DNA of 64,000 nucleotides, from NCBI GenBank assembly GCA_965197475.1, contig CBDANF010000003.1:1056001-1120000 (forward strand), given 5' to 3'. The position numbers were made by a program, and so were the translations under genes. The notes beneath the pieces are model-generated. The model made no database searches and had not been told where the DNA came from. It saw nothing but the letters and a program-made list of their open reading frames with translations. This stretch comes from Candidatus Poribacteria bacterium (GTDB lineage Bacteria > Poribacteria > WGA-4E > WGA-3G). Shown here one piece after another: positions 1-64,000 of the stretch (positions within the stretch are counted from its first letter, which is position 1; every line of letters begins with the position of its first letter).

Positions 1-512
1 GGAATTTCATCACCACCGATAGTTCCGAGTTTGTTTCCCTGTGTCATCATGCCAGCAATTATACCCATAAGGTAGGCGGGCTGCTCAACACGGTAGTTAG
101 TTGGGGCGATATTGTCACTTTTGTAACCACCTGAAGAGTTAATGAAAATTGTATCAGGGAAATCAGGTGCAACCCGTTTTGCGGGATCCTGAAATTCATA
201 ACCATGTCCAAAGATAAGGTCGTATCCCCTTTCCGCATAAAAACGGAAGTTCTCTTCTTGATCAGCAGGCGTTCGACTCACAACATATTTAATTTTTGCC
301 CCAAGTTCCTTTTCAATTGCCAAAAGTCCATCGTACGCTAAGGCATTCCATCCTGCGTCTGTGAATTCACCAGGCAGAAGCATTGCCACCTCAAATTCAT
401 CATTTGTTTTGGTATCTGCACATCCAGCAAGCATGAATCCGAATGTAAAAAGGCAAATCATGCAAAGCGCAGCTCTTATGCTAATCTTTATTGACCAACG
501 AACCTGTTTCAT
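1..512 (-). CDS. BMP-family ABC transporter substrate-binding lipoprotein (3' end runs off the window)
   Basis: Hand translation MKQVRW...FMLAGC (lipobox)...DAGWNALAYDG...GYDLIFGHGYEF; GAGGAG RBS upstream of the ATG at 512. Confidence 0.85.
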   Translation of the reverse strand, partial: MKQVRWSIKISIRAALCMICLFTFGFMLAGCADTKTNDEFEVAMLLPGEFTDAGWNALAYDGLLAIEKELGAKIKYVVSRTPADQEENFRFYAERGYDLIFGHGYEFQDPAKRVAPDFPDTIFINSSGGYKSDNIAPTNYRVEQPAYLMGIIAGMMTQGNKLGTIGGDEI

Positions 513-548
513 AATTATGTTCTCCTCTGTATTATTGAAACTGACACT

Positions 549-577
549 ATTATAGCATATATGTCAAGAGATGTAAA
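549..577 (-). promoter_or_regulatory. sigma70-type promoter for the BMP gene
   Basis: TTTACA-17bp-TATAAT with TG extension on the minus strand. Confidence 0.5.
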
Positions 578-610
578 TTGTAAAATGTGTTGAGTTTCAC
601 GTTGTTCAAC

Positions 611-919
611 CCATAGGTGTCAATTTAGTGTGCTGTGCTATATGCAAAAAGATGCTGATTTGTGAAGAACGCAGCACCAGCGGTGCGGAATGTGTATAGA
701 AAACGGTGTCAAATACCCTCTTGATCCCCGCCAATTGCCATAGGCGCATTTGGCGGGGATTCGCGGGGTGAAAGGTGTCTGACAACACGTGCACAAATAC
801 ACCTGTCGCCCCGCTGGGGCTTGAGTTTGGTAGGGTCGCGTGTCCTATATACACTTGTCGTCCCTCTGGGGCTTAGATATCCAAAATATAGGTTTATTTC
901 CTTAAATTGACACCTATGG
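611..919. mobile_element. MITE (309 bp) inserted in a REP-like hairpin
   Basis: Perfect 17-bp TIR CCATAGGTGTCAATTTA (611-627 / 903-919) flanked by a perfect 17-bp direct repeat GTTTCACGTTGTTCAAC (594-610 / 920-936); no transposase. Confidence 0.75.
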
Positions 920-1049
920 GTTTCACGTTGTTCAACCCGCCAAGGACCACACGCGCACTTTGCGTTGATTCATTGCGACTTTAGTCGAACTCACATTAAG
1001 CGAATGATGATAGTTTCCGATTGAAATTCTTTCCGTGCACCTTGGAAAC

Positions 1050-2336
1050 TCAAAACAGCGGTTGTGATGTTTTCCCAAGCACCTTCGGCAGCCAGAGACT
1101 CAACTCAGGAATATAAGTCACAAGTATTAAGGCTATCAACAACAAACCGATAAACAGTAGAACGGATCGGTAGAGTAGGACCACCGATTTGTCAAACTTC
1201 ATGCTTGATATAAACAGATTCATGCCTATCGGTGGTGTGAGATAGCCGATTTCAAGATTTGTTAGGACGATTATGCCGAGGTGTACTTTGTCAATCCCAA
1301 ATTGCTCGGCAATGGGCAGAAGTAATGGGACAATTATGATTATCGCTGAAAAAATATCCATCAAACACCCAACGATGAGTAGAAAGATATTGAGTCCGAT
1401 GAGTGTAATGACTCGGCTATCCGTTATTGACTGTATCCAATCAAGAACAATTATGGGCACATCGTGGTTGATGAGATAACCCGTTAACGCTTGAGCTATA
1501 CCGAGAATGATAAGAATTGCTCCGACAAGCAACATGCTCTCTTTGACAAGGCGCGGTAATGTTTTGATGGAAATTGATCTGTGGATACAAATTTCTACGA
1601 TACAGACATATATAACAGTCAATGCCGCAACTTCATCAAGTGTAACAACCCCTGATAGGATACCACCTAACACCAGAATTGGCAACATTAGTTCCCACTT
1701 CGAATCCCAGAGTGTTCGTAGGAAAACGAAAAAGTTAAACTTAGTCGTTTCAGTTTTTTTTAAGATACTCCATCCACAGCAGTAAGCACTAAGAATAAAT
1801 AGAATTATTATACCGGGGATGATGCCAGCGAAAAGCATAGTGTCAATCCTGACCTGTGCTATGATGGCGTAAAGAATTAGTGGAACACTTGGTGGGAATA
1901 GGAGTCCGATACTTCCAGAGGCAGTCACCAACCCTAATGAAAATCGGTCATTATAACTTTGCTTTAGAATTGGATAGAGCAATCCCCCAAGCGCGATAAT
2001 CGTTATACCTGAAGCCCCTGTAAAAGTGGTAAAGAAAGCACAAGTGCCGAGAACTACCATTGCAATTCCACCCGGCAACCAACCGACACTTGCGCGTGCG
2101 AATGCAACTAAACGTTGCGGTGCCTTCCCTTCTGCTATAATAAACCCAGCAAGGGTGAAGAGTGGAATAATCAGAATTGTAGAATTCTTGGTAAGTCTGT
2201 TGATATCAATCAGGATTGAAGAAATCGGTTCACCTGCGGTGGCGTATCCGATAATTGATGCGCCACCGAGAAGAACAAAGAGTGCCCCACCGAAAAGAGC
2301 GAAACCTACTAATCCTATACCGATGATTAATCCCAT
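1050..2336 (-). CDS. dctM: TRAP transporter large permease
   Basis: Highly hydrophobic; IPLFTLAG, GSIGLLFPPS and GYLTPPIGMNLF motifs. Confidence 0.9.
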   Translation of the reverse strand: MGLIIGIGLVGFALFGGALFVLLGGASIIGYATAGEPISSILIDINRLTKNSTILIIPLFTLAGFIIAEGKAPQRLVAFARASVGWLPGGIAMVVLGTCAFFTTFTGASGITIIALGGLLYPILKQSYNDRFSLGLVTASGSIGLLFPPSVPLILYAIIAQVRIDTMLFAGIIPGIIILFILSAYCCGWSILKKTETTKFNFFVFLRTLWDSKWELMLPILVLGGILSGVVTLDEVAALTVIYVCIVEICIHRSISIKTLPRLVKESMLLVGAILIILGIAQALTGYLINHDVPIIVLDWIQSITDSRVITLIGLNIFLLIVGCLMDIFSAIIIIVPLLLPIAEQFGIDKVHLGIIVLTNLEIGYLTPPIGMNLFISSMKFDKSVVLLYRSVLLFIGLLLIALILVTYIPELSLWLPKVLGKTSQPLF

Positions 2337-2863
2337 TAGTCCGATTCTCCTTCAACAGCACCCTGAGTATATTCACGTTCTACCAAACGGATACAAATCT
2401 GGAGCACCAAGTGAATCCCGATAAGAACGAACCCTATCGGGATAATGATCTTTGCCCACCAGAGCGGGACCGACCCTATCAGTGTTGCGGGACTTTTTTG
2501 TTCTTCTATCAGAAAAACAAAGCCGAAATAGGCTAAAATGCTCACAATAATCAGGCTGAGAACATCAATAATATAGGAACTGAAGCGTATGACGTTTTCA
2601 GGCAAAATCCGACTGAGAACATCAATACTGATGTGTCGTCTTTCAGAGGATGCGAGTGCAGCACCTAAAAAACACAACCAGAGTGTCAAGTTCTGAAGCA
2701 TCAGATGTTTCCATAACAGGCTTGTCTTGAAGCCGTAACGCAAGACTATTTCAAGTATCGCAAGCCCAATCATCATTGCAACAATCAGACATAACAAACC
2801 GGTTTCAATTTTGCCAAGGAAGGTATTTATGCGTTGTAAGTAGTTCTTTGAAGAAGATTCCAT
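2336..2863 (-). CDS. dctQ: TRAP transporter small permease
   Basis: 4 TM segments, LWLCFLGAALAS..RHISID motif, adjacent to dctM. Confidence 0.85.
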   Translation of the reverse strand: MESSSKNYLQRINTFLGKIETGLLCLIVAMMIGLAILEIVLRYGFKTSLLWKHLMLQNLTLWLCFLGAALASSERRHISIDVLSRILPENVIRFSSYIIDVLSLIIVSILAYFGFVFLIEEQKSPATLIGSVPLWWAKIIIPIGFVLIGIHLVLQICIRLVEREYTQGAVEGESD

Positions 2864-2875
2864 CAGAGTCCTCTG

Positions 2876-4198
2876 TTATTTATCCTCTGCGAATACCTGA
2901 ATTCCTGCTGAAGGTAGGACTGTGACTTTCGCTTTTGCTGGAAGTTTTTCAGCAAACAGTTGGATAAGTTGTTCCAAGTCGCGGAAGAGGCGGGCATTTG
3001 CGTGCTTTTTGTAAAAATCCTCTACCAAAAAATGTTCCGACCAGACGTGTAGTTGATCCTGACTTCCAAGTTTGGGTTCGGGGAGTTCAGGCGGGGTTCT
3101 TTCTGCTCTCTGCTCAAGATAGCGGGTATAATCCATTTGATCAAACAACCCATGGTAGCAGATACCATCACTTGCAGGATTAAGTGCCATCTGATATGCC
3201 TTTTCAAAATAACTGGTTGCCCACAACGCCTTTCCCGTTTGGATTAGGCCATCTGATATGCCTTTTCAAAATAACTGGTTGCCCACAACGCCTTTCCCGT
3301 TTGGATAGGATCGCTGTCAAGCGGATAACAATTTAGCACAACCAGATCAGTTTCTTTCCGAGATTGCATCGGTATCTCTGTCCTGTAGGTTTCTAAAGCG
3401 AAATATGCACCAGCGCGATGTGCCTGTACGAAAGTCTCCAGCGAATAATCCACAAATCTCCCGTCGTGAATTTAGAACAACATTTGCGATAACATCAAGA
3501 CCGATGACAGTGGCAACCTCTTCAGCAAAATCTCGGTGGTCAAAGGTATTGCTCTTTTTTTTTATGACAGCATGCCCACGACTCGGTGAAAAAGTGTGAA
3601 AATAGAACATCGTCGCAAATCCAGAGACACCCGGAACAATCAACTTTGCTCCGCCTCCAAATCCAACGGAACCGTGAGGATAGATACCTCCCAAACAGAT
3701 TTTGAAATCAGCATCTGCAACAACACTGTTGATATAGATAGGCATTCCGTTACCGAGCCTTCCATACCCACGTAGGTCACCGCTCATAAAGTTATGGCTT
3801 GTCACCTCATATTCTGCCGCGATGTCAGTGCCGACTTTTTTCGCTATTTCTTTATCTGTAAGAGGTCGGTGCGATCCGCCGCCAACAACAAACCTGATTT
3901 CTGATTTCGGAACGCCTGCTGATGCAAGTTCGTGCAGTAGAAACGGAATAACTTTTGCTGCAGGGGTCGGACGGCTCAGGTCATCAACAATGATGGCAGC
4001 ACTCTTTTTGCCTTTTGCTAATTCCACAATACGAGGTGTGCCGATCGGTTCTGCAAACGCGCGTTCAATCTGTTTGTCAGAGAGTGCTGGTGCGTCCTTC
4101 GGTCCCAAAACTTCTACCTCCCAGTCCGTTGGGAAGTTCAACGTCAGTTTCTCATCTCCATACCATGCACGAGAATGGACTGTTGCGGTATTGTTCAT
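2876..4198 (-). pseudogene. LarA-like (lactate racemase family) paralog disrupted by a frameshift and a tandem duplication
   Basis: ORFs 3347-4198, 3244-3453 and 2876-3226 together align with the intact paralog 4287-5543; extra T near 3431; 62-bp duplication near 3186-3306. Confidence 0.8.
3186..3306. repeat. Tandem duplication (59 bp identical, 62-bp period)
   Basis: GCCATCTGATATG...CCCGTTTGGAT at 3186-3244 and 3248-3306. Confidence 0.95.
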
Positions 4199-4286
4199 GA
4201 TTGCCCTCCATTTCTGAATCTGGAATCCACGAATAAGCGTAGATATGTCCTATTCTGAACGTGAGTTTGACTTAAGCCGTAGTGTT

Positions 4287-5543
4287 TTAATTTGGTGTTA
4301 ATACCTGAATTCCCGCCACTGGTAAGACAGCAACTTTTGCACGTGCTGGAAGTTTTTCCGTTAATAGTTCAATTAGTTGACCTAAGTCTCGAAAAAGAAG
4401 AGATGAGGGATATTCCTTGTAGAAGTCATCTACTCCAAAATGTTCAGACCACACGTGCAGTTGTGTGCGTCTTCCGAGTTTCGGCGTGGGAGGATCAGAC
4501 GGAACCTGTTCGGCTTTCTGCTTAAGATACCGCGGATAATCAAGCCGGTCGAACAGTCCATGGAAGCATGATCCATCGGATGCGGGATAGAGTGCAATCG
4601 TATAAGCGTTTTCAAAATAGGAAAAAGCAGCGAGTGCCTTATCAAGTTGAATCGCATCAGCATCAAGGGGATAGCAGTTAATCACCACAAGATCGCTCTC
4701 TGTCCGTGTAGTTTCCGATATTTCCGTTCTGTAGGTATCCATCGCAAAATGTGCTCCTTTACGATGTGCTTTAATGAAATCTCCTACGAACAACCCACAG
4801 ATTTCACGGCGGCTATTAAGGACCATATTGGCAATAGCATCAAGACCAAGCACAGTTGCTGCCATTTCAATGGTATCGCGACGATCTGGTTCATCACTCT
4901 GTCTCTCAATCACTGCGGGCCCACGTCCCGGTGGAAAAGTATGAAAATAGTACATCGTGGAAAATCCAGCGGTACCGGGAACAATTAGTTTTGCACCGCC
5001 ACTAAAACCTACCGAGCTGTGAGGGTAGATACCACCAAGACAGATTTTGAAGTCTGAATCTGCGACAGTCCGATTGATATAGACAGGTGTGCCGTTTTCA
5101 AGGTTTCCTAACGCGCGCAGGTCGCCGCTAAGGAAATTATGATTAGTTGCCTCATATTCCGCTGCGATATCGGCACCAACTTTCTTGACTATCTCATCTT
5201 CGGAGATGGGACGGTGTGCCCCAACACCTACGACAAATCGAATTTCTGATTTCGGTACACCGGCAGCGAAGAGTTCCCGTAGCAAAAACGGAATTACTTT
5301 AAAGGCAGGGGTCGGACGGCTCAGATCATCTACGATGATAGCAGCACTTTTTTTGCCTTTCGCGAGTTCAGCGATACGTTTTGTGCCGATTGGTTCTGTG
5401 AATGCTTGTTCAATTTGCGCGTCAGAAAGTGCTGGCGCATCGGTAGGATTCAGTATCTCCACTTCCCAACCGATTGGAAAATTCAGTGTAAGTTCGTTAT
5501 CCCTGTACCATGCCCCAGAAAGGACAGTGGCAGTGTTGTTCAT
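4287..5543 (-). CDS. LarA-family nickel-pincer-dependent racemase/epimerase homolog
   Basis: DDLSRPTP, GAHRP, YPH..GFSGGAK and FHTF match the LarA D72/R75, H108, H174, K184 and H200 positions. Confidence 0.8.
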   Translation of the reverse strand: MNNTATVLSGAWYRDNELTLNFPIGWEVEILNPTDAPALSDAQIEQAFTEPIGTKRIAELAKGKKSAAIIVDDLSRPTPAFKVIPFLLRELFAAGVPKSEIRFVVGVGAHRPISEDEIVKKVGADIAAEYEATNHNFLSGDLRALGNLENGTPVYINRTVADSDFKICLGGIYPHSSVGFSGGAKLIVPGTAGFSTMYYFHTFPPGRGPAVIERQSDEPDRRDTIEMAATVLGLDAIANMVLNSRREICGLFVGDFIKAHRKGAHFAMDTYRTEISETTRTESDLVVINCYPLDADAIQLDKALAAFSYFENAYTIALYPASDGSCFHGLFDRLDYPRYLKQKAEQVPSDPPTPKLGRRTQLHVWSEHFGVDDFYKEYPSSLLFRDLGQLIELLTEKLPARAKVAVLPVAGIQVLTPN

Positions 5544-7168
5544 GCCTCATCTCCTGATTCAGTTTTTTCTCGTTGATGTAACAGTACCGCTGTAATAAAT
5601 TCTCGAAATAGCGGGTGCGGTGCAAGAGGTTTAGATTGAAATTCAGGATGAAATTGTGAACCAACCATCCACGGGTGATCGGTTACCTCAGCAATTTCGA
5701 CGAGGCTCCCATCAGGTGACACGCCGCTAAAACGGAGTCCCGCATCTTTTAATTCCGAACGGTAGTTGTTATTCAATTCATAGCGATGTCTATGCCGTTC
5801 CAAGATAATAGGTTGTTGATACGCTTCATAACTTTTGGTGTTTTCCTTAAGAACACATGGGTAATGTCCAAGCCGCATCGTTGCGCCTTTGTCGGCTATT
5901 GCGCGTTGTTCCAACATTAAATCTATGACAGGATACGGAGTTTTCTCATCAACTTCGGTGCTGTTTGCATTTTTTAGGTTCGCGACGTTTTGAGCAAATT
6001 CAATTACAAGACACTGCATCCCAAGACATAAACCAAAATAGGGCACATGATTTTCGCGAGCGTATTTAACTGCTGTTATCATTCCTTCGATACCACGATC
6101 GCCAAATCCACCCGGCACCAAAATTCCGTCAATATTTTCAAATACTCCATCAATATCGGGATGATCTGTCAACGTTTCAGCTTCTATCCATTCAATATGG
6201 ACATCAGCTTCATTGGCAATGCCACCATGTTTAATAGCTTCTTGGACACTAATATAGGCATCATTCCCAGTAGTGTATTTTCCTACGATAGCGATGTTCG
6301 TGGTGTGCTTGGGATTTTTAAGTTTTTCCACCATCGCTATCCATTCAGCATCCAACGTTGCACGTCTCTCAAGACCTAATTTTTTCGAGACGAGATGTCC
6401 CATACCCTGTTCTTCAAAATTGAGGGGAATTTCATCTACGCATTTTGTATCTAAACCTTCAAGAATCGATTCCTCACTAATACCACAGAGGAGTGCAATC
6501 TTTCTACGCACGCTGTCATCAATGTGTTGACTTGTGCGGCATAACAACAAATCGGGGTGGATACCCAATTCTTGGAGTTTTCTAATGCTGTGTTGCGTAG
6601 GTTTACTCTTGCTTTCACCATTGGGCAAGGTATAGATGAGCGAGACGTGGAGGAACAACGTATTTTCTCGTCCGACCTCCATAGCCATTTGTCGGATAGC
6701 TTCAACAAACGGTGGTGTTTCAAAATCACCGATGGTCCCACCTATTTCCGTGATGACGATGTCAACATTGCTGTCTTTTCCTATCTGATAGATACGACGT
6801 TTGATTTCGTCGGTAATATGTGGAATAAGTTGAACTGTTTGACCGAGGTAATCACCACGCCGTTCTTTTTGAATCACTTCATTATAAACAGAACCGGTCG
6901 TAAAATTAGATTGTTGGTTCAGGTCTACGCCCAAAAAACGTTCATAGTTTCCTACATCTAAGTCTGTTTCAGCACCGTCATGGGTTACAAAAACCTCACC
7001 GTGTTGGAAGGGATTCATTACCCCCGCATCAACATTCAGATACGGATCAATTTTTACAACGTTGACTTTGAAGCCTCGATTAATGAGCAATCTGCCTAAC
7101 GATGCGGTTGTAATTCCTTTACCTATTCCTGAGATAACGCCGCCTGTTACAAAGATATATTTTGTCAT
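5540..7168 (-). CDS. pyrG: CTP synthase
   Basis: TKYIFVTGGVISGIGKG, KIDPYLNVDAG, GLCLGMQ, QFHPEF. Confidence 0.97.
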   Translation of the reverse strand: MTKYIFVTGGVISGIGKGITTASLGRLLINRGFKVNVVKIDPYLNVDAGVMNPFQHGEVFVTHDGAETDLDVGNYERFLGVDLNQQSNFTTGSVYNEVIQKERRGDYLGQTVQLIPHITDEIKRRIYQIGKDSNVDIVITEIGGTIGDFETPPFVEAIRQMAMEVGRENTLFLHVSLIYTLPNGESKSKPTQHSIRKLQELGIHPDLLLCRTSQHIDDSVRRKIALLCGISEESILEGLDTKCVDEIPLNFEEQGMGHLVSKKLGLERRATLDAEWIAMVEKLKNPKHTTNIAIVGKYTTGNDAYISVQEAIKHGGIANEADVHIEWIEAETLTDHPDIDGVFENIDGILVPGGFGDRGIEGMITAVKYARENHVPYFGLCLGMQCLVIEFAQNVANLKNANSTEVDEKTPYPVIDLMLEQRAIADKGATMRLGHYPCVLKENTKSYEAYQQPIILERHRHRYELNNNYRSELKDAGLRFSGVSPDGSLVEIAEVTDHPWMVGSQFHPEFQSKPLAPHPLFREFITAVLLHQREKTESGDEA

Positions 7169-7920
7169 TTTCTTTCAATGCCTCTCTTTTCTAAAATCTG
7201 TTTTACCCGTTCTAAGTCTTCAGGCACATCTACTCCAATAAGGGGGGTGTCGGTTTCAACGACATGAATGGGGATGCCGTGTTCTAAAAAACGTAACTGC
7301 TCTAAACCCTCAGCAACCTCATAAGGGGTGCGCTCCCAAGATGTGAATGCCAGGAGTTGTTCCTTGCGAAATGCATATAATCCAATATGTCTATACACTA
7401 AAGCATTTTGATCAAAATTATGCTGCTTGTTTATCGGTGTGCTGGGAATAGAACTTCTCGAAAAATATAACGCATCACCTTGAAGATTCGTAACGACTTT
7501 AACGACATTCCGGTTAAGGTAATCTGGGTTAGCGTAAATTCGCTCTTTTAAGGTGCAAACCTGTACCTCTGGTCTATCTATGAACGGCTGAAGCATCATA
7601 TCTAACTGTTCGGGTTCAAGCAATGGTTCATCACCTTGTATGTTAACAACAACATCACATGTCAATTGTTCAGCAACAAGCGACACACGGTCGGTTCCGG
7701 TAGCGCACTCCGGTGTCATCTGGACATTTCCATCAAAACTTTTAACAGCATCGTAGATGCGTTGGTCGTCCGTTGCGATGATAACTTGGCTAAGCATTTT
7801 AGACCTACAGGCACGTTCGTATACATGCTGCACCATCGGTTTCCCAAAAATATCTGCTAACGCTTTTCCCTCAAAACGGCTTGAGGCATATCGAGCTGGG
7901 ATAATTCCTATACTTTTCAA
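7165..7920 (-). CDS. kdsB: 3-deoxy-manno-octulosonate cytidylyltransferase
   Basis: IIPARYASSRF.GK.L, NIQGDEP, EGLEQLR; TTG start. Confidence 0.93.
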   Translation of the reverse strand: MKSIGIIPARYASSRFEGKALADIFGKPMVQHVYERACRSKMLSQVIIATDDQRIYDAVKSFDGNVQMTPECATGTDRVSLVAEQLTCDVVVNIQGDEPLLEPEQLDMMLQPFIDRPEVQVCTLKERIYANPDYLNRNVVKVVTNLQGDALYFSRSSIPSTPINKQHNFDQNALVYRHIGLYAFRKEQLLAFTSWERTPYEVAEGLEQLRFLEHGIPIHVVETDTPLIGVDVPEDLERVKQILEKRGIERK

Positions 7921-9729
7921 ATGTTGTTTCTCTCTTTGCGCGGTAAATTTTGATACATTATCACCCCACTAATAATTGCTATGAATAGAAAAATTAATCC
8001 GGTTCCGGTAAAACCTAATAGGAGTTTGCCAAAAGCGAATAAAGTAGAATAGACAAAAATCACACCGTTAACCCAATCAAGTAAAGCAGGTGTACCACTC
8101 GTAAACTCTCTTGCATGAGTAAGTTTTGTATTGTCTATCGTATCAACGTTTGTAAGTTCTTCTTTTATTAATTTAACAATGGGTTTCCACCCTTTCACAC
8201 CGGGGTGCACCCTTTGATAGAAAGCGATTAGCTTTTCTTTTGAAACAGGAGTTCGTTAAAAATGTAACGAACAACCAAATATATGTAGAACTTGGTACAA
8301 TAATCAGCATTTTGAGTGCGAAGTCATCTTTCGTTGCAGGGTGTAAAAACACAACGATTGAAACAACTAACGCTGCAAACATCGCTGAAATCTCGGACCA
8401 TGCGTTAATTCGCCACCAGTACCAGCGAAGAATTTGCACAAGTCCGATGCCAGCATTTATTGCAATTAGAAATTTCCATGCTTCAGCAATGGAATTCATG
8501 AATAGGCTTGTAACACCTGCAATTAGCATGATGAGTATTACCGAAATGCGCGAGACAGTAACATAATGTCCAGGTGTTGCTTCAGGTTTAAAAAAGCGTT
8601 TATAAAAATCGTTGACGAGGTAGGATGCTCCCCAGTTCAGATGTGTGTCGATCGTTGACATGAACGCTGCCAAAAACGCAGTGAGCATGAAACCGAGCAG
8701 TCCGACAGGTAGATAGTCAAGCATTAGCATCGGGTAGCCAGCTTCGGCATCCTGCAGTGCGGGGTTGATATGTTCAGGGTCGCCAAGTCCAGGATAAACC
8801 ACCATTGCGACCAATGCAACGAGTATCCACGGCCACGGACGGAGTGTATAGTGAGCGATATTGAACCACAAGGTTGCAAGAAGCGTGTGCCGTTCATTTT
8901 TCGCTGCAAACATCCTTTGTGCAATGTATCCGCTTCCATCTACACCGTTAGATGCCCACCACTGCATTCCGAGATATACACCAAAGGTTATAATAGCCAT
9001 TTTGCCAGCACTGAAATCAGGGGAAAAATTCAGTATATTGTGTTCTGCACCGTAGACATCAACCAATTTCTCTTTCAGCACGCCAATACCGCCTATCTTG
9101 TTAACGGCAATAATGGCGAGTGCAATTGATCCGACCATTGCCATGCCAAACTGCACAAGGTCAGTCATGACAACGCCCCAAAACCCAGACAACGCGCAGT
9201 ATATACCTGCGATTAGGAGGCATCCTAAAACAACGACTACTTTTGTATATGCAGTATCAGGTAAGTTGAAAGTGAGCACAACTATTTTCTGCATCGCAAG
9301 GATAACCCATCCCATTGTAATGCAGTTAATTGGCAAACCAATATAGAGGGCACGGAAGCCGCGCAGGAAACTTGCAGAAGGTCCCGAGTAACGGAGTTCA
9401 GTAAATTCAACATCAGTTATAATTTCGGAACGCCGCCACAATCGAGAAAAGAGAAATGTTGCTAACATTCCGCTCAAAACTGCGTTCCACCATAACCAAT
9501 TACCTGCTATTCCGTCTTTGACGACAATTCCAGTGACCGCAAGTGGTGTGTCGGCTGCGAATGTAGTCGCGACCATAGAGGTGCCAGCTAACCACCACGG
9601 GAGATTGCGTCCGGATACAAAAAATTCGTTGATATTTTTCCCTGCTCGTTTAGAAAAATAGATTCCGAGTCCGAGTGCAAAAATAATATAACCGATAACA
9701 ATTGCCCAATCAATAGGTGAAATATTCAT
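7917..9729 (-). CDS. Sodium:solute symporter (SSS) family protein, frameshifted near 8252
   Basis: EFFVSGRNLPWWLAGTSMVATTFAADTP, AAFMSTIDT; the C-terminal part (FYQRVHPG...) continues in ORF 7917-8210 after one extra base. Confidence 0.85.
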
Positions 9730-9905
9730 TTGGTTTCCTCCAAAGTCCTTAGATTTAATTTATCTTAATACACCGTTAAAATCAAGGAAAAACTCTGAAT
9801 TTCATTTGCAGGAACGAAGGAAAAGATGGTAAACTTAAGTGGTAGACTTAAAAGGTTAATGAATCCCTATTAGGGAGAATAAATTTTACAAAGGAGTATC
9901 GCAAA

Positions 9906-10697
9906 ATGAAACGCAGTATTTTAATTCTCGTATATTTGTTTTTGACATTTCAAATGAGCAGTTTGTCCGCTGATGTTTTGGATCCGGACCTTGTGCTATA
10001 TTTTGATTATGAAGAGTTTACGGGAGATAAGGTGGTCGAAAAATCAGGACGTGGTTACGATGGCAAAATCAATGGAAAAGTGACACAATCTAACGATGGA
10101 AAGTTTGGTAAAGCAGCACATTTTGACTCAGGTAGTTTTCTCGATTTAGACGGTCCTAACATCAACCCTGACGATATTCCCACGGAGGGAATGAGCGTTG
10201 TCGCGTGGATTAACGTTGAAGCTATTGCGGACATGGCGATTTTCAACGCGCTCGCAGGAGATGAGACGTGGCTTGTGCACCCTGAGGCTCGTGGTGATGG
10301 TAATTATCGTTGGCTAAATCGGAGTTCAGATATGACAACAATATTCGATATAAAAGCAGGTAAAAACATTGCCAACGGATGGGTACATTATGCTGGCACG
10401 TTCAGCCGCGAAGAAAGAATGGCTTTCCTCTATATCAACGGTGTCAAAGTTGGTGAGGAAAAGGCACGCGTGGGAACCCCTATTGCCCCAGATTGGGATT
10501 TAGGAGCCCGCGTCGGCTATAACATTGACAATATGCGTCCCTTCAACGGCCTCATGGATGAGCTAAACGTTTGGAAGCGCGGGTTAACGCAAGCGGAAGT
10601 AGAATCTATTATGAATAACGGTATCACTGAATTTCTTGCTGTTGAAGCGCGCGGTAAATTGACAACAACGTGGGGAAGATTGAAAGTTTCGCAGTAA
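9906..10697 (+). CDS. Secreted LamG-like jellyroll protein with C-terminal GKLTTTWGRLK motif
   Basis: Signal peptide; LVLYFDY, GKFGKA, WVHYAGT, LYING, FNGLMDELNVW. Confidence 0.85.
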   Translation: MKRSILILVYLFLTFQMSSLSADVLDPDLVLYFDYEEFTGDKVVEKSGRGYDGKINGKVTQSNDGKFGKAAHFDSGSFLDLDGPNINPDDIPTEGMSVVAWINVEAIADMAIFNALAGDETWLVHPEARGDGNYRWLNRSSDMTTIFDIKAGKNIANGWVHYAGTFSREERMAFLYINGVKVGEEKARVGTPIAPDWDLGARVGYNIDNMRPFNGLMDELNVWKRGLTQAEVESIMNNGITEFLAVEARGKLTTTWGRLKVSQ

Positions 10698-10721
10698 TAA
10701 TTTTCTGTAGACAGAAACCAT

Positions 10722-10782
10722 GTAGGCGCGCTTTGTAAGCGCGCTGTTAAAAAGTGTCCAAGTAATTGTATGCTTTACTATA
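10722..10782 (+). repeat. ~60-bp GTAG-REP element (family A)
   Basis: GTAGGCGCGCTTTGTAAGCGCGC hairpin plus tail ending TACTATA; homologs at 13937, 48124, 59297. Confidence 0.75.
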
Positions 10783-10787
10783 AAAGA

Positions 10788-11201
10788 TACTATAGTTTGG
10801 ACACTTTCATCCTGTCAGGACTTCCGACCAGGTGTTAAATATGGTTTGTCCGCACTCTTGCATCTCTGAATTCTGTTGGAAATCACTTTATTTTAGAGAT
10901 TATTTGAAATAATCGTAAAAAAGATGTAAATTCGATCAGTTTCAGGTAGAGTCTTCAAGTATCTTCCGATTTTTCTTTGAGTATTGTCTCGGATCGTAAC
11001 TCGCAGAAAAATATTCTTGAAAGTGTGAAAATGGTTGAAATTGTTATGCTTGAAGAGAGATTTAAAATCTGATAACATATCTTCTAAGTGGAAAAGAGGA
11101 TCCATTGTCCAACATCCTTTCAAAATGTTGTTTATTATGAAAGGATATCCTCTTTTCTGCTTTTTGTCTCTAAAAATATTAAAATTGTCCAAACTATAGT
11201 A
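10788..11201 (-). mobile_element. Internally deleted IS remnant (IS701/IS4-like, tentative)
   Basis: Perfect 16-bp TIR TACTATAGTTTGGACA (10788-10803 / 11186-11201); encloses a transposase-like N-terminus MDPLFHLEDMLSDFKSLF..NFNHFHTF. Confidence 0.6.
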
Positions 11202-11257
11202 CAATATAGGAAACAGCAAAACACACAGAGTCGTACACCATAAAGGAAAAGGGATGC

Positions 11258-11646
11258 ATGAATCCGTTGACGCTGGAATGGATAGAGAAGGCTGTAGAAC
11301 ATTATAGCGCAGCAAAGCGGCTTCTGCAATCGCCAAACCCTATTCATAACTCTATCTGCTTCCACGTTCAGTAGTGTATTGAAAGTATCTAAAGCCTAGC
11401 TGCAAGAGGTAAACATATCCTTTTCAAAAACGCACGATCTTGAAGAATTGCTGAAACTTATTGCACCGACAATACCCTCATGGAACTTGTAGCAGCCACA
11501 CCTTCAAGATAATAACAACGTACGCAGTGGAATCCCGTTATCCTGGTGATTCTGCGACAGCTGATAATACACAACATGCAATGTACATCTGTGATGAGGT
11601 GCACCAAGTCGTTCGCTTGCAGTTGAACTTCGCGATACCAAATTGA
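11258..11646 (+). pseudogene. HEPN-domain toxin pseudogene
   Basis: MNPLTLEWIEKA...ICFHVQ*CIE..YLKA*...KTHDLEEL...YAVESRYPG, with stops and frameshifts. Confidence 0.75.
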
Positions 11647-11715
11647 GGATCAATACGAAACCCTTTGACCCTATAAAATCGATGTTGTGCATCAAAAAGG
11701 TTACAATAGAAACAG

Positions 11716-12435
11716 ATGCCTAAAAACCTTCAATTCTTCATCACGCTATTACTCATATTTATATTAACACCATTGCTTCATGCTGCGCCGTTAAAAACGC
11801 TTTCCTTAGATTTTAAGCGCGAATTAACTGAAAACGGCAAAACAGAACACATCGCAGGTATACTTCACTACGATGTCAAAGCTGCGCGAGTTGTCGTTGA
11901 GGTTACCAAACCGGTCAAGCAAATAATAGTCGTGAAGAACAATGTGTTAGAGATTTACTATCCTGTGGAGAAACAAGCGTTCCGTTTTATCTCTGAAGGA
12001 CGGATTCCACTTCCGTTTGTCGAATCCATCATTCAGACCACACAAGCGGAGTACGGATTGACTGCAATTGGATATACGCTTGGTCAGCACGATGTCGTTG
12101 ACAAAGTGCTTTATACCTATTGGAAACCACCTGAAAAAGCCAAAGAACAGCTCGGAACTATCATCCTGGGGATGCGCGATGACAAGCTCATCTCTGCCGA
12201 AGTTAAGAACCCTAAAGGACATATTATCGCAAGATCTTTGTATCAGAACCACAGCAAATTCGGTATTAACTATATCCCAATGGAAATTACATCCAGTACG
12301 TATGGCACGAAATCTGAGGTTCTCCAACATGAAAAAATTGTCTATAGCAACCCACACGTGAACGTTGAACCACTAAATCCAATTTTTAATTTCACAATAC
12401 CGGAATCAGTAGAGGTGAAGGAAATCAAATGGTAA
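11716..12435 (+). CDS. Exported LolA-fold-like protein (tentative)
   Basis: Signal peptide; beta-rich, KPVKQIIVV..LEIYYPVEKQA and FNFTIPESVEV end resemble LolA. Confidence 0.5.
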   Translation: MPKNLQFFITLLLIFILTPLLHAAPLKTLSLDFKRELTENGKTEHIAGILHYDVKAARVVVEVTKPVKQIIVVKNNVLEIYYPVEKQAFRFISEGRIPLPFVESIIQTTQAEYGLTAIGYTLGQHDVVDKVLYTYWKPPEKAKEQLGTIILGMRDDKLISAEVKNPKGHIIARSLYQNHSKFGINYIPMEITSSTYGTKSEVLQHEKIVYSNPHVNVEPLNPIFNFTIPESVEVKEIKW

Positions 12436-12869
12436 ATTATACTGTCTTTCGTAATAAATTTATGTTTTTCTGTACTATCTGTTTAACCGTTGTTATCCTC
12501 TCCACATCTTCCTACGCAGATGAAGCCACTGATCTCGCCTTTATCCGTGAAGTTAATCCCATCACAAAGGAAAAACGAGAAGAAGTTATCCGATTTAATC
12601 CACAGGAAACCTCAGAGTTGAAATTCGCCGCTACGGGATTGATTCGTCTGTATCAAAAATTCATCTCCAGCCAAGATGGACCAACCTGCAATTTTACACC
12701 CACCTGTTCACGTTTCGGTATGGCATGTATACAGGAATACGGCATATTGCGCGGCATACTCCTCACCGCAGACAGACTCCTCCGATGTAACGGTTCGCAA
12801 TCAACGCTCTACCATAAAGACACAAGGACAAGCAAGTACATAGACCCAATTTCAAATTATGCGAAATAA
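12429..12869 (+). CDS. yidD: Membrane protein insertion efficiency factor YidD-like
   Basis: IRLYQKFISSQDGPTCNFTPTCSRF...RLLRCN. Confidence 0.8.
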   Translation: MVNYTVFRNKFMFFCTICLTVVILSTSSYADEATDLAFIREVNPITKEKREEVIRFNPQETSELKFAATGLIRLYQKFISSQDGPTCNFTPTCSRFGMACIQEYGILRGILLTADRLLRCNGSQSTLYHKDTRTSKYIDPISNYAK

Positions 12870-13743
12870 TAAGATATGCGGATACTTACTCATAATAATC
12901 CTCAATATTGCGTTCCTATCCGTTGTCAATGCCGAAGAGTCGATAGACTACTACAGTCCTGAAAACGTCCTCAAATTTGCCGATTTTCTATATGAGCAGG
13001 GGGACTACCTTCGCGCCGCGGGTGAATATCAACGCTATCTTTTTTATCAACCGCAAGAACGCGAGAAAATTCGTTATAGAATTGCTCTCTGTTTTCGTTT
13101 AGGTGGAAAAACAGAACAAGCAATCCGGACGTTTGAAACGTTTCTGCGGAGTTCTTCGGATAGCAAATTGGCGAGTAGTGCTATTTATCAGATCGGCGTT
13201 TCCTATTTCCTCATGGAACAGTTCGGAAAATCGGCAAAATATCTTGACGTATCGCTACCGCGCATAGTAGATGTTCGATATCGTGCCGAATCGCAACAAC
13301 TGATTGGTCTCTCGTATTTGATGCAAAAACAGTGGCTTGAAGCAGAAAAGATATTCAATGACTTAAAAAAATCGGATGTGTTGGTAATAAGGGAAAAAGC
13401 AGCAGTGTATAGCAAATATGCTGTACAGGGAACGAAACTAACGACTCGTAGCCCGTTTTTAGCAGGTTTTCTGTCTACGGTTGTGCCCGGAGCTGGACGG
13501 CTTTATACCGGCCGTGTCAGCGATGCGCTAACTTCTCTGTTCACCGTAGGTTTAACAGGTTGGCAAGCTTACGACGGTTTTCGTAGAGATGGACTTTCAT
13601 CAGTGAAGGGATGGACACTCAGTACGCTCGGTGGTATCTTCTATCTGGGTAATATTTACGGCTCCGTAATTTCTGCACGGGTCTATAATCGCCACGTAGC
13701 GGAAGAATTTTTGATGACGTTGTCCATAGAGTTCCCATATTGA
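12859..13743 (+). CDS. TPR protein with C-terminal TM2-like membrane hairpin
   Basis: Signal peptide, TPR repeats, SPFLAGFLSTVVPGAGRLYTG. Confidence 0.75.
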   Translation: MRNNKICGYLLIIILNIAFLSVVNAEESIDYYSPENVLKFADFLYEQGDYLRAAGEYQRYLFYQPQEREKIRYRIALCFRLGGKTEQAIRTFETFLRSSSDSKLASSAIYQIGVSYFLMEQFGKSAKYLDVSLPRIVDVRYRAESQQLIGLSYLMQKQWLEAEKIFNDLKKSDVLVIREKAAVYSKYAVQGTKLTTRSPFLAGFLSTVVPGAGRLYTGRVSDALTSLFTVGLTGWQAYDGFRRDGLSSVKGWTLSTLGGIFYLGNIYGSVISARVYNRHVAEEFLMTLSIEFPY

Positions 13744-13796
13744 TCCAGCCATCATACCAACCCGATAGAAATAAATGAAGTGTATCTTGAATTCTA

Positions 13797-13917
13797 TAAG
13801 GTCATTTAATTTTTCGAAAATTTAGATTTTCGGTTTAAGACCCTCCGTTGTAGGAGCGACCTCTCGGTCGCGACTTTTCGTCTAAAATGGGTAAAAACCC
13901 TAAACTAAATAGCCCTA
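13797..13917. mobile_element. 121-bp ISAs1-type MITE carrying a REP (degenerate copy)
   Basis: Right end AAACTAAATAGCCCTA, degenerate left end, GAATTCTA on both flanks; internal GTAGGAGCGA..TCGCGACT; homologous to 31769-31890 and 43958-44079. Confidence 0.7.
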
Positions 13918-13936
13918 CGAATTCTATTAGGCTATT

Positions 13937-13998
13937 TATAGTTGATTTTACAATCTAATGATACGCGGATGATCGGCGCGCTTAGAAAGCGCGTCTAC
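13937..13998 (-). repeat. ~60-bp GTAG-REP element (family A)
   Basis: Reverse complement GTAGACGCGCTTTCTAAGCGCGCCGATC...AACTATA. Confidence 0.7.
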
Positions 13999-14236
13999 AA
14001 GTTTGATCCACAAAAAATTCGGGCTTACAAGATTTCCCTCCACAAGAGTACTGAGCAACAATTGAATAGCTCTGACAAGTTCAACAGTGGAGGCGATTTC
14101 CGATCAAGCTTCCGAGCTAAAAACGGCAGATGCTGTTTTTCTGAACAAATTCAGCACTTATTTGCCTAATATAACAACTGAAATTGCTTGATTGAATATT
14201 CTAATCCAAAGTTCCAATGCGTAATGAGGAAAAACT

Positions 14237-16384
14237 ATGAAACATAAATACAACATGATTATATCCGTTTTAGTCCTGATATTATCATCAGTAGTTGTCA
14301 TAAACACTTGGACACAAGACACGCTTTCAAAAGATGAAAAACGGTTTGACCTTGATCAGAATGGCGAGCTTAGCACATCTGAAAAAGATCTCATGGTTAG
14401 AGTTATGAGAATCGAAAATGCAAGAGGTGTCCAATTCACTGAGCGCGAGATTCGTGAAATGCGCAATGGACAAAGTGACCAATCTCGTGGAAGAGGAAGA
14501 ACCACCAGGTCTCGCGGTTCCAGAGAACCCACTGGACCACGACTCAACCCGGATCAGATTCAGTTCAAGGATGGCACAGCAACAATTCCCAACCGTGAGA
14601 CTTTCAAGAAACTCGCTTATCAAGGAACAGAAGTACGCATTGACACCCAACTTATTGGAATTGAATTTGTAAAATTTCAGATTGAGAATACTCAGACCCA
14701 AAACCCACACCTTTATTTTATGAACACAAAGACTCATCGTTCCCATGGCAGTTTCATGCAGGCTGCTGGATTAGGAAGAGGTCAAGGACAGATGCGAGGT
14801 GTGCTTAGCTATCGTCCACTTTCCACGTCACCGAACGGTGAACCGGGAGTCTACACCTTTGAGTTTAATCCGAACGATGCCTACCCATTTACTGAAATTC
14901 AGCGCGTTCACGACTTGCTTGTATCAAAAATGCCTATATTGAAAAATAGATTAGGATATTGCCCGTTATGGGGTGCAATTGGTATTTATAGACGTGAAAA
15001 AGCATTGTATGATGCGGCAGCATTCCCTGTCTATTTCGAAGATGATCTTTACGCTAACATCGGCTACCTCCCACTGAATTCAGCAGAGTCGTTTGGTCGG
15101 TTGCGTGTATTAGAAGCTAACGAACGTACAACACCTCGCGATATCGTCATCTGCAAAACTTTGCCGAACGAGATGCCGAGAGTTGCCGGTATTATTACCG
15201 GTGTACGTCAAACACCGCTTTCACATGTCAACCTTCGTGCTATTCAGGACAAAGTCCCTAACGCATTCATTACCAAAGCGTGGAACAACAGATCGATTGC
15301 ACCGCTCATCGGCAAGTACGTCTACTACAAAGTAAACGCAGATGGTTTTGAAATTAGAGAGGCGACGCAAAAAGAGGTAGAAACCCATTTTGCTGGTTTG
15401 CGTCCAGCGAAAACTCAGAAACCCGAACGTAACCTCTCTGTAAAAGAGATTTTACCACTTGACGACATTGAGTTTGCAGATTCCTCAAGTTTCGGTGTCA
15501 AAACGGCTAATGTGGCTACATTAAGGACATTTGAGTTTCCTGAGGGCACCATACCGAACGGATTTGGAGTGCCATTCTACTTTTACGACGAATTTATGAA
15601 ACATAACAATTTCTATGCCAAGGCTCAGGTGTTACTCAAAGATTCAACGTTCCAGAATTCACATGACACGAAGGAAGCAGAGCTGAAAAAGCTTACGTCG
15701 GAGATCGAGAAGGGAGAGATGCCGGTGTGGATGATGACTGCGCTTTCGGATTTACAAAATTCATTTCCAGAAGGCACTTCTCTCCGATGTCGCTCCAGCA
15801 CCAACAACGAGGATCTCCCCGGCTTTAGTGGTGCAGGTTTATACGATTCCTTCACGCACAATCCAGACGAAGGGCATCTATCGAAATCGATTAAGCAGGT
15901 GTTTGCAAGCCTATGGAATTTCCGGGCTTTTGAGGCGCGAGAATTCTATCGTATCGATCATTTCACTACTGCAATGGGGGTACTTGTCCATCCAAATTTT
16001 GAAAATGAATTGGCAAACGGTGTCGCTGTAACCGATGATGTCGTTTATCAGACTGAAGGAAATTACTATCTCAACACCCAAGTCGGAGAAAACCTTGTGA
16101 CGAACCCTGAGGATCAGTCAGTTCCGGAAGAGATTTTATTGGATTGGTGGGATAACAATAAATATAGGGTTGTGGCAACATCTAATCGGATAACGGACAG
16201 CAACCGGATTCTAACGGACACATACTTACGTGAACTAGCGTTCTATCTTGGCACAATACACAATAAATTCAGTCAGTTGTACGGTAGCGCATCGCAAACG
16301 AAAGACTTTGCTATGGAGATTGAGTTCAAGATTACAAACGATGCTAAGATATCAATTAAGCAGGCAAGACCATGGGCAAGGTGA
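14237..16384 (+). CDS. PEP/pyruvate-binding (PPDK_N, ATP-grasp) domain protein with signal peptide and EF-hand-like motif
   Basis: FGVKTANVA, IPNGFGVPF, RSSTNNEDLPGFSGAGLYDS, EIEF..IKQARP; N-terminal hydrophobic stretch; FDLDQNGELSTSE. Confidence 0.8.
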   Translation: MKHKYNMIISVLVLILSSVVVINTWTQDTLSKDEKRFDLDQNGELSTSEKDLMVRVMRIENARGVQFTEREIREMRNGQSDQSRGRGRTTRSRGSREPTGPRLNPDQIQFKDGTATIPNRETFKKLAYQGTEVRIDTQLIGIEFVKFQIENTQTQNPHLYFMNTKTHRSHGSFMQAAGLGRGQGQMRGVLSYRPLSTSPNGEPGVYTFEFNPNDAYPFTEIQRVHDLLVSKMPILKNRLGYCPLWGAIGIYRREKALYDAAAFPVYFEDDLYANIGYLPLNSAESFGRLRVLEANERTTPRDIVICKTLPNEMPRVAGIITGVRQTPLSHVNLRAIQDKVPNAFITKAWNNRSIAPLIGKYVYYKVNADGFEIREATQKEVETHFAGLRPAKTQKPERNLSVKEILPLDDIEFADSSSFGVKTANVATLRTFEFPEGTIPNGFGVPFYFYDEFMKHNNFYAKAQVLLKDSTFQNSHDTKEAELKKLTSEIEKGEMPVWMMTALSDLQNSFPEGTSLRCRSSTNNEDLPGFSGAGLYDSFTHNPDEGHLSKSIKQVFASLWNFRAFEAREFYRIDHFTTAMGVLVHPNFENELANGVAVTDDVVYQTEGNYYLNTQVGENLVTNPEDQSVPEEILLDWWDNNKYRVVATSNRITDSNRILTDTYLRELAFYLGTIHNKFSQLYGSASQTKDFAMEIEFKITNDAKISIKQARPWAR

Positions 16385-16404
16385 GTCTACAGTAAGTCCA
16401 TAAT

Positions 16405-16434
16405 GGTTGGGTAGAACGTACACGAAACCCAACA
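16405..16434 (+). repeat. REP palindrome (GGTTGGGTAGA...GAAACCCAACA class)
   Basis: Same class at ~589-612, 35061, 46867 and 46990-47036. Confidence 0.65.
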
Positions 16435-16461
16435 ATCCACCAATTGACCTAACACATACAA

Positions 16462-17504
16462 TAGACATTATAACTAATTAGTTGTCCGTTTGGTTAGTCT
16501 CTATTATACTTATTACAATCGGACAATAGGAGGCTAACTCATGATAAGTTTTCAAGAACTAAGGGACAAACCTGATACGCTCCTGTCCCTCACCGGATAT
16601 ACCTTAGAAGATTGGACTGAACTATCACCTTATTTTACTAAATGTTTTTTAGAGTATGTTCAAACACATACCCTTGCAGGAAAACCGCGCAAAAAACGGA
16701 GATATAAACCGTATAAAAATAGTCGTTTTGATACACCTGAAGATATGTTGCTATTTATACTGATTTACCTTCGTGAAGCACCGAAACAAGTGCTATTCGG
16801 TGCGCTCTTTGGCATGTCTCAACCTCTTGCTAATAGATGGATTCACTTGCTTTTATCGATATTGAACAAAGCATTAGCAGAACTTGGAGAGTTGCCATCT
16901 CGGGAAACAGACCCCGCCCCTATATGTGCTCCATCAAAAGTATCAACTCAAAATCAAGAAGGAGAACATTTTTTTCATGATAGCACCGAACGCCCTATAC
17001 GACGCCCAAAAGACCCGTCAACTCAAAAGGCGTATTATAGTGGTAAAAAGAAATGCCATACAGTGAAAAATAATCTGATTATCAATGAGGCCTGCAAAGT
17101 CGTCCTATTGACACCTTCTTTTGAAGGAAGACACCCTGACAAACACATAGCCGATATGGTGGGCTATTGTGTGCCACAGGGTAGCACATTGTCCCAAGAT
17201 ACCGGTTTTCAGGGTTTCACCCTCCCGGATATAAACATCATTCAACCGAAGAAAAAACCGAGAGGTAGAGAACGGACGAATGAAGAAAAAGAAAACAATA
17301 GAAAGATAGCGTCTATACGCATACGCGTTGAACATGCGATTAGTGGTGTCAAAAGATGCCGCATTGTCAAAGATAAACTCAGGAATTGGAAGAAAGGGTT
17401 TTGTGATTTAGTTATGGAAACTTGTTGTGGTTTACACAACTTCCGACTAAACTTTAGACCCTGGCGTTATGAAACTCCTGTTATTTAAATCATTATAATG
17501 TCTA
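16462..17504 (+). mobile_element. IS5-family (ISL2-like, DDE_Tnp_4) insertion sequence
   Basis: TIR TAGACATTATAA (16462-16473 / 17493-17504), the terminal TA possibly being the target duplication; single transposase ORF. Confidence 0.8.
16541..17488 (+). CDS. DDE transposase (HTH_Tnp_4 + DDE_Tnp_4)
   Basis: DSTERPIRRP..YYSGKKKCHTVK, QDTGFQG, RIRVEHAISGVK. Confidence 0.9.
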   Translation: MISFQELRDKPDTLLSLTGYTLEDWTELSPYFTKCFLEYVQTHTLAGKPRKKRRYKPYKNSRFDTPEDMLLFILIYLREAPKQVLFGALFGMSQPLANRWIHLLLSILNKALAELGELPSRETDPAPICAPSKVSTQNQEGEHFFHDSTERPIRRPKDPSTQKAYYSGKKKCHTVKNNLIINEACKVVLLTPSFEGRHPDKHIADMVGYCVPQGSTLSQDTGFQGFTLPDINIIQPKKKPRGRERTNEEKENNRKIASIRIRVEHAISGVKRCRIVKDKLRNWKKGFCDLVMETCCGLHNFRLNFRPWRYETPVI

Positions 17505-17511
17505 ATACACC

Positions 17512-17555
17512 AAAATCCGCGTAATCTGTGTAATCCGTCTAATCAGCGATTCAGA
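17512..17555 (+). repeat. 9-bp-period AATC(C/T) repeat ending GATTCAGA
   Basis: aaaatccgcgtaatctgtgtaatccgtctaatcagcgattcaga; similar array at ~35094-35128. Confidence 0.55.
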
Positions 17556-17591
17556 AGGCAAACAATTTACATATCCTAAAAATAGTTTACC

Positions 17592-17620
17592 TTGAATACC
17601 TACCCGAAATCTGTTATAAT
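17592..17620 (+). promoter_or_regulatory. sigma70-type promoter of the ADH operon
   Basis: TTGAAT-17bp-TATAAT with TG extension. Confidence 0.55.
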
Positions 17621-17684
17621 TTACCTTATTCCAAACACAGTCTCTAAAAACACCATATCGCAAGTACTTAAATTTTTATTTTTA

Positions 17685-18806
17685 ATGGAAACTTTTGATT
17701 CTGACTTGGCACAACGCGTCATCTTTGGCGAAAATAGTATTGAGAAACTTGCTGAATCGACAATCGCGCTCGGCGGCAGTCGTGTCCTAATTGTAACAGA
17801 CCCCGGAATTCAAGAAGCGGGCATCCTCAAACGAGCATATACAGCACTAAACAGTGAGAAGATTCCCTGTTACGTTTTTGCTCATGTTGATCCTAACCCA
17901 ACAACGAAGCACGTTGAAGCTGCCGTTCAATTTGCGAAAGCCAACGCACCGATTGACCTTATTATCGGTCTCGGTGGTGGGAGTGCGATGGATTGTGCTA
18001 AAGGCGCAAATTTTCTGCTAACCAACGGTGGCAAAATGGAGGACTATTGGGGAACGAACAAAGCTACGCAATCAATGCTCCCCTCTATCGGCATTCCGAC
18101 AACTATCGGCACAGGAAGTGAGGCACAATCCTTTGCTCTGATTGCACAAGAAGATACACACATCAAAATGGCATGTGGTGATAAAAAAGCACAATTCAGG
18201 ACGGTGATTTTAGACCCAACGTTAACAGAAACCTTGCCGAGAGTGGTAGCGGCGGTAACAGGGATAGACGCAATCGCCCACGCAATTGAAAGTTTTGTCT
18301 CAACCAGACGCAACCCGATGTCACAAATGTTCTCGCTGCACGCTTGGAAACTGTTAGACGCTAATTTCGAGTTAGCACTTAATACAAAAAATAGCGAAGC
18401 GTGCGGAAAAATGTTGTTTGGTGCTTATCTTGCTGGCGTTGCGATTGAAAATTCTATGCTCGGTGCAGCGCACGCGTGTGCCAATCCGTTGACTGCCAGA
18501 TACGGTATTATCCACGGCATCGCTGTTGCCTTGATGTTACCGAACGTCATTCGATTCAACAAAACGGTCGCAAGTGAATCCTATAGCGAACTCTACCCGG
18601 AAGGAAATTTAGCAGACAGAATTGAAGTTCTAATGCAGACAGGCGATTTACCGAACACACTTCAGGATTGTCCTGTCCAACACCCTATCAGGTCAACTGA
18701 CATCGCCACGTTAGCGAAAGAAGCTGCGGTGCAGTGGACTGTGCAGTTTAACCCACGTTCTTTGCGTATGCATGATTTTATGAGGCTTTATGAGGAAGTT
18801 TTTTGA
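17685..18806 (+). CDS. Iron-containing alcohol dehydrogenase family protein
   Basis: GLGGGSAMDCAK, PTTIGTGSE, DAIAHAIE, AHACAN...HGIA; start reassigned to the ATG at 17685. Confidence 0.9.
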   Translation: METFDSDLAQRVIFGENSIEKLAESTIALGGSRVLIVTDPGIQEAGILKRAYTALNSEKIPCYVFAHVDPNPTTKHVEAAVQFAKANAPIDLIIGLGGGSAMDCAKGANFLLTNGGKMEDYWGTNKATQSMLPSIGIPTTIGTGSEAQSFALIAQEDTHIKMACGDKKAQFRTVILDPTLTETLPRVVAAVTGIDAIAHAIESFVSTRRNPMSQMFSLHAWKLLDANFELALNTKNSEACGKMLFGAYLAGVAIENSMLGAAHACANPLTARYGIIHGIAVALMLPNVIRFNKTVASESYSELYPEGNLADRIEVLMQTGDLPNTLQDCPVQHPIRSTDIATLAKEAAVQWTVQFNPRSLRMHDFMRLYEEVF

Positions 18807-19968
18807 AAAATCAGTCTTCAAGTGTACCTATCAGTCCTATGTAGGAATAAGCGTATCTATTTTTATCCTACTGTTCGTCATCGTCCATTTTGCTTTTGGC
18901 AATTGGGCAAGTTTTCGAGGAAATCCACAACTTACGGGTGTCGCTGATTCACAACTTCCTGAAAAGCTTGAGTTGCTCTGGACTTTTCAAGCAGGCGATA
19001 TGATTGAGTCTACCGCCGCAATTGTTGATGATGTTGTGTATGTCGGATCATCGGATGGGTATCTATATGCGATCGACGCGCAAACGGGTAAAGGCACATG
19101 GAAGTATCAGGCAACTGCACTGATAAAATCATCACCTTCTGTTCACAAAGGCGTTATCTACTTTGGTGATGGAGATGGCATTTTTCATGCTGTGGATATT
19201 GCCACTCAAAAAAAGAAATGGCAGTTTAGCACAGAGGGTGAAATCATCTCATCAGCAAATTTTGCTGGCGACCGTGTGTTATTCGGTTCGTATGATGGAT
19301 TTCTCTACTGTCTCAACATAAAAAATGGTGAACTGGTATGGAAATTTGAAACCGAAGGATACGTCCACGGCACCCCCGCAATTTTCGGAAATTTCGTGAT
19401 TGTTACAGGATGTGATAGTTACCTTCGTGTTATCAATATTGATGATGGGACTGAGACACAACAGGTAAACCTTGGCGCGTATGTTGGCGCAAGTCCCGCG
19501 ATTTTAGGTGCGAATACAGATTCTCAAGCTAAGTCTCAAGTTCGCGCGTATTGTGGAACGTACGGTAACGAAGTGTTAGGAATTGACCTCACATCTGGTA
19601 AAATTGCATGGCGGTATGAACATCCGGTGCGTCAACTACCATTTTTTGCTTCAGCTGCCGTAACGGAAAACCTTGTAATTATTGGTGGGCGCGATAAAAT
19701 GGTGCATGCGCTTTCACCAGAAAAAGGCGAACCGCAATGGACTTATACTGCGAAATCCCGCATTGAATCTTCACCGGTCATCGTTGGCAAGCGCGTCTTT
19801 TTTGGGACAACTCGCGGTCTGTTCATCGCCTTGGATATTACCACAGGAGAACTGGCATGGGAATTTGCTATCGGTTCACCTATCGTTGCATCCCCCAGTG
19901 TTGCTGATGGTAGAATATATATCGGAACAGAGGATGGAATCCTCTACTGCTTTGGAGAAAAGAAATAA
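18790..19968 (+). CDS. PQQ-like beta-propeller repeat protein (BamB-like fold)
   Basis: W.SFRGN N-terminus and repeated SSP...VYFG..DG.LY..D..TG...W units. Confidence 0.88.
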   Translation: MRKFFEKSVFKCTYQSYVGISVSIFILLFVIVHFAFGNWASFRGNPQLTGVADSQLPEKLELLWTFQAGDMIESTAAIVDDVVYVGSSDGYLYAIDAQTGKGTWKYQATALIKSSPSVHKGVIYFGDGDGIFHAVDIATQKKKWQFSTEGEIISSANFAGDRVLFGSYDGFLYCLNIKNGELVWKFETEGYVHGTPAIFGNFVIVTGCDSYLRVINIDDGTETQQVNLGAYVGASPAILGANTDSQAKSQVRAYCGTYGNEVLGIDLTSGKIAWRYEHPVRQLPFFASAAVTENLVIIGGRDKMVHALSPEKGEPQWTYTAKSRIESSPVIVGKRVFFGTTRGLFIALDITTGELAWEFAIGSPIVASPSVADGRIYIGTEDGILYCFGEKK

Positions 19969-21308
19969 TGTCTAAAACAAAACCGGAACCTGCAACAGCA
20001 GGAATAGAATCAAAACACACAACAGTTGGAAGTGTTTTTGTATCCAACTATCCCCCGTATTCTACATGGAATGATTCAACCGTTCCAGATGTGCACCGTG
20101 TCCTGGCTGAACAACCGCGTCCTGATGCCACGCTTGGACTTTATCTGCACATTCCGTTCTGTCGCAAACGTTGTAAATTCTGCTATTTTCGAGTATATAC
20201 CGACAAAAACAGTTCAGAAATTGACACGTACCTCAACGCGCTGGCGAAAGAGGTGGAACTATACAGCAGACAACCTGCAATTGCGGGAAGACCTTTGCGG
20301 TTTGTCTATTTCGGTGGTGGCACCCCCTCTTATATTAGTGTCAAGCATTTGACTACCTTAGTAGACAGGATCAAAAAGGTCATGCCATGGGATGCTGCCG
20401 AAGAGATCGCATTTGAATGTGAACCCGGCACGTTAACGCAAAAGAAATTAGAAGCCATAAAAGCAATCGGTGTAACCCGATTGAGTCTGGGTGTCGAGAA
20501 TTTGAATGACGAGATTCTTGCTGAAAACGGCAGAGCACACCTCTCAAAAGAGGTATACCGAATTGATCCTTGGATAAAGCAATTGGCATTCGATCAGGTT
20601 AACATTGACCTCATCTCAGGTATGATTGGGGAAACATGGGATAGTTGGCGCGAGACGGTGCGTAAGACAATTGAACTTGATCCCGACAGCATTACCGTCT
20701 ATCAGCTTGAGCTGCCCTTCAACACCGTCTATTCCAAAGACATTCTTGGAGGAGATGCATTGCCTGTTGCAGATTGGAAACTGAAGCGAGAATGGCATCA
20801 ATACGCTTTTGAGCAATTTGCGCAAGTCGGTTACGCACAATCAAGTGCTTACACAGTGCTAAAAAAAGACAAACCGTGTCAGTTTGTGTATCGTGATGCA
20901 GTCTGGCAGGGAAGCGATATGATAGGCACAGGCGTTGCATCATTTTCGCATCTCAGTGGGATTCATTTCCAAAATGCACCGTCATGGGGAGACTATCTCA
21001 GTAATCTTGAGGAAGATAAACTGCCTATCTGCCGTGCGCTGAAACCTACGGAATCGGAAAAATTGACGCGAGAGATGATTCTGCAACTCAAACTCGGAAA
21101 AATAAAGCCGTCCTATTTTCAAACCAAGTTCAACGCAGATATTCTAACACTTTATGCCGATGCTTATGAAAAACTGCAAAATGAAGGTATGTTGCGCTTT
21201 AACGCTGCTTCAGATGAGATCCAATTAACACAGCGCGGATTGCTGCAAGTTGACGGTCTTCTCCCTGCGTTCTACGCCCCAAAATACCAGAATACGCGAT
21301 ATACTTAG
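19968..21308 (+). CDS. HemN-like (class C) radical SAM protein
   Basis: YLHIPFCRKRCKFCYF, YFGGGTPS, RLSLGVE, NIDLI. Confidence 0.88.
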   Translation: MSKTKPEPATAGIESKHTTVGSVFVSNYPPYSTWNDSTVPDVHRVLAEQPRPDATLGLYLHIPFCRKRCKFCYFRVYTDKNSSEIDTYLNALAKEVELYSRQPAIAGRPLRFVYFGGGTPSYISVKHLTTLVDRIKKVMPWDAAEEIAFECEPGTLTQKKLEAIKAIGVTRLSLGVENLNDEILAENGRAHLSKEVYRIDPWIKQLAFDQVNIDLISGMIGETWDSWRETVRKTIELDPDSITVYQLELPFNTVYSKDILGGDALPVADWKLKREWHQYAFEQFAQVGYAQSSAYTVLKKDKPCQFVYRDAVWQGSDMIGTGVASFSHLSGIHFQNAPSWGDYLSNLEEDKLPICRALKPTESEKLTREMILQLKLGKIKPSYFQTKFNADILTLYADAYEKLQNEGMLRFNAASDEIQLTQRGLLQVDGLLPAFYAPKYQNTRYT

Positions 21309-21373
21309 AAGAATTAAATTCAGGAATTTGAGATAATCTATCAAAACTAGTCTCTGCCACTGAAGGAACAAAT

Positions 21374-21610
21374 ATGAATACTAAATTTATCGAATGTCAT
21401 CCCTCAATTATGATGGGTAAACCTGTTATTGCTGGCACTCGCATTCCTATTGAGTTAATTTTGGAAAAGTTTGCAGCAGGTGAGACAATTGAGCAATTGC
21501 TTGAGGAATATCCTCGTTTAACTCGCGAAGGCGTGCATGCAGCGTTTTATTTTGCAGCACAAGCTCTTCGTGCCGATGTTGTCTATCCAATCCTTGAAGA
21601 GACTCAATGA
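21374..21610 (+). CDS. DUF433 antitoxin-like protein
   Basis: GKPVIAGTRIPIELIL..GETIEQLLEEYPRL. Confidence 0.9.
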   Translation: MNTKFIECHPSIMMGKPVIAGTRIPIELILEKFAAGETIEQLLEEYPRLTREGVHAAFYFAAQALRADVVYPILEETQ

Positions 21611-21960
21611 ATTTAGTAGCAGACGAAAGTATTGGTAAGTCAATTGTGGCAGAACTTCGACGCAATGGTCACAACGTATTATACATTGCGAAGTTTGCCC
21701 CAAGTATTGATGATGAAACGGTGCTGTATCAAGCCAACCAAAACCGTGCCCTGCTGCTTACCGAAGATAAAGACTTTGGTGAGCTTGTCTACCGCCAAGG
21801 ACAAGTACACATGGGCATAGTACTTATTCGTCTTGCTGGTTTATCTCCACAAGCAAAAGCAAAAAGCATCTCAACAGTCTTTGCAGATCACGGACACGAA
21901 TTACTGCAAGCTTTTAGCGTTATCTCACCAGGAAGGGTTAGAATTCGTCAACTTCCTTAG
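21607..21960 (+). CDS. DUF5615 PIN-like toxin
   Basis: LVADESI...GHNV...DDETV...LLTEDKDFGEL; ATGA overlap with DUF433. Confidence 0.88.
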   Translation: MNLVADESIGKSIVAELRRNGHNVLYIAKFAPSIDDETVLYQANQNRALLLTEDKDFGELVYRQGQVHMGIVLIRLAGLSPQAKAKSISTVFADHGHELLQAFSVISPGRVRIRQLP

Positions 21961-22021
21961 TGATTAGACCTATACCAACCAATTTTAATCATCAGTTGCG
22001 TTAAACTATAATCTCAAAAGC

Positions 22022-23272
22022 ATGGATACAAAAACACAATTTCACCGTCTCCGCGAGATGATCGCCAAGGTATTAGAGACAAACGCCTTCTACAAGCAAA
22101 AACTCACCGAAGCCGGAATTATACATCCAAGCGATATCCAAACGTTTGCTGATTACCAGCAGACACCCTTTACCACAAAAGACGAACTCAGTGCTGATCA
22201 AGTATCTCATCCACCTTACGGCACAAATCTTACTTTTCCACTTGAGCAATACACCTGCCTACATCAGACCTCAGGCACAACGGGTTCACCCTTGCGATGG
22301 TTAGACACAAGAGAATCGTGGGACTGGTGGGGAAAGTGCTGGAGAGATATTTATACTGCTGCAGGCGTGACATCAGATGATCGTCTCATGATGACCTTCT
22401 CGTTCGGTCCGTTTATAGGTTTCTGGAGTGCTTATCATGGGGCACAACAGCTCGGCGCGCTCACAATTGCAAATGGCGGATTAACTTCGGATCAGCGGAT
22501 ACGTGCAATCCTAAGTAATGATGTAACAGTGGTAATTTGCACACCAACCTATGCGTTGCGACTCGCCGAAGTCGCTGAACAAGAGGGTGTTAACCTCAAC
22601 ACAGACTCTAAAGTTAGGATAACAATCCACGCTGGCGAACCCGGTGCAAGTTTACCTGCAACAAAACAGCGTATTGAGGATCGTTGGGGCGCGCGTGCTT
22701 ACGACCATGCAGGGGCAACCGAAGTTGGCGCGTGGGGTGTTATGTGCAGACCACAAGCAGGAGTCCACCTCAACGAAGATGAGTTTATCTGTGAAGTGCT
22801 TGATCCTGAAACGGGTAATCCGTCAGACGAAGGGGAGTTAGTCATCACAAATTTAGGTCGGATCGGTATGCCGGTGATTCGCTATCGTACAGGTGATTAT
22901 GTTAAACTCAAATCGGCACCATGCGAATGTGGTAGTCAGCACCGCACCCTTGATGGTGGTGTCATCGGACGGTTAGACAATGCTATTATCATTCGCGGTT
23001 TGAATGTATATCCTGCTACGATTGAAAACATTATCCTTAAGTTTCCGGATGTAACTGAATTCGCTGTTCGTGCCTACCGAACAGAAACGCTTGATGAACT
23101 TGAAATTCAGATTGAAACTACAAACTTGAAACATGGTGATACTGCAACTGCTGTTAGCAACGCTATTCGGAATGCTTTAGGTTTACGCACAATCGTAAAA
23201 GCAGTACCGCCTGGATCTCTACCGAGATATGAGCTCAAATCAAAGCGATTCACCGATGAGCGTTACTTGTAA
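22022..23272 (+). CDS. Phenylacetate-CoA ligase-like (PaaK family) AMP-binding enzyme
   Basis: QTSGTTGSP, AGEPG, YDHAGATE, IRYRTGD, GRLD..IIRGLNVYP. Confidence 0.88.
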   Translation: MDTKTQFHRLREMIAKVLETNAFYKQKLTEAGIIHPSDIQTFADYQQTPFTTKDELSADQVSHPPYGTNLTFPLEQYTCLHQTSGTTGSPLRWLDTRESWDWWGKCWRDIYTAAGVTSDDRLMMTFSFGPFIGFWSAYHGAQQLGALTIANGGLTSDQRIRAILSNDVTVVICTPTYALRLAEVAEQEGVNLNTDSKVRITIHAGEPGASLPATKQRIEDRWGARAYDHAGATEVGAWGVMCRPQAGVHLNEDEFICEVLDPETGNPSDEGELVITNLGRIGMPVIRYRTGDYVKLKSAPCECGSQHRTLDGGVIGRLDNAIIIRGLNVYPATIENIILKFPDVTEFAVRAYRTETLDELEIQIETTNLKHGDTATAVSNAIRNALGLRTIVKAVPPGSLPRYELKSKRFTDERYL

Positions 23273-23287
23273 TGAGAAGTATTTTCC

Positions 23288-23317
23288 TTGACAACTCAAA
23301 CCTTGAAAGGCTATAAT
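23288..23317 (+). promoter_or_regulatory. Consensus sigma70 promoter
   Basis: TTGACA-18bp-TATAAT. Confidence 0.6.
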
Positions 23318-23329
23318 TATTTAGAGTTG

Positions 23330-23581
23330 ATGACTAAAATGGTAGGCTATGAACTTGATGAAATTCACAGGATCCGCCGAGAAATCTTTGAGAAGTTCAA
23401 CTAGGATATTGACAAACTAGTAGCGCACTATGAAAAATAAGATGAAGAATTTCAGAAGTCTGGCGGATACAAGTTTGTGGATCCACTACCAGAAAAACCA
23501 ACACCCACGAAAACGGAAAATGGAAAAGCGCAGATTAAGTTTGTGGTTTTACTCAATAACTCGGAAACGTATTTGTTATAA
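23330..23581 (+). pseudogene. Small antitoxin-like gene with two in-frame stops
   Basis: MTKMVGYELDEIHRIRREIFEKFN*DIDKLVAHYEK*... Confidence 0.45.
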
Positions 23582-23661
23582 TATTTGCGTTGATTCGAAA
23601 AAATCCCAATTTATGGATGCGCTTTTGTAAGTGTAATTTGAAAAATGTTAGGAGAATTATA

Positions 23662-23931
23662 ATGCAATACACCGATGATACATCTGAAGTTATCGCCGAG
23701 CACGGTGAAGCACTCTATCAGCAAAAAATACGTGACAAAGTTGAATCAGCATACAAAGGAAAGTTCTTAGCGATTGACATTGAAACGGGTGACTATGCAA
23801 TTGCTGATGAAGATTTGGTAGCTACAGACCGTCTTCTTGCGAAACGTCCTAATGCTACTGTCTATGGTCTACGAATCGGATTTCCCACCGCCTATCGAAT
23901 CGGTTTTAAGATTTCGGTTTCAACACAATGA
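23662..23931 (+). CDS. Small DUF5678-like protein (usually paired with retropepsin-like proteases)
   Basis: GEALYQQKIR..YKGKFLAIDIETGDY...LRIG; AGGAG RBS. Confidence 0.6.
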   Translation: MQYTDDTSEVIAEHGEALYQQKIRDKVESAYKGKFLAIDIETGDYAIADEDLVATDRLLAKRPNATVYGLRIGFPTAYRIGFKISVSTQ

Positions 23932-24286
23932 TTTTAGGGAAAATCACAGAGAATCAAGAAGCTATCATTGAATTGGAAGTTGTTGACTCAAATTGGCAGG
24001 AGAAAATTAAAGTTGCCATTGACATAGGCTTTGATGGTTATTTGACACTACCTCTTAATTTAATAAACCGTCTTAAGCTCCGACGGACTGGGCATAGACA
24101 AGCGATGGGAATATGGTAGTCTTTGAGTTGTACCGTGCGAATGTGTTATGGCATGGCACAGAACTCGAAGTGCCTGTTCTGCGTACAGACGGTGGGCCGT
24201 TAGTTGGAATGGCACTGTAAAACGGAAATCGTGTTACATTAGATGTTATAAAAGATGGAGATGTCAAGATTGAAGTTTTGACCTAA
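23928..24286 (+). pseudogene. Clan AA (retropepsin-like) aspartic protease pseudogene
   Basis: IDIGFDGYLTLP (degenerate DTG) then a frame change to DGNMVVFELY...PLVGMAL*. Confidence 0.7.
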
Positions 24287-24417
24287 GTTGTAACGAAGAT
24301 CGCATCTGGTTAGCGAATCTACCACGAGAAAAGCCAGAACTCACGAAAACGGTAGACGAAAAATCAGAAAATTAATTTGTGAATTTTCCGTTTCAGGAAA
24401 CTGTAGCTAAAACTATA

Positions 24418-26481
24418 ATGTCAAAACTTTTAGACGGATTAAACCCTTTACAACGAGAAGCTGTTACACATAAATTAGGTCCCCTCTTAATTATTGCAGG
24501 ACCCGGATCAGGTAAAACGCGGACAGTTGTTCATTCTATCGCTTACGCCATAGAAAATGGGGTGATGCCTGAATGGATTTTGGCGTTTAGTTTCACCGTG
24601 AAAGCTTGTAAGGAGTTGAGAAATCGAGTAAAAGAAATTGTGGGAAAAGAAAAAGGAGATATCGTTAATATATCTACATTTCATAGTCTCTGTCGGCAGG
24701 TTTTAAAAGAAGATATTGATAGACTCAATAGAAGTTACGTACGGGATTTTAAATCATTAGACGAAAATGGTCAGATAAAAATTGTTAAACAGTTAACGCG
24801 CACTAATGAACAGCGGGTGCGCGCCGAGATTGAGTATATACAATCTCATGAATTTCCTAATCCTGGCGAGATTCTTAATTTTACAAAAAAATGCAAAGCG
24901 AGAGAAATTAGTCCATCGGATGCTGCTCCTCATGCCCCTGAGCTTCACATGTCGGAGGTTTATGTAGAGATTTACGAACTTTATGAACAGCGTCTTCAGT
25001 ATGAGGGATGGATTGATTACGAGAGCCAGCAGATTTTCACTAATGAACTTTTTAGAAATGTCCCAGAAGTTAAGACTAAATGGCAAAATAGGTTTAAACT
25101 TATTTTCGTTGATGAATACCAAGACACTGACCCTATTCAATATCGAATTGTAAAAACTCTGGCAGAATCCCATCAGAATTTGCGGGTTGTTGGTGATGAT
25201 GACCAAGGGATTTACGGATGGCGGGGAGCTGACATCCAAAATATATTAAACTTTGAGAAAGACTATCAGCACGCTAAGGTAATTTCGCTCGGACAAAACT
25301 ATCGTTCGACAAAGAACATAGTTGCGGCATCCCGTGCTTTAGCGGACTTTAATCCAGATAGGCGAGATAAAGAACTGTTTACGCGGAACTTTGAAGGTAA
25401 GAAAGTAAAACACCTCCACTGTGAAAGTGATGAAGAAGAAGCTTCTACTATTGCGACCTTTGTCCATCGTGCTATTGATCAAGGCGGTCAATCTCCAAGC
25501 GATTTTGCTGTGCTATACCGCACCAAAAAACAAGCAGACGTTTTTAAAAACGCTTTCAAAGAGTTAGGAATTCGGTATCATATAGTTCCGGACTCTTCAG
25601 ATACGAACACAACTGGTGTATCTATGCTGACAATCCATAAATCCAAAGGTTTGGAATTTCCTAACGTGTTTGTTGTAGGTATATGTGAAGAGTTATTACC
25701 CCATTATTACAGTAGGGATGAAAAAGATTGGGATGAGGAACTCCGACTACTTTACGTGGCGATGACTCGAGCGAAAAACTGGTTATGTTTATCTTCTTAT
25801 GAAAAAGACGGGTACAAACAGCGCGGACAATCCCCATTCTTGAAACGCAAGTACATCCCAGCAAACCTTCTTGAATCCATATCAACGCTACAGGATACCC
25901 AGATACCACCAGCACCTGAGGAGATGAACGCTCCTCAGGAACCATTCAACTATATTGAGCCGCTTCCTGAGCAACTACTTGGGGATGGCATGACTGTCAT
26001 CGGCGTTGACCCTGGAAATATTGGTACTCGGAATACAAATGTAGGTTGGTCAGTTACGCAAAAAACCTCTGATGGATATTCTGTTCTTCGCTTTGGCACT
26101 GAGAGACCTACAGGAACTCCAGAAAACAAACTTAGACAGATAGAACGGAAAATAAATGCGTTGATACAGTCCCCATCAAATCGACCGTATGCTATTGCAG
26201 TTGAGAAACTTGAAGTTGCAACAGAGGAAGCGAGAAGGGAATGGTTCTTGTATGTCGCGGCGTGTGTAGCAACTGTAAGAAGTATCGCTGACAAGGAGGG
26301 CATAGAATGTCGATCTATACGCCGCAGCACGTTAAATATGCTGCTACGGACAATAGAAAGGCATCTAAGGAAGATGTCCAGAAGGCTGTCAAGCGAATGT
26401 GTAACCTCCAGCAAATTCCAGAACCACATCATTCTGCGGATGCAATCGCGACAAGTCTTTGCTACCTCAGAAGTTATCTAA
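24418..26481 (+). CDS. UvrD/PcrA-like SF1 helicase (no 2B subdomain) fused to the N-terminal half of a RuvC-like nuclease
   Basis: LNPLQ, AGPGSGKT, VDEYQD, VGDDDQGIYGWRGA, QNYRS, TIHKSKGLEF, EELRLLYVAMTRAK; then VIGVDPG...GWSV...AIAVEK. Confidence 0.9.
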   Translation: MSKLLDGLNPLQREAVTHKLGPLLIIAGPGSGKTRTVVHSIAYAIENGVMPEWILAFSFTVKACKELRNRVKEIVGKEKGDIVNISTFHSLCRQVLKEDIDRLNRSYVRDFKSLDENGQIKIVKQLTRTNEQRVRAEIEYIQSHEFPNPGEILNFTKKCKAREISPSDAAPHAPELHMSEVYVEIYELYEQRLQYEGWIDYESQQIFTNELFRNVPEVKTKWQNRFKLIFVDEYQDTDPIQYRIVKTLAESHQNLRVVGDDDQGIYGWRGADIQNILNFEKDYQHAKVISLGQNYRSTKNIVAASRALADFNPDRRDKELFTRNFEGKKVKHLHCESDEEEASTIATFVHRAIDQGGQSPSDFAVLYRTKKQADVFKNAFKELGIRYHIVPDSSDTNTTGVSMLTIHKSKGLEFPNVFVVGICEELLPHYYSRDEKDWDEELRLLYVAMTRAKNWLCLSSYEKDGYKQRGQSPFLKRKYIPANLLESISTLQDTQIPPAPEEMNAPQEPFNYIEPLPEQLLGDGMTVIGVDPGNIGTRNTNVGWSVTQKTSDGYSVLRFGTERPTGTPENKLRQIERKINALIQSPSNRPYAIAVEKLEVATEEARREWFLYVAACVATVRSIADKEGIECRSIRRSTLNMLLRTIERHLRKMSRRLSSECVTSSKFQNHIILRMQSRQVFATSEVI

Positions 26482-28220
26482 ACTCTTCCCGCTTTGAAGG
26501 CAATAAACGAAAAATGGAACGGTATGAAACGGGTTGTGATTACATAGACAAAAGACAATTTGATGCAGCAATTGATGAATTCATGGAAACACTATACATA
26601 GATCCTATTTATACAGATGCGTACGTCGGCAAGGGTCGTGTACACCTTGCACAAAACAATATTGAAGCAGCAGAAAACACAGCTGAAAAAGCCTTAAGAC
26701 TTACAGATAATTTTCATCCAGATTCACAGAAGCTATTGAATGCTATAAGAAAATACCACTCTGGCTGTAGTTCCTTGAAAAATAGCGAATGGAATATTGC
26801 GATAGACAACTTCAAGGAATCTATAAACCAAGAACCTATTTTTACTGAAGCACACTGTGGACTCAGTCAGGCATACCTTAATGTAGGTAATCTGGAAGTT
26901 GCCAGAAATGCAGCCGAAGAAGCCTTAAGACTCATAAATGACTATCAACCTGCCCGGGAACTTTTGGTTGAGATAAAAATGAGACATTACAACAATGGCA
27001 AGATTTGCTTCAATCGTGAAGAATATCAACAAGCAATATTTGAATTTCATAATGCAGTGGATATTGACCAAGATTTTAAGGGTGCTCATCGGTTCATTGG
27101 TGAGGTATATTTGAAATTGGTTGAACTTGATAAAGCAGAAAAAAGCGTAAGGGAAGCATTACGGATTGATTCTACCTATCAACAAGCCCATGAACTTTTA
27201 AAAAAAATTAAATATAAACACAAAGAGCAAGGAGATGTACATCAGAAAAGAAATGCCTATTCTGATGCAGTAAAATCTTATGAACATGCAATAAGAATTG
27301 ATGATAAATATAGAAATGCCTATAACAGCCTTGGTATTGTTTATAGAAAAATGAAGGAATATAACAAATCAATAAGTGCTTATCAGAAAGCAATAAACAT
27401 TGATGAAAGTTGTCATGTAGTCAATACTAATCTCAGCATTGTTTATCTCGATATTAGTGAATACTCTAAGGCAGTAAAATCACTAAAACGTGCAATTACG
27501 ATTAAACCCGATTATCAAGTCGCATACTATTACCTAGCTAGTACTTACTTCAAAATGGAAAATCTAACAGAGGCAAGTGAAACAGTGCTTGAGGCTTTAA
27601 GGCTTGATTCCAATGATCCGTTCACTCTTAAACTTGTAATGAATATCCAGGACACTTATTTGAAACAAGGTCAAGATTCTTTTAATCAGGAGAATCTCGC
27701 TGCAGCAGAAAATGAAGCACGGAAGGCATTACGACTTGATCCAAACTATGAGCATGCAACCTGTCTTATGGTCTCTATAAAAGAAGAATATTATAGGCGT
27801 GGTTCAACATCTCTTAAACAGAACGAATGGATACCAGCAGAAACATGTGCAAAAGAAGCATTGAGAATTGACCCAAACTATCAACTTGCATCTGACCTCT
27901 TAAAACAAACGTATTATGAACAAGGCGTTAATCATATAAAAAACAACAGATATGTAGAAGGTATAAACATACTTCAAAAAGCAAACAATATCAGGACAAA
28001 TTGTGAAAAAACGTACTATAATCTTGGATGGGCTTACTACAAACTGAGCAGATTGAAAGAAGCACAGCTATCGGTCAAACAAGCATTATCAATTGAACCA
28101 AATTATCTTCAGGCCAATGCACTTCTGTCTGAGATAAATCATCCCCGCAATTGGTTGAAATTAGGAGTGGCAAATGTGCGACATTTTACCCGTAGGATAT
28201 TAAAACTGAATCAGGATTGA
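26307..28220 (+). CDS. C-terminal half of RuvC-like domain plus long TPR array
   Basis: YTPQHVK.AATDNRKASKEDVQ..V...PEPHHSADAIA followed by many TPR repeats (AYNSLGIVY, ALRIDPNY). Confidence 0.85.
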   Translation: MSIYTPQHVKYAATDNRKASKEDVQKAVKRMCNLQQIPEPHHSADAIATSLCYLRSYLNSSRFEGNKRKMERYETGCDYIDKRQFDAAIDEFMETLYIDPIYTDAYVGKGRVHLAQNNIEAAENTAEKALRLTDNFHPDSQKLLNAIRKYHSGCSSLKNSEWNIAIDNFKESINQEPIFTEAHCGLSQAYLNVGNLEVARNAAEEALRLINDYQPARELLVEIKMRHYNNGKICFNREEYQQAIFEFHNAVDIDQDFKGAHRFIGEVYLKLVELDKAEKSVREALRIDSTYQQAHELLKKIKYKHKEQGDVHQKRNAYSDAVKSYEHAIRIDDKYRNAYNSLGIVYRKMKEYNKSISAYQKAINIDESCHVVNTNLSIVYLDISEYSKAVKSLKRAITIKPDYQVAYYYLASTYFKMENLTEASETVLEALRLDSNDPFTLKLVMNIQDTYLKQGQDSFNQENLAAAENEARKALRLDPNYEHATCLMVSIKEEYYRRGSTSLKQNEWIPAETCAKEALRIDPNYQLASDLLKQTYYEQGVNHIKNNRYVEGINILQKANNIRTNCEKTYYNLGWAYYKLSRLKEAQLSVKQALSIEPNYLQANALLSEINHPRNWLKLGVANVRHFTRRILKLNQD

Positions 28221-28322
28221 AGGAAAATGAAATTAGATACTGGACATCCAATTGATATTGACAATTCTGATCAAGTCTCTAATCGTTGAAACTCAGAATT
28301 ACAATTTGCACAGAAAACAAAA

Positions 28323-29615
28323 ATGAACAAACACCAAAACTACGACACCATCATTATCGGCGGCGGACCCGCAGGAAGCACCGCTGCCACGCTAATCGCT
28401 CAGCAGGGCTACCGTGTGCTACTCTTGGAGCGTGACGCAGAACCGACCTTCAAAATCGGTGAATCGTTGATTCCTGCCACATACTGGACTTTCAAACGAC
28501 TCGGCATGCTTGACAAACTGAGAACGAGTCATTTCCCACAGAAGTTCAGTGTACAATTTTTTACACGCACGGGCAAAGCTACCACTCCATTCTACTTCTT
28601 TGAAACCAATCCACATGAAAGTGCTGTCACATGGCAGGTCCTGCGCAGCGAATTTGACCAGATGCTTTTGGACAACGCAATAGAAAAAGGGGTAGAGGTA
28701 AGACGAGGTGTTAGTGTCCGCAAAGTGATTTTTGAAGGAGATAAGGCGATAGGTGTTGCTGCACAGAACGGAAAGAATGATCATGCACAGGCAAGTAATA
28801 ACCTCGAAACAATAAACGGAAATGTCATTGTGGATTCAACTGGGCAGCGTTCTCTCATTGGGAGGCAGCTAAACCTCAATACCATAGAACCGAACCTGAA
28901 AAAGGCATCCCTCTTTACCCACTACGAAGGTGGGCATCGCGACGAAGGAATTGACGAAGGTGCTACCCTTATCATGCATACTGAGGATAAAGAGTCATGG
29001 TTTTGGTCAATACCGCTTCCATACAACCGCACCAGCATTGGCGTTGTCGGTGAGTTGGACTCCCTCCTCCAAAATCGCAGGGAACCTGATGGTAAACTCA
29101 ACGCACAAAAAATCTTCAACGAAGAATTGGAGAAATGTCAACCTTTGAAGCAACGACTTGAAGGTGCAAAGCAACTTTTTCCTATTCAGACGACAAAGGA
29201 TTTCTCGTATCGTGCGAGTCGAATCGCAGGCGATAATTGGGTGTTGATAGGCGATGCATTCGGATTTTTAGACCCTGTGTATTCAACAGGTCTGTTTTTA
29301 GCACTCAAATCAGGTGAAATGGCAGCAGATGTAATTATTGAAGCATTCCGAGAAAATGACTTTTCTGAAAAACAATTGGGAAGTTTCGGAAAAACGTTTG
29401 TTGATGGTATGGAAGCGTTTCGGAAACTTGTCTACGCTTTTTATACCAAAGAATTTAGTTTTGCGCGATTTCTATCAGAATATCCAGAGCATCTTGGCGG
29501 CATCGTTGATATTTTAAGTGGAGATGTCTACAGGCGGGACGTAACCTACATCTTTCCAGACATGTCAAAGACGTGTTATTTTCCGCCTGAGGTGCCGCTT
29601 GGGTCATCTGCGTAA
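28323..29615 (+). CDS. FAD-dependent oxidoreductase, flavin-dependent halogenase-like
   Basis: IIGGGPAG, KIGES, WFWSIP (WxWxIP), GDAFGFLDPVYSTG. Confidence 0.8.
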   Translation: MNKHQNYDTIIIGGGPAGSTAATLIAQQGYRVLLLERDAEPTFKIGESLIPATYWTFKRLGMLDKLRTSHFPQKFSVQFFTRTGKATTPFYFFETNPHESAVTWQVLRSEFDQMLLDNAIEKGVEVRRGVSVRKVIFEGDKAIGVAAQNGKNDHAQASNNLETINGNVIVDSTGQRSLIGRQLNLNTIEPNLKKASLFTHYEGGHRDEGIDEGATLIMHTEDKESWFWSIPLPYNRTSIGVVGELDSLLQNRREPDGKLNAQKIFNEELEKCQPLKQRLEGAKQLFPIQTTKDFSYRASRIAGDNWVLIGDAFGFLDPVYSTGLFLALKSGEMAADVIIEAFRENDFSEKQLGSFGKTFVDGMEAFRKLVYAFYTKEFSFARFLSEYPEHLGGIVDILSGDVYRRDVTYIFPDMSKTCYFPPEVPLGSSA

Positions 29616-29712
29616 TTCACGCGCTCAGATTTTTATATCCGTTGGAAAAATGTAAATAAATTCATCATTCGGATTAAAGCTTTATTGGCTTTGCCTCTAT
29701 AGGAGAACATTA

Positions 29713-30759
29713 ATGAAGTTCATCACATCATATTTACCTATTTTTTGTCTCATCTTTGCCTTGAGTTTCGGAGTCGGATGCGACAATACATCAAAGAAAG
29801 ACTCTACTAATAATGAGAAAAGCGATACATCTGCCAAAACAGAGGATGAAAATGCGCGACAACGCCGCTTTATTAGTATCGGAACAGCTCGTACAGGTGG
29901 TGCTTTTGTTCCGGTTGGTAATGCAATTGCTGATGTTGTTGGGCGTAACATTACAGAAAAAGATTGGGAAGTCACCGCCACAGGCACACAAGGCACACAG
30001 CAAAACATCCGCTTACTTGTTAGTGAAGACAGCACATTGGAATTTGCTCTCGCCAATGCGGCAATTTCATATTTTGCGGTTCGCGGGGAAGGCGCGTGGA
30101 AAACCGAACATCCAATCCGCGCCGTTATGACACTTGCACCAAATGTTGCACTATTCGTCACGCCAAAATCCTCCGGTATCCGTTCAATTGCAGATTTAAA
30201 AGGAAAACGTGTCGTTGTCGGTCCTGCGGGAGCCGGTTTTGAGTATTTTCTGAAACCCATTTTAGCAGCGCACGGTGTCACGTATGATGACTTTACGCCT
30301 CTGAACGATATATACAGTGCTGCAGTGAATCTGTTAGCAGATGGTGCAGCTGCCGCGGCGTTTATCGGAGGCGCAATTCCAACCCCAGCGGTTACGCAAG
30401 CCTCCGCGACCCAAGACATTTATTTCATTCCGTTTGATGAAACCGCCAAAAAGTCTCTGGTTGAAAAGTACCCTTTCTTTAATCCTATAACTATACCCGC
30501 TGCTGCCTATAATAAAGTACTGACTGAGCCGTTTGATACCATGAATGTCGGTTCAATGCATATCATCACTGCCGAGAGCGCAGATGAAGACATGGTCTAT
30601 CATTTTACGAAGACCTTGTATACGCATCGTGCTGAAGTCGTCAAAGCACATAAAGCTGGCAAAGCGATTAATGAGAAGAATGTTGTCAGAGATGTGGGAA
30701 CGCCTTTTCATCCCGGTGCAATCCGTTTCTATCGTGAAATCAACATTTGGTCCGAATAG
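29713..30759 (+). CDS. TAXI-family TRAP solute-binding lipoprotein
   Basis: GVGC lipobox, ISIGTARTGG, SIADLKGKRV.VGPAGAG, PFHPGAIRFY. Confidence 0.9.
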   Translation: MKFITSYLPIFCLIFALSFGVGCDNTSKKDSTNNEKSDTSAKTEDENARQRRFISIGTARTGGAFVPVGNAIADVVGRNITEKDWEVTATGTQGTQQNIRLLVSEDSTLEFALANAAISYFAVRGEGAWKTEHPIRAVMTLAPNVALFVTPKSSGIRSIADLKGKRVVVGPAGAGFEYFLKPILAAHGVTYDDFTPLNDIYSAAVNLLADGAAAAAFIGGAIPTPAVTQASATQDIYFIPFDETAKKSLVEKYPFFNPITIPAAAYNKVLTEPFDTMNVGSMHIITAESADEDMVYHFTKTLYTHRAEVVKAHKAGKAINEKNVVRDVGTPFHPGAIRFYREINIWSE

Positions 30760-30809
30760 AAATTTCCGTGTGTGAAAATTTGTCAAAAGGTTGTTCACAT
30801 CTTCTTATT

Positions 30810-30902
30810 GTAGGGGCGGCGGGTCCCTGTGCCCGCCCGTTGTTTCCGCACGCGAGACATGGTGTGGGATTGCACTTGAAAACCGAAAACTGAATGCCTC
30901 TG
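30810..30902 (+). repeat. GTAG-REP plus ISAs1-MITE-like end (one-ended)
   Basis: GTAGGGGCGGCGGG..CCCGCCC then GGGATTGCA..AAAACCGAAAACTGAATGCCTCTG; homolog at 52888-52976 (minus). Confidence 0.6.
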
Positions 30903-30910
30903 AAAAATAT

Positions 30911-30939
30911 TTGACAGCCGTTTTATTTAATGGTATTAT
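30911..30939 (+). promoter_or_regulatory. tRNA operon promoter
   Basis: TTGACA-17bp-TATTAT with TG extension, 10 bp before tRNA-Phe. Confidence 0.7.
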
Positions 30940-30949
30940 AATTTACCGA

Positions 30950-31022
30950 GCCGAGATAGCTCAGTCGGTAGAGCAGTAGACTGAAAATCTATGTGTCGGC
31001 AGTTCGATTCTGCCTCTCGGCA
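30950..31022 (+). tRNA. tRNA-Phe(GAA)
   Basis: GCCGAGA/TCTCGGC acceptor stem, TAGCTCAG D-arm, CTGAAAA anticodon loop, GTTCGATTC T-loop; CCA not encoded. Confidence 0.95.
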
Positions 31023-31046
31023 TTCCCATCTGCAACAATTTGCTAA

Positions 31047-31118
31047 GCCGGTGTAGCTCAGTGGAAGAGCAACTGATTCGTAATCAGTAGGTCGGAGGTT
31101 CAAATCCTCTCATCGGCT
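31047..31118 (+). tRNA. tRNA-Thr(CGT)
   Basis: GCCGGTG/CATCGGC acceptor stem, TTCGTAA anticodon loop, GGTTCAAATCC. Confidence 0.93.
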
Positions 31119-31299
31119 TCTCTCTTTTCCAGCACGATTCGTTTCAACTCTTCAAATTAATTCTAATCGCGCCATGTATACAACATACCTTATCCTTTTA
31201 TGAAATCCCAAAATATATGAACATCTTTTGTAGGCATGCTTTGAAACCGCGCTACCGCAGCGTATAAGTAATTACGGTTTTCTATTAGGAGGAAATTCA

Positions 31300-31746
31300 A
31301 TGATTAGTATAACAGCCTTAAGACCTGCTTTAAATGCGATCATCCCGCATTTACCTAAAGCAGCAGGTATAACGTTAACCCGTACCTTACCGTTTTTACC
31401 TTTAGCGTTGGAAATTGCTAAAGTGTTATATCAGCATCGTGAAAAAATAGGGAAGATCGTGAGTCATCTTGCTTTGCATACTTCAAAAGGCATCAAAAAG
31501 GGAACAGCAGAAGTAGTAAAAACAGTACCATATCTGCCAAAAAAGGTAGGGCGGAAACTACAACGTTATCTGCAATATTTGCCTTTAGCACTTGAGATTG
31601 CTAAGGAATCATACAAAAAGAATAATAAAAAGGTTTGTTCGATTACAAAACAGTTCCCGAATGAAGTTAAACAGAAAATTAATAGGACATTGAAAAGAGA
31701 TCAATGTCCATGTTGCTTAAATCTTTTTAGCAGATTCCAGCGTTAG
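31300..31746 (+). CDS. Hypothetical basic protein with an internal repeat
   Basis: AGGAGG RBS; two copies of P.LPK..G..L.R.L..LPLALEIAK. Confidence 0.6.
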   Translation: MISITALRPALNAIIPHLPKAAGITLTRTLPFLPLALEIAKVLYQHREKIGKIVSHLALHTSKGIKKGTAEVVKTVPYLPKKVGRKLQRYLQYLPLALEIAKESYKKNNKKVCSITKQFPNEVKQKINRTLKRDQCPCCLNLFSRFQR

Positions 31747-31768
31747 CGATATCGATCTATTGGTGAGG

Positions 31769-31890
31769 CAGAGCCATTCAATTCTCCAGTAGTTGCAACC
31801 TTCTGCTCAAGGTCCCTCCTCTGTAGGAGTGACCTCCCGTCGCGACTTTACGATTAAAACGCACAAAAAACCGAAAACTGAATGGCTCTG
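31769..31890. mobile_element. 122-bp ISAs1-type MITE carrying a REP
   Basis: TIR CAGAGCCATTCA / TGAATGGCTCTG; perfect 10-bp TSD ATTGGTGAGG (31759-31768, 31891-31900); REP at 31823-31847. Confidence 0.85.
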
Positions 31891-31978
31891 ATTGGTGAGG
31901 TAATCTGTGATGCAACTTTTTTGCTGCGGCACTTGTATAATCTCTGTCACCGCCATCAAAGTGTCAGGGAACTTCCCA

Positions 31979-33064
31979 TCATTCCAATTCTTCGTTTTCT
32001 GCTGCGATTTCCTCTTCAAGTGATGTGATAATCGCAAAAAAAGTTGTATGCGGTTCAAGTTCATAGACCTTCTGGTACATCTCAAGTGCTTTCTGTTTAT
32101 CATCAAGAAAACTCTCATAAATTTCAGCCATATTTTGCCATGCATCAACTTCTGTCGGGTCAAGTTCCACAATGCGTTTATAGACTTCTAGGGCATCTGC
32201 GTATGGCCGTGTTGTGGCTTCGCGCTTCAGTGCGTGAGCACGTATATAGAGTAAACCGATCAGATCGTTGACAATCTCTTGCATCCCCGGTTGTTTCTGG
32301 TGTGCTTCTTCTAAAAGGAGAATTGACTGCGCCTCAAGCCGAGTGATCTCTGCCATATCTTCGCTGGTAAGTTCCCGATCAAGGAATCGGTAACCTTGAA
32401 GCGTCTTATTGTAGGTACGTGACAATTGAAGGCGTGCAAGCATACCGATAGGGGCATTTTCAGAGGGAACGTCTATGAAATCAGGATCGCTTTCAATCGC
32501 TTTTCTGTAGTGTGTTGATGCCGCTTTATACTGTCGGCTCCCTTGATACAGAACGCCAAGAAGATAGTATGCCTCGGCATGATCAGGACTTTTTTCTAAT
32601 ACCTTCAAAAATTGTTTTGTTGCGTCTTCTGGTAAACCTTCATCGCGAAAGAATTTACCGCTTAAAAGAAGAACATTTTCATCATCGGGCTGGATATTTG
32701 CAGCATGTTGAAGACGCGATTTTGCATCTTTTAACCAACCACTCTGGGAGTAGATTTCAGCAATACGTAGGTTCGTATGCAAACGGTTTGCTTCATTTCC
32801 TTCTGTTTTTTCGGTTTCTAATGCGTGGAGTGCTTGCCAATAGAGATACACAGCACTCCCCAAGTTCTGATCGTCAAAGCGCACATCTGCTTCAGCAATG
32901 AGAGCTTCAGCTTCAGACAATGGCGATTCAGGTTGGGCACTGCCCCGCTGCATGTAGAAGGCTGCAAGCACCACGAACCCAATAATCGCTGTGATTTCAG
33001 TATACAAAAGCCAGCGATCATAAGAAAAAAATGATTTGTTTTCAATCTGATTGGTAGATTCCAT
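31979..33064 (-). CDS. Membrane-anchored TPR protein
   Basis: N-terminal TM helix; AEAYYLLGVLY, DAWQNMAEIY TPRs. Confidence 0.8.
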   Translation of the reverse strand: MESTNQIENKSFFSYDRWLLYTEITAIIGFVVLAAFYMQRGSAQPESPLSEAEALIAEADVRFDDQNLGSAVYLYWQALHALETEKTEGNEANRLHTNLRIAEIYSQSGWLKDAKSRLQHAANIQPDDENVLLLSGKFFRDEGLPEDATKQFLKVLEKSPDHAEAYYLLGVLYQGSRQYKAASTHYRKAIESDPDFIDVPSENAPIGMLARLQLSRTYNKTLQGYRFLDRELTSEDMAEITRLEAQSILLLEEAHQKQPGMQEIVNDLIGLLYIRAHALKREATTRPYADALEVYKRIVELDPTEVDAWQNMAEIYESFLDDKQKALEMYQKVYELEPHTTFFAIITSLEEEIAAENEELE

Positions 33065-33073
33065 GTGAGTCTC

Positions 33074-34930
33074 CTACAAAGTGCCATCCTTAGAAGTTTT
33101 TGCTGCAGTCTCCACATCTTCAATGATTTCGAGCATCTTCTCAGCGTCAACAAACTTTTCAATTCGTTTGAAAATATTTTCTTGACCATCCATAAAAATA
33201 ACGACAGGTAATCCTCGAATTTGATATTTCTCTTTCAATATCTTATCAGATTCTAAACTAAAATCGAGTTTGACAGTGATATAATCTTTTAATTTATCAA
33301 CAACAGCTTGTTCTGAAAAAGTCTTATGATCCAGTTCATTGCAGGCACCGCACCAAGTGGCGTAAAAATCAAGCATCACCAATTTGTTTTCCTGTTTAGC
33401 CGCTTCTAATGCCGCGGGTTCATCGTAAACCCAGTTTGGATGAGGTCCGGCAACAGGTTGCTGGAGTCCACCTACAATCATAAAAGCACCGACTATAGCC
33501 AAACAGAGACCGAATGCTTTACGGACTTTCATCCCTGAAGAGATACCGCTAAAACGTTGTGTTAACTTGCCGAGGAACAGTCCAATAAGAATTAAACCAC
33601 CCCCAATGGCGAAAAATGGAAGGGAGTTCTGTAGGAAATTCTTCAATGGGGCAAAGATTTCAACATCTTTGAGGAAGTAGAGTGCCATTGTGATAATGGC
33701 AATGCCGAAGATGTTTTCTAAAATATACATCCATCCGCCTGAACGGGGTAGTTTTGAGAGTAAACCAGAAAACGTTCCTATGCCGATGAACAATAAACCC
33801 ATACCGAGGGCATAGGTTGACATGAGCCAGAATCCAAGGAACAGATTCTGAGATTTCGCTATAAATGTCAGAACAGCAGCTAATGCGGGACCTGTGCATG
33901 GTGCAGCGATAACACCGGCAACAGTTCCCATCGCAAATGCACCCAAAAATCCGGCACCACCGACAGTGTTAAGCCTGTTTTGCACTGAGGAAGGTATCTG
34001 TATTTCAAAAACTCCAAACATTGACAATCCGAGTGAAACAAGTATCAGACTGATGACACCGACAACCCACGGGTTCACCAATATCTGTCCGAATACGGCT
34101 CCAGTAGATGCTACAGCAACACCAAGGATTGAATAGGTAACGATAATTCCGACTACGTAAACAACAGAAAGTAGAAAAGATTTGAAAACACCGGTAGACT
34201 CATTCGCACCGAAGATTGAAACCGTAATTGGTATTAGTGGGTACACACATGGTGTCAAACTCGTTGCGATTCCACCTACAAACACGAGTAGAAATGCCAG
34301 CCATAACTTCCCACCTAATAGCGCGCCTGCAATACCTCCTTCGCGTTCACCGAATTCTATATTGGCAAAAATAGCCTCATTCATCTGTTCCACTGTGTCA
34401 TCTGCGCTAGCGACTTCAATTGGTATTTTTATAACGTGTGTTGTAGGTATAAGACACTGCTCGTCGTTACACGCTTGATATTCAATTTCCAGATTCAAAG
34501 AGATAAGCTCAATAGGGGCGGTTTGAAGCAAAGTCGCTGGAACTCCGATTGTGATAGTATCGTGGTAGACAGAAGCAATGCCTATTGATTCGATATTAAG
34601 CGTGTCACCTGACGGATATACGACTTCTCCGAAGGTTAGATTCGGCGTGTCGGAAGGTGTTACCTTTGTAGGGATAAGTCCTTTACGAGTAGGATTAGCG
34701 TTAACATGCCACCCTTCTGCTATCTTTACGACAACCGCAATTTGGAATTCTTTCCCGGGCTGTACCTTGTCTAAAGAGATATATCCTTCAGCAGTTATTT
34801 TTTCAACAAGTTGATTGTCGGTAAAGTCAAAATCAGGCAACTGTGCTTGTGCACAAATTGGCAGTATTGTCGTGATAAGTGATAATAGAACTAATAGTGA
34901 AAATCGTTGGAACATGGTGTTTTTAAGCAT
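33074..34930 (-). CDS. dsbD: Thiol:disulfide interchange protein DsbD
   Basis: YQACNDEQC, LTPCVYP, APCTGP, FYATWCGAC. Confidence 0.9.
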   Translation of the reverse strand: MLKNTMFQRFSLLVLLSLITTILPICAQAQLPDFDFTDNQLVEKITAEGYISLDKVQPGKEFQIAVVVKIAEGWHVNANPTRKGLIPTKVTPSDTPNLTFGEVVYPSGDTLNIESIGIASVYHDTITIGVPATLLQTAPIELISLNLEIEYQACNDEQCLIPTTHVIKIPIEVASADDTVEQMNEAIFANIEFGEREGGIAGALLGGKLWLAFLLVFVGGIATSLTPCVYPLIPITVSIFGANESTGVFKSFLLSVVYVVGIIVTYSILGVAVASTGAVFGQILVNPWVVGVISLILVSLGLSMFGVFEIQIPSSVQNRLNTVGGAGFLGAFAMGTVAGVIAAPCTGPALAAVLTFIAKSQNLFLGFWLMSTYALGMGLLFIGIGTFSGLLSKLPRSGGWMYILENIFGIAIITMALYFLKDVEIFAPLKNFLQNSLPFFAIGGGLILIGLFLGKLTQRFSGISSGMKVRKAFGLCLAIVGAFMIVGGLQQPVAGPHPNWVYDEPAALEAAKQENKLVMLDFYATWCGACNELDHKTFSEQAVVDKLKDYITVKLDFSLESDKILKEKYQIRGLPVVIFMDGQENIFKRIEKFVDAEKMLEIIEDVETAAKTSKDGTL

Positions 34931-35022
34931 ACGTTGCTCCCTTTAAGAGAGATTTTGATTAGGCTGGTTTTTCAGAATTATTTTACCAATATTTGTGCAT
35001 TTGTGCAAGTTACCTGAGCATT

Positions 35023-35149
35023 GGGTATGTAAAGTTTTGACATTAAGCACGTAAAGTATTGTAGGTTTGGGTAGAGCGAAGCGAAACCCAACAAAAATCC
35101 GAGAAATCCGCATAATCCAAGATTCAGATGTCAAAAACTTCACACACCT
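35023..35149. mobile_element. MITE carrying a REP and AATCC repeats
   Basis: Imperfect TIR GGGTATGTAAAGTTTTGACA / TGTCAAAAACTTCACACACC, related to the ends of 44088-44320; REP at 35061. Confidence 0.6.
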
Positions 35150-36768
35150 TACCGCGGTTCAAGCACAACACATGGCAGGATCATCTCTTCAAATGAAATT
35201 CCGCCGTGTTGGAAACTGCCCTGAAACATCTCTCTATAGACATTAAACTGGTTCTCGTATATAAAATAGTAATCCTCTTTAGCAAGGGTGTAGTTCTTTT
35301 CTGCTGTGCTGTATGGTAATCGGTATGCTTCTGGATTATTTATGAGCAAACCTGCTTCAGGGGCACATGAGATGTCTCTGCCCTCTTTTGTTCGGAGTCC
35401 GCTTGAGAGTTCGTGCGGGCTCGAAATTTTCGCTGCGTTTTGACAGAGTACTGAACCGTGATCCGATGTTATTATTATAGTTATACCACGTTCGGCTGCA
35501 AGACTAATTATCTTATAGAGTCGTGAATTTTGAAACCACATTTGGACAAGCGTGCGAAACGCTTCTTCATCTGGAATGAGTTGCTGAAATAGGGGCACCT
35601 CGCTTCGTTGGTGCGTCAACATGTCAAGAAAATCAACAACTACTGCTGCAAAACTAATCCGGTTTGCGTCAGTTAACCATTGTAGATATTGAATCTCACC
35701 CCGCTCATCAAAAATTTTGAAGTAATGGGGTGATGGTTTTAGCGCGATGCCATGCCGCTCAAGTTGTAAACGCATGAGTTCCTTCTCGTGGCGGTTGATA
35801 CTCGTGTGTTCCTCATCCGGTTCAGCGTATAGATCAGGGTATCGTTCAGCCAAATCCCTCGGAAACAGACCGCTAAAAATAGCATTCCGAGCATAACGGG
35901 TTGTCGTTGGCAGAATAGAATAGTAATAGTGCTTTGTCATGTGGAAATCACGGTAGAGCAGCGGTTCAATTTTAAACCAATGATCCAATCGCATACAATC
36001 CATTACCACAAATAGCACGGATTTTCCCACTTGTATCTCTGGAATGACATATTTATAAAAAACATCCACAGATAAAGTCGGCGAGTCTCCACCCTCAAGC
36101 CATAGACTATAGGTGTTTTGAATGTAGTCAGCAAAAGCTGAATTGGCTTCACGTTTTTCACGGGCATGGATAGTTTTAAGCTCGTCCACGTTAGAAAGAC
36201 CATCAAATTTGATATCCCATTCTATGAAATGGATATAAGTATCTATCCATGCTTGCCAATCGTTATCATGATAAGCATCTATCGGTGTATGTGCCTGACT
36301 GTGTTCCAACGCGTATTGCTTATTAAAGTTCTTAACGTACGCTTGTGGCGTATATGCCTCTCGCATCATCTGCTTTTCAAGTAAAAATGCAAGTGATGAA
36401 ACCAACTGTCTGGGATTTGTAGGCATTATCAAGACATCACCGACACCATGAAGACTCGCTTGCGTCATAATCTCTTGTCCACTTGCCTTTGTGAGCAAAA
36501 TCATTGGAATGTGTGCATCCTCTTTACGGATACGTGCAAGCAGGTCGCCATTTCGCGTTGGTGCTTCATAATTTAATAATATAGCGTGGAAAGTCTCATC
36601 TCTGAGTAAAACGATACCCTCTACACCGCTATCTGCTAATGAGACATCATACCCGTGATACTCTAAAAATTGAACATAAGGCTTCAACTCAGACTTCAAA
36701 TATGGGCTTGCAAGCGGTGCTTCTAATGCACTATCAATCCACAGAATTCTCTGTCTTGTTTTTTTCAT
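35149..36768 (-). CDS. PorX-like receiver + PglZ (alkaline phosphatase superfamily) protein
   Basis: ILWID receiver start; DCMRLD, SILPTTTRYARNAIFSG, DMLTH, TSDHG, FQHGGIS. Confidence 0.85.
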   Translation of the reverse strand: MKKTRQRILWIDSALEAPLASPYLKSELKPYVQFLEYHGYDVSLADSGVEGIVLLRDETFHAILLNYEAPTRNGDLLARIRKEDAHIPMILLTKASGQEIMTQASLHGVGDVLIMPTNPRQLVSSLAFLLEKQMMREAYTPQAYVKNFNKQYALEHSQAHTPIDAYHDNDWQAWIDTYIHFIEWDIKFDGLSNVDELKTIHAREKREANSAFADYIQNTYSLWLEGGDSPTLSVDVFYKYVIPEIQVGKSVLFVVMDCMRLDHWFKIEPLLYRDFHMTKHYYYSILPTTTRYARNAIFSGLFPRDLAERYPDLYAEPDEEHTSINRHEKELMRLQLERHGIALKPSPHYFKIFDERGEIQYLQWLTDANRISFAAVVVDFLDMLTHQRSEVPLFQQLIPDEEAFRTLVQMWFQNSRLYKIISLAAERGITIIITSDHGSVLCQNAAKISSPHELSSGLRTKEGRDISCAPEAGLLINNPEAYRLPYSTAEKNYTLAKEDYYFIYENQFNVYREMFQGSFQHGGISFEEMILPCVVLEPR

Positions 36769-36893
36769 GTCTCATCCCCCTTTTCCTACAATGCTTTGCT
36801 TGCTTGATGTTAGGGTCAACAATTGGGAACGTCCCGCCAAAGATGTGGACATGGTTATGGTTCTCTAAGCCCAATATTATAAAGCTAAGCAGA

Positions 36894-38222
36894 CTAAATT
36901 TTGGAAACAAAACGTCCAGGATTAAATACACCGCTACCGTCGAATTTCGTCTTGACCTGTTTCATTAAGTTGAACGTGCTACCTATCGGACCCCAAACAT
37001 CAACCTGCTGTTTTAGATCAAGCGGCGCAGCCTCTATAATAAGGTTGCCCTGAGCATCTATAGCACGTTGACGCAGTTGAGTCAGCGTATTTGCAAGTTG
37101 TTGGAAATCGGTTTCAGAATCTATAGGTATTTTGAGATAAAGCACACCATTTCCTAATAGTACCATCATGTCATCCGTAACTTTTAGTGCTGTCTCAGCA
37201 AATTCGGCGATATCCGTACGTTTGAGATTAACCTTTACAATAACCGTATCGGATGCCTGATCAATCGCAGGAAATTCCTGAATAGCATGACTAATACTGT
37301 CTCGCGATTCCTCTTCAATTATTTTCACACCAATTGCGCTATTTTGTTCCAAAAGGGTTTGAACTGCGTTGAGCTGCCACGTGACAGTTTCAGAATCTCC
37401 ACCAAACCCAACTACCAGTGTCGGTTTCTTCTCTTGAAATTGACGGATAGGAAAATTTACGAACAGATTCACGAATGTTGGCAATGTCTGAGATCGCACA
37501 ACACATAAACCTGTGTTGACTGCATCTTGAATGTTCTGAAACTGCGCAGCGAGTAATGCCTGCCGCGCAGGTAGCGGTGACAATTTGAGCGTCACCTCAG
37601 TAATAATGCCGAGTGTTCCAAAAGCACCGATATACAGTTTGTTAAGATCGTATCCGGCAACATTTTTAACAACCTTTCCGCCGCTTTTGACAACTGTGCC
37701 ACTAGCATGCACAACGTGCATCCCTAAAACCAAATTTCGCGCTGTTCCATACCGAAGACGTAGCGGGCCACTGGCATTTGTAGCAACAATTCCACCGATA
37801 GTACACCGATCAGCATAAGACGGATCCAACGCAAGAAACTGTCGATGCTGTGCCAATTCGTTTTGGAGGTCAGTTAAACGAATGCCAGCTTGTACAGTCA
37901 CGGTCAAATCAGCGGGTTCATATTCCACCACATTGTTTAGCCGAGTTGTTGACAGCACGATATCCGTTTTTAGAGCTAAGTTGCCGATGCCGAGTTTTGT
38001 TCCTGCGCCAGCAGGCATTACGGACAAATTCTGCTCTGATGCACAGCGAAGAACATTTTGCATCTCTTGGACAGATGCAGGCATTACCACGATTTTCGGA
38101 ACGGTCCCGTCAAAAGTATACGCAGAAACCTGCTCCTTTTGCAAGATGCCAGACTCCCCAACAATGTGTCTAAGTTCATCATGCAATGAATCTGAAGTTT
38201 CCATATACTTCTTTCCTTTCAA
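36894..38222 (-). CDS. FAD-binding oxidoreductase (GlcE/GlcD-like)
   Basis: EYEPADLTVTVQAG, TIGGIVATN, GGKVVKNVAGYDL, FNPGRF. Confidence 0.88.
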   Translation of the reverse strand: MKGKKYMETSDSLHDELRHIVGESGILQKEQVSAYTFDGTVPKIVVMPASVQEMQNVLRCASEQNLSVMPAGAGTKLGIGNLALKTDIVLSTTRLNNVVEYEPADLTVTVQAGIRLTDLQNELAQHRQFLALDPSYADRCTIGGIVATNASGPLRLRYGTARNLVLGMHVVHASGTVVKSGGKVVKNVAGYDLNKLYIGAFGTLGIITEVTLKLSPLPARQALLAAQFQNIQDAVNTGLCVVRSQTLPTFVNLFVNFPIRQFQEKKPTLVVGFGGDSETVTWQLNAVQTLLEQNSAIGVKIIEEESRDSISHAIQEFPAIDQASDTVIVKVNLKRTDIAEFAETALKVTDDMMVLLGNGVLYLKIPIDSETDFQQLANTLTQLRQRAIDAQGNLIIEAAPLDLKQQVDVWGPIGSTFNLMKQVKTKFDGSGVFNPGRFVSKI

Positions 38223-38230
38223 CGGATAAG

Positions 38231-40210
38231 TTATTTATTTCCTGGCAAAAACTTGTCAATCTCAATTTCAGGCACGGGTAGATTGTCTGTATCAGCAAGT
38301 TTTTTCAAAAGATGTTGTGCCTTTTCATAATGTCCACTCGTATCGGGAATAGACTTGTAAAGATCGCGAGCTTGATCCAAGTTGCCGAGTGGCTGGTGGG
38401 AGAGTGCCTTATTCATGAGACATGCTTCAACCTGGGCAACTCGTTCTGGGAAGTCTTGGTACCGTCCTTCACTAATACCGGGAAGAAACGCCTTATCAGA
38501 AAACATGGTGATGGCATCTTGGTATGCCTCCACTGATTTTTGAAGATAGTATGTATTGAAATTTAACGAAAGATCACCTTCTTGATAGCCTTCAGGTTTA
38601 GCAGCTTCATAGTAGGAGCGACCTTCAAAGAATTTTCCCATCAACTTGACAAGGTCGAACTTGGGAAATGGGCGATAGTCCCACAACTTGGCATATTCTT
38701 CTGCGGCTTCAACGTATTGCTTAAATTCAATCCGTTTAATGTCTGCAAAACGGAGTTGCACATCAGCGGCAAGGATATCAAACTCGTTATCGTTTTTGTT
38801 CTTTTCAATAAACTCGTGGGCAACTTTTTCCAGTTCTTCCTTGCGTCCTAAGTCGTTCAGTGTCCAGATTGCGCCATATAACGCATGCGGCGTGACAGAG
38901 TTTTCTGGAAAATCGTCAATGGTTTGTTGGTACCATTGCAAGGCGTATTCCAGTGTTAGCATTCCTTGTCTTGTTTCACCTGCCTGCATCTGATTGGTGC
39001 CGAGTTTGTAATATGAATCCCCAATTTGGAAGAAACAATAAGGTGTATAATTCAGTTCTGCCTTTTCTCTGACTACACTTTTTTCGTAATCAATCACTGA
39101 TTGATATGCAGTAATTGCTTCGCTCCAACGATCTAATCGGAACAGGCTGTCGGCAATACCGAGTTTCGCATCACCAAAAAACGCACTTTTTGGATAAACG
39201 TTAACAAGGCTTGTGAAAAGAGCTATGGAATTTTCATAGTCTGCTTGATCGAAGTAAGTCTGTCCGATTGTAAACTGAATTTCGGATTGGAGATTTCTGT
39301 CTGTAGTACTTCGCAATGCCAATTCGTAGTTAACACGCGCCCTGTCGAAGTCTAACTGTTTAACATAGATCGCACCTTGGTCAAAGTATGCTGCTATGAC
39401 GAGATTATGATCTGGAAATTGTGTAATAAAGTTCGTATACCGACTGATCGCCTCATCAAGTCTGTATAGTTGGTTCAAACAGAAAGCAGCTTTATACATC
39501 GCTTCGGCTTGAAGATCGGGATAGTTCTTAAATTCTTCGGTAGCAAATTTATCAAATTCTATATAAGCTTGCTCATACGCTCTTTCGTCAAGGAACGATT
39601 GGGCGATGAGAAGTTGAGCATCGTCTTTGAATTCGGATGTTGGGAAGTTGACAAGAATATTTCTGAAGGCGGTTCGACAGTCTTCATAATTTCCCGACTT
39701 ATAGTTCAACTGACCAATAGCGTACCACGCATTTTCTACTTGTAGACTGTTAGGAAAATTTCGAATCAACTGCAAGAACTTTGCTTCAGCGAGTTCATAT
39801 TGCTCTGTTCGATAGAGAATATGACCCCAGAGATATGTTAACCCTTCTTGATGTTTCGGTACAGTAGCAGTTGGTGAGACTTTTTTGATGATCTGAATCG
39901 CTGTATCATAGTAATTCACATCACCTGTCATCTCAGCCAGTCGCGAATAAGCAACTGCGATTTTAAAATTGGCGAGGGTTGTGAAATCCTTGTCAATGTG
40001 TTCTGTATTTACACCCGGTTTTCTTGATTCTTCAAGTGCTGCAGTATACTTGGCGATCGCGCCTTCATAATCCGCTTGTTTATGCATTTTCTCAGCGGAT
40101 TGGTAGAGTTGATTAACATACACAGAACTGCCTATTAACGTCATAGTACACGAAGAGAAGATAAATACAAGAATCAATGTGTAGATTATCCCTAAAATTC
40201 TTATGTTCAT
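38231..40210 (-). CDS. TPR-repeat lipoprotein (BamD/CpoB-like repeats)
   Basis: FSSC lipobox; repeated F..LI..FP.S...A units. Confidence 0.8.
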   Translation of the reverse strand: MNIRILGIIYTLILVFIFSSCTMTLIGSSVYVNQLYQSAEKMHKQADYEGAIAKYTAALEESRKPGVNTEHIDKDFTTLANFKIAVAYSRLAEMTGDVNYYDTAIQIIKKVSPTATVPKHQEGLTYLWGHILYRTEQYELAEAKFLQLIRNFPNSLQVENAWYAIGQLNYKSGNYEDCRTAFRNILVNFPTSEFKDDAQLLIAQSFLDERAYEQAYIEFDKFATEEFKNYPDLQAEAMYKAAFCLNQLYRLDEAISRYTNFITQFPDHNLVIAAYFDQGAIYVKQLDFDRARVNYELALRSTTDRNLQSEIQFTIGQTYFDQADYENSIALFTSLVNVYPKSAFFGDAKLGIADSLFRLDRWSEAITAYQSVIDYEKSVVREKAELNYTPYCFFQIGDSYYKLGTNQMQAGETRQGMLTLEYALQWYQQTIDDFPENSVTPHALYGAIWTLNDLGRKEELEKVAHEFIEKNKNDNEFDILAADVQLRFADIKRIEFKQYVEAAEEYAKLWDYRPFPKFDLVKLMGKFFEGRSYYEAAKPEGYQEGDLSLNFNTYYLQKSVEAYQDAITMFSDKAFLPGISEGRYQDFPERVAQVEACLMNKALSHQPLGNLDQARDLYKSIPDTSGHYEKAQHLLKKLADTDNLPVPEIEIDKFLPGNK

Positions 40211-40415
40211 TTGCTCTCCTTAGTAGATTCATTGCATGGGCGTAAAATTCGCATCAATCAGAGTTTGAGCGGGACACCAAGACATGCTAAATACGAGAAT
40301 GGCTTATCAATGTACTTTGCGAATTCTCTTATCAGTGTACCTTAAATTTGCATGAAATTCAAGTCATTTTCAATCAGGCACATCAGGTTTTATTTTTTGG
40401 TTCATGAAAATAGAA

Positions 40416-40450
40416 GAAAGCCTCTGTCCTATAAACGCACAGAGGCTTTC
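40416..40450 (-). terminator. Rho-independent terminator
   Basis: 12-bp stem GAAAGCCTCTGT / ACAGAGGCTTTC downstream of the sulfatase, with a T-rich tail on the minus strand. Confidence 0.65.
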
Positions 40451-40472
40451 CGCTAAATTTATTTTGCCTTTT

Positions 40473-41916
40473 CTATTCCTTATCCTCTTCTGGATAGTCA
40501 ATTGACCATTTGCCGCGTCCGTCTCCTGTAGGCGATTCTTGCCAAAGTGCTAAGAAATTTTCTGGCGCGTTATGTTCCAAAAGGTGCGTCATAAAGAGTT
40601 GATGCAATTCGGTGACAAGTGCAGCGTTGTCCTCAGAAAGATTATTGATTGCGATTGGGTCTACTGTCAAGTCAAACAACTCAGGCGTGCCGTGTGCCCC
40701 AACAGGAGCATATCCCCAACGTTCTGTAACGAGGAAAGGCGTTGTTGCTCGCCGCGGCACAGTGCCGTTGCGTGAACCGATATGAGTTCCTGTAACCGCA
40801 TACTCTCTGTGCTGTGAATCTCCACTACGAAGTGCATCTGCAAAAGAACGTCCATCAAAAGGTTTAGGCGGATCAAGCGTGATACCCGCCAAATCACACA
40901 ACGTTGGTAGAATGTCCATCGGTTGTGCAATCATGTCAAGACGTTGTCCTTGTGGCACATCTCCGCCAGCAATCAAAAACATCTCATGGTTAATCTCAGG
41001 ATAAGTCGGCCAATACCGCGGGTCTTCAGGGTCAATGTTAGATTTCCCTGTCCTATCGTGTTCTCCAATGGACATCCCGTGGTCAGACATCACAACAACA
41101 AGTGTATCATCCCAAAGTTCAAGGTCCTCAACCTTTTCAAGGTACGTCCGATGTGCCGATCAACCATCTCCGATTCGCCAGCGTAGTGTGCCCACAAGTT
41201 ATGTAACTCAGCATCAGTATAGATAGACGACCGTCCATAGTTTGGATGTAGCATCGGCGGTCCAGAATAGTCAGGATCGTAGCGTTTAACGATATACTCA
41301 GGCGGATCCCACGGTTCGTGCGGATCAAAGAAATCAACCCAAAGGAAGAAGGGGCCAGAACGATAGTTTTCCTCTAAAAATCGTATTGAAGTTTGTGATG
41401 TTCTACCGGAAAACGTCTCTGCCTCGTATTGATAGTATCGGTTTGTCCAACGGTGGGTATTGGGCAAGGTGTTACCTCGGAAGGATTTGGACGCGTTTTC
41501 TCATCCGGCATGATAGTCTGTATTTCGTCATTGAGATGGAGCAGCGGTTTATCACCCTCTTGCCCACGGTGTTGAAAAGCAGCTTGAAATCCTTGCTGGA
41601 ACCGGGCATTGAACAGATGCGGACAATCGCAAATGAGCTGCGTGGCATATCCCTTCCCACCTAACAGTTTAGCGATATGGTTTGGACCGCTCAGATCAAT
41701 CGCCTGCCAGCCGTAGTGCGGCCATCCCACTGTGCCGGTCGCAACATCGGTTCGATGCGGAATAGTCGGAAAACTGCTCATATAGAATTTGTCAATAGCA
41801 GTTGCGCGTTCTGCCTCAAACTTATCAAACATCGGTGTCCGTATAGGTTTTTCAGCCCGTTCACCGAGATTGTCATAGCGGAACGTGTCTGTAATTAATA
41901 AAACAATATTCTTCAT
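40473..41916 (-). CDS. Sulfatase-family hydrolase split by two 1-nt frameshifts
   Basis: NIVLLITDTFR, PTIPHR, FDPHEPWDPP, MSDHG, DILPTL; breaks near 41481 (TT) and 41141 (CC). Confidence 0.8.
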
Positions 41917-41952
41917 GTTTTATCCTCTTTATTATAGTATTCTTATTTACCC

Positions 41953-42879
41953 TCAAACCTCTTGTCGTGTTGTTTTCAACAGGAGCATAGTCACAAATAG
42001 CAACGGCAGAATCACAGCAACAGAGACAACAATTGACACTTGTGCACCGATTAGGCACGGAAAAAAGAGTATTGAACCTATCATTGATCCCTTCAACGCA
42101 AAATAGCCGTTTTTCTCGTTCGGCTGCAGATAGAGCGGTATACGGGTAATAACGGCAGCAAGCATACCCAGAATTACCCAAACGGCGTAAGTTTTATGGG
42201 CAAGCGGTTCTTCCAGCCAATACGGTAAAAGTGCAATAACAAAAGCTGACATCGTTGCGGTGGCAGATAAAAATAGTGCTGGACGAATACCGAGTTGCAC
42301 AGGTGTTGTTGTGATACCGAGTTGTTTGTCACGTGAAATGTCTTTAAACGTGGTTGTAATGTGCGTGCCTAAATCGTAAAGCGTTGTTGCTCCAAAAGCA
42401 TACCACACTAATCGTGGCACACTTCCACTCACGACTAACGCACCAAAAACGTTCAAAAGTCCAATTCCCAAAGGCAATGTCAAGCTTCCTAAGATACCGC
42501 GAGCTTTGAAAAAAGCATTATAGAGGTGCGAAATAGCGACCAACGCCATCACTAACACACCCGCTTTTACGTTTAGCAAAAATCCGCTGACGACACAGAG
42601 TGCATAGATAATGCTTGCAGGCACCAGTGCTTGCTTAGGTGTTAACCGATGTGAAGGAAGGGGACGATCCGGATTCGCCCGCGCGTCTGTTTCGCGGTGG
42701 AAATAGTCGTTTTTTATCATTCCAGCAAAATAGCCGAACAACGCTATGACTAACGCCGCAGCAACGCGCCACGTCAATTGTCCCTCACTCGCAATAAGCG
42801 CGCCAGGAAGTGTCGCAACAATTGGAATCCCAAAAAGCGGATAGCGGATGAGTTCAAGATATGCTTTGATACGACTCAT
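41953..42879 (-). CDS. UbiA-family prenyltransferase
   Basis: NDYFHRETD..ANPDRPLPS, LYNAFFK, KDISRDKQLG; multiple TMs. Confidence 0.85.
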   Translation of the reverse strand: MSRIKAYLELIRYPLFGIPIVATLPGALIASEGQLTWRVAAALVIALFGYFAGMIKNDYFHRETDARANPDRPLPSHRLTPKQALVPASIIYALCVVSGFLLNVKAGVLVMALVAISHLYNAFFKARGILGSLTLPLGIGLLNVFGALVVSGSVPRLVWYAFGATTLYDLGTHITTTFKDISRDKQLGITTTPVQLGIRPALFLSATATMSAFVIALLPYWLEEPLAHKTYAVWVILGMLAAVITRIPLYLQPNEKNGYFALKGSMIGSILFFPCLIGAQVSIVVSVAVILPLLFVTMLLLKTTRQEV

Positions 42880-42884
42880 TATGA

Positions 42885-43904
42885 TTAAAAATTATCCTTC
42901 GGTACTCCCGCTTCTGAAACTGGCGAATTTCGCGGGTCAAAAACCTCATCCACACTATAGAACTGGTCGCTTTGTGTTCCGATGCTCAGCTCAATAACAT
43001 TGGGTCCCACCTGTTTATTTCCACTGATATAATTGTCTCGGAGTCTGCCACCGTCGTAGACTGCCCAACCACTGTTCAACGTGATATTGTTGGATACAAT
43101 CTCAGGTGAGGACGTAGAATAACAGATGATCGCATATTCATAGTTTGATCGGATATTGTTATGTTGGATACGTGGGCGTGAATCATCTTCACATACAAGT
43201 CCATATCGGTTGGCATTGAATTCGTTATACTCTACCTCTGGCGCAGCGGCACCGCGGAATTGTGCACCACTGCCGTTCCGGTTGAACTCATTAGCAGTAA
43301 TAGTTGGGTTGGTATTTTCGCAAAGCACCCCGATTTTGTTCTCACTAAAGAGACATCTCTCAATTTGGACAGAATCCGTTCCACATATAATGCCGTAAAT
43401 AGCATGCTGGATGCGACAGTAAGTGAGTCGACTATTTGGACTCTGCGCTTCAATCTTAATGCCTTCCCAATCCCCCGCTTTTGGTGGGGCAGCGTTTTGT
43501 GCTGGGGTTAAAGGCACGATTGGCATTCGAGTTGGAGTTTTCAGATCTGATTTAGGTTCTGGAGCTTTTTGTGGTGTACCTAAAGACCCAAAAACTATCA
43601 TTCGGTCAGGGGAACCTTCTGCGTAAAGTTCACCATGCACAATGATCTCACTGGGATCGTCTGCGGGTTCAAAACCGACGGTGGTTCCTGCACGGATAGT
43701 CAGTGTTGTCCCTTCTGGTACAATAACGGTGCCGATAACATATATACGTCCTTCCCAAACTTCATTTTCTGTGAGTTCACCGGATTTTTCAATGATACCT
43801 GAGGCAGAACCACCCATGTCTGAATTAAATGCGCCACCTTGACATCCCAGATATAAACCTGTTAAGCATAAGATAAAAATAATTTTCATTAATGTATTTT
43901 TCAT
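42885..43904 (-). CDS. Right-handed parallel beta-helix lipoprotein
   Basis: YLGC lipobox; VPEGTTLTIRAGT; repeated P.I..N.F..N..G. Confidence 0.8.
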   Translation of the reverse strand: MKNTLMKIIFILCLTGLYLGCQGGAFNSDMGGSASGIIEKSGELTENEVWEGRIYVIGTVIVPEGTTLTIRAGTTVGFEPADDPSEIIVHGELYAEGSPDRMIVFGSLGTPQKAPEPKSDLKTPTRMPIVPLTPAQNAAPPKAGDWEGIKIEAQSPNSRLTYCRIQHAIYGIICGTDSVQIERCLFSENKIGVLCENTNPTITANEFNRNGSGAQFRGAAAPEVEYNEFNANRYGLVCEDDSRPRIQHNNIRSNYEYAIICYSTSSPEIVSNNITLNSGWAVYDGGRLRDNYISGNKQVGPNVIELSIGTQSDQFYSVDEVFDPRNSPVSEAGVPKDNF

Positions 43905-43957
43905 AACATGGTTTTAACACAGATTCAGATTTATGTCAAGACTTACTTGACATTGGG

Positions 43958-44079
43958 CAGGGCTATTTAGTTTTAGGCTTTTTGTCCAGTTTATCCGAAA
44001 AGTCGCGATTCGGAGATCGCTCCTACAGCGGAAAGTCTTAAATTGAAAATCTAAATATTCGGAGAACTAAATAGCCCTG
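43958..44079. mobile_element. 122-bp ISAs1-type MITE carrying a REP
   Basis: TIR CAGGGCTATTTAGTT / AACTAAATAGCCCTG; perfect 10-bp TSD TGACATTGGG (43948-43957, 44080-44089); REP at 44001-44026 (minus). Confidence 0.88.
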
Positions 44080-44087
44080 TGACATTG

Positions 44088-44320
44088 GGGTGTGTAAAGT
44101 TTTTGGCATTAAAAGCATTAATTTGGATTAAACGCAGTGCCCCTAATACTTCACTTTTTATTCATAAATGAAAAAATTAGTAAATGGAAATAAGCAATAC
44201 GTCTTGTCCAGGACAAGGTTTGTTGGCTCCCTGTGGACTGATACGCTATGAATTTTAAAATCCTGTATAGCAAACTAATTATTCACTTAAATTCAACTTT
44301 TCCAAAAACTTTACACACCC
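44088..44320. mobile_element. MITE (~233 bp)
   Basis: Perfect 19-bp TIR GGGTGTGTAAAGTTTTTGG / CCAAAAACTTTACACACCC; no ORF. Confidence 0.7.
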
Positions 44321-44571
44321 TGAATTTGACAACACATAAACAGATATGGTAACATTTTTATATCATTTAGTAGCAATAGATGGTACAACTTTGCCTAAAA
44401 CGTGTTAATTCTGAAAAGATGAGATAATCATACACGAAAACCGTATTAGGGGTCAAGTTGTAGGCGTTAGAACGTCGTAACTTAATTCTCACCTTTTGAA
44501 ATCGGAAAAATTTTGCAACTGAATCTATTGTTAGGTGTGTATGAGTATGTAAGCACCTCCGGAGGCTCCCG

Positions 44572-45180
44572 ATGCTTGAATTAGATGATGAATTAATGCA
44601 ACGCTTTCAAAAAGGCGATGAGGATGCGTTTAACCTCTTAGCGCGCCGACATCAGCAGCCGTTAATCAATTTTATCGCCAGATTCACCGGGGATAGAGAC
44701 AACGCCGAAGATTTGGCACAGGAAACTTTTATACGCATGTATAAAGCAGCAAACCGCTACAAACCGGGACGAGCTCAATTTAAAACCTGGATGTATTTTA
44801 TTGCGAAAAATCTGTGCAAAAATGAACTGCGAAACCGTGGACGTCGAGACCGTTTTCGTGTTGATAATATCGCTACAAACGATAATACGCCAGGTGCAAA
44901 TGGTGAAGAGATTGATATCATCGCGAGCGCACCCGCCGATGCCGCTTTCCAACCGGAAATTGCACTTGAACGTAAGGAACTCCGCAACGCTATCCAAGAA
45001 GCAATTTCAGAATTGCCTGAACAGTATCGGTTTCCTCTTATCCTCCGAGACATCCAAGGACTAAGTTATGACGAAATCGGCAAAATACTTGAACTGCGAA
45101 GCGGAACAACAAAATCCCGTATTAACCGAGCAAGATTAATGCTTAAAGACAAACTAAAACCTTTTATGGAGTTATTATGA
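44572..45180 (+). CDS. ECF sigma-70 factor (RpoE/SigW-like)
   Basis: AEDLAQETF, FKTWMYFIAKN, GLSYDEIG..GTTKSRINRAR. Confidence 0.92.
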   Translation: MLELDDELMQRFQKGDEDAFNLLARRHQQPLINFIARFTGDRDNAEDLAQETFIRMYKAANRYKPGRAQFKTWMYFIAKNLCKNELRNRGRRDRFRVDNIATNDNTPGANGEEIDIIASAPADAAFQPEIALERKELRNAIQEAISELPEQYRFPLILRDIQGLSYDEIGKILELRSGTTKSRINRARLMLKDKLKPFMELL

Positions 45181-45704
45181 AATGTTTACAGGCTGAAGAA
45201 AACTTCTCTGCACATTTTGAAGATGCGCTTGATTATCAAACATTACAACTTTTCGAGTCCCACATTGCGAAATGCTCAACTTGTCAGCATGAGTATGCCC
45301 AATTTCGAGAATCTGTTAAAGCATCACAACAACTGCCACAGATTGAACCTTCACCCTATTTCCTGTCAACATTACAGCAACGTCTCTCCGCAGAAAAACG
45401 CGAGGCACTTGCCTTCTGGGAACGACTGCTACGTATTTTCAACATGCCGAAATGGGCACTCAGTGGCGCAATAATATTGATTTTTGTGACTGCCGCTACC
45501 TTCTTATTTCATGATGATTTATTCAACCATGAAACCCGACCTTTTAACACGCCACGCCCAGAGTTTTCTTCTCAGTCACCATCAAATAATAACCTTCAAT
45601 CGCCACCTCGTGATTTCTCAACCATTTCAGCACAACCGATGCAACAGAACTACACCTTAAAGCGCGTAAGTTACGTCACTACATCAACGGGTGGAGGATT
45701 ATAG
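45177..45704 (+). CDS. zf-HC2 anti-sigma factor
   Basis: HIAKCSTC (HxxxCxxC) plus a TM helix; ATGA overlap with the sigma gene. Confidence 0.85.
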   Translation: MKCLQAEENFSAHFEDALDYQTLQLFESHIAKCSTCQHEYAQFRESVKASQQLPQIEPSPYFLSTLQQRLSAEKREALAFWERLLRIFNMPKWALSGAIILIFVTAATFLFHDDLFNHETRPFNTPRPEFSSQSPSNNNLQSPPRDFSTISAQPMQQNYTLKRVSYVTTSTGGGL

Positions 45705-45758
45705 TTTTCAGATATAAATGCTCACTAAGTATACTACAACTTTGAAGAGGATAGATAC

Positions 45759-46826
45759 ATGCTTTCCGAAAAACCGAAACATATTCGAAATGTAAATACG
45801 ATATTTATTAATATATGCAATGGACTTGGTATAAGTATCCTGATTTTAATTCTTTGCGCAGCAACACCAAGTTTCGCTAAAGAAAATGTACTACAACTCC
45901 TTGAAAAAGAATTCAAGAAAGTTGTCACGTCTGCTAGTCCGGTTGTTGTTAAAGTCATCGCGTCACAAGCCACATTGACACAATTTTCACCTAACATTGG
46001 CAGTATGAGGATTGTCCGTCAAGACATCAGTTCCGGGATCGTTCTTGATAAGGACGGGCACATTGTAACAACAACATTTAATATGACCCCTCATAAGATT
46101 GAGGTCATCTTCAATAACAACAAAACCGTTCCAGCAAAACTCATCGGTTTTGACGAACTGACCGATCTTGTTGTGCTTAAGTCAGTAAACAAAGTCCCGA
46201 TGCAAGTAAAGCAAGGTGATTCCTCAAAAATTAGTGCCGGTTCGTGGGTCGTCACTATTGGGAGTTCACACGGCGATAACCCAATTGTCTCTTTCGGGAT
46301 TGTTAGTGGTCGAGAAACCTTGCCTGACCATCCCTGTGCTGAACTCATCAAAATCAATGCCCCGGTTTCACCCGGTAACAGTGGTGGGGCAGTCGTGAAC
46401 ACTTCGGGCGAGGTGGTAGGAATGATACTGGCTGTTCTTACTGACCCTAATGATCGGAATCCGCTTCAATTACCCATGCAGATGTGGAAAGGGCAGGAAA
46501 TTACTTTTGCTGTGCCGATTGAGACAGTTAAATCTGTTGCCACTGAAATTATAAAACATGGCAAGGTACCGCGAGGCTGGCTTGGTGTTGATATTGAAAC
46601 AAAAGAGTTCAGTATCTTCGTTACCCGTGTTATAGAAAATAGTCCCGCCCACAAAAGTGGACTTTTGCCGAAAGATATCATTCTTGAATTTAACAACGCA
46701 CCAGTGAAGAACTACGCTGAACTCCTTAGACGTGTTGGAAGCGCATCGCCAAATACAGAAGTCATTCTAAAAATCCATAGAGACGGTCGTGAAAAGAACT
46801 ATACCGTCAAACTCGGGGAACGGTAA
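45759..46826 (+). CDS. HtrA/DegP-like trypsin-PDZ protein
   Basis: SGIVL, DLVVLK, PGNSGG, RGWLGV PDZ; catalytic His apparently absent. Confidence 0.85.
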   Translation: MLSEKPKHIRNVNTIFINICNGLGISILILILCAATPSFAKENVLQLLEKEFKKVVTSASPVVVKVIASQATLTQFSPNIGSMRIVRQDISSGIVLDKDGHIVTTTFNMTPHKIEVIFNNNKTVPAKLIGFDELTDLVVLKSVNKVPMQVKQGDSSKISAGSWVVTIGSSHGDNPIVSFGIVSGRETLPDHPCAELIKINAPVSPGNSGGAVVNTSGEVVGMILAVLTDPNDRNPLQLPMQMWKGQEITFAVPIETVKSVATEIIKHGKVPRGWLGVDIETKEFSIFVTRVIENSPAHKSGLLPKDIILEFNNAPVKNYAELLRRVGSASPNTEVILKIHRDGREKNYTVKLGER

Positions 46827-46866
46827 GGTTTTGTATGATTAAGACCATAGATGCCAATTTAACCTA

Positions 46867-47036
46867 TAGGTTGGGTAGAGCTTGCGAAACCCAACACTTT
46901 TCCTGCGTGGTTTGATAGATATGGTGCTACAAAGGTGGGTTTCACTACCCCACCTTGCTGGGATATAATGCGTATAGTTTTTGAAGTATGTTTGGGTATT
47001 CGCACCGCCTTCTCAGTTCCGTTCTACCCAACCTAC
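46867..47036. repeat. Inverted REP doublet (REPIN-like) between convergent genes
   Basis: TAGGTTGGGTAGAG..GAAACCCAACA at 46867-46896 and an inverted GTAGGTTGGGTAGAAC.. ending at 47036. Confidence 0.65.
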
Positions 47037-47040
47037 GACT

Positions 47041-48105
47041 CTACTTCAACCGATTAAACTCCTTTAAGTATGTTTGTGCGATAGTCTTATTTCCTTTAAT
47101 AATCAGCAGGTTTTCACTGTTCTTTGTTTCAGCGTTCTTTGAGAAATTATACGAACCTGTAATGACTGTTTCCTCATCAATAATAATCACTTTGTGATGC
47201 ATTGTTCCGGGAGTCTCATCTACAATTACCGGTATTTTTGCATTCTTCATTGATTTATATTCAGAATGCTCATTAATTTGCCTTTCTTCAAATACACCCT
47301 CCACAACAACGCCTGATTTATAGCGATCGCGCATTGCCTTCCCCAACTCATCGTGTGTAAACGAAAACGCCATGAAATAAATTGATTTCTCCGCAGACTT
47401 AATCTCTCGCAATAGAGGTGGAATCGTCTCGTTTTCTGGCGCAAAATGGGTAGAAATCATCGTGCCATCGTTTAGGGAAATATGTGGATATGGAATAAAC
47501 GGATCGGATGACTTTCCGTACTGTTCAGAGAAATACATCTCCCGAAATTCCTGCGTGAAGTTAAAAGCAAGCGGTACCGAATCAATCCAGACTACGTTAT
47601 TGTCGTTCTTGTGCGCGCCGTTGTAAGTAGTATTATACGAACCTGTCCAGACATACCGTTCGTCAACCACAAAAAACTTATGATGCATATACCCTTCATT
47701 GTCACCATCATCACGAATAGGAATGTCTGCCTCTTGCAGCCGTTTAATCTCCTCTTCATCAACATTGTCGTTCTCAGTGAACACTCGCACACTCACTCCT
47801 CGGTTGTGTGCATCAATTAAGGCATCTGCTACCGGTGTTGAATTCAAATGGTAAAGGGCAGCATCAACACGCTCTGAAGCTGAACTAAGTTTTGCTATAA
47901 GCCGCTTCTCCAAAGAATAAGCACCGCCACCCCCATTGACTTCACTAAAATATATCTCCCAGGATTGCTCATCAGTCGTTGCGTGGGGTTTAATCTTGAA
48001 ATGTCTGATACCGAAACCGATCGCAACAGCAGCCACTAAAATGAGAAAAAACGGAACAAACTTTGAATTTCTACTTTTAGGTGGTACCGCTGAATCGCTA
48101 TTCAT
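47041..48105 (-). CDS. Phospholipase D-like protein with two HKD motifs
   Basis: MHHKFFVVD..TGSYN and MHHKVIIID..TGSYN; N-terminal TM. Confidence 0.9.
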   Translation of the reverse strand: MNSDSAVPPKSRNSKFVPFFLILVAAVAIGFGIRHFKIKPHATTDEQSWEIYFSEVNGGGGAYSLEKRLIAKLSSASERVDAALYHLNSTPVADALIDAHNRGVSVRVFTENDNVDEEEIKRLQEADIPIRDDGDNEGYMHHKFFVVDERYVWTGSYNTTYNGAHKNDNNVVWIDSVPLAFNFTQEFREMYFSEQYGKSSDPFIPYPHISLNDGTMISTHFAPENETIPPLLREIKSAEKSIYFMAFSFTHDELGKAMRDRYKSGVVVEGVFEERQINEHSEYKSMKNAKIPVIVDETPGTMHHKVIIIDEETVITGSYNFSKNAETKNSENLLIIKGNKTIAQTYLKEFNRLK

Positions 48106-48123
48106 ATCTATATTACTCCATCA

Positions 48124-48183
48124 TATAGTAGATTTTATAATTAACGCTATATTTTGATCGGCGCACTTACAAAGCGCGCCTAC
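48124..48183 (-). repeat. ~60-bp GTAG-REP element (family A)
   Basis: Reverse complement GTAGGCGCGCTTTGTAAGTGCGCCGATC...TCTACTATA. Confidence 0.75.
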
Positions 48184-48227
48184 AATGGATATGTCAACAT
48201 TTTGGAATTTTACTATAAGATCAATCG

Positions 48228-49118
48228 TTAAACGCCCCACCTGCGCCGAGATTCTTCCAAAGGCTCAATTTTGGCATCTTTCTGCTTCCAAGCGTAATGC
48301 CCTTTCGGTTTTTCGCCTATCCATCGCTCATCAATGGGATCGGCGGCAAGTTGATAGCGGGTATCTGCAGTAATCCGTATTTTGTTGGACGTATTGACCA
48401 GCGATGCATGCATTAGGAACATACTGAAAATGATAACATCCCCAGCCGAAAACGATGTCGTTGCCCAGTGCCCCCCAAATTTTTCAACGATTTCAACTGG
48501 ATTGTCACTAAAATGCCCTTCAATCATATCTCGATCAACATCTGCTTGTCCGTAGGTTTCCCGCACCTTCTCAAATCGGTTTGAGCCGAGACAAAAGACT
48601 ATCGGTCCCATATCCAGCGACACATCACCAAATGGGGTCCAGCATGAATAAAGGTTTTGTGTGCCTCTCCCCATAAAGACGATATCGTAATGAATCGGTG
48701 AACCAGAACCTGGACCAGCGGTTCGGAGCCATTTGAAATCAAACGTCCGCGCCTCACCACCGAGAAAATGTTTGAAAAAGTTCATTATCGACGGACCTTC
48801 AATCACGGCTTTAAATGCTGGCAACCGTGCCAACGCCTTATTCCCCATTGATCCTGTTGATGTAGGTTCGGGATAATCCGGATTGAAGATGCCATCCATC
48901 AGCGGCATATCAGGAGCAAGCTTGTCTTTCGCTGCCAATTCCTCCAGAATCTGGTGGCGCGCGGAAAGCACCGTCTCTTTGTCGTGTAAACCACGAATCA
49001 ATAGATACCCATCTTCTGCTATCCGATCATGCAACGCTTCCGGATTGTCCAAAATATCGTTACTTTCTCGTAAATCGGTGCTGACCTCAACTTCCTGATG
49101 TAAAAGGGGCAGTTTCAT
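48228..49118 (-). CDS. Phytanoyl-CoA dioxygenase (PhyH) family protein
   Basis: DGYLLIRG, HYD, WTPFGD, AGDVIIF..LMHAS..N..R. Confidence 0.88.
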   Translation of the reverse strand: MKLPLLHQEVEVSTDLRESNDILDNPEALHDRIAEDGYLLIRGLHDKETVLSARHQILEELAAKDKLAPDMPLMDGIFNPDYPEPTSTGSMGNKALARLPAFKAVIEGPSIMNFFKHFLGGEARTFDFKWLRTAGPGSGSPIHYDIVFMGRGTQNLYSCWTPFGDVSLDMGPIVFCLGSNRFEKVRETYGQADVDRDMIEGHFSDNPVEIVEKFGGHWATTSFSAGDVIIFSMFLMHASLVNTSNKIRITADTRYQLAADPIDERWIGEKPKGHYAWKQKDAKIEPLEESRRRWGV

Positions 49119-49119
49119 G

Positions 49120-51183
49120 TTATTTCCTCACTTCCGATGGTGGAGGCTCTTTCAACCATGCATAGTTGAATCGATAATGTTGTTTACTGCTAATCAGATG
49201 TATGATCCCATCCTGAGCTTGGCATACAGCAAGATAACCACCGGGTTCAGCACTATTCAATCCCATCATAAAGGGTCTTCCGTCCATCGTCTCAATTTCT
49301 CGGTCAGGTCCATCATCTGAAATCAGGCGAATATGAGTCCAAGTTTCTCCATCATCGTAAGAAAGCGCGCCGAAAAGTCCTGTTACCAGACGTTCATTCC
49401 CGGATGCGTCAACAATTGGCATCATTTCAGGTGTTTTACGGCTGCCTGTAAAGGATACGAGAAAAATCGGTCCTTCTTTAAGTTTCAAAAACACACACCG
49501 CTGTCCACCGGAAACAGGTGGAAACGGACTTGCGCTGTAATGCCACGTTTTGCCACCATCTTCAGAGATACTTTTCGGCATACGACCGTCAATCGTATCA
49601 CCTCGCCCATACGTCATCAACCGACCACCAGATAATTCTACAACAGCAGCGTGTATCCCAGCAACCCATCCACCACTATTTCCAGCCGCAAATTCAGGTA
49701 CAGGTTGTCCTGTCCCCGGATCGGACCAAGTTTCCCCATCATCTTCGCTAATCCAGACTGCGGTGCCGCCGTTTCCACCACTTACTGCATCGCATGCGAG
49801 GAGGATTGAACCGTCTTGTCTTCGGAAGACAGAGGCGATCGGCATGTGCCGCAGACGATGTTCCGGTGAGATAAAACGCGGTTTTGACCATGTGGCACCG
49901 TTATCGTCTGAATATCGCATCACCAACGCTAAAGGTCCCCACGTCGCTGCAGCAGAGAGACCGTTGAAATGGTAGATTCGCCCCTTCTCATTACGCCAGA
50001 GAGAGGTTGCGTGATTGTTTCGGTCTGGCGGTCCCCAAAACGGTTCGGCAGGTTCCCATTCCGATTCGCCAAAACGCAACCGACTCGCGGCAACTGTCAA
50101 TTCACGGCCCCGCTCTGTTACACACGAATACCACGCTGCAAACATATCTCCGTTTGGACACTCCACAATCGCAGGTACATGGTTATGTTTTGAAAAAAGC
50201 GGTCCGTTAGAACCATCTGGAATTCGGACAAACGGAATTGGTTCTGCAAAATACGGCGTATCTGGTGCGGGGGCACTTGCAGCCTCTTGTTTCACATTAC
50301 GTCCCCATAACGCTACTTTCGGAGACGGTAAAAGCGCAGATGTTTCAGGCATCTCCCCACAAACAACTCGGAAACCGATATACCAATGTTTATCTTCAGG
50401 CACTGCCCCCATCCGATTTGCAGAACGGAGATAACAGAGCAGTGTTGAATGGCTACCACCTCGCGTCACACGATACAAACCCGATTCCCTTCCACATGGA
50501 TCAACCTGTGGGTGTGATTCATAAGGTCCATACCAATCTTGACACCATTCCTCGACGTTTCCGTGCATGTCGTATACGTCCCATGCATTCGGTGTCGTTT
50601 TGCCAACGTGCAATGGCACAACTTCTTCCGTGCCTCTGCCCCGTCCTGCGTCTGGATACCAACTTTCCCCAACGTTTTTGCGAAATTCAGGAGGCAAGGT
50701 ATCACCGATATGAAAATGCGTTGTTGTGCCCGCGCGGCAGACGTATTCCCATTCTGCTTCGGTTGGCAGCCTGTAAAGGATACCCTCCTTTTCGGATAGC
50801 CATTTGCAGAAACGGGTCGCATCGTGCCAATCCACAAAAACAACTGCTTCATCATCGTCTTGCGAGAAGCCTAATTTTCCACGGAGTTGGCTATGAGAAG
50901 GCTGAAATTCTTCATACTGTGCGTTGGTCACCTGAAAAATGCCGATGTGAAACGGCATGGTCAGGGTTACCTGATGTATCGGTTGTTCGTCCCAATCGCC
51001 ATCCCGTAGATATTCCTTACTTGCTGTTAATTCATCTGCAAGATTTGCTTGTTCTGAACCCATCATAAAGGTGCCAGGTTCAATTCTTACGAACTTCATG
51101 CCAATTGAGTTAGTGAAAGTCTGTTCTTGAATTGTCTGATGTTGCATAATTTTCTCGTTTCGGAATTTATAATCGTAAGCCAT
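49120..51183 (-). CDS. FGE/SUMF1 domain fused to a BNR sialidase-like propeller
   Basis: RLPTEAEWEY, YDMHGNVEEW, RGGS, GFRVV; Asp-boxes YSDDNGATW, SEDDGETW, SEDGGKTW, SYDDGETW. Confidence 0.85.
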   Translation of the reverse strand: MAYDYKFRNEKIMQHQTIQEQTFTNSIGMKFVRIEPGTFMMGSEQANLADELTASKEYLRDGDWDEQPIHQVTLTMPFHIGIFQVTNAQYEEFQPSHSQLRGKLGFSQDDDEAVVFVDWHDATRFCKWLSEKEGILYRLPTEAEWEYVCRAGTTTHFHIGDTLPPEFRKNVGESWYPDAGRGRGTEEVVPLHVGKTTPNAWDVYDMHGNVEEWCQDWYGPYESHPQVDPCGRESGLYRVTRGGSHSTLLCYLRSANRMGAVPEDKHWYIGFRVVCGEMPETSALLPSPKVALWGRNVKQEAASAPAPDTPYFAEPIPFVRIPDGSNGPLFSKHNHVPAIVECPNGDMFAAWYSCVTERGRELTVAASRLRFGESEWEPAEPFWGPPDRNNHATSLWRNEKGRIYHFNGLSAAATWGPLALVMRYSDDNGATWSKPRFISPEHRLRHMPIASVFRRQDGSILLACDAVSGGNGGTAVWISEDDGETWSDPGTGQPVPEFAAGNSGGWVAGIHAAVVELSGGRLMTYGRGDTIDGRMPKSISEDGGKTWHYSASPFPPVSGGQRCVFLKLKEGPIFLVSFTGSRKTPEMMPIVDASGNERLVTGLFGALSYDDGETWTHIRLISDDGPDREIETMDGRPFMMGLNSAEPGGYLAVCQAQDGIIHLISSKQHYRFNYAWLKEPPPSEVRK

Positions 51184-51200
51184 AGGTGGAGGGAATCCTA

Positions 51201-52800
51201 TTACTCCACTTGTGAAGGACGCTGTTGCAAGATGGGGATAACGTAACTCTGAATGGTAAGACCGTCAACGGTGTCTGTTTCAACCTGTGGATTGGCTTTC
51301 TCACGATAATCAAATACAATGTAATAACCCTCTACTGCTCTCTCCAGTTTCAGATACGCAGCAAGTTGTTGTTTACCTGCCTGATATGTTTTTTCATTTC
51401 GCCAAACTTTGGTTTCAACAATATATTTTTCCTCTTTGTGCCCGATGATAAGGTCTGCCCGACCTCTGCCCGTTGGAACTTCAAGATACATCATGGCACG
51501 AACCATATTCACAAATTCGTCAAGATAAGCAAAAAGCAAATATTGCCCGACAAATTCTTGCGGTGTATCAGGCACTTGTAGGATTCTGTATCCTACGCGT
51601 GCGATGAAATCCCTGAAGTTTTCGATAAGCGTCCGCATCTGAAGCTGTCCCGCCTCTGATACATACTCAGTAAAATCCATCGGTCCGTCTTCTGCGAAGT
51701 ATTGATCCTCAAGTCCATTTATGAATGGCTGAAACCCTTGCAGAACGCGATGCAGATAGATCGGATTGCGGATTTGACACATCCCATCTTCATCTTCTCC
51801 AATTATCCCGTAAGTTGCAAGTTCACTGATAACCTCATCATCAAGGTTGAAACGTCTACGCTCTTCATAAAAGGTGATACGCATAAGCATTTTTTCAAAG
51901 CGCGGGTCTCTTCGGATGTTTGTTATAAGATGTGAGATATTGGTGTTGCGTTCCCTCAGAAGTTGTTTGTGTGCTGCTGAAAAGTGTTGCATCTGAATTG
52001 GCTCGGACTTAGAAATATCAAGTGCCTCAGTGAGGATCTGCCCGAATCTGTTGACGAGAAAGGGTTGTCCTGCTGTCTGTTTGTGTATTGCTTCAATAAC
52101 TTCAGGGATAAAAGGTTGTCCAACTTCTTCAGTATATTGTGAAAAAAGTTCTTCTACTTGTGCGAACGTGAAATTTGGCAGCCTAAACTCATCTTGTATA
52201 TTGAAGGGTGAGATGGAGCGATCATAGTTGAGTTGGGTGATGTTTTTAACACCGACAATACCGACACTATACGGGCATCGGAGACCTATAGTGGAAAGAT
52301 ATATCTGACGAAGGGTGTGCAGAAACCCGCGAAGTGCTTCGGGTGGAATGCCATCAAACTCGTCAATTATAATAATTAATTTTTGATTTCCAAGTAGTTT
52401 CCCAAGGTTTTTGAAGAAATCCGCCATGGCAATATGATCAATTACCTCCACATTCGAAAAAAAGTGGCTTAAAGCATCTGGTAGTTCCTCGCCGCGTCTT
52501 TGCCAAACGGATGAAATTAGTTGACAGAAGCTTTTGCAGAAGTGTGGATAGAAACGTGTAGAATCAGTGTCTACATACCCTTCAAAATTAAGCTGTATAG
52601 GAAAATAGGCGACTTCTTCCTCTTCAAGTGCGTCAAGCGCGTTTCGAAAAAAAAGTAGTCTTGCCTGTTTGCCTCGGCGCAAAGAGAACAATATAGCGTC
52701 CCTGTTTCACGCGATTTATGAAATCTGCGAGTTCCTCTTTACGTGAGACGACATAGTTTACGTCTGGATAGACGGGACCATAAGTGCCAAAACATCTCAT
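51201..52800 (-). CDS. AAA-like ATPase + PD-(D/E)xK-like domain protein, frameshifted in a T8 tract
   Basis: MRCFGTYGPV...FAPRQTGKTT (Walker A) in the upstream frame, IIIDEFD, GRADL..YIVETKVW; A8 run at 52647-52654. Confidence 0.8.
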
Positions 52801-52840
52801 GCTTTGCTCCACGGTATTGGGGTCAAACTGATTTTAATTT

Positions 52841-52869
52841 ATTATACATGGTTTATCTCTAAAAGTCAA
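52841..52869 (-). promoter_or_regulatory. sigma70 promoter of the AAA gene
   Basis: TTGACT-17bp-TATAAT on the minus strand. Confidence 0.6.
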
Positions 52870-52887
52870 TTAATCATAAATCGTATT

Positions 52888-52976
52888 TAGAACCCATTCA
52901 GTTTGGTTTTCTGAATGCAATCCCGTGCCTTATATCAGTTAAGAAAAAATGGGCAGGCACAAAGACCCACCCCTAT
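52888..52976 (-). repeat. REP plus MITE-like end, homolog of 30810-30902
   Basis: Reverse complement ATAGGGGTGGGTCTTTGTGCCTGCCC...GGGATTGCA..AAAACCAAACTGAATGGGTTCTA. Confidence 0.55.
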
Positions 52977-53052
52977 AGCATAATAGACGAGTGCATTTCG
53001 ACTTTCAAAGCCTCCCATAGAATTTAAAATATCTAATATTGCTTCAGATATC

Positions 53053-53724
53053 TTACTCAATGATGGTGATATTACCATCCGTATCCAGAATAATTACGCC
53101 CTCTTTGTCAAGGTCCTCAGGACGAAGAATCTCATGACTAAGATCCTTAATCTCAATCCAGTCAACATCTTGAAACCTTTCCTGTTCGCTTTCAGACATA
53201 GTGCTTACAGATGCTTCCATCAGTTCAATGAGTCCAGCAAGTGTTGCGACACCAGATTCTATCATATCTACGACCATGGTACTTGGATGAACTTCTGGTG
53301 TATTTTCAGATTGCTGTTGAAGAATTTCAGTAAAGGCATCCTTCTCAGCATCTGTTAGATTAAGATTCTCAAGCAAAATCGCAAGATATTCATCTTCAAG
53401 TTCGTCAAGAAATCCTAAGAAATCTTCAAATGATGCATCATTTGCGCCTTCAGCTTCCTTGTCAACTATCTCAGGTTTAGTCTTCTGCTGTTTAGAAGTT
53501 TCAACCTCCTCAGATGCTTCGGGCAATGTCGTTGTTCCTGGGGAAGTTTGTTCAGCAAGATTTTCTAACGACTCGTCTTTTTTTGAAGTATGTATCTGTG
53601 GTTCTCCCAAGGATTCTCTAAAACGTTGGGTATCCCACCTATTATACAGCAAAATCCCAACACATAACGCGATAGTCAAAATAACTGCCACCCCAAGGTG
53701 TTTCCAATCATATTTTACGTTCAT
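53053..53724 (-). CDS. Hypothetical acidic membrane-anchored protein
   Basis: AGGAGG RBS, N-terminal TM helix, acidic low-complexity body. Confidence 0.65.
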   Translation of the reverse strand: MNVKYDWKHLGVAVILTIALCVGILLYNRWDTQRFRESLGEPQIHTSKKDESLENLAEQTSPGTTTLPEASEEVETSKQQKTKPEIVDKEAEGANDASFEDFLGFLDELEDEYLAILLENLNLTDAEKDAFTEILQQQSENTPEVHPSTMVVDMIESGVATLAGLIELMEASVSTMSESEQERFQDVDWIEIKDLSHEILRPEDLDKEGVIILDTDGNITIIE

Positions 53725-53793
53725 AACTTCCTCCTTAATTATTCATCTTACTTGTAGGGCATAGAAGTCAAAAGTGAAATCACTAAAATGTAA

Positions 53794-54932
53794 CGGAATA
53801 AGTCGTTTTGGACTTGACAAAAGTTGGAAAAGTGCGCTAAACCCTTGTAAATAAAGGGTTTTCATAGTATAATATCAGTAAGAAAATAGGGGGTATCAAC
53901 CCCCTATTTGAAACTCAAAAAAGCGAGTTGCTTTTCTGGTTCACACTTATCTGATATTGTATCAGAAACTATCAGAAAAATGCAACTCCAAAAAACAGGA
54001 GTGTTTTCTGATGGATTTAATCAAGGTGATGAAGACGTTCTCAATGCAAGAGGATTGCATCGAATATCTGGAGCGGCTCCGATGGAAAGAATCGCCAGAA
54101 TGCCCGCATTGTCCAAGTCTAAACGCCCGAAGGCGGAACGAACGCGAGGTTGGGCGTGTCGGACGCTGGAACTGCCACGATTGCCGTGCTACATTCAAGG
54201 TGACACACGGCACAATATTTCACGGCACGAAGATACCGCTCCAAAAGTGGTTTCTCGCTATCGCTCTCATGGCAAACGCAAAGAAAAGTTTGTCCTCCCA
54301 TCAACTTGCGCGCGATTTAGGGATGAAACAGAAAGCTGCTTGGTGTCTAATGATGGCTATACGCACAGAGATGGGAAAGGATAATGTCCTACTACAAGGG
54401 GTCATTGAAGCAGATGAAACCTATATCGGTGGTAAGCGTCGCAAAGACTATGACCGGGAGGATGGTGAACCCCGTAAACGCGGACGCGGCACCGCTAAAG
54501 ATGCCGTGCTGGGCGCAGTCGCACGTGGTGGACACGCCATCGCACAACTCGTATCCAACGCCACTGGTGAGACGATCTCCGACTTCATCAACAGATTCGT
54601 CAATACCGAAGATTCTGAACTCATTACCGATCAGTATAGAGGCTACAACGAAATCGGTAAGGAAATGAAACATGAGACACTTAACCGTAGTGAGAAATGG
54701 GAGGCTGGCGACATCCATACCAATACGATGGAAGGCTTTTGGTCTTTCGTCAAGAGGGCATGGTATGGACAACAACACCACTACTCAACAAGATACACGC
54801 CCCTGTATCTCGCAGAGGCAGGCTATAAATATAACTACCGAGAAACCAACATCTTTGAGAAGTTTCTCACCGAAAGTATAACGTGAGAAATCTGAAAAAT
54901 AAAAACTTCCAAGTCCAAAACGACTTATTGCG
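53794..54932 (+). mobile_element. IS1595-family insertion sequence
   Basis: 23-bp TIR CGGAATAAGTCGTTTTGGACTTG (1 mismatch); 8-bp TSD AAATGTAA (53786-53793, 54933-54940). Confidence 0.92.
54011..54886 (+). CDS. IS1595 (ISXO2-like) transposase
   Basis: CPHC..CHDC zinc finger, EADETYIGG, ITDQYRGY, HTNTMEGFWS. Confidence 0.92.
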   Translation: MDLIKVMKTFSMQEDCIEYLERLRWKESPECPHCPSLNARRRNEREVGRVGRWNCHDCRATFKVTHGTIFHGTKIPLQKWFLAIALMANAKKSLSSHQLARDLGMKQKAAWCLMMAIRTEMGKDNVLLQGVIEADETYIGGKRRKDYDREDGEPRKRGRGTAKDAVLGAVARGGHAIAQLVSNATGETISDFINRFVNTEDSELITDQYRGYNEIGKEMKHETLNRSEKWEAGDIHTNTMEGFWSFVKRAWYGQQHHYSTRYTPLYLAEAGYKYNYRETNIFEKFLTESIT

Positions 54933-54993
54933 AAATGTAATACTACTAAAATGTAATACTACTAAAATGTAATACTACTAAAATGTAATACTA
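54933..54993. repeat. 16-bp tandem repeat, ~3.8 copies
   Basis: AAATGTAATACTACTA x3 plus a partial unit. Confidence 0.9.
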
Positions 54994-55228
54994 TGGTATC
55001 CCTTAATTATTAAAGACGCAATATCCAGAGAGAAAAGTTGCATAATTAGAAACCAATAACGGATACCCAAATTTGCCAAAGAAAATCCTTGACTTTTTTT
55101 AATACTTTTGGTATTCTCTTAATACTTGGATCGCGTAGTTTGGAATGTTTGAAGTTCAAACTGTGCTCACTTAGAATTTGAAACACAATTAGGTAGAACA
55201 AAATAATTATTTTAAATGAGGTATACCC

Positions 55229-56005
55229 ATGAAATATAGGACAGTAAGTCATAGATTCTCAACCAATTTCGTTGTGTGCGTTCTTCTGTTCAGTGCTATC
55301 TTGCTGACAGGAGTCTGTTCCGCAGATGATCTTGTATTGCACCCCTCCTTTGATGACTTAAATGGAGACGTTGCAAAGGATTTGTCGAGATTCGGGAATG
55401 ATGCGACCTTTAAGGGCAACCCCGATTTGGTTGACGGTAAATTTGGGAAAGCAGCAGATTTTGATGGAAAAACATGGGCAGAAATTTCTGACCATGACAG
55501 TTTGGATATGGTTGATGGCATTACAATTGAACACTGGACAAATCTCCGACCGGCAGGCAATGAGCAAACCGGTGTTGAAAAAGGAACCACTTGGAAGGCG
55601 GGTTTGTATACGCTTGCAGCGTTCTACCGAGGCGGTTCACTCCTTCAATTTTTCGATTTACCCGATAATTGTCGTGAACATAATATTGGCGACAGTATAC
55701 AAGATGAAACTTGGCACTTTCTTGCAGGCACGTGGGATGGCACCACAATCAAGTTGCATATTGATGGTGAACTCAATAAAAAATTGGAATGTAAGGGAAA
55801 ACTTACTGGCAACAATGAACCACTTTTTATTGGCGCACGCGGGGGAAACCAACGTTTTGTCAACGGTGCCCTTGACGAAATCAAAATGTACAATTATGCC
55901 CTGACAGAAGACGAGTTGAACGAAGATATGGAAAATCCACACGCTCTGACAGTCGTACCACAGGGAAAATTGGCAACTACTTGGGCACGTCTCAAAACCA
56001 GATAA
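55229..56005 (+). CDS. Secreted LamG-like protein with C-terminal GKLATTWARLK motif
   Basis: Signal peptide, GKFGKA, WHFLAGTWDG, LFIGAR..GALDEIKMYN. Confidence 0.85.
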   Translation: MKYRTVSHRFSTNFVVCVLLFSAILLTGVCSADDLVLHPSFDDLNGDVAKDLSRFGNDATFKGNPDLVDGKFGKAADFDGKTWAEISDHDSLDMVDGITIEHWTNLRPAGNEQTGVEKGTTWKAGLYTLAAFYRGGSLLQFFDLPDNCREHNIGDSIQDETWHFLAGTWDGTTIKLHIDGELNKKLECKGKLTGNNEPLFIGARGGNQRFVNGALDEIKMYNYALTEDELNEDMENPHALTVVPQGKLATTWARLKTR

Positions 56006-56024
56006 CCGATACAGCAAAGGAAAA

Positions 56025-56639
56025 TTGATGAAGACATTAGTTTATCTATTACCACTAATTATTGTATTACAAACCTTAACGGGTTGTGCCATCCTCCCCT
56101 TTGGCAAACAGTCTAAGGATCAGGTTGACGAACAGCCTAAAGAGCAGGCTGGCAAACAGATTAAGGAACAGGTCGCAGTCGTTACAACTGAAAAAGGCAC
56201 ATTCGTGATTGAGTTCTACACCGAGTCTGCCCCTGTGGCTGTTGAAAACTTCAAAAAATTGATTAACCAGAAGTTCTACGATAGATTAACATTTCATCGA
56301 ATAGAAAACACACCCGGTTTGAATATTGTTCAGGGCGGATGTCCGAATGGTGATGGAATGGGAGGGCCCGGTTGGACGATTGTTGACGAATATATCAACC
56401 CGAATCAGCGGAAGCACCTCAGAGGAACAGTGGCAATGGCACGGTCAAGTTTGCCAAATTCATCTGGGAGCCAGTTCTACATTTGCTTAAAACCGCAGCC
56501 GCATCTTGATGGACAATATACTACCTTCGGTGGTGTTATTCAAGGGATGACTGTCGTCGATTTTTTAGAGATAGACGATGTCATCACTACAATCCGATTG
56601 GAGGTGAAGTCAAAGTATGTTAAGGCAACAGAAGATTAA
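56025..56639 (+). CDS. Cyclophilin-type peptidylprolyl isomerase lipoprotein
   Basis: LTGC lipobox, FHRI..VQGG, GTVAMAR, SGSQFYI, HLDGQYTTFG; three 24-bp repeats near 56103-56174. Confidence 0.9.
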   Translation: MMKTLVYLLPLIIVLQTLTGCAILPFGKQSKDQVDEQPKEQAGKQIKEQVAVVTTEKGTFVIEFYTESAPVAVENFKKLINQKFYDRLTFHRIENTPGLNIVQGGCPNGDGMGGPGWTIVDEYINPNQRKHLRGTVAMARSSLPNSSGSQFYICLKPQPHLDGQYTTFGGVIQGMTVVDFLEIDDVITTIRLEVKSKYVKATED

Positions 56640-57276
56640 CCAATTCCCGATCGCACTCTTGGTATTAGCATATCTGTTCGTGATTTTCTTGTCCGGTTGT
56701 CCCCAGCAAGATCAGAAGTCATCGGAGTCCAGCACACAACAGACGGACACTGGTGATACAGAAACAGAAGCCAAACAAGAAGATGCCGAAACAGTTATCA
56801 AACAAGCACCGGATACTGAGAAAACAGAGCCGGAAGCCAAACCTGAGATAGATCCAGCGAACGCAATCGCTGTTATTCAAACAGCGAAAGGCAACCTTGA
56901 ATTTGAATTTTATGCATCTGATGCACCACAATCCTCGAAAAACTTCATCAAAAACGCGAACATGGGTTATTACAGAAATGAGCCCTTCCATCGTGTTGAG
57001 GAACTCGTTATACAAGCAGGTTCAAGTTTTGCTGATGACACGCTTCCCATTGAAAAAAGTGAGAATCCCCTTGTAAAAGGTGTCGTGCTACTGGCAAAGG
57101 AACCAGGTGCAAGTGTTTCTGATGGAGACGAATTCTTTATCTGTAAGGACGCTATTGCATTAGATGAAGACTACACAACCCTCGGCAAAGTTATCAAAGG
57201 TTTAGATGTTTTAGATAGTATTGAAAAGGGTGATAAAATCGTGAATATTACAATTCGCGAACGCAACAAAGAGTAA
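56617..57276 (+). CDS. Divergent cyclophilin-like lipoprotein
   Basis: LSGC lipobox, FHRVEELVIQAG, LDEDYTTLGKVIKG. Confidence 0.75.
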   Translation: MLRQQKINQFPIALLVLAYLFVIFLSGCPQQDQKSSESSTQQTDTGDTETEAKQEDAETVIKQAPDTEKTEPEAKPEIDPANAIAVIQTAKGNLEFEFYASDAPQSSKNFIKNANMGYYRNEPFHRVEELVIQAGSSFADDTLPIEKSENPLVKGVVLLAKEPGASVSDGDEFFICKDAIALDEDYTTLGKVIKGLDVLDSIEKGDKIVNITIRERNKE

Positions 57277-57340
57277 GAAATTGGGCGGTCCCGCAGTAAA
57301 TGTCGAGATCGCCTATTTCAAAGGGCGAAAGGAAAATTGA

Positions 57341-57709
57341 ATGGCGTTATCAGTTGTTCGGACAGCACGTCCGAGTCCAGTGTGGCAAGAAAGTTATGTA
57401 CGCGTGAAAAAAGGGCAACGTCTCGTAATTGATGCTGATGGTGCATGGTCCCCTGACCTACAAAATCGAACCGGGTGGTGCGGTGCCGACGGTGTCGCTA
57501 AAACACCAGCCGGAGACAGTTACCTGCTTCCCGGCACCAACATCGGTGCGCTCATCGCAAAAATTGGGAGTGCCGTTTTTGCCGTTGGGTCACGCTACGA
57601 TAATCCTGCTCCTGCTGACGGTGTTATTTTTCTCGCTATGAACGAAAATCCTAACAACAACAACCAAGCAGGAAGTTTACTCACACAGATTATTATCTGT
57701 GATGAATAA
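57341..57709 (+). CDS. PA-IL/LecA-like beta-sandwich protein (tentative)
   Basis: GQRLVIDADGAW, GALIAKIG..FAVG, GVIFLAMNE..NNQAGSL pattern. Confidence 0.5.
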   Translation: MALSVVRTARPSPVWQESYVRVKKGQRLVIDADGAWSPDLQNRTGWCGADGVAKTPAGDSYLLPGTNIGALIAKIGSAVFAVGSRYDNPAPADGVIFLAMNENPNNNNQAGSLLTQIIICDE

Positions 57710-57794
57710 TTTTGTTTGATCTATACAAAAAATTTCCATAAAACTTCCGATACGTATCTCATCGGAATCACTGCGTCAAATCAGGAGAAGTTAA

Positions 57795-58181
57795 ATGGAA
57801 GAAAACATCACACAAGAAGATGTTCAACTCCCACCAGTTGATTTTATATCCTTTATTACTGACCTCATCACAACTGCACATCTCTACCTTCAAGGGTTCC
57901 GCGATCCGGAAACTGAGAAAGTTATTGTCAATCTCAGCTTAGCAAAACGAATCGTTGACACTTTAGAGATGTTAGAAGAAAAAACAAAAGGAAACCTAAG
58001 TGCCCCAGAATCTAATTTTTTAGCAAATTCTCTCTATGATTTGAGAATGGGGTATGTCCGCGCTGTCAATAGCCAAAAGGATGCGTCTGAACAGGAAGAA
58101 GCGAAGGATGCCCCTGAACAAGATGCCCCGAACGAGGACAACACTTCAACCGAAACAGAAGAAACAAACAGTAATTCCTGA
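57795..58181 (+). CDS. DUF1844 family protein
   Basis: P..DF..F, NLSLAK..VDTLEMLEEKTKGNL..E..L. Confidence 0.8.
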   Translation: MEENITQEDVQLPPVDFISFITDLITTAHLYLQGFRDPETEKVIVNLSLAKRIVDTLEMLEEKTKGNLSAPESNFLANSLYDLRMGYVRAVNSQKDASEQEEAKDAPEQDAPNEDNTSTETEETNSNS

Positions 58182-58256
58182 TCAATTAGTTTCATCAGAC
58201 CTTAAACCGAAGTCTTTGTTAAACTTGCCGCAAAGACTACACCACAACGGAGGATA

Positions 58257-59276
58257 ATGAATTATCAACGCAAGATCATTATCGCGTTCTCACTGTTGTT
58301 TGGGCTCATCATCATAGGAACTATCGGTTATTCAGTACTTGAAAAGGACAATCCTAACCAAGAATGGCAGCTGCTTGACGCTATTTGGATGACCGTAATT
58401 ACGTTAACAACAGTCGGTTATGGCGATATGGAAATAAGTGATGCCGGACGCGTCTTCACCCTGTTTCTACTCATCGGCGGGATTGGCATGTATATTTACA
58501 GCATTACCATCGCAACAGCCTTTCTTGTTGAAGGACAATTGCTGAGTTTTTTTAAACATAGAAAAATGACAAAAGATGTAGAAAAATTATCTAACCATTA
58601 TATTGTCTGTGGAATCGGAGACACTGGCATTCATGTGCTTGAAGAAATGCTCAATGCAGAAGCCAGTTTTGTCGGTATTGAAATGGATGAGGAGCGTTTG
58701 GAACACCTCGCTGAAACCCACGATTTCTTATACCTGCACGGCGATGCAACTGATGACGATGTCCTCATCCGCGCAGGTATTGAACGCGCGAAGGGGCTCG
58801 TTGCATGTCTCAGCCGCGACCAGGATAACTTGTTTGTCGTCATTTCTGCCAAGAAACTCAACCCAAATTTGCGGGTCGCTTCCAAAGCAGTAGAAAATAA
58901 TTCCCCCGCCAAACTTGAGACCGCGGGGGCAGATGAGGTTGTTTTGCCGGACCATATCGGCGGCATACGACTTGCATCCGGCATACTTGAGCCGCATCTA
59001 CTGGATTTTTTTGGTAAGATGCAGGAGAACCGACAAACTACGCGGTTCGCGGAATCAATTATCCAACCTGACTCTAAACTTGATGGGATTACTATAGAAG
59101 ACGCACGCATAAAGGAGGAGACAGGGTTAGTTGTCATCGCAATTCGCAGCAAAGACGGAACATATATCTACAACCCTGATGGAAATTGGCGAATCGTCGC
59201 GGGTGATGCCCTATTTGTAATATCCGACCCGAGGCAACTGCAAACACTCCATAGACTTACCGAGGATACACGTTAG
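58257..59276 (+). CDS. Potassium channel with TrkA-N/TrkA-C (RCK) domains
   Basis: TLTTVGYGD selectivity filter, HYIVCGIGDTG, GDATDD..AGIERA. Confidence 0.9.
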   Translation: MNYQRKIIIAFSLLFGLIIIGTIGYSVLEKDNPNQEWQLLDAIWMTVITLTTVGYGDMEISDAGRVFTLFLLIGGIGMYIYSITIATAFLVEGQLLSFFKHRKMTKDVEKLSNHYIVCGIGDTGIHVLEEMLNAEASFVGIEMDEERLEHLAETHDFLYLHGDATDDDVLIRAGIERAKGLVACLSRDQDNLFVVISAKKLNPNLRVASKAVENNSPAKLETAGADEVVLPDHIGGIRLASGILEPHLLDFFGKMQENRQTTRFAESIIQPDSKLDGITIEDARIKEETGLVVIAIRSKDGTYIYNPDGNWRIVAGDALFVISDPRQLQTLHRLTEDTR

Positions 59277-59296
59277 GAAAAAGATAGATTGAAATG

Positions 59297-59356
59297 GTAG
59301 GCGCGCTTTGTCCGCGCGCCGATCAACGGTGTATTGTTAATTGTAAATCTACTATA
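59297..59356 (+). repeat. ~60-bp GTAG-REP element (family A)
   Basis: GTAGGCGCGCTTTGTCCGCGCGCCGATC...TCTACTATA. Confidence 0.75.
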
Positions 59357-59358
59357 AT

Positions 59359-59515
59359 TAACCTAAGTTGCTACTAACAAGTTTTGGACGTTTCAAGAAG
59401 GTTTTTCAGACTCTTCTTCACTCCGTAGGGGTGATATGTTTATAGAAAACGGTATATTTAAGCAACCGCACCCTGTAGGGGTGCTATATCTATAGATAGG
59501 TGGCAACTTGGATTA
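59359..59515. mobile_element. Putative MITE (157 bp) with internal palindromic doublet
   Basis: Imperfect TIR TAACCTAAGTTGCTAC / GTGGCAACTTGGATTA, TAAT on both flanks; two CAC.C.GTAGGGGTG.TAT.T.TATAG units. Confidence 0.5.
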
Positions 59516-59577
59516 TAATTACTGGAATACCACTTGGATTAACGAACCTGAGTGGATTTGAGAAGGAAAACAACCGT

Positions 59578-61116
59578 ATGCTCGCAACTGTCCTCAGCAG
59601 TGCAGTGCTTGGCATTGATGCTTATATTGTCAAAGTAGAGGTAGATGTCGCGGATGGGCTCCCCGCGTTCAGCACTGTCGGTTTACCGGACAGTGCCATC
59701 AAGGAGAGCAGAGATCGGGTGACAGCGGCAATAAAAAACTCCGGTTTCTATTTCCCACCGAGCCGAATTACCGCCAATTTAGCACCCGCTGATATCCGCA
59801 AAACGGGTTCAGCGTTCGATCTTCCCATCGCCATTGGTGTGATGGCCGCTACGAATCAGGTAGATATCAATAGCCTCGAAAGCACTATGGTATTGGGTGA
59901 ACTTGCACTTGATGGAAACATTCGAAGCATACAGGGTGGACTTCCTATTGCCATTGCAGCAAAACAGAATGGGGTGCGGAATCTTATCCTACCTGCTGAA
60001 AACGCTAAAGAGGCAGCAATTATTGAAGAGTTGAACGTTTATCCTGTTCAAAGTCTATCAGAAGCTGCCGCATTCCTGAATTCTGCTAAGGATATAGCCC
60101 CAGAACCTCCAACACTTAGCAACACAGTAGAACAAGAAGACACTACATCCTATCTTGATTTAATTGATGTTAAAGGACAGGAGCATGTGAAACGCGCTGT
60201 TGAGGTGGCAGCAGCTGGTGGGCATAATCTAATTATGATTGGTCCACCCGGTTCCGGTAAAACAATGATTGCCAAACGAATTTCTTCAATCTTGCCGGGG
60301 TTGTCTGTAGATGAATCTTTGGAAACGACAAAGATTCAGAGTATTGTCGGCATTCTACCGAGTGATACCCCGTTGGTAAGGACTCGCCCGTTTCGTTCTC
60401 CGCATCACACGATTTCTGATGCGGGATTGATCGGCGGTGGCAATGTACCACGCCCCGGAGAGGTGAGTCTCTCACACAACGGGGTTCTCTTCCTTGACGA
60501 ACTCCCAGAATTTCGTAGAAATGTTCTTGAAGTCATGCGTCAGCCGTTAGAGGATGGTCAGGTGACGATCTCACGTGCTGCGGCATCTCTCACCTATCCA
60601 GCGAATTTTATGTTAGTGGCAGCGATGAACCCTTGCCCATGCGGCTTCTTCAGCGACCCAAATCGCGAGTGTAAATGTTCCCCAAATCAGATTCAAACGT
60701 ACGTATCCCGCATTTCTGGACCGTTGTTAGACAGAATTGATATCCAAGTTGAGGTTCCCGCTGTGAAATATGCCGAGCTTTCAGCAGAAGTATCAGGTGA
60801 ACCGTCAGCAATTGTCCGTGAACGGGTGGAAGCAGCACGCCGAATACAGCATCAACGTTTTGATGGTATTACAATACACGCTAACGCCAATATGGAATCC
60901 AAGCAGATACGAGAATATTGTAAGATTGAATCGCAAGCACAAGACCTGCTCCGCATCGCTATCAATCAGTTAGGATTGAGCGCAAGAGCTTATGACCGCA
61001 TTTTGAAAGTATCACGTACCATTGCTGATTTGGAAGAAAATCCAAATATAGAAGCGAGACATGTCTCTGAGGCAATACAATATCGGAGTTTAGACCGAAG
61101 TTTCTGGAAAAAGTAA
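59578..61116 (+). CDS. comM: ComM/YifB Mg-chelatase-like AAA+ ATPase
   Basis: [50 protein letters not shown]; start reassigned to 59578. Confidence 0.92.
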
Positions 61117-61153
61117 TCGTAATGATAGTGAAATCAAAATTTATGGACCCGCT

Positions 61154-61182
61154 AGTAGGCGCGGTTTGAAACCGCGCCTACT
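61154..61182. repeat. Perfect REP palindrome
   Basis: AGTAGGCGCGGTTT-G-AAACCGCGCCTACT. Confidence 0.7.
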
Positions 61183-61210
61183 TGGTATTTCTATAAAATG
61201 AGGAGGATAA

Positions 61211-62572
61211 ATGCAAACCAATTTTATCATTTTTCTAACAGACGACCAAGGCTACGGTGACCTATCCTGCATGGGTGCTACAGATTTCAAAACACCACAT
61301 CTGGATAGAATGGCATCTGAAGGTATCCTTTTTAAAAATTGGTACTCCAACTCACCTGTCTGTTCACCTTCTCGTGCTGCGTTATTAACAGGACGGTATC
61401 CTTGCCATGCAGGGGTTCGTTCCATTTTAGCTGGACACCGTACTGCTACAGGATTACCACCTTCTGTTCCAACGATTGCAACTGCCCTGAAGGAACTCGG
61501 TTATTACACTGCAATGTCTGGGAAATGGCATCTTGGGCTTGCAGAGGGTTCACGACCAGAAGATCACGGATTTGATGACTGGTTCGGATTTTTGGCGGGA
61601 TGTATTGATTTCTATTCTCATATCTTCTATTGGGCATTGGGGCGACCAGATTTCGACCAAACCCATGACCTTTGGGAAAACGGTGAGGAAGTATACCGAA
61701 ACGGTGAATACTTTACAGAGTTAATAACGGAATATGCAGTGAGATATATTCGAAAATCGGTTGCGCTTGGTAAGCCATTTTTCCTCTATGTGCCTTACAA
61801 TGCACCACATTACCCAATGCATGCCCCACAGAAATATGTAGACAGATTTCCAAATCTGCCTTGGGATAGACAAATTATGGCAGCAATGTTGAGTGCAGTT
61901 GATGATAGTGTAGGTGAGATATTCGCTGAACTTGAACAACTCGGTGTCGCTGAAAATACCTTCTCCCATTTCCAGAGTGATAACGGGCCTTCACGCGAAA
62001 CGCGAAATTGGTTAGATGGAACACAAGACCCATATTATGGCGGAAGTGCAGGTAAACTCAAAGGACACAAGTTTAGTCTATATGAAGGTGGTATCCGTTC
62101 ACCAGGGATTATGAAGTGGCCTAAAGAAATTCCTCCCGGAAACGTATTAAGTCTAATAAATCTAGTGGGTACTGGAATGGATGTTTTTCCGACTTTTCTA
62201 TCCGCTGCCGATGGGGATCTATCCAATTATGAACTTGATGGACTCGATTTAATACCTGTGGTATGTGATGGGCAATTCTCTCCGCACACTGATATTTTTT
62301 GGGAGATGGGAGACCAAACTGCTATGCGTCGTGGTAATTGGAAATTGGTACTCAACGGTAGATTAGTAGAAGGGGCACCACCCGAAGACGATGTTCACCT
62401 TGCTAACCTTGAAACCGACATGGGGGAAACAACCAATTTGAAAGACGAACATCCTGAACTCACCGCTGAACTAACAGAAGCAGCACAAACATGGCGACAA
62501 GGTATTGAAGAACATTGGGAAGCGCATAAAGAAGAACGAAACGGAATGACCGGCTATGTCAAAGGGCAGTAA
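61211..62572 (+). CDS. Cys-type (FGly) sulfatase
   Basis: DDQGYGD, CSPSRAALLTGR, GKWHLG, SDNG, LYEGGIR. Confidence 0.92.
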   Translation: MQTNFIIFLTDDQGYGDLSCMGATDFKTPHLDRMASEGILFKNWYSNSPVCSPSRAALLTGRYPCHAGVRSILAGHRTATGLPPSVPTIATALKELGYYTAMSGKWHLGLAEGSRPEDHGFDDWFGFLAGCIDFYSHIFYWALGRPDFDQTHDLWENGEEVYRNGEYFTELITEYAVRYIRKSVALGKPFFLYVPYNAPHYPMHAPQKYVDRFPNLPWDRQIMAAMLSAVDDSVGEIFAELEQLGVAENTFSHFQSDNGPSRETRNWLDGTQDPYYGGSAGKLKGHKFSLYEGGIRSPGIMKWPKEIPPGNVLSLINLVGTGMDVFPTFLSAADGDLSNYELDGLDLIPVVCDGQFSPHTDIFWEMGDQTAMRRGNWKLVLNGRLVEGAPPEDDVHLANLETDMGETTNLKDEHPELTAELTEAAQTWRQGIEEHWEAHKEERNGMTGYVKGQ

Positions 62573-62683
62573 CGTGCTATCGGAATTGGAAGAAATTCTC
62601 GTGGGGACAAGTTGGACAATTGAACGTTATATTGATTCTGACAAGCCCACTTATGTTGCAATTTTGAAAAAACGAGTGATGTA

Positions 62684-63583
62684 ATGACACCCTTCAAGTT
62701 TGCCTTTATCACGGACACGCACCTCTATCCAAATGCTACGCAAAACTTTGCAGGTGGATTACAGAAGCAGAAAAATAGTCTTGCGCTATATGAAAAGTTG
62801 ATTGAACAACTGAACGCGTTTGACCCTGCATTTGTAATTCATGGTGGAGATATTGTATGCGGCGGAAAGAATTTTGATATGTCTGCTGAGGAATATGAAG
62901 CAGCACTGCATACCGCTCAACTACTGGGTGAAGGTTTAAATGCACCTTGCTACTACATTCCCGGTAACCATGATCTTGACCCTGAAACAGGTTCTAAAAC
63001 CTCTTATTTGGAACGTTTCGGCATAAATGGGATGGGGTCTACCAGTTTCGTCAAGGAAAACATACGGTTTATTCTGCTTGATGCACAAGAAGTTCCAGAA
63101 GATCTGACGCACGGGTATATCAGCACGAATCAACTTGCATGGGTAGAACGTGAATTAAAAAAAGCCGCGGATTATGGTGACGAGATATTCTTTTTTTCGC
63201 ACCAACTCCCCTTTCCAAATGTTGAATTTCAGGGTATGGGTTCAAGAATTGCAAACTCAGCAGAGATACTTGAAATCGTTGCTCCGTTTGAGAAACAGAT
63301 TTTAGGTTTCTTTTGTGGACACCAACACCTCAATCGTGTCTTTAGAGAACAAGGGATGTTGTGTATCATCACAGCTGGCATTATATGCTACCCAATGATG
63401 TGGCGGCAGGTTCATGTGTTTCCTGATAGAATTGAGGTAAAATCTATTCCCGTTGACCTGCCCGAAGTGCTTGCCGAATCCGAAGCGGTTAATCCGGATA
63501 ACAATCTATATCTGTCTGGCCGTCCCAGAGATCGGGAATTTACTATACAACGGAGAAGTGAGGAGGTTGTTGGTAAATGGTGA
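62684..63583 (+). CDS. Calcineurin-like metallophosphoesterase (CpdA/Icc-like)
   Basis: TDTH, GGD, PGNHD, SHQ, GHQH. Confidence 0.88.
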   Translation: MTPFKFAFITDTHLYPNATQNFAGGLQKQKNSLALYEKLIEQLNAFDPAFVIHGGDIVCGGKNFDMSAEEYEAALHTAQLLGEGLNAPCYYIPGNHDLDPETGSKTSYLERFGINGMGSTSFVKENIRFILLDAQEVPEDLTHGYISTNQLAWVERELKKAADYGDEIFFFSHQLPFPNVEFQGMGSRIANSAEILEIVAPFEKQILGFFCGHQHLNRVFREQGMLCIITAGIICYPMMWRQVHVFPDRIEVKSIPVDLPEVLAESEAVNPDNNLYLSGRPRDREFTIQRRSEEVVGKW

Positions 63584-63661
63584 TTGTTTTATGGATTAAG
63601 AAGTCAGGCTTAAGAATATATTTTTCAACTGATAACCGATTACCAACACTCAATAAACAAG

Positions 63662-64000
63662 ATGATTGAAGTTCAAAACCTCTCAAAAAACTACGGTCCA
63701 TTTCAAGCACTCAAAGACATCTCCTTTACCGTGGACAAGGGGCAAATTGTTGGGTTTCTCGGTCCCAACGGTGCCGGTAAAACTACGACGATGCGGATTC
63801 TGACCTGCTTTATGCCCGCGAGTAGCGGAAAAGTCACCGTTGCCGGATACGATGTTTTCAAAGCATCGCGCGAGGTACGCAAACGGATCGGATATCTACC
63901 CGAAAACATTCCGCTTTACACTGAAATGACTGTCACAAAATATCTCTCCTACATGGGTAAAATTCGAGGTGTCTCACGCAAGCAAATCAAAGAACGGTTG
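63662..64000 (+). CDS. ABC transporter ATP-binding protein (GldA-like), truncated by the window end
   Basis: MIEVQNLSKNYG...GFLGPNGAGKTT...IGYLPE. Confidence 0.88.
   Translation, partial: MIEVQNLSKNYGPFQALKDISFTVDKGQIVGFLGPNGAGKTTTMRILTCFMPASSGKVTVAGYDVFKASREVRKRIGYLPENIPLYTEMTVTKYLSYMGKIRGVSRKQIKERL

Follow-up and report, generated by a model that had tools for sequence, protein, structure and literature searches.

The window, a stretch of 64,000 nucleotides from a Candidatus Poribacteria bacterium, carries two overlapping open reading frames on its forward strand. ORF1 (24379–26481, opening with GTG) encodes a UvrD/PcrA-type helicase whose C-terminal end is the N-terminal half of a RuvC domain, and ORF2 (26307–28220) starts with the C-terminal half of that domain and continues into tetratricopeptide repeats (TPRs). 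The ATG at 24418 is likely the true start of ORF1, because relatives align from residue 14 of the frame. The neighbouring genes encode a radical SAM protein, an AMP-binding protein, an FAD-oxidoreductase and an NMT1_3 protein, together with small ORFs without Pfam matches and a DUF433/DUF5615 (PIN-like) pair at 21374–21960.

The initial annotation had read all SF1 helicase motifs in ORF1, and profile searches bear this out. Pfam UvrD-helicase matches residues 21–297 over its full length (profile 1–271 of 271, E-value 6.4e-79, 265.9 bits) and UvrD_C follows up to residue 475 (7.6e-42, 144.4 bits), and Walker A GPGSGKT, DEYQD, VGDDDQ, QNYRS, TIHKSKGLEF and VAMTRAK can be read by eye, intact, in the translation. 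Among solved structures PcrA (1pjr; phmmer E-value 5e-92) comes closest, aligning over domains 1A, 1B and 2A; this core occupies 24418–25803. In the closest ortholog (G008), residues 20–398 correspond to PcrA 8–383 and residues 402–491 to PcrA 554–649, with three query residues between the two aligned blocks, leaving PcrA 384–553, the 2B subdomain, without a counterpart. By its domains and motifs the helicase part is assigned to the UvrD/PcrA/Rep family of SF1A, and like these enzymes it keeps all helicase motifs; unlike them, and unlike the four-subdomain SF1A layout, it lacks 2B in the 1pjr alignment, it carries RuvC and TPRs in place of the C-terminus, and it scores far below the NCBIfam equivalog cut-offs (pcrA 415.4 versus 911.2, rep 355.3 versus 951.45, uvrD 326.4 versus 1144.45). 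Rep engineered without its 2B subdomain is a more active helicase.

A Pro-rich linker (25804–25983, with IPPAPEE at 25903–25923), poorly conserved and variable in length among relatives, leads into the RuvC N-half at 25984–26313, which ends at Arg645 (GIECR) and was delimited with NF000711 and by alignment with both the fused relatives and the RuvC that the genome encodes separately. As the initial annotation had described, this half holds the catalytic Asp of the first strand (D544 in GVDPG, nt 26008) and the catalytic Glu (E609 in AVEK, nt 26203); its profile match is weak (NF000711 positions 1–69 of 161 versus ORF1 residues 538–611, E-value 0.0011, 18.9 bits). The missing C-half, likewise correctly placed at the opening of ORF2, lies at 26314–26483 with YTPQHVK, the catalytic H42 (nt 26430) and D45 (nt 26439) of HHSADA, and the conserved helix SLCYLRSYLN. 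It alone passes the Pfam RuvC cut-off in the window (positions 97–147 of 148 versus ORF2 residues 2–52, 39.7 bits, cut-off 22.2). The catalytic tetrad is shared out between two frames, with all four residues encoded.

In intact relatives the domain is whole: seven representatives match Pfam RuvC (PF02075) over positions 1–147 of 148 with 55.6–72.9 bits against the same cut-off, and all 19 aligned sequences (18 fused members and the genome's own RuvC, to which the fused domain is 29% identical) keep the D-E-H-D tetrad unchanged. Insertions peculiar to the lineage follow the first strand and the catalytic Glu. An AlphaFold2 model of the RuvC domain (pLDDT 87.1, pTM 0.85) gives bacterial RuvC for all of the best ten Foldseek matches (TM 0.74–0.89, rmsd 2.0–2.5), and superposes on the Pseudomonas, Deinococcus, Thermus and E. 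coli enzymes. The intact protein is therefore predicted to hold a complete RuvC-type RNase H fold with its metal-binding tetrad, as the initial annotation had proposed. Canonical RuvC acts as a homodimer on four-way junctions and is a stand-alone protein of ~160–200 aa (typically ~170) that works with RuvAB, whereas here the domain sits inside proteins of 1099–1662 aa. With the NCBIfam RuvC equivalog model the score is 44.4, below the cut-off of 163.

The TPR array (26484–28220, ~570 aa; Pfam TPR_2, TPR_1, TPR_8 and others) runs on directly from the last RuvC helix and is AT-rich, as had been noticed, with a GC fraction of 0.33–0.37 at 26800–28200 against 0.42–0.47 in the flanks. Its length differs among relatives. 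All seven representatives combine UvrD-helicase, UvrD_C, RuvC and TPRs by Pfam, three of them (P0004, P0008 and P0010) with an additional FGE-sulfatase domain, and at least 23 of the 120 family clusters listed carry PF03781.

Comparison with relatives locates the break between the frames. In blastn the window is 93% identical to the closest ortholog over 221 nt with a single gap after 26313, where the window reads CGA-TCT and the ortholog CGACTCT; the lost base is a C (CGA-CTC-TAT, Arg-Leu-Tyr). The initial annotation had suggested that adding an A at about 26313 would fuse the frames; the position was right, the base was not. When 176 genomes of the phylum were scanned with a profile spanning the linker, RuvC and the first TPR, 22 other genomes gave 23 full-length matches free of stops (open frames of 800–1668 aa), and two half matches (profile 1–136 and 120–260) were seen in G000 only. 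Logan contigs from two runs (X1 and X2) of the one sample that best holds the window cover 24510–26510 with 0 differences, and so contain the deletion, but they are possibly the source data of the genome assembly, hence not independent proof, and contigs drop rare variants. In run X3, from a sister sample of the same study, a 2057-base contig matches 26295–28300 with 0 other letters changed and one C inserted behind 26313, and a second contig stops at 26313 with the loose end CTCTATACGCC. No RNA run contained the stretch, a blank result.

Because the RuvC domain is continuous in relatives, the sister sample has the otherwise identical sequence with the C, and X1 and X2 have the deletion, the break is a recent frameshift at the level of the strain, caused by one C lost at 26313/26314, in the middle of the RuvC domain. 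ORF1 and ORF2 are accordingly one Poribacteria-specific gene of ~1270 codons and not a two-part system, which agrees with the single UvrD-RuvC-TPR gene, complete in its four catalytic positions but for one missing base, that had been put forward at the outset; we hold this explanation as a whole with good confidence. That an error of sequencing or assembly dropped the C from a gene that is whole in the organism appears improbable. Single-base indels are the commonest assembly error, the intact form is present in a sample from the same study, and other long-contig assemblies of the family also show breaks; however, the site (CGA[C]TCT) is no homopolymer, and the deletion recurs in the contigs of both X1 and X2 at a word depth of 11.5 and 13.5, none having the C, with the reservation on their origin made above.

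The overlap also holds a perfect AAGGAGG (26293–26299) 7 nt before an ATG (26307–26309) in frame with the downstream half, found just as the initial annotation had stated, and from it came the proposal that the split may be real and the two half-domains assemble on activation. In a broader form of this reading, ORF1 and ORF2 would be made separately by design, or ribosomal -1 slippage would join them, and only the meeting of the halves would complete the RuvC site. All four catalytic residues are indeed still encoded, and two runs assembled the deletion form. Yet none of the 23 places in the other genomes has an interrupted RuvC region, a single protein takes in 91% or more of the linker-RuvC query in 119 of the 120 clusters listed (the exception is the window's own ORF1), and the same allele exists with the extra C in the sister sample, whose contigs are identical in letters to the window at 26293–26309. 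The AAGGAGG is itself coding sequence (Asp-Lys-Glu-Gly) and reads ACGGAGG in the closest species (G008), where the ATG is out of frame. By eye, the sole open overlap (26292–26313) contains no slippery X-XXY-YYZ heptamer, and the relatives have single frames in place of the two-frame layout of a programmed -1 frameshift. Homologs split at the same point were not found either: in other assemblies the starts of broken or truncated gene calls are scattered over many points, none of them the window's break. The motif and ATG are best read as older coding sequence, the deletion happening to put the ATG in frame with the downstream part. On the intact places and the sister allele, a purpose-built split active site is largely refuted, and the probability that we would still give it is very small.

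The window's strain most likely has no working enzyme. Its ORF1 would yield the helicase, half a nuclease and a nonsense tail of 55 residues (SIRRSTLN..., 26314–26481) up to the stop codon; this tail has no homology of its own, and tblastn places the stretch in the relatives' other frame. Chance initiation would be the sole route to an ORF2 product. Decay recurs in the family. At the syntenic site the gene is absent from three genomes (G017, G009, G021) and reduced to remnants in two (G020, G003), and in another (G001) it is interrupted twice by DDE transposases. Within the genus, the phylum scan finds it in 8 of the 40 genomes; the sister genus has it in 14 of 65 and a third genus in 1 of 20, and ~87% of the phylum's species genomes searched are without it. 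Among the matches listed, the family (173 clusters at 90% identity) is found in Poribacteria only, under the automatic names RuvC, TPR or hypothetical. The gene, as judged from these genomes, is patchily distributed, often decayed and repeatedly lost.

Where intact, the gene is under purifying selection and appears functional, with dN/dS over 11 ortholog pairs of 0.14–0.28 for the helicase and 0.11–0.40 for RuvC. Its sequence is also, by comparison of the orthologs, mosaic and fast-changing: taken in blocks of 50 residues, ORF1 is between 24% and 92% identical to various relatives, with the best partner shifting along the gene, the 1B region of the helicase is hypervariable, and flanking genes are 77–93% identical in genomes where the helicase part is 59–69% identical. 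The window's own genome keeps a canonical RuvC elsewhere (170.5 bits) and five other UvrD-helicase genes, including a UvrD-family frame of 735 aa. The fused protein is, within the same favoured explanation, probably a helicase-nuclease with an accessory role, distinct from the housekeeping resolvase.

The position of the gene is conserved, directly upstream of the FAD-oxidoreductase and NMT1_3 genes in 14 of the 17 loci fetched and the same in four intact loci of the genus. The other neighbours have metabolic or housekeeping functions (ABC transporter, His biosynthesis, dnaN, DsbD), dnaN lying a few genes away in several loci, and toxin-antitoxin-like genes adjoin the fused gene in several. 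At the G164 locus a transposase and an SNF2 helicase adjoin it. TPR proteins are common elsewhere in the window's genome. PADLOC matched its generic UvrD-helicase models alone (GajB and RTasHel, up to 301.8 bits), with no defence-specific and no Avs model among the matches, and neither PADLOC nor Pfam searches of the window's neighbours gave a partner nuclease gene beside the fused gene.

Known helicase-nuclease systems share parts of this design. RecB, AddA and AdnB likewise tether a nuclease by a linker at the C-terminal side of a UvrD-like SF1A motor, and ORF1 has weak, helicase-level matches to RecB and AddA; their nuclease, however, is PD-(D/E)xK whereas that of the fused protein is RuvC with the RNase H fold, to which a TPR array is added, no RecB-nuclease Pfam match is listed for ORF1, ORF2 or the seven relatives, and no AddB- or RecC-like gene adjoins as it does in AddAB or RecBCD. 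The GajB model of Gabija matches the helicase part, but in a generic way, with higher scores for PcrA models; the fused nuclease is of a differing fold, and neither a GajA/OLD-type nuclease, which would make up a GajA–GajB pair, nor a reverse transcriptase is encoded next to the gene. Proteins of the STAND/Avs type also combine an effector nuclease, an NTPase and C-terminal TPRs, whereas the NTPase of the fused protein is an SF1 helicase and not a STAND ATPase. FGE-sulfatase-like domains have been reported as C-terminal sensor modules in conflict systems of this type.

In the intact enzyme the ATP-driven motor would move 3'→5' on single-stranded DNA, unwinding it, and would hand a strand or branch point to the RuvC nuclease for cutting, with the Pro-rich linker as flexible tether and the TPR array as a regulatory or partner-binding module. 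It may, as a tentative reading that we rate somewhat short of even, be a single-protein anti-phage or anti-plasmid system in which the TPR (and FGE-like) array senses an invader cue and frees the 2B-less helicase and RuvC onto DNA. The patchy distribution and frequent loss, the mosaic gene with its hypervariable 1B region, the varying TPR number and optional C-terminal FGE-sulfatase domain, the toxin-antitoxin-like neighbours, the transposase and SNF2 helicase at one locus and the retention of housekeeping RuvC and UvrD-family genes all point this way; the PADLOC result and missing partner gene, the stable position among metabolic genes in two genera and the abundance of TPR proteins in the genome point against it. 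We are more doubtful of an enzyme for recombination or fork repair that is complete in itself, the helicase bringing its own junction resolvase and the TPRs docking to replisome or repair partners. The nuclease closely copies a real resolvase in identity, Pfam match and fold, the gene is under selection, dnaN is near in several loci, and PcrA, UvrD and Rep motors work at stalled forks; but most of the phylum's genomes searched lack the gene, it has decayed repeatedly, RuvC is already in the genome, and such fast, mosaic divergence would be uncommon in a repair enzyme.

Both DNA repair and immunity depend centrally on helicase-nuclease fusions, as in RecBCD, AddAB and Cas3. The initial annotation had supposed the architecture undescribed, and in the literature we found no description of a fused helicase-RuvC-TPR protein, nor any account of an SF1A motor joined to a nuclease of the RuvC fold or of a natural 2B-less PcrA-like motor carrying RuvC. 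ORF1 and ORF2 should be entered as one frameshifted gene, and neither "crossover junction endodeoxyribonuclease RuvC" nor "tetratricopeptide repeat protein" alone fits the family members. It is conceivable, if somewhat unlikely, that they form a new one-polypeptide helicase-nuclease class, a de-repressed 2B-less UvrD-type motor with RuvC, gated by diversifying TPR/FGE sensors and directed against invading DNA. If the defence reading is true, no earlier defence effector would have been derived from the housekeeping Holliday-junction resolvase, and the protein would parallel in nature the engineered 2B-deleted "super-helicases". Since the family is selected where intact, confined to uncultivated sponge symbionts and repeatedly lost, it offers a tractable biochemical candidate and can serve to mark gene decay among strains of these symbionts.

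Domain searches bear out the helicase-RuvC-TPR arrangement that the initial annotation had described. ORF1 is a 700-aa plus-strand frame opening with a GTG (24379–26481), and since relatives align to it from residue 14 the ATG at 24418 is its likely start; it matches Pfam UvrD-helicase over the full profile (6.4e-79) together with UvrD_C, and residues 538–611 give a weak NCBIfam match to the N-terminal half of RuvC. ORF2 (26307–28220, plus strand, 637 aa) overlaps ORF1 by 175 nt in a different frame; its residues 2–52 correspond to positions 97–147 of the 148 in the Pfam RuvC profile (39.7 bits, cut-off 22.2), and matches to many TPR families follow 3′ of this part. Of the four RuvC catalytic residues, ORF1 encodes Asp (nt 26008) plus Glu (nt 26203), while ORF2 encodes His (nt 26430) plus Asp (nt 26439). 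The motif AAGGAGG is indeed found at 26293–26299, 7 nt 5′ of the ORF2 ATG, and the TPR part is AT-rich, with a GC content of 0.33–0.37 versus 0.42–0.47 in its flanks.

When the linker and RuvC N-half were used as a query against 40 related genomes, six places in five same-genus genomes matched, five of them in open frames of 1249–1294 aa and the sixth, in genome G001, in one of 800 aa; the same-genus loci that were fetched are single genes of 1213–1280 codons. A profile spanning the linker, RuvC and the first TPR (A1) was searched across 176 genomes of the phylum and runs end-to-end and stop-free at 23 places, spread over 22 genomes, with frames of 800–1668 aa; only in genome G000 does it fall into two half matches, positions 1–136 in a 701-aa frame and 120–260 in a 642-aa frame. 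Likewise, among the 120 clusters listed from a 90%-identity collection, the linker-RuvC query is covered to at least 91% by one protein in 119, the sole exception being ORF1 of the window itself. Homologues checked for the same split are fused genes, with no break at the point seen in the window. Breaks do occur elsewhere in one species cluster, where a protein of 1175 aa is found beside one divided within the first TPR into 696 + 492 aa and another truncated at 742 aa, and the 23 helicase-less gene calls inspected, of 40 matches, all begin at points other than the window's break; part of these calls may be contig-edge fragments.

Comparison with G008, the genome holding the closest ortholog, locates the lesion. 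Over 26201–26420 the two sequences are 93% identical with exactly one gap (blastn), at which the window reads CGA-TCT and G008 reads CGACTCT, and restoring the base yields Arg-Leu-Tyr, the same as in alignments of all family members. The initial annotation had therefore been right that one base is missing at about 26313, but the base is C rather than the A it suggested, as both the G008 comparison and the read-derived contig described below indicate. It had also taken the AAGGAGG as a sign that the split might be real; this motif is coding sequence (Asp-Lys-Glu-Gly), and G008 has ACGGAGG at the same place with its ATG out of frame, so that the resemblance to a ribosome-binding site is a coincidence exposed by the deletion.

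The stretch is present in three public runs, two from one sample (X1 and X2) and one from a sister sample of the same study (X3), examined as Logan contigs aligned to the window. X1 and X2 each provide one 2001-base contig covering 24510–26510 with 0 differences from the window and word depths of 11.5 and 13.5, although these runs are possibly the assembly's own source data and rare variants are hidden in contigs. In X3, a 2057-base contig (26295–28300) has one C inserted behind 26313 and no other letter changed, and a second contig breaks off at 26313, its loose end CTCTATACGCC showing the identical C insertion. The same allele therefore exists with and without the base, which makes the deletion a strain-level mutation of very recent origin. 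In runs X4–X15 only 5–8% of the sampled words were present. No RNA run was among those matching 25800–26800, a blank that by itself does not bear on expression. We consider it very probable that what the window holds is a single gene, in an allele that was frameshifted only recently. The continuity of the A1 profile in the relatives and the X3 contig carrying the base speak against a split RuvC active site as a real arrangement, and as a designed feature it was rejected in favour of an ordinary mutation.

The intact family has so far been met in a narrow range of organisms. The 15 related loci checked are all labelled 'Candidatus Poribacteria' or 'uncultured bacterium', and all six named rows among the clusters listed from the 90%-identity collection are Ca. 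Poribacteria, under the automatic names 'crossover junction endodeoxyribonuclease RuvC', 'hypothetical protein', 'tetratricopeptide repeat protein' and 'SUMF1/EgtB/PvdO family nonheme iron enzyme, partial'. In a 50%-identity library (1.84 billion proteins) the match extends through the RuvC half for only about 13 representatives (859.9–294.3 bits), followed by ordinary PcrA-like helicases at 338 bits. The fused family is small and lineage-specific, comprising 173 clusters at 90% identity. The A1 profile is present in 8/40 genomes of the window's genus, 14/65 of the sister genus and 1/20 of a third genus. UvrD-helicase, UvrD_C, a full RuvC and TPRs are found by Pfam in seven of seven representatives, three of which also carry a C-terminal FGE-sulfatase domain; this domain (PF03781) occurs in at least 23 of the 120 clusters listed. 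Genome G011 (910 contigs, 7% contamination) contains two different full-length members of 1249 and 1280 aa (L015 on contig C466 and L014 on contig C74), which are either paralogs or come from two strains that share the bin. Full-text literature searches found no report of this architecture, though one may exist in a subscription-only journal or in supplementary material; the family's sequences are already in public databases under generic names only.

The best solved relative of the helicase part is PcrA (1pjr, E 5e-92), with residues 20–398 of the ortholog corresponding to PcrA 8–383 and residues 402–491 to PcrA 554–649. Because the aligned blocks skip PcrA 384–553, the 2B subdomain is replaced by about three residues. 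In Rep, UvrD and PcrA, 2B is the subdomain with a regulatory, auto-inhibitory function, and Rep is activated by its deletion. In the ESM Atlas the nearest large or named clusters consist of short UvrD-like helicases (451–587 aa), which is a lead only; RuvC is not among the three families given per row there, and fusions in small clusters could be missed.

For the nuclease, an alignment of 18 fused members with the genome's own RuvC shows the catalytic Asp, Glu, His and Asp to be unchanged in every sequence. The alignment of fused-family RuvC domains (A2) excludes the members from G135 and G143, in which the end-motif pattern was not matched, and those from G116, G119 and G001, which are truncated or disrupted. 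An AlphaFold2 model of the G008 RuvC domain (pLDDT 87.1, pTM 0.85) has its strands and helices in the RuvC order, and its ten best PDB matches are all RuvC proteins, of Pseudomonas, Deinococcus, Thermus and E. coli (TM 0.74–0.89, rmsd 2.0–2.5). The domain thus does model as a RuvC fold, and the failure to do so that would have refuted the initial annotation did not occur. The last RuvC helix continues into a conserved SLCYLRSYLNSSRF motif and then the first TPR. A homodimer prediction with two copies of the RuvC domain and A2 scored 0.02, which counts neither for nor against dimerisation.

Over 11 pairs, dN/dS is 0.14–0.28 for the helicase and 0.11–0.40 for RuvC, and the intact copies are therefore under purifying selection. 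The dS of the two parts differs several-fold within one pair (e.g. 1.37 vs 0.33), and the window's best relative shifts along the gene, from G005 and G164 (residues 51–250) to G016 (351–500) and to G008 and G104 (501–645), which points to recombination between alleles. Identity in the 1B region is only 26–70%, and flanking genes are 77–93% identical where the helicase part is 59–69%. The syntenic site is without the fused gene in G017, G009 and G021, and holds remnants of 183 codons in G020 and 79 codons in G003. In G001 the gene is cut twice by DDE transposases, two copies of a 426-aa gene lying within the helicase (8152–9432 of the fetched locus, L013) and the TPR array (11940–13220). The AMP-binding gene is mostly missing at this locus. 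No target-site duplications or terminal repeats were found around the window's gene.

The surroundings are largely metabolic or housekeeping in character. In all four intact loci of the genus the order is an AMP-binding-enzyme gene, the fused gene, an FAD-oxidoreductase gene and an NMT1_3 gene, and the last two lie directly 3′ in 14 of 17 further loci, two differing and one contig being too short. Other neighbours include an ABC transporter, a HisA/F-like protein, dnaN, an SDR, an aldehyde dehydrogenase, AnmK and NamZ; at one locus they are a transposase, a 2OG oxygenase and a SNF2 helicase. Downstream in the window are TPR proteins, DsbD and a PglZ response regulator, among others. The last of these is a receiver-PglZ fusion (35149–36768), with no BREX-type genes adjoining in the annotated stretch. 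A 180-aa ORF at 41374–41916, whose Pfam Sulfatase match is limited to the first 122 of 301 positions, is possibly another truncated gene. Elsewhere the genome encodes a canonical RuvC and five other UvrD-helicase genes, one a 735-aa frame.

Upstream of the helicase start, a 78-nt direct repeat (23473–23550 and 24309–24386, 71% identical), the sole notable repeat found around the gene, flanks a cassette of small ORFs, and its second copy extends over the GTG at 24379; the arrangement has the look of a small module inserted here, duplicating that region. The ORFs (23590–23931, 113 aa; 23928–24119, 63 aa) overlap at an ATGA, have no Pfam or PADLOC match, and also occur in G021, which has no fused gene. 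The 63-aa ORF aligns to residues 1–60 of a 172-aa ORF of G106 (63% identity), which carries a D-T-G-like motif and has no Pfam match, and it looks truncated in the window. Six loci in two genera have, directly upstream of the fused gene on the same strand, a conserved gene of 162–167 aa, 72–93% identical (L012 7717–8208; L040 12250–12753; L041 7307–7795; L044 7497–7985; L048 7621–8109; L050 8360–8848), which has no Pfam match and is absent from the window. Our impression from motif reading is that it resembles a PIN-type toxin and the 172-aa protein of G106 an aspartyl protease. Further upstream, a toxin-antitoxin-like DUF433/DUF5615 (PIN_10-like) pair (21374–21960) lies between the radical-SAM (HemN-like) and AMP-binding genes; in relatives DUF433 alone is found at L010 and L033, both partly at L014 and L031, and the pair is missing at the same site in L011, L012, L032, L034 and L035.

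No known defence system fits the protein, as PADLOC matches only generic helicase and TPR models, and membership of Gabija or DRT was rejected on the same ground. It is none of Gabija, AddAB or the STAND proteins. The layout parallels that of RecB and AddA, but the nuclease fold differs; within the UvrD-like helicase superfamily the protein is a member that also has a true RuvC-family domain. Scores below all equivalog cut-offs, the lack of 2B and the fusion set it apart from orthologs of PcrA, UvrD, Rep and RuvC. Helicase-nuclease fusions as such are a known kind of protein, of which this architecture is a variant.

The patchy distribution, the repeated decay, the mosaicism and the variable repeat arrays make us lean, tentatively, towards action against foreign DNA. 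A repair or fork-processing role, slightly less likely, is kept alive by the housekeeping context and by how closely the domain is related to the true resolvase. Our preferred reading of the intact protein is an accessory helicase-nuclease, in which a de-repressed SF1A motor and a tethered RuvC-type cutter would be combined in one protein and the TPR module, sometimes with FGE, would provide control or partner binding.
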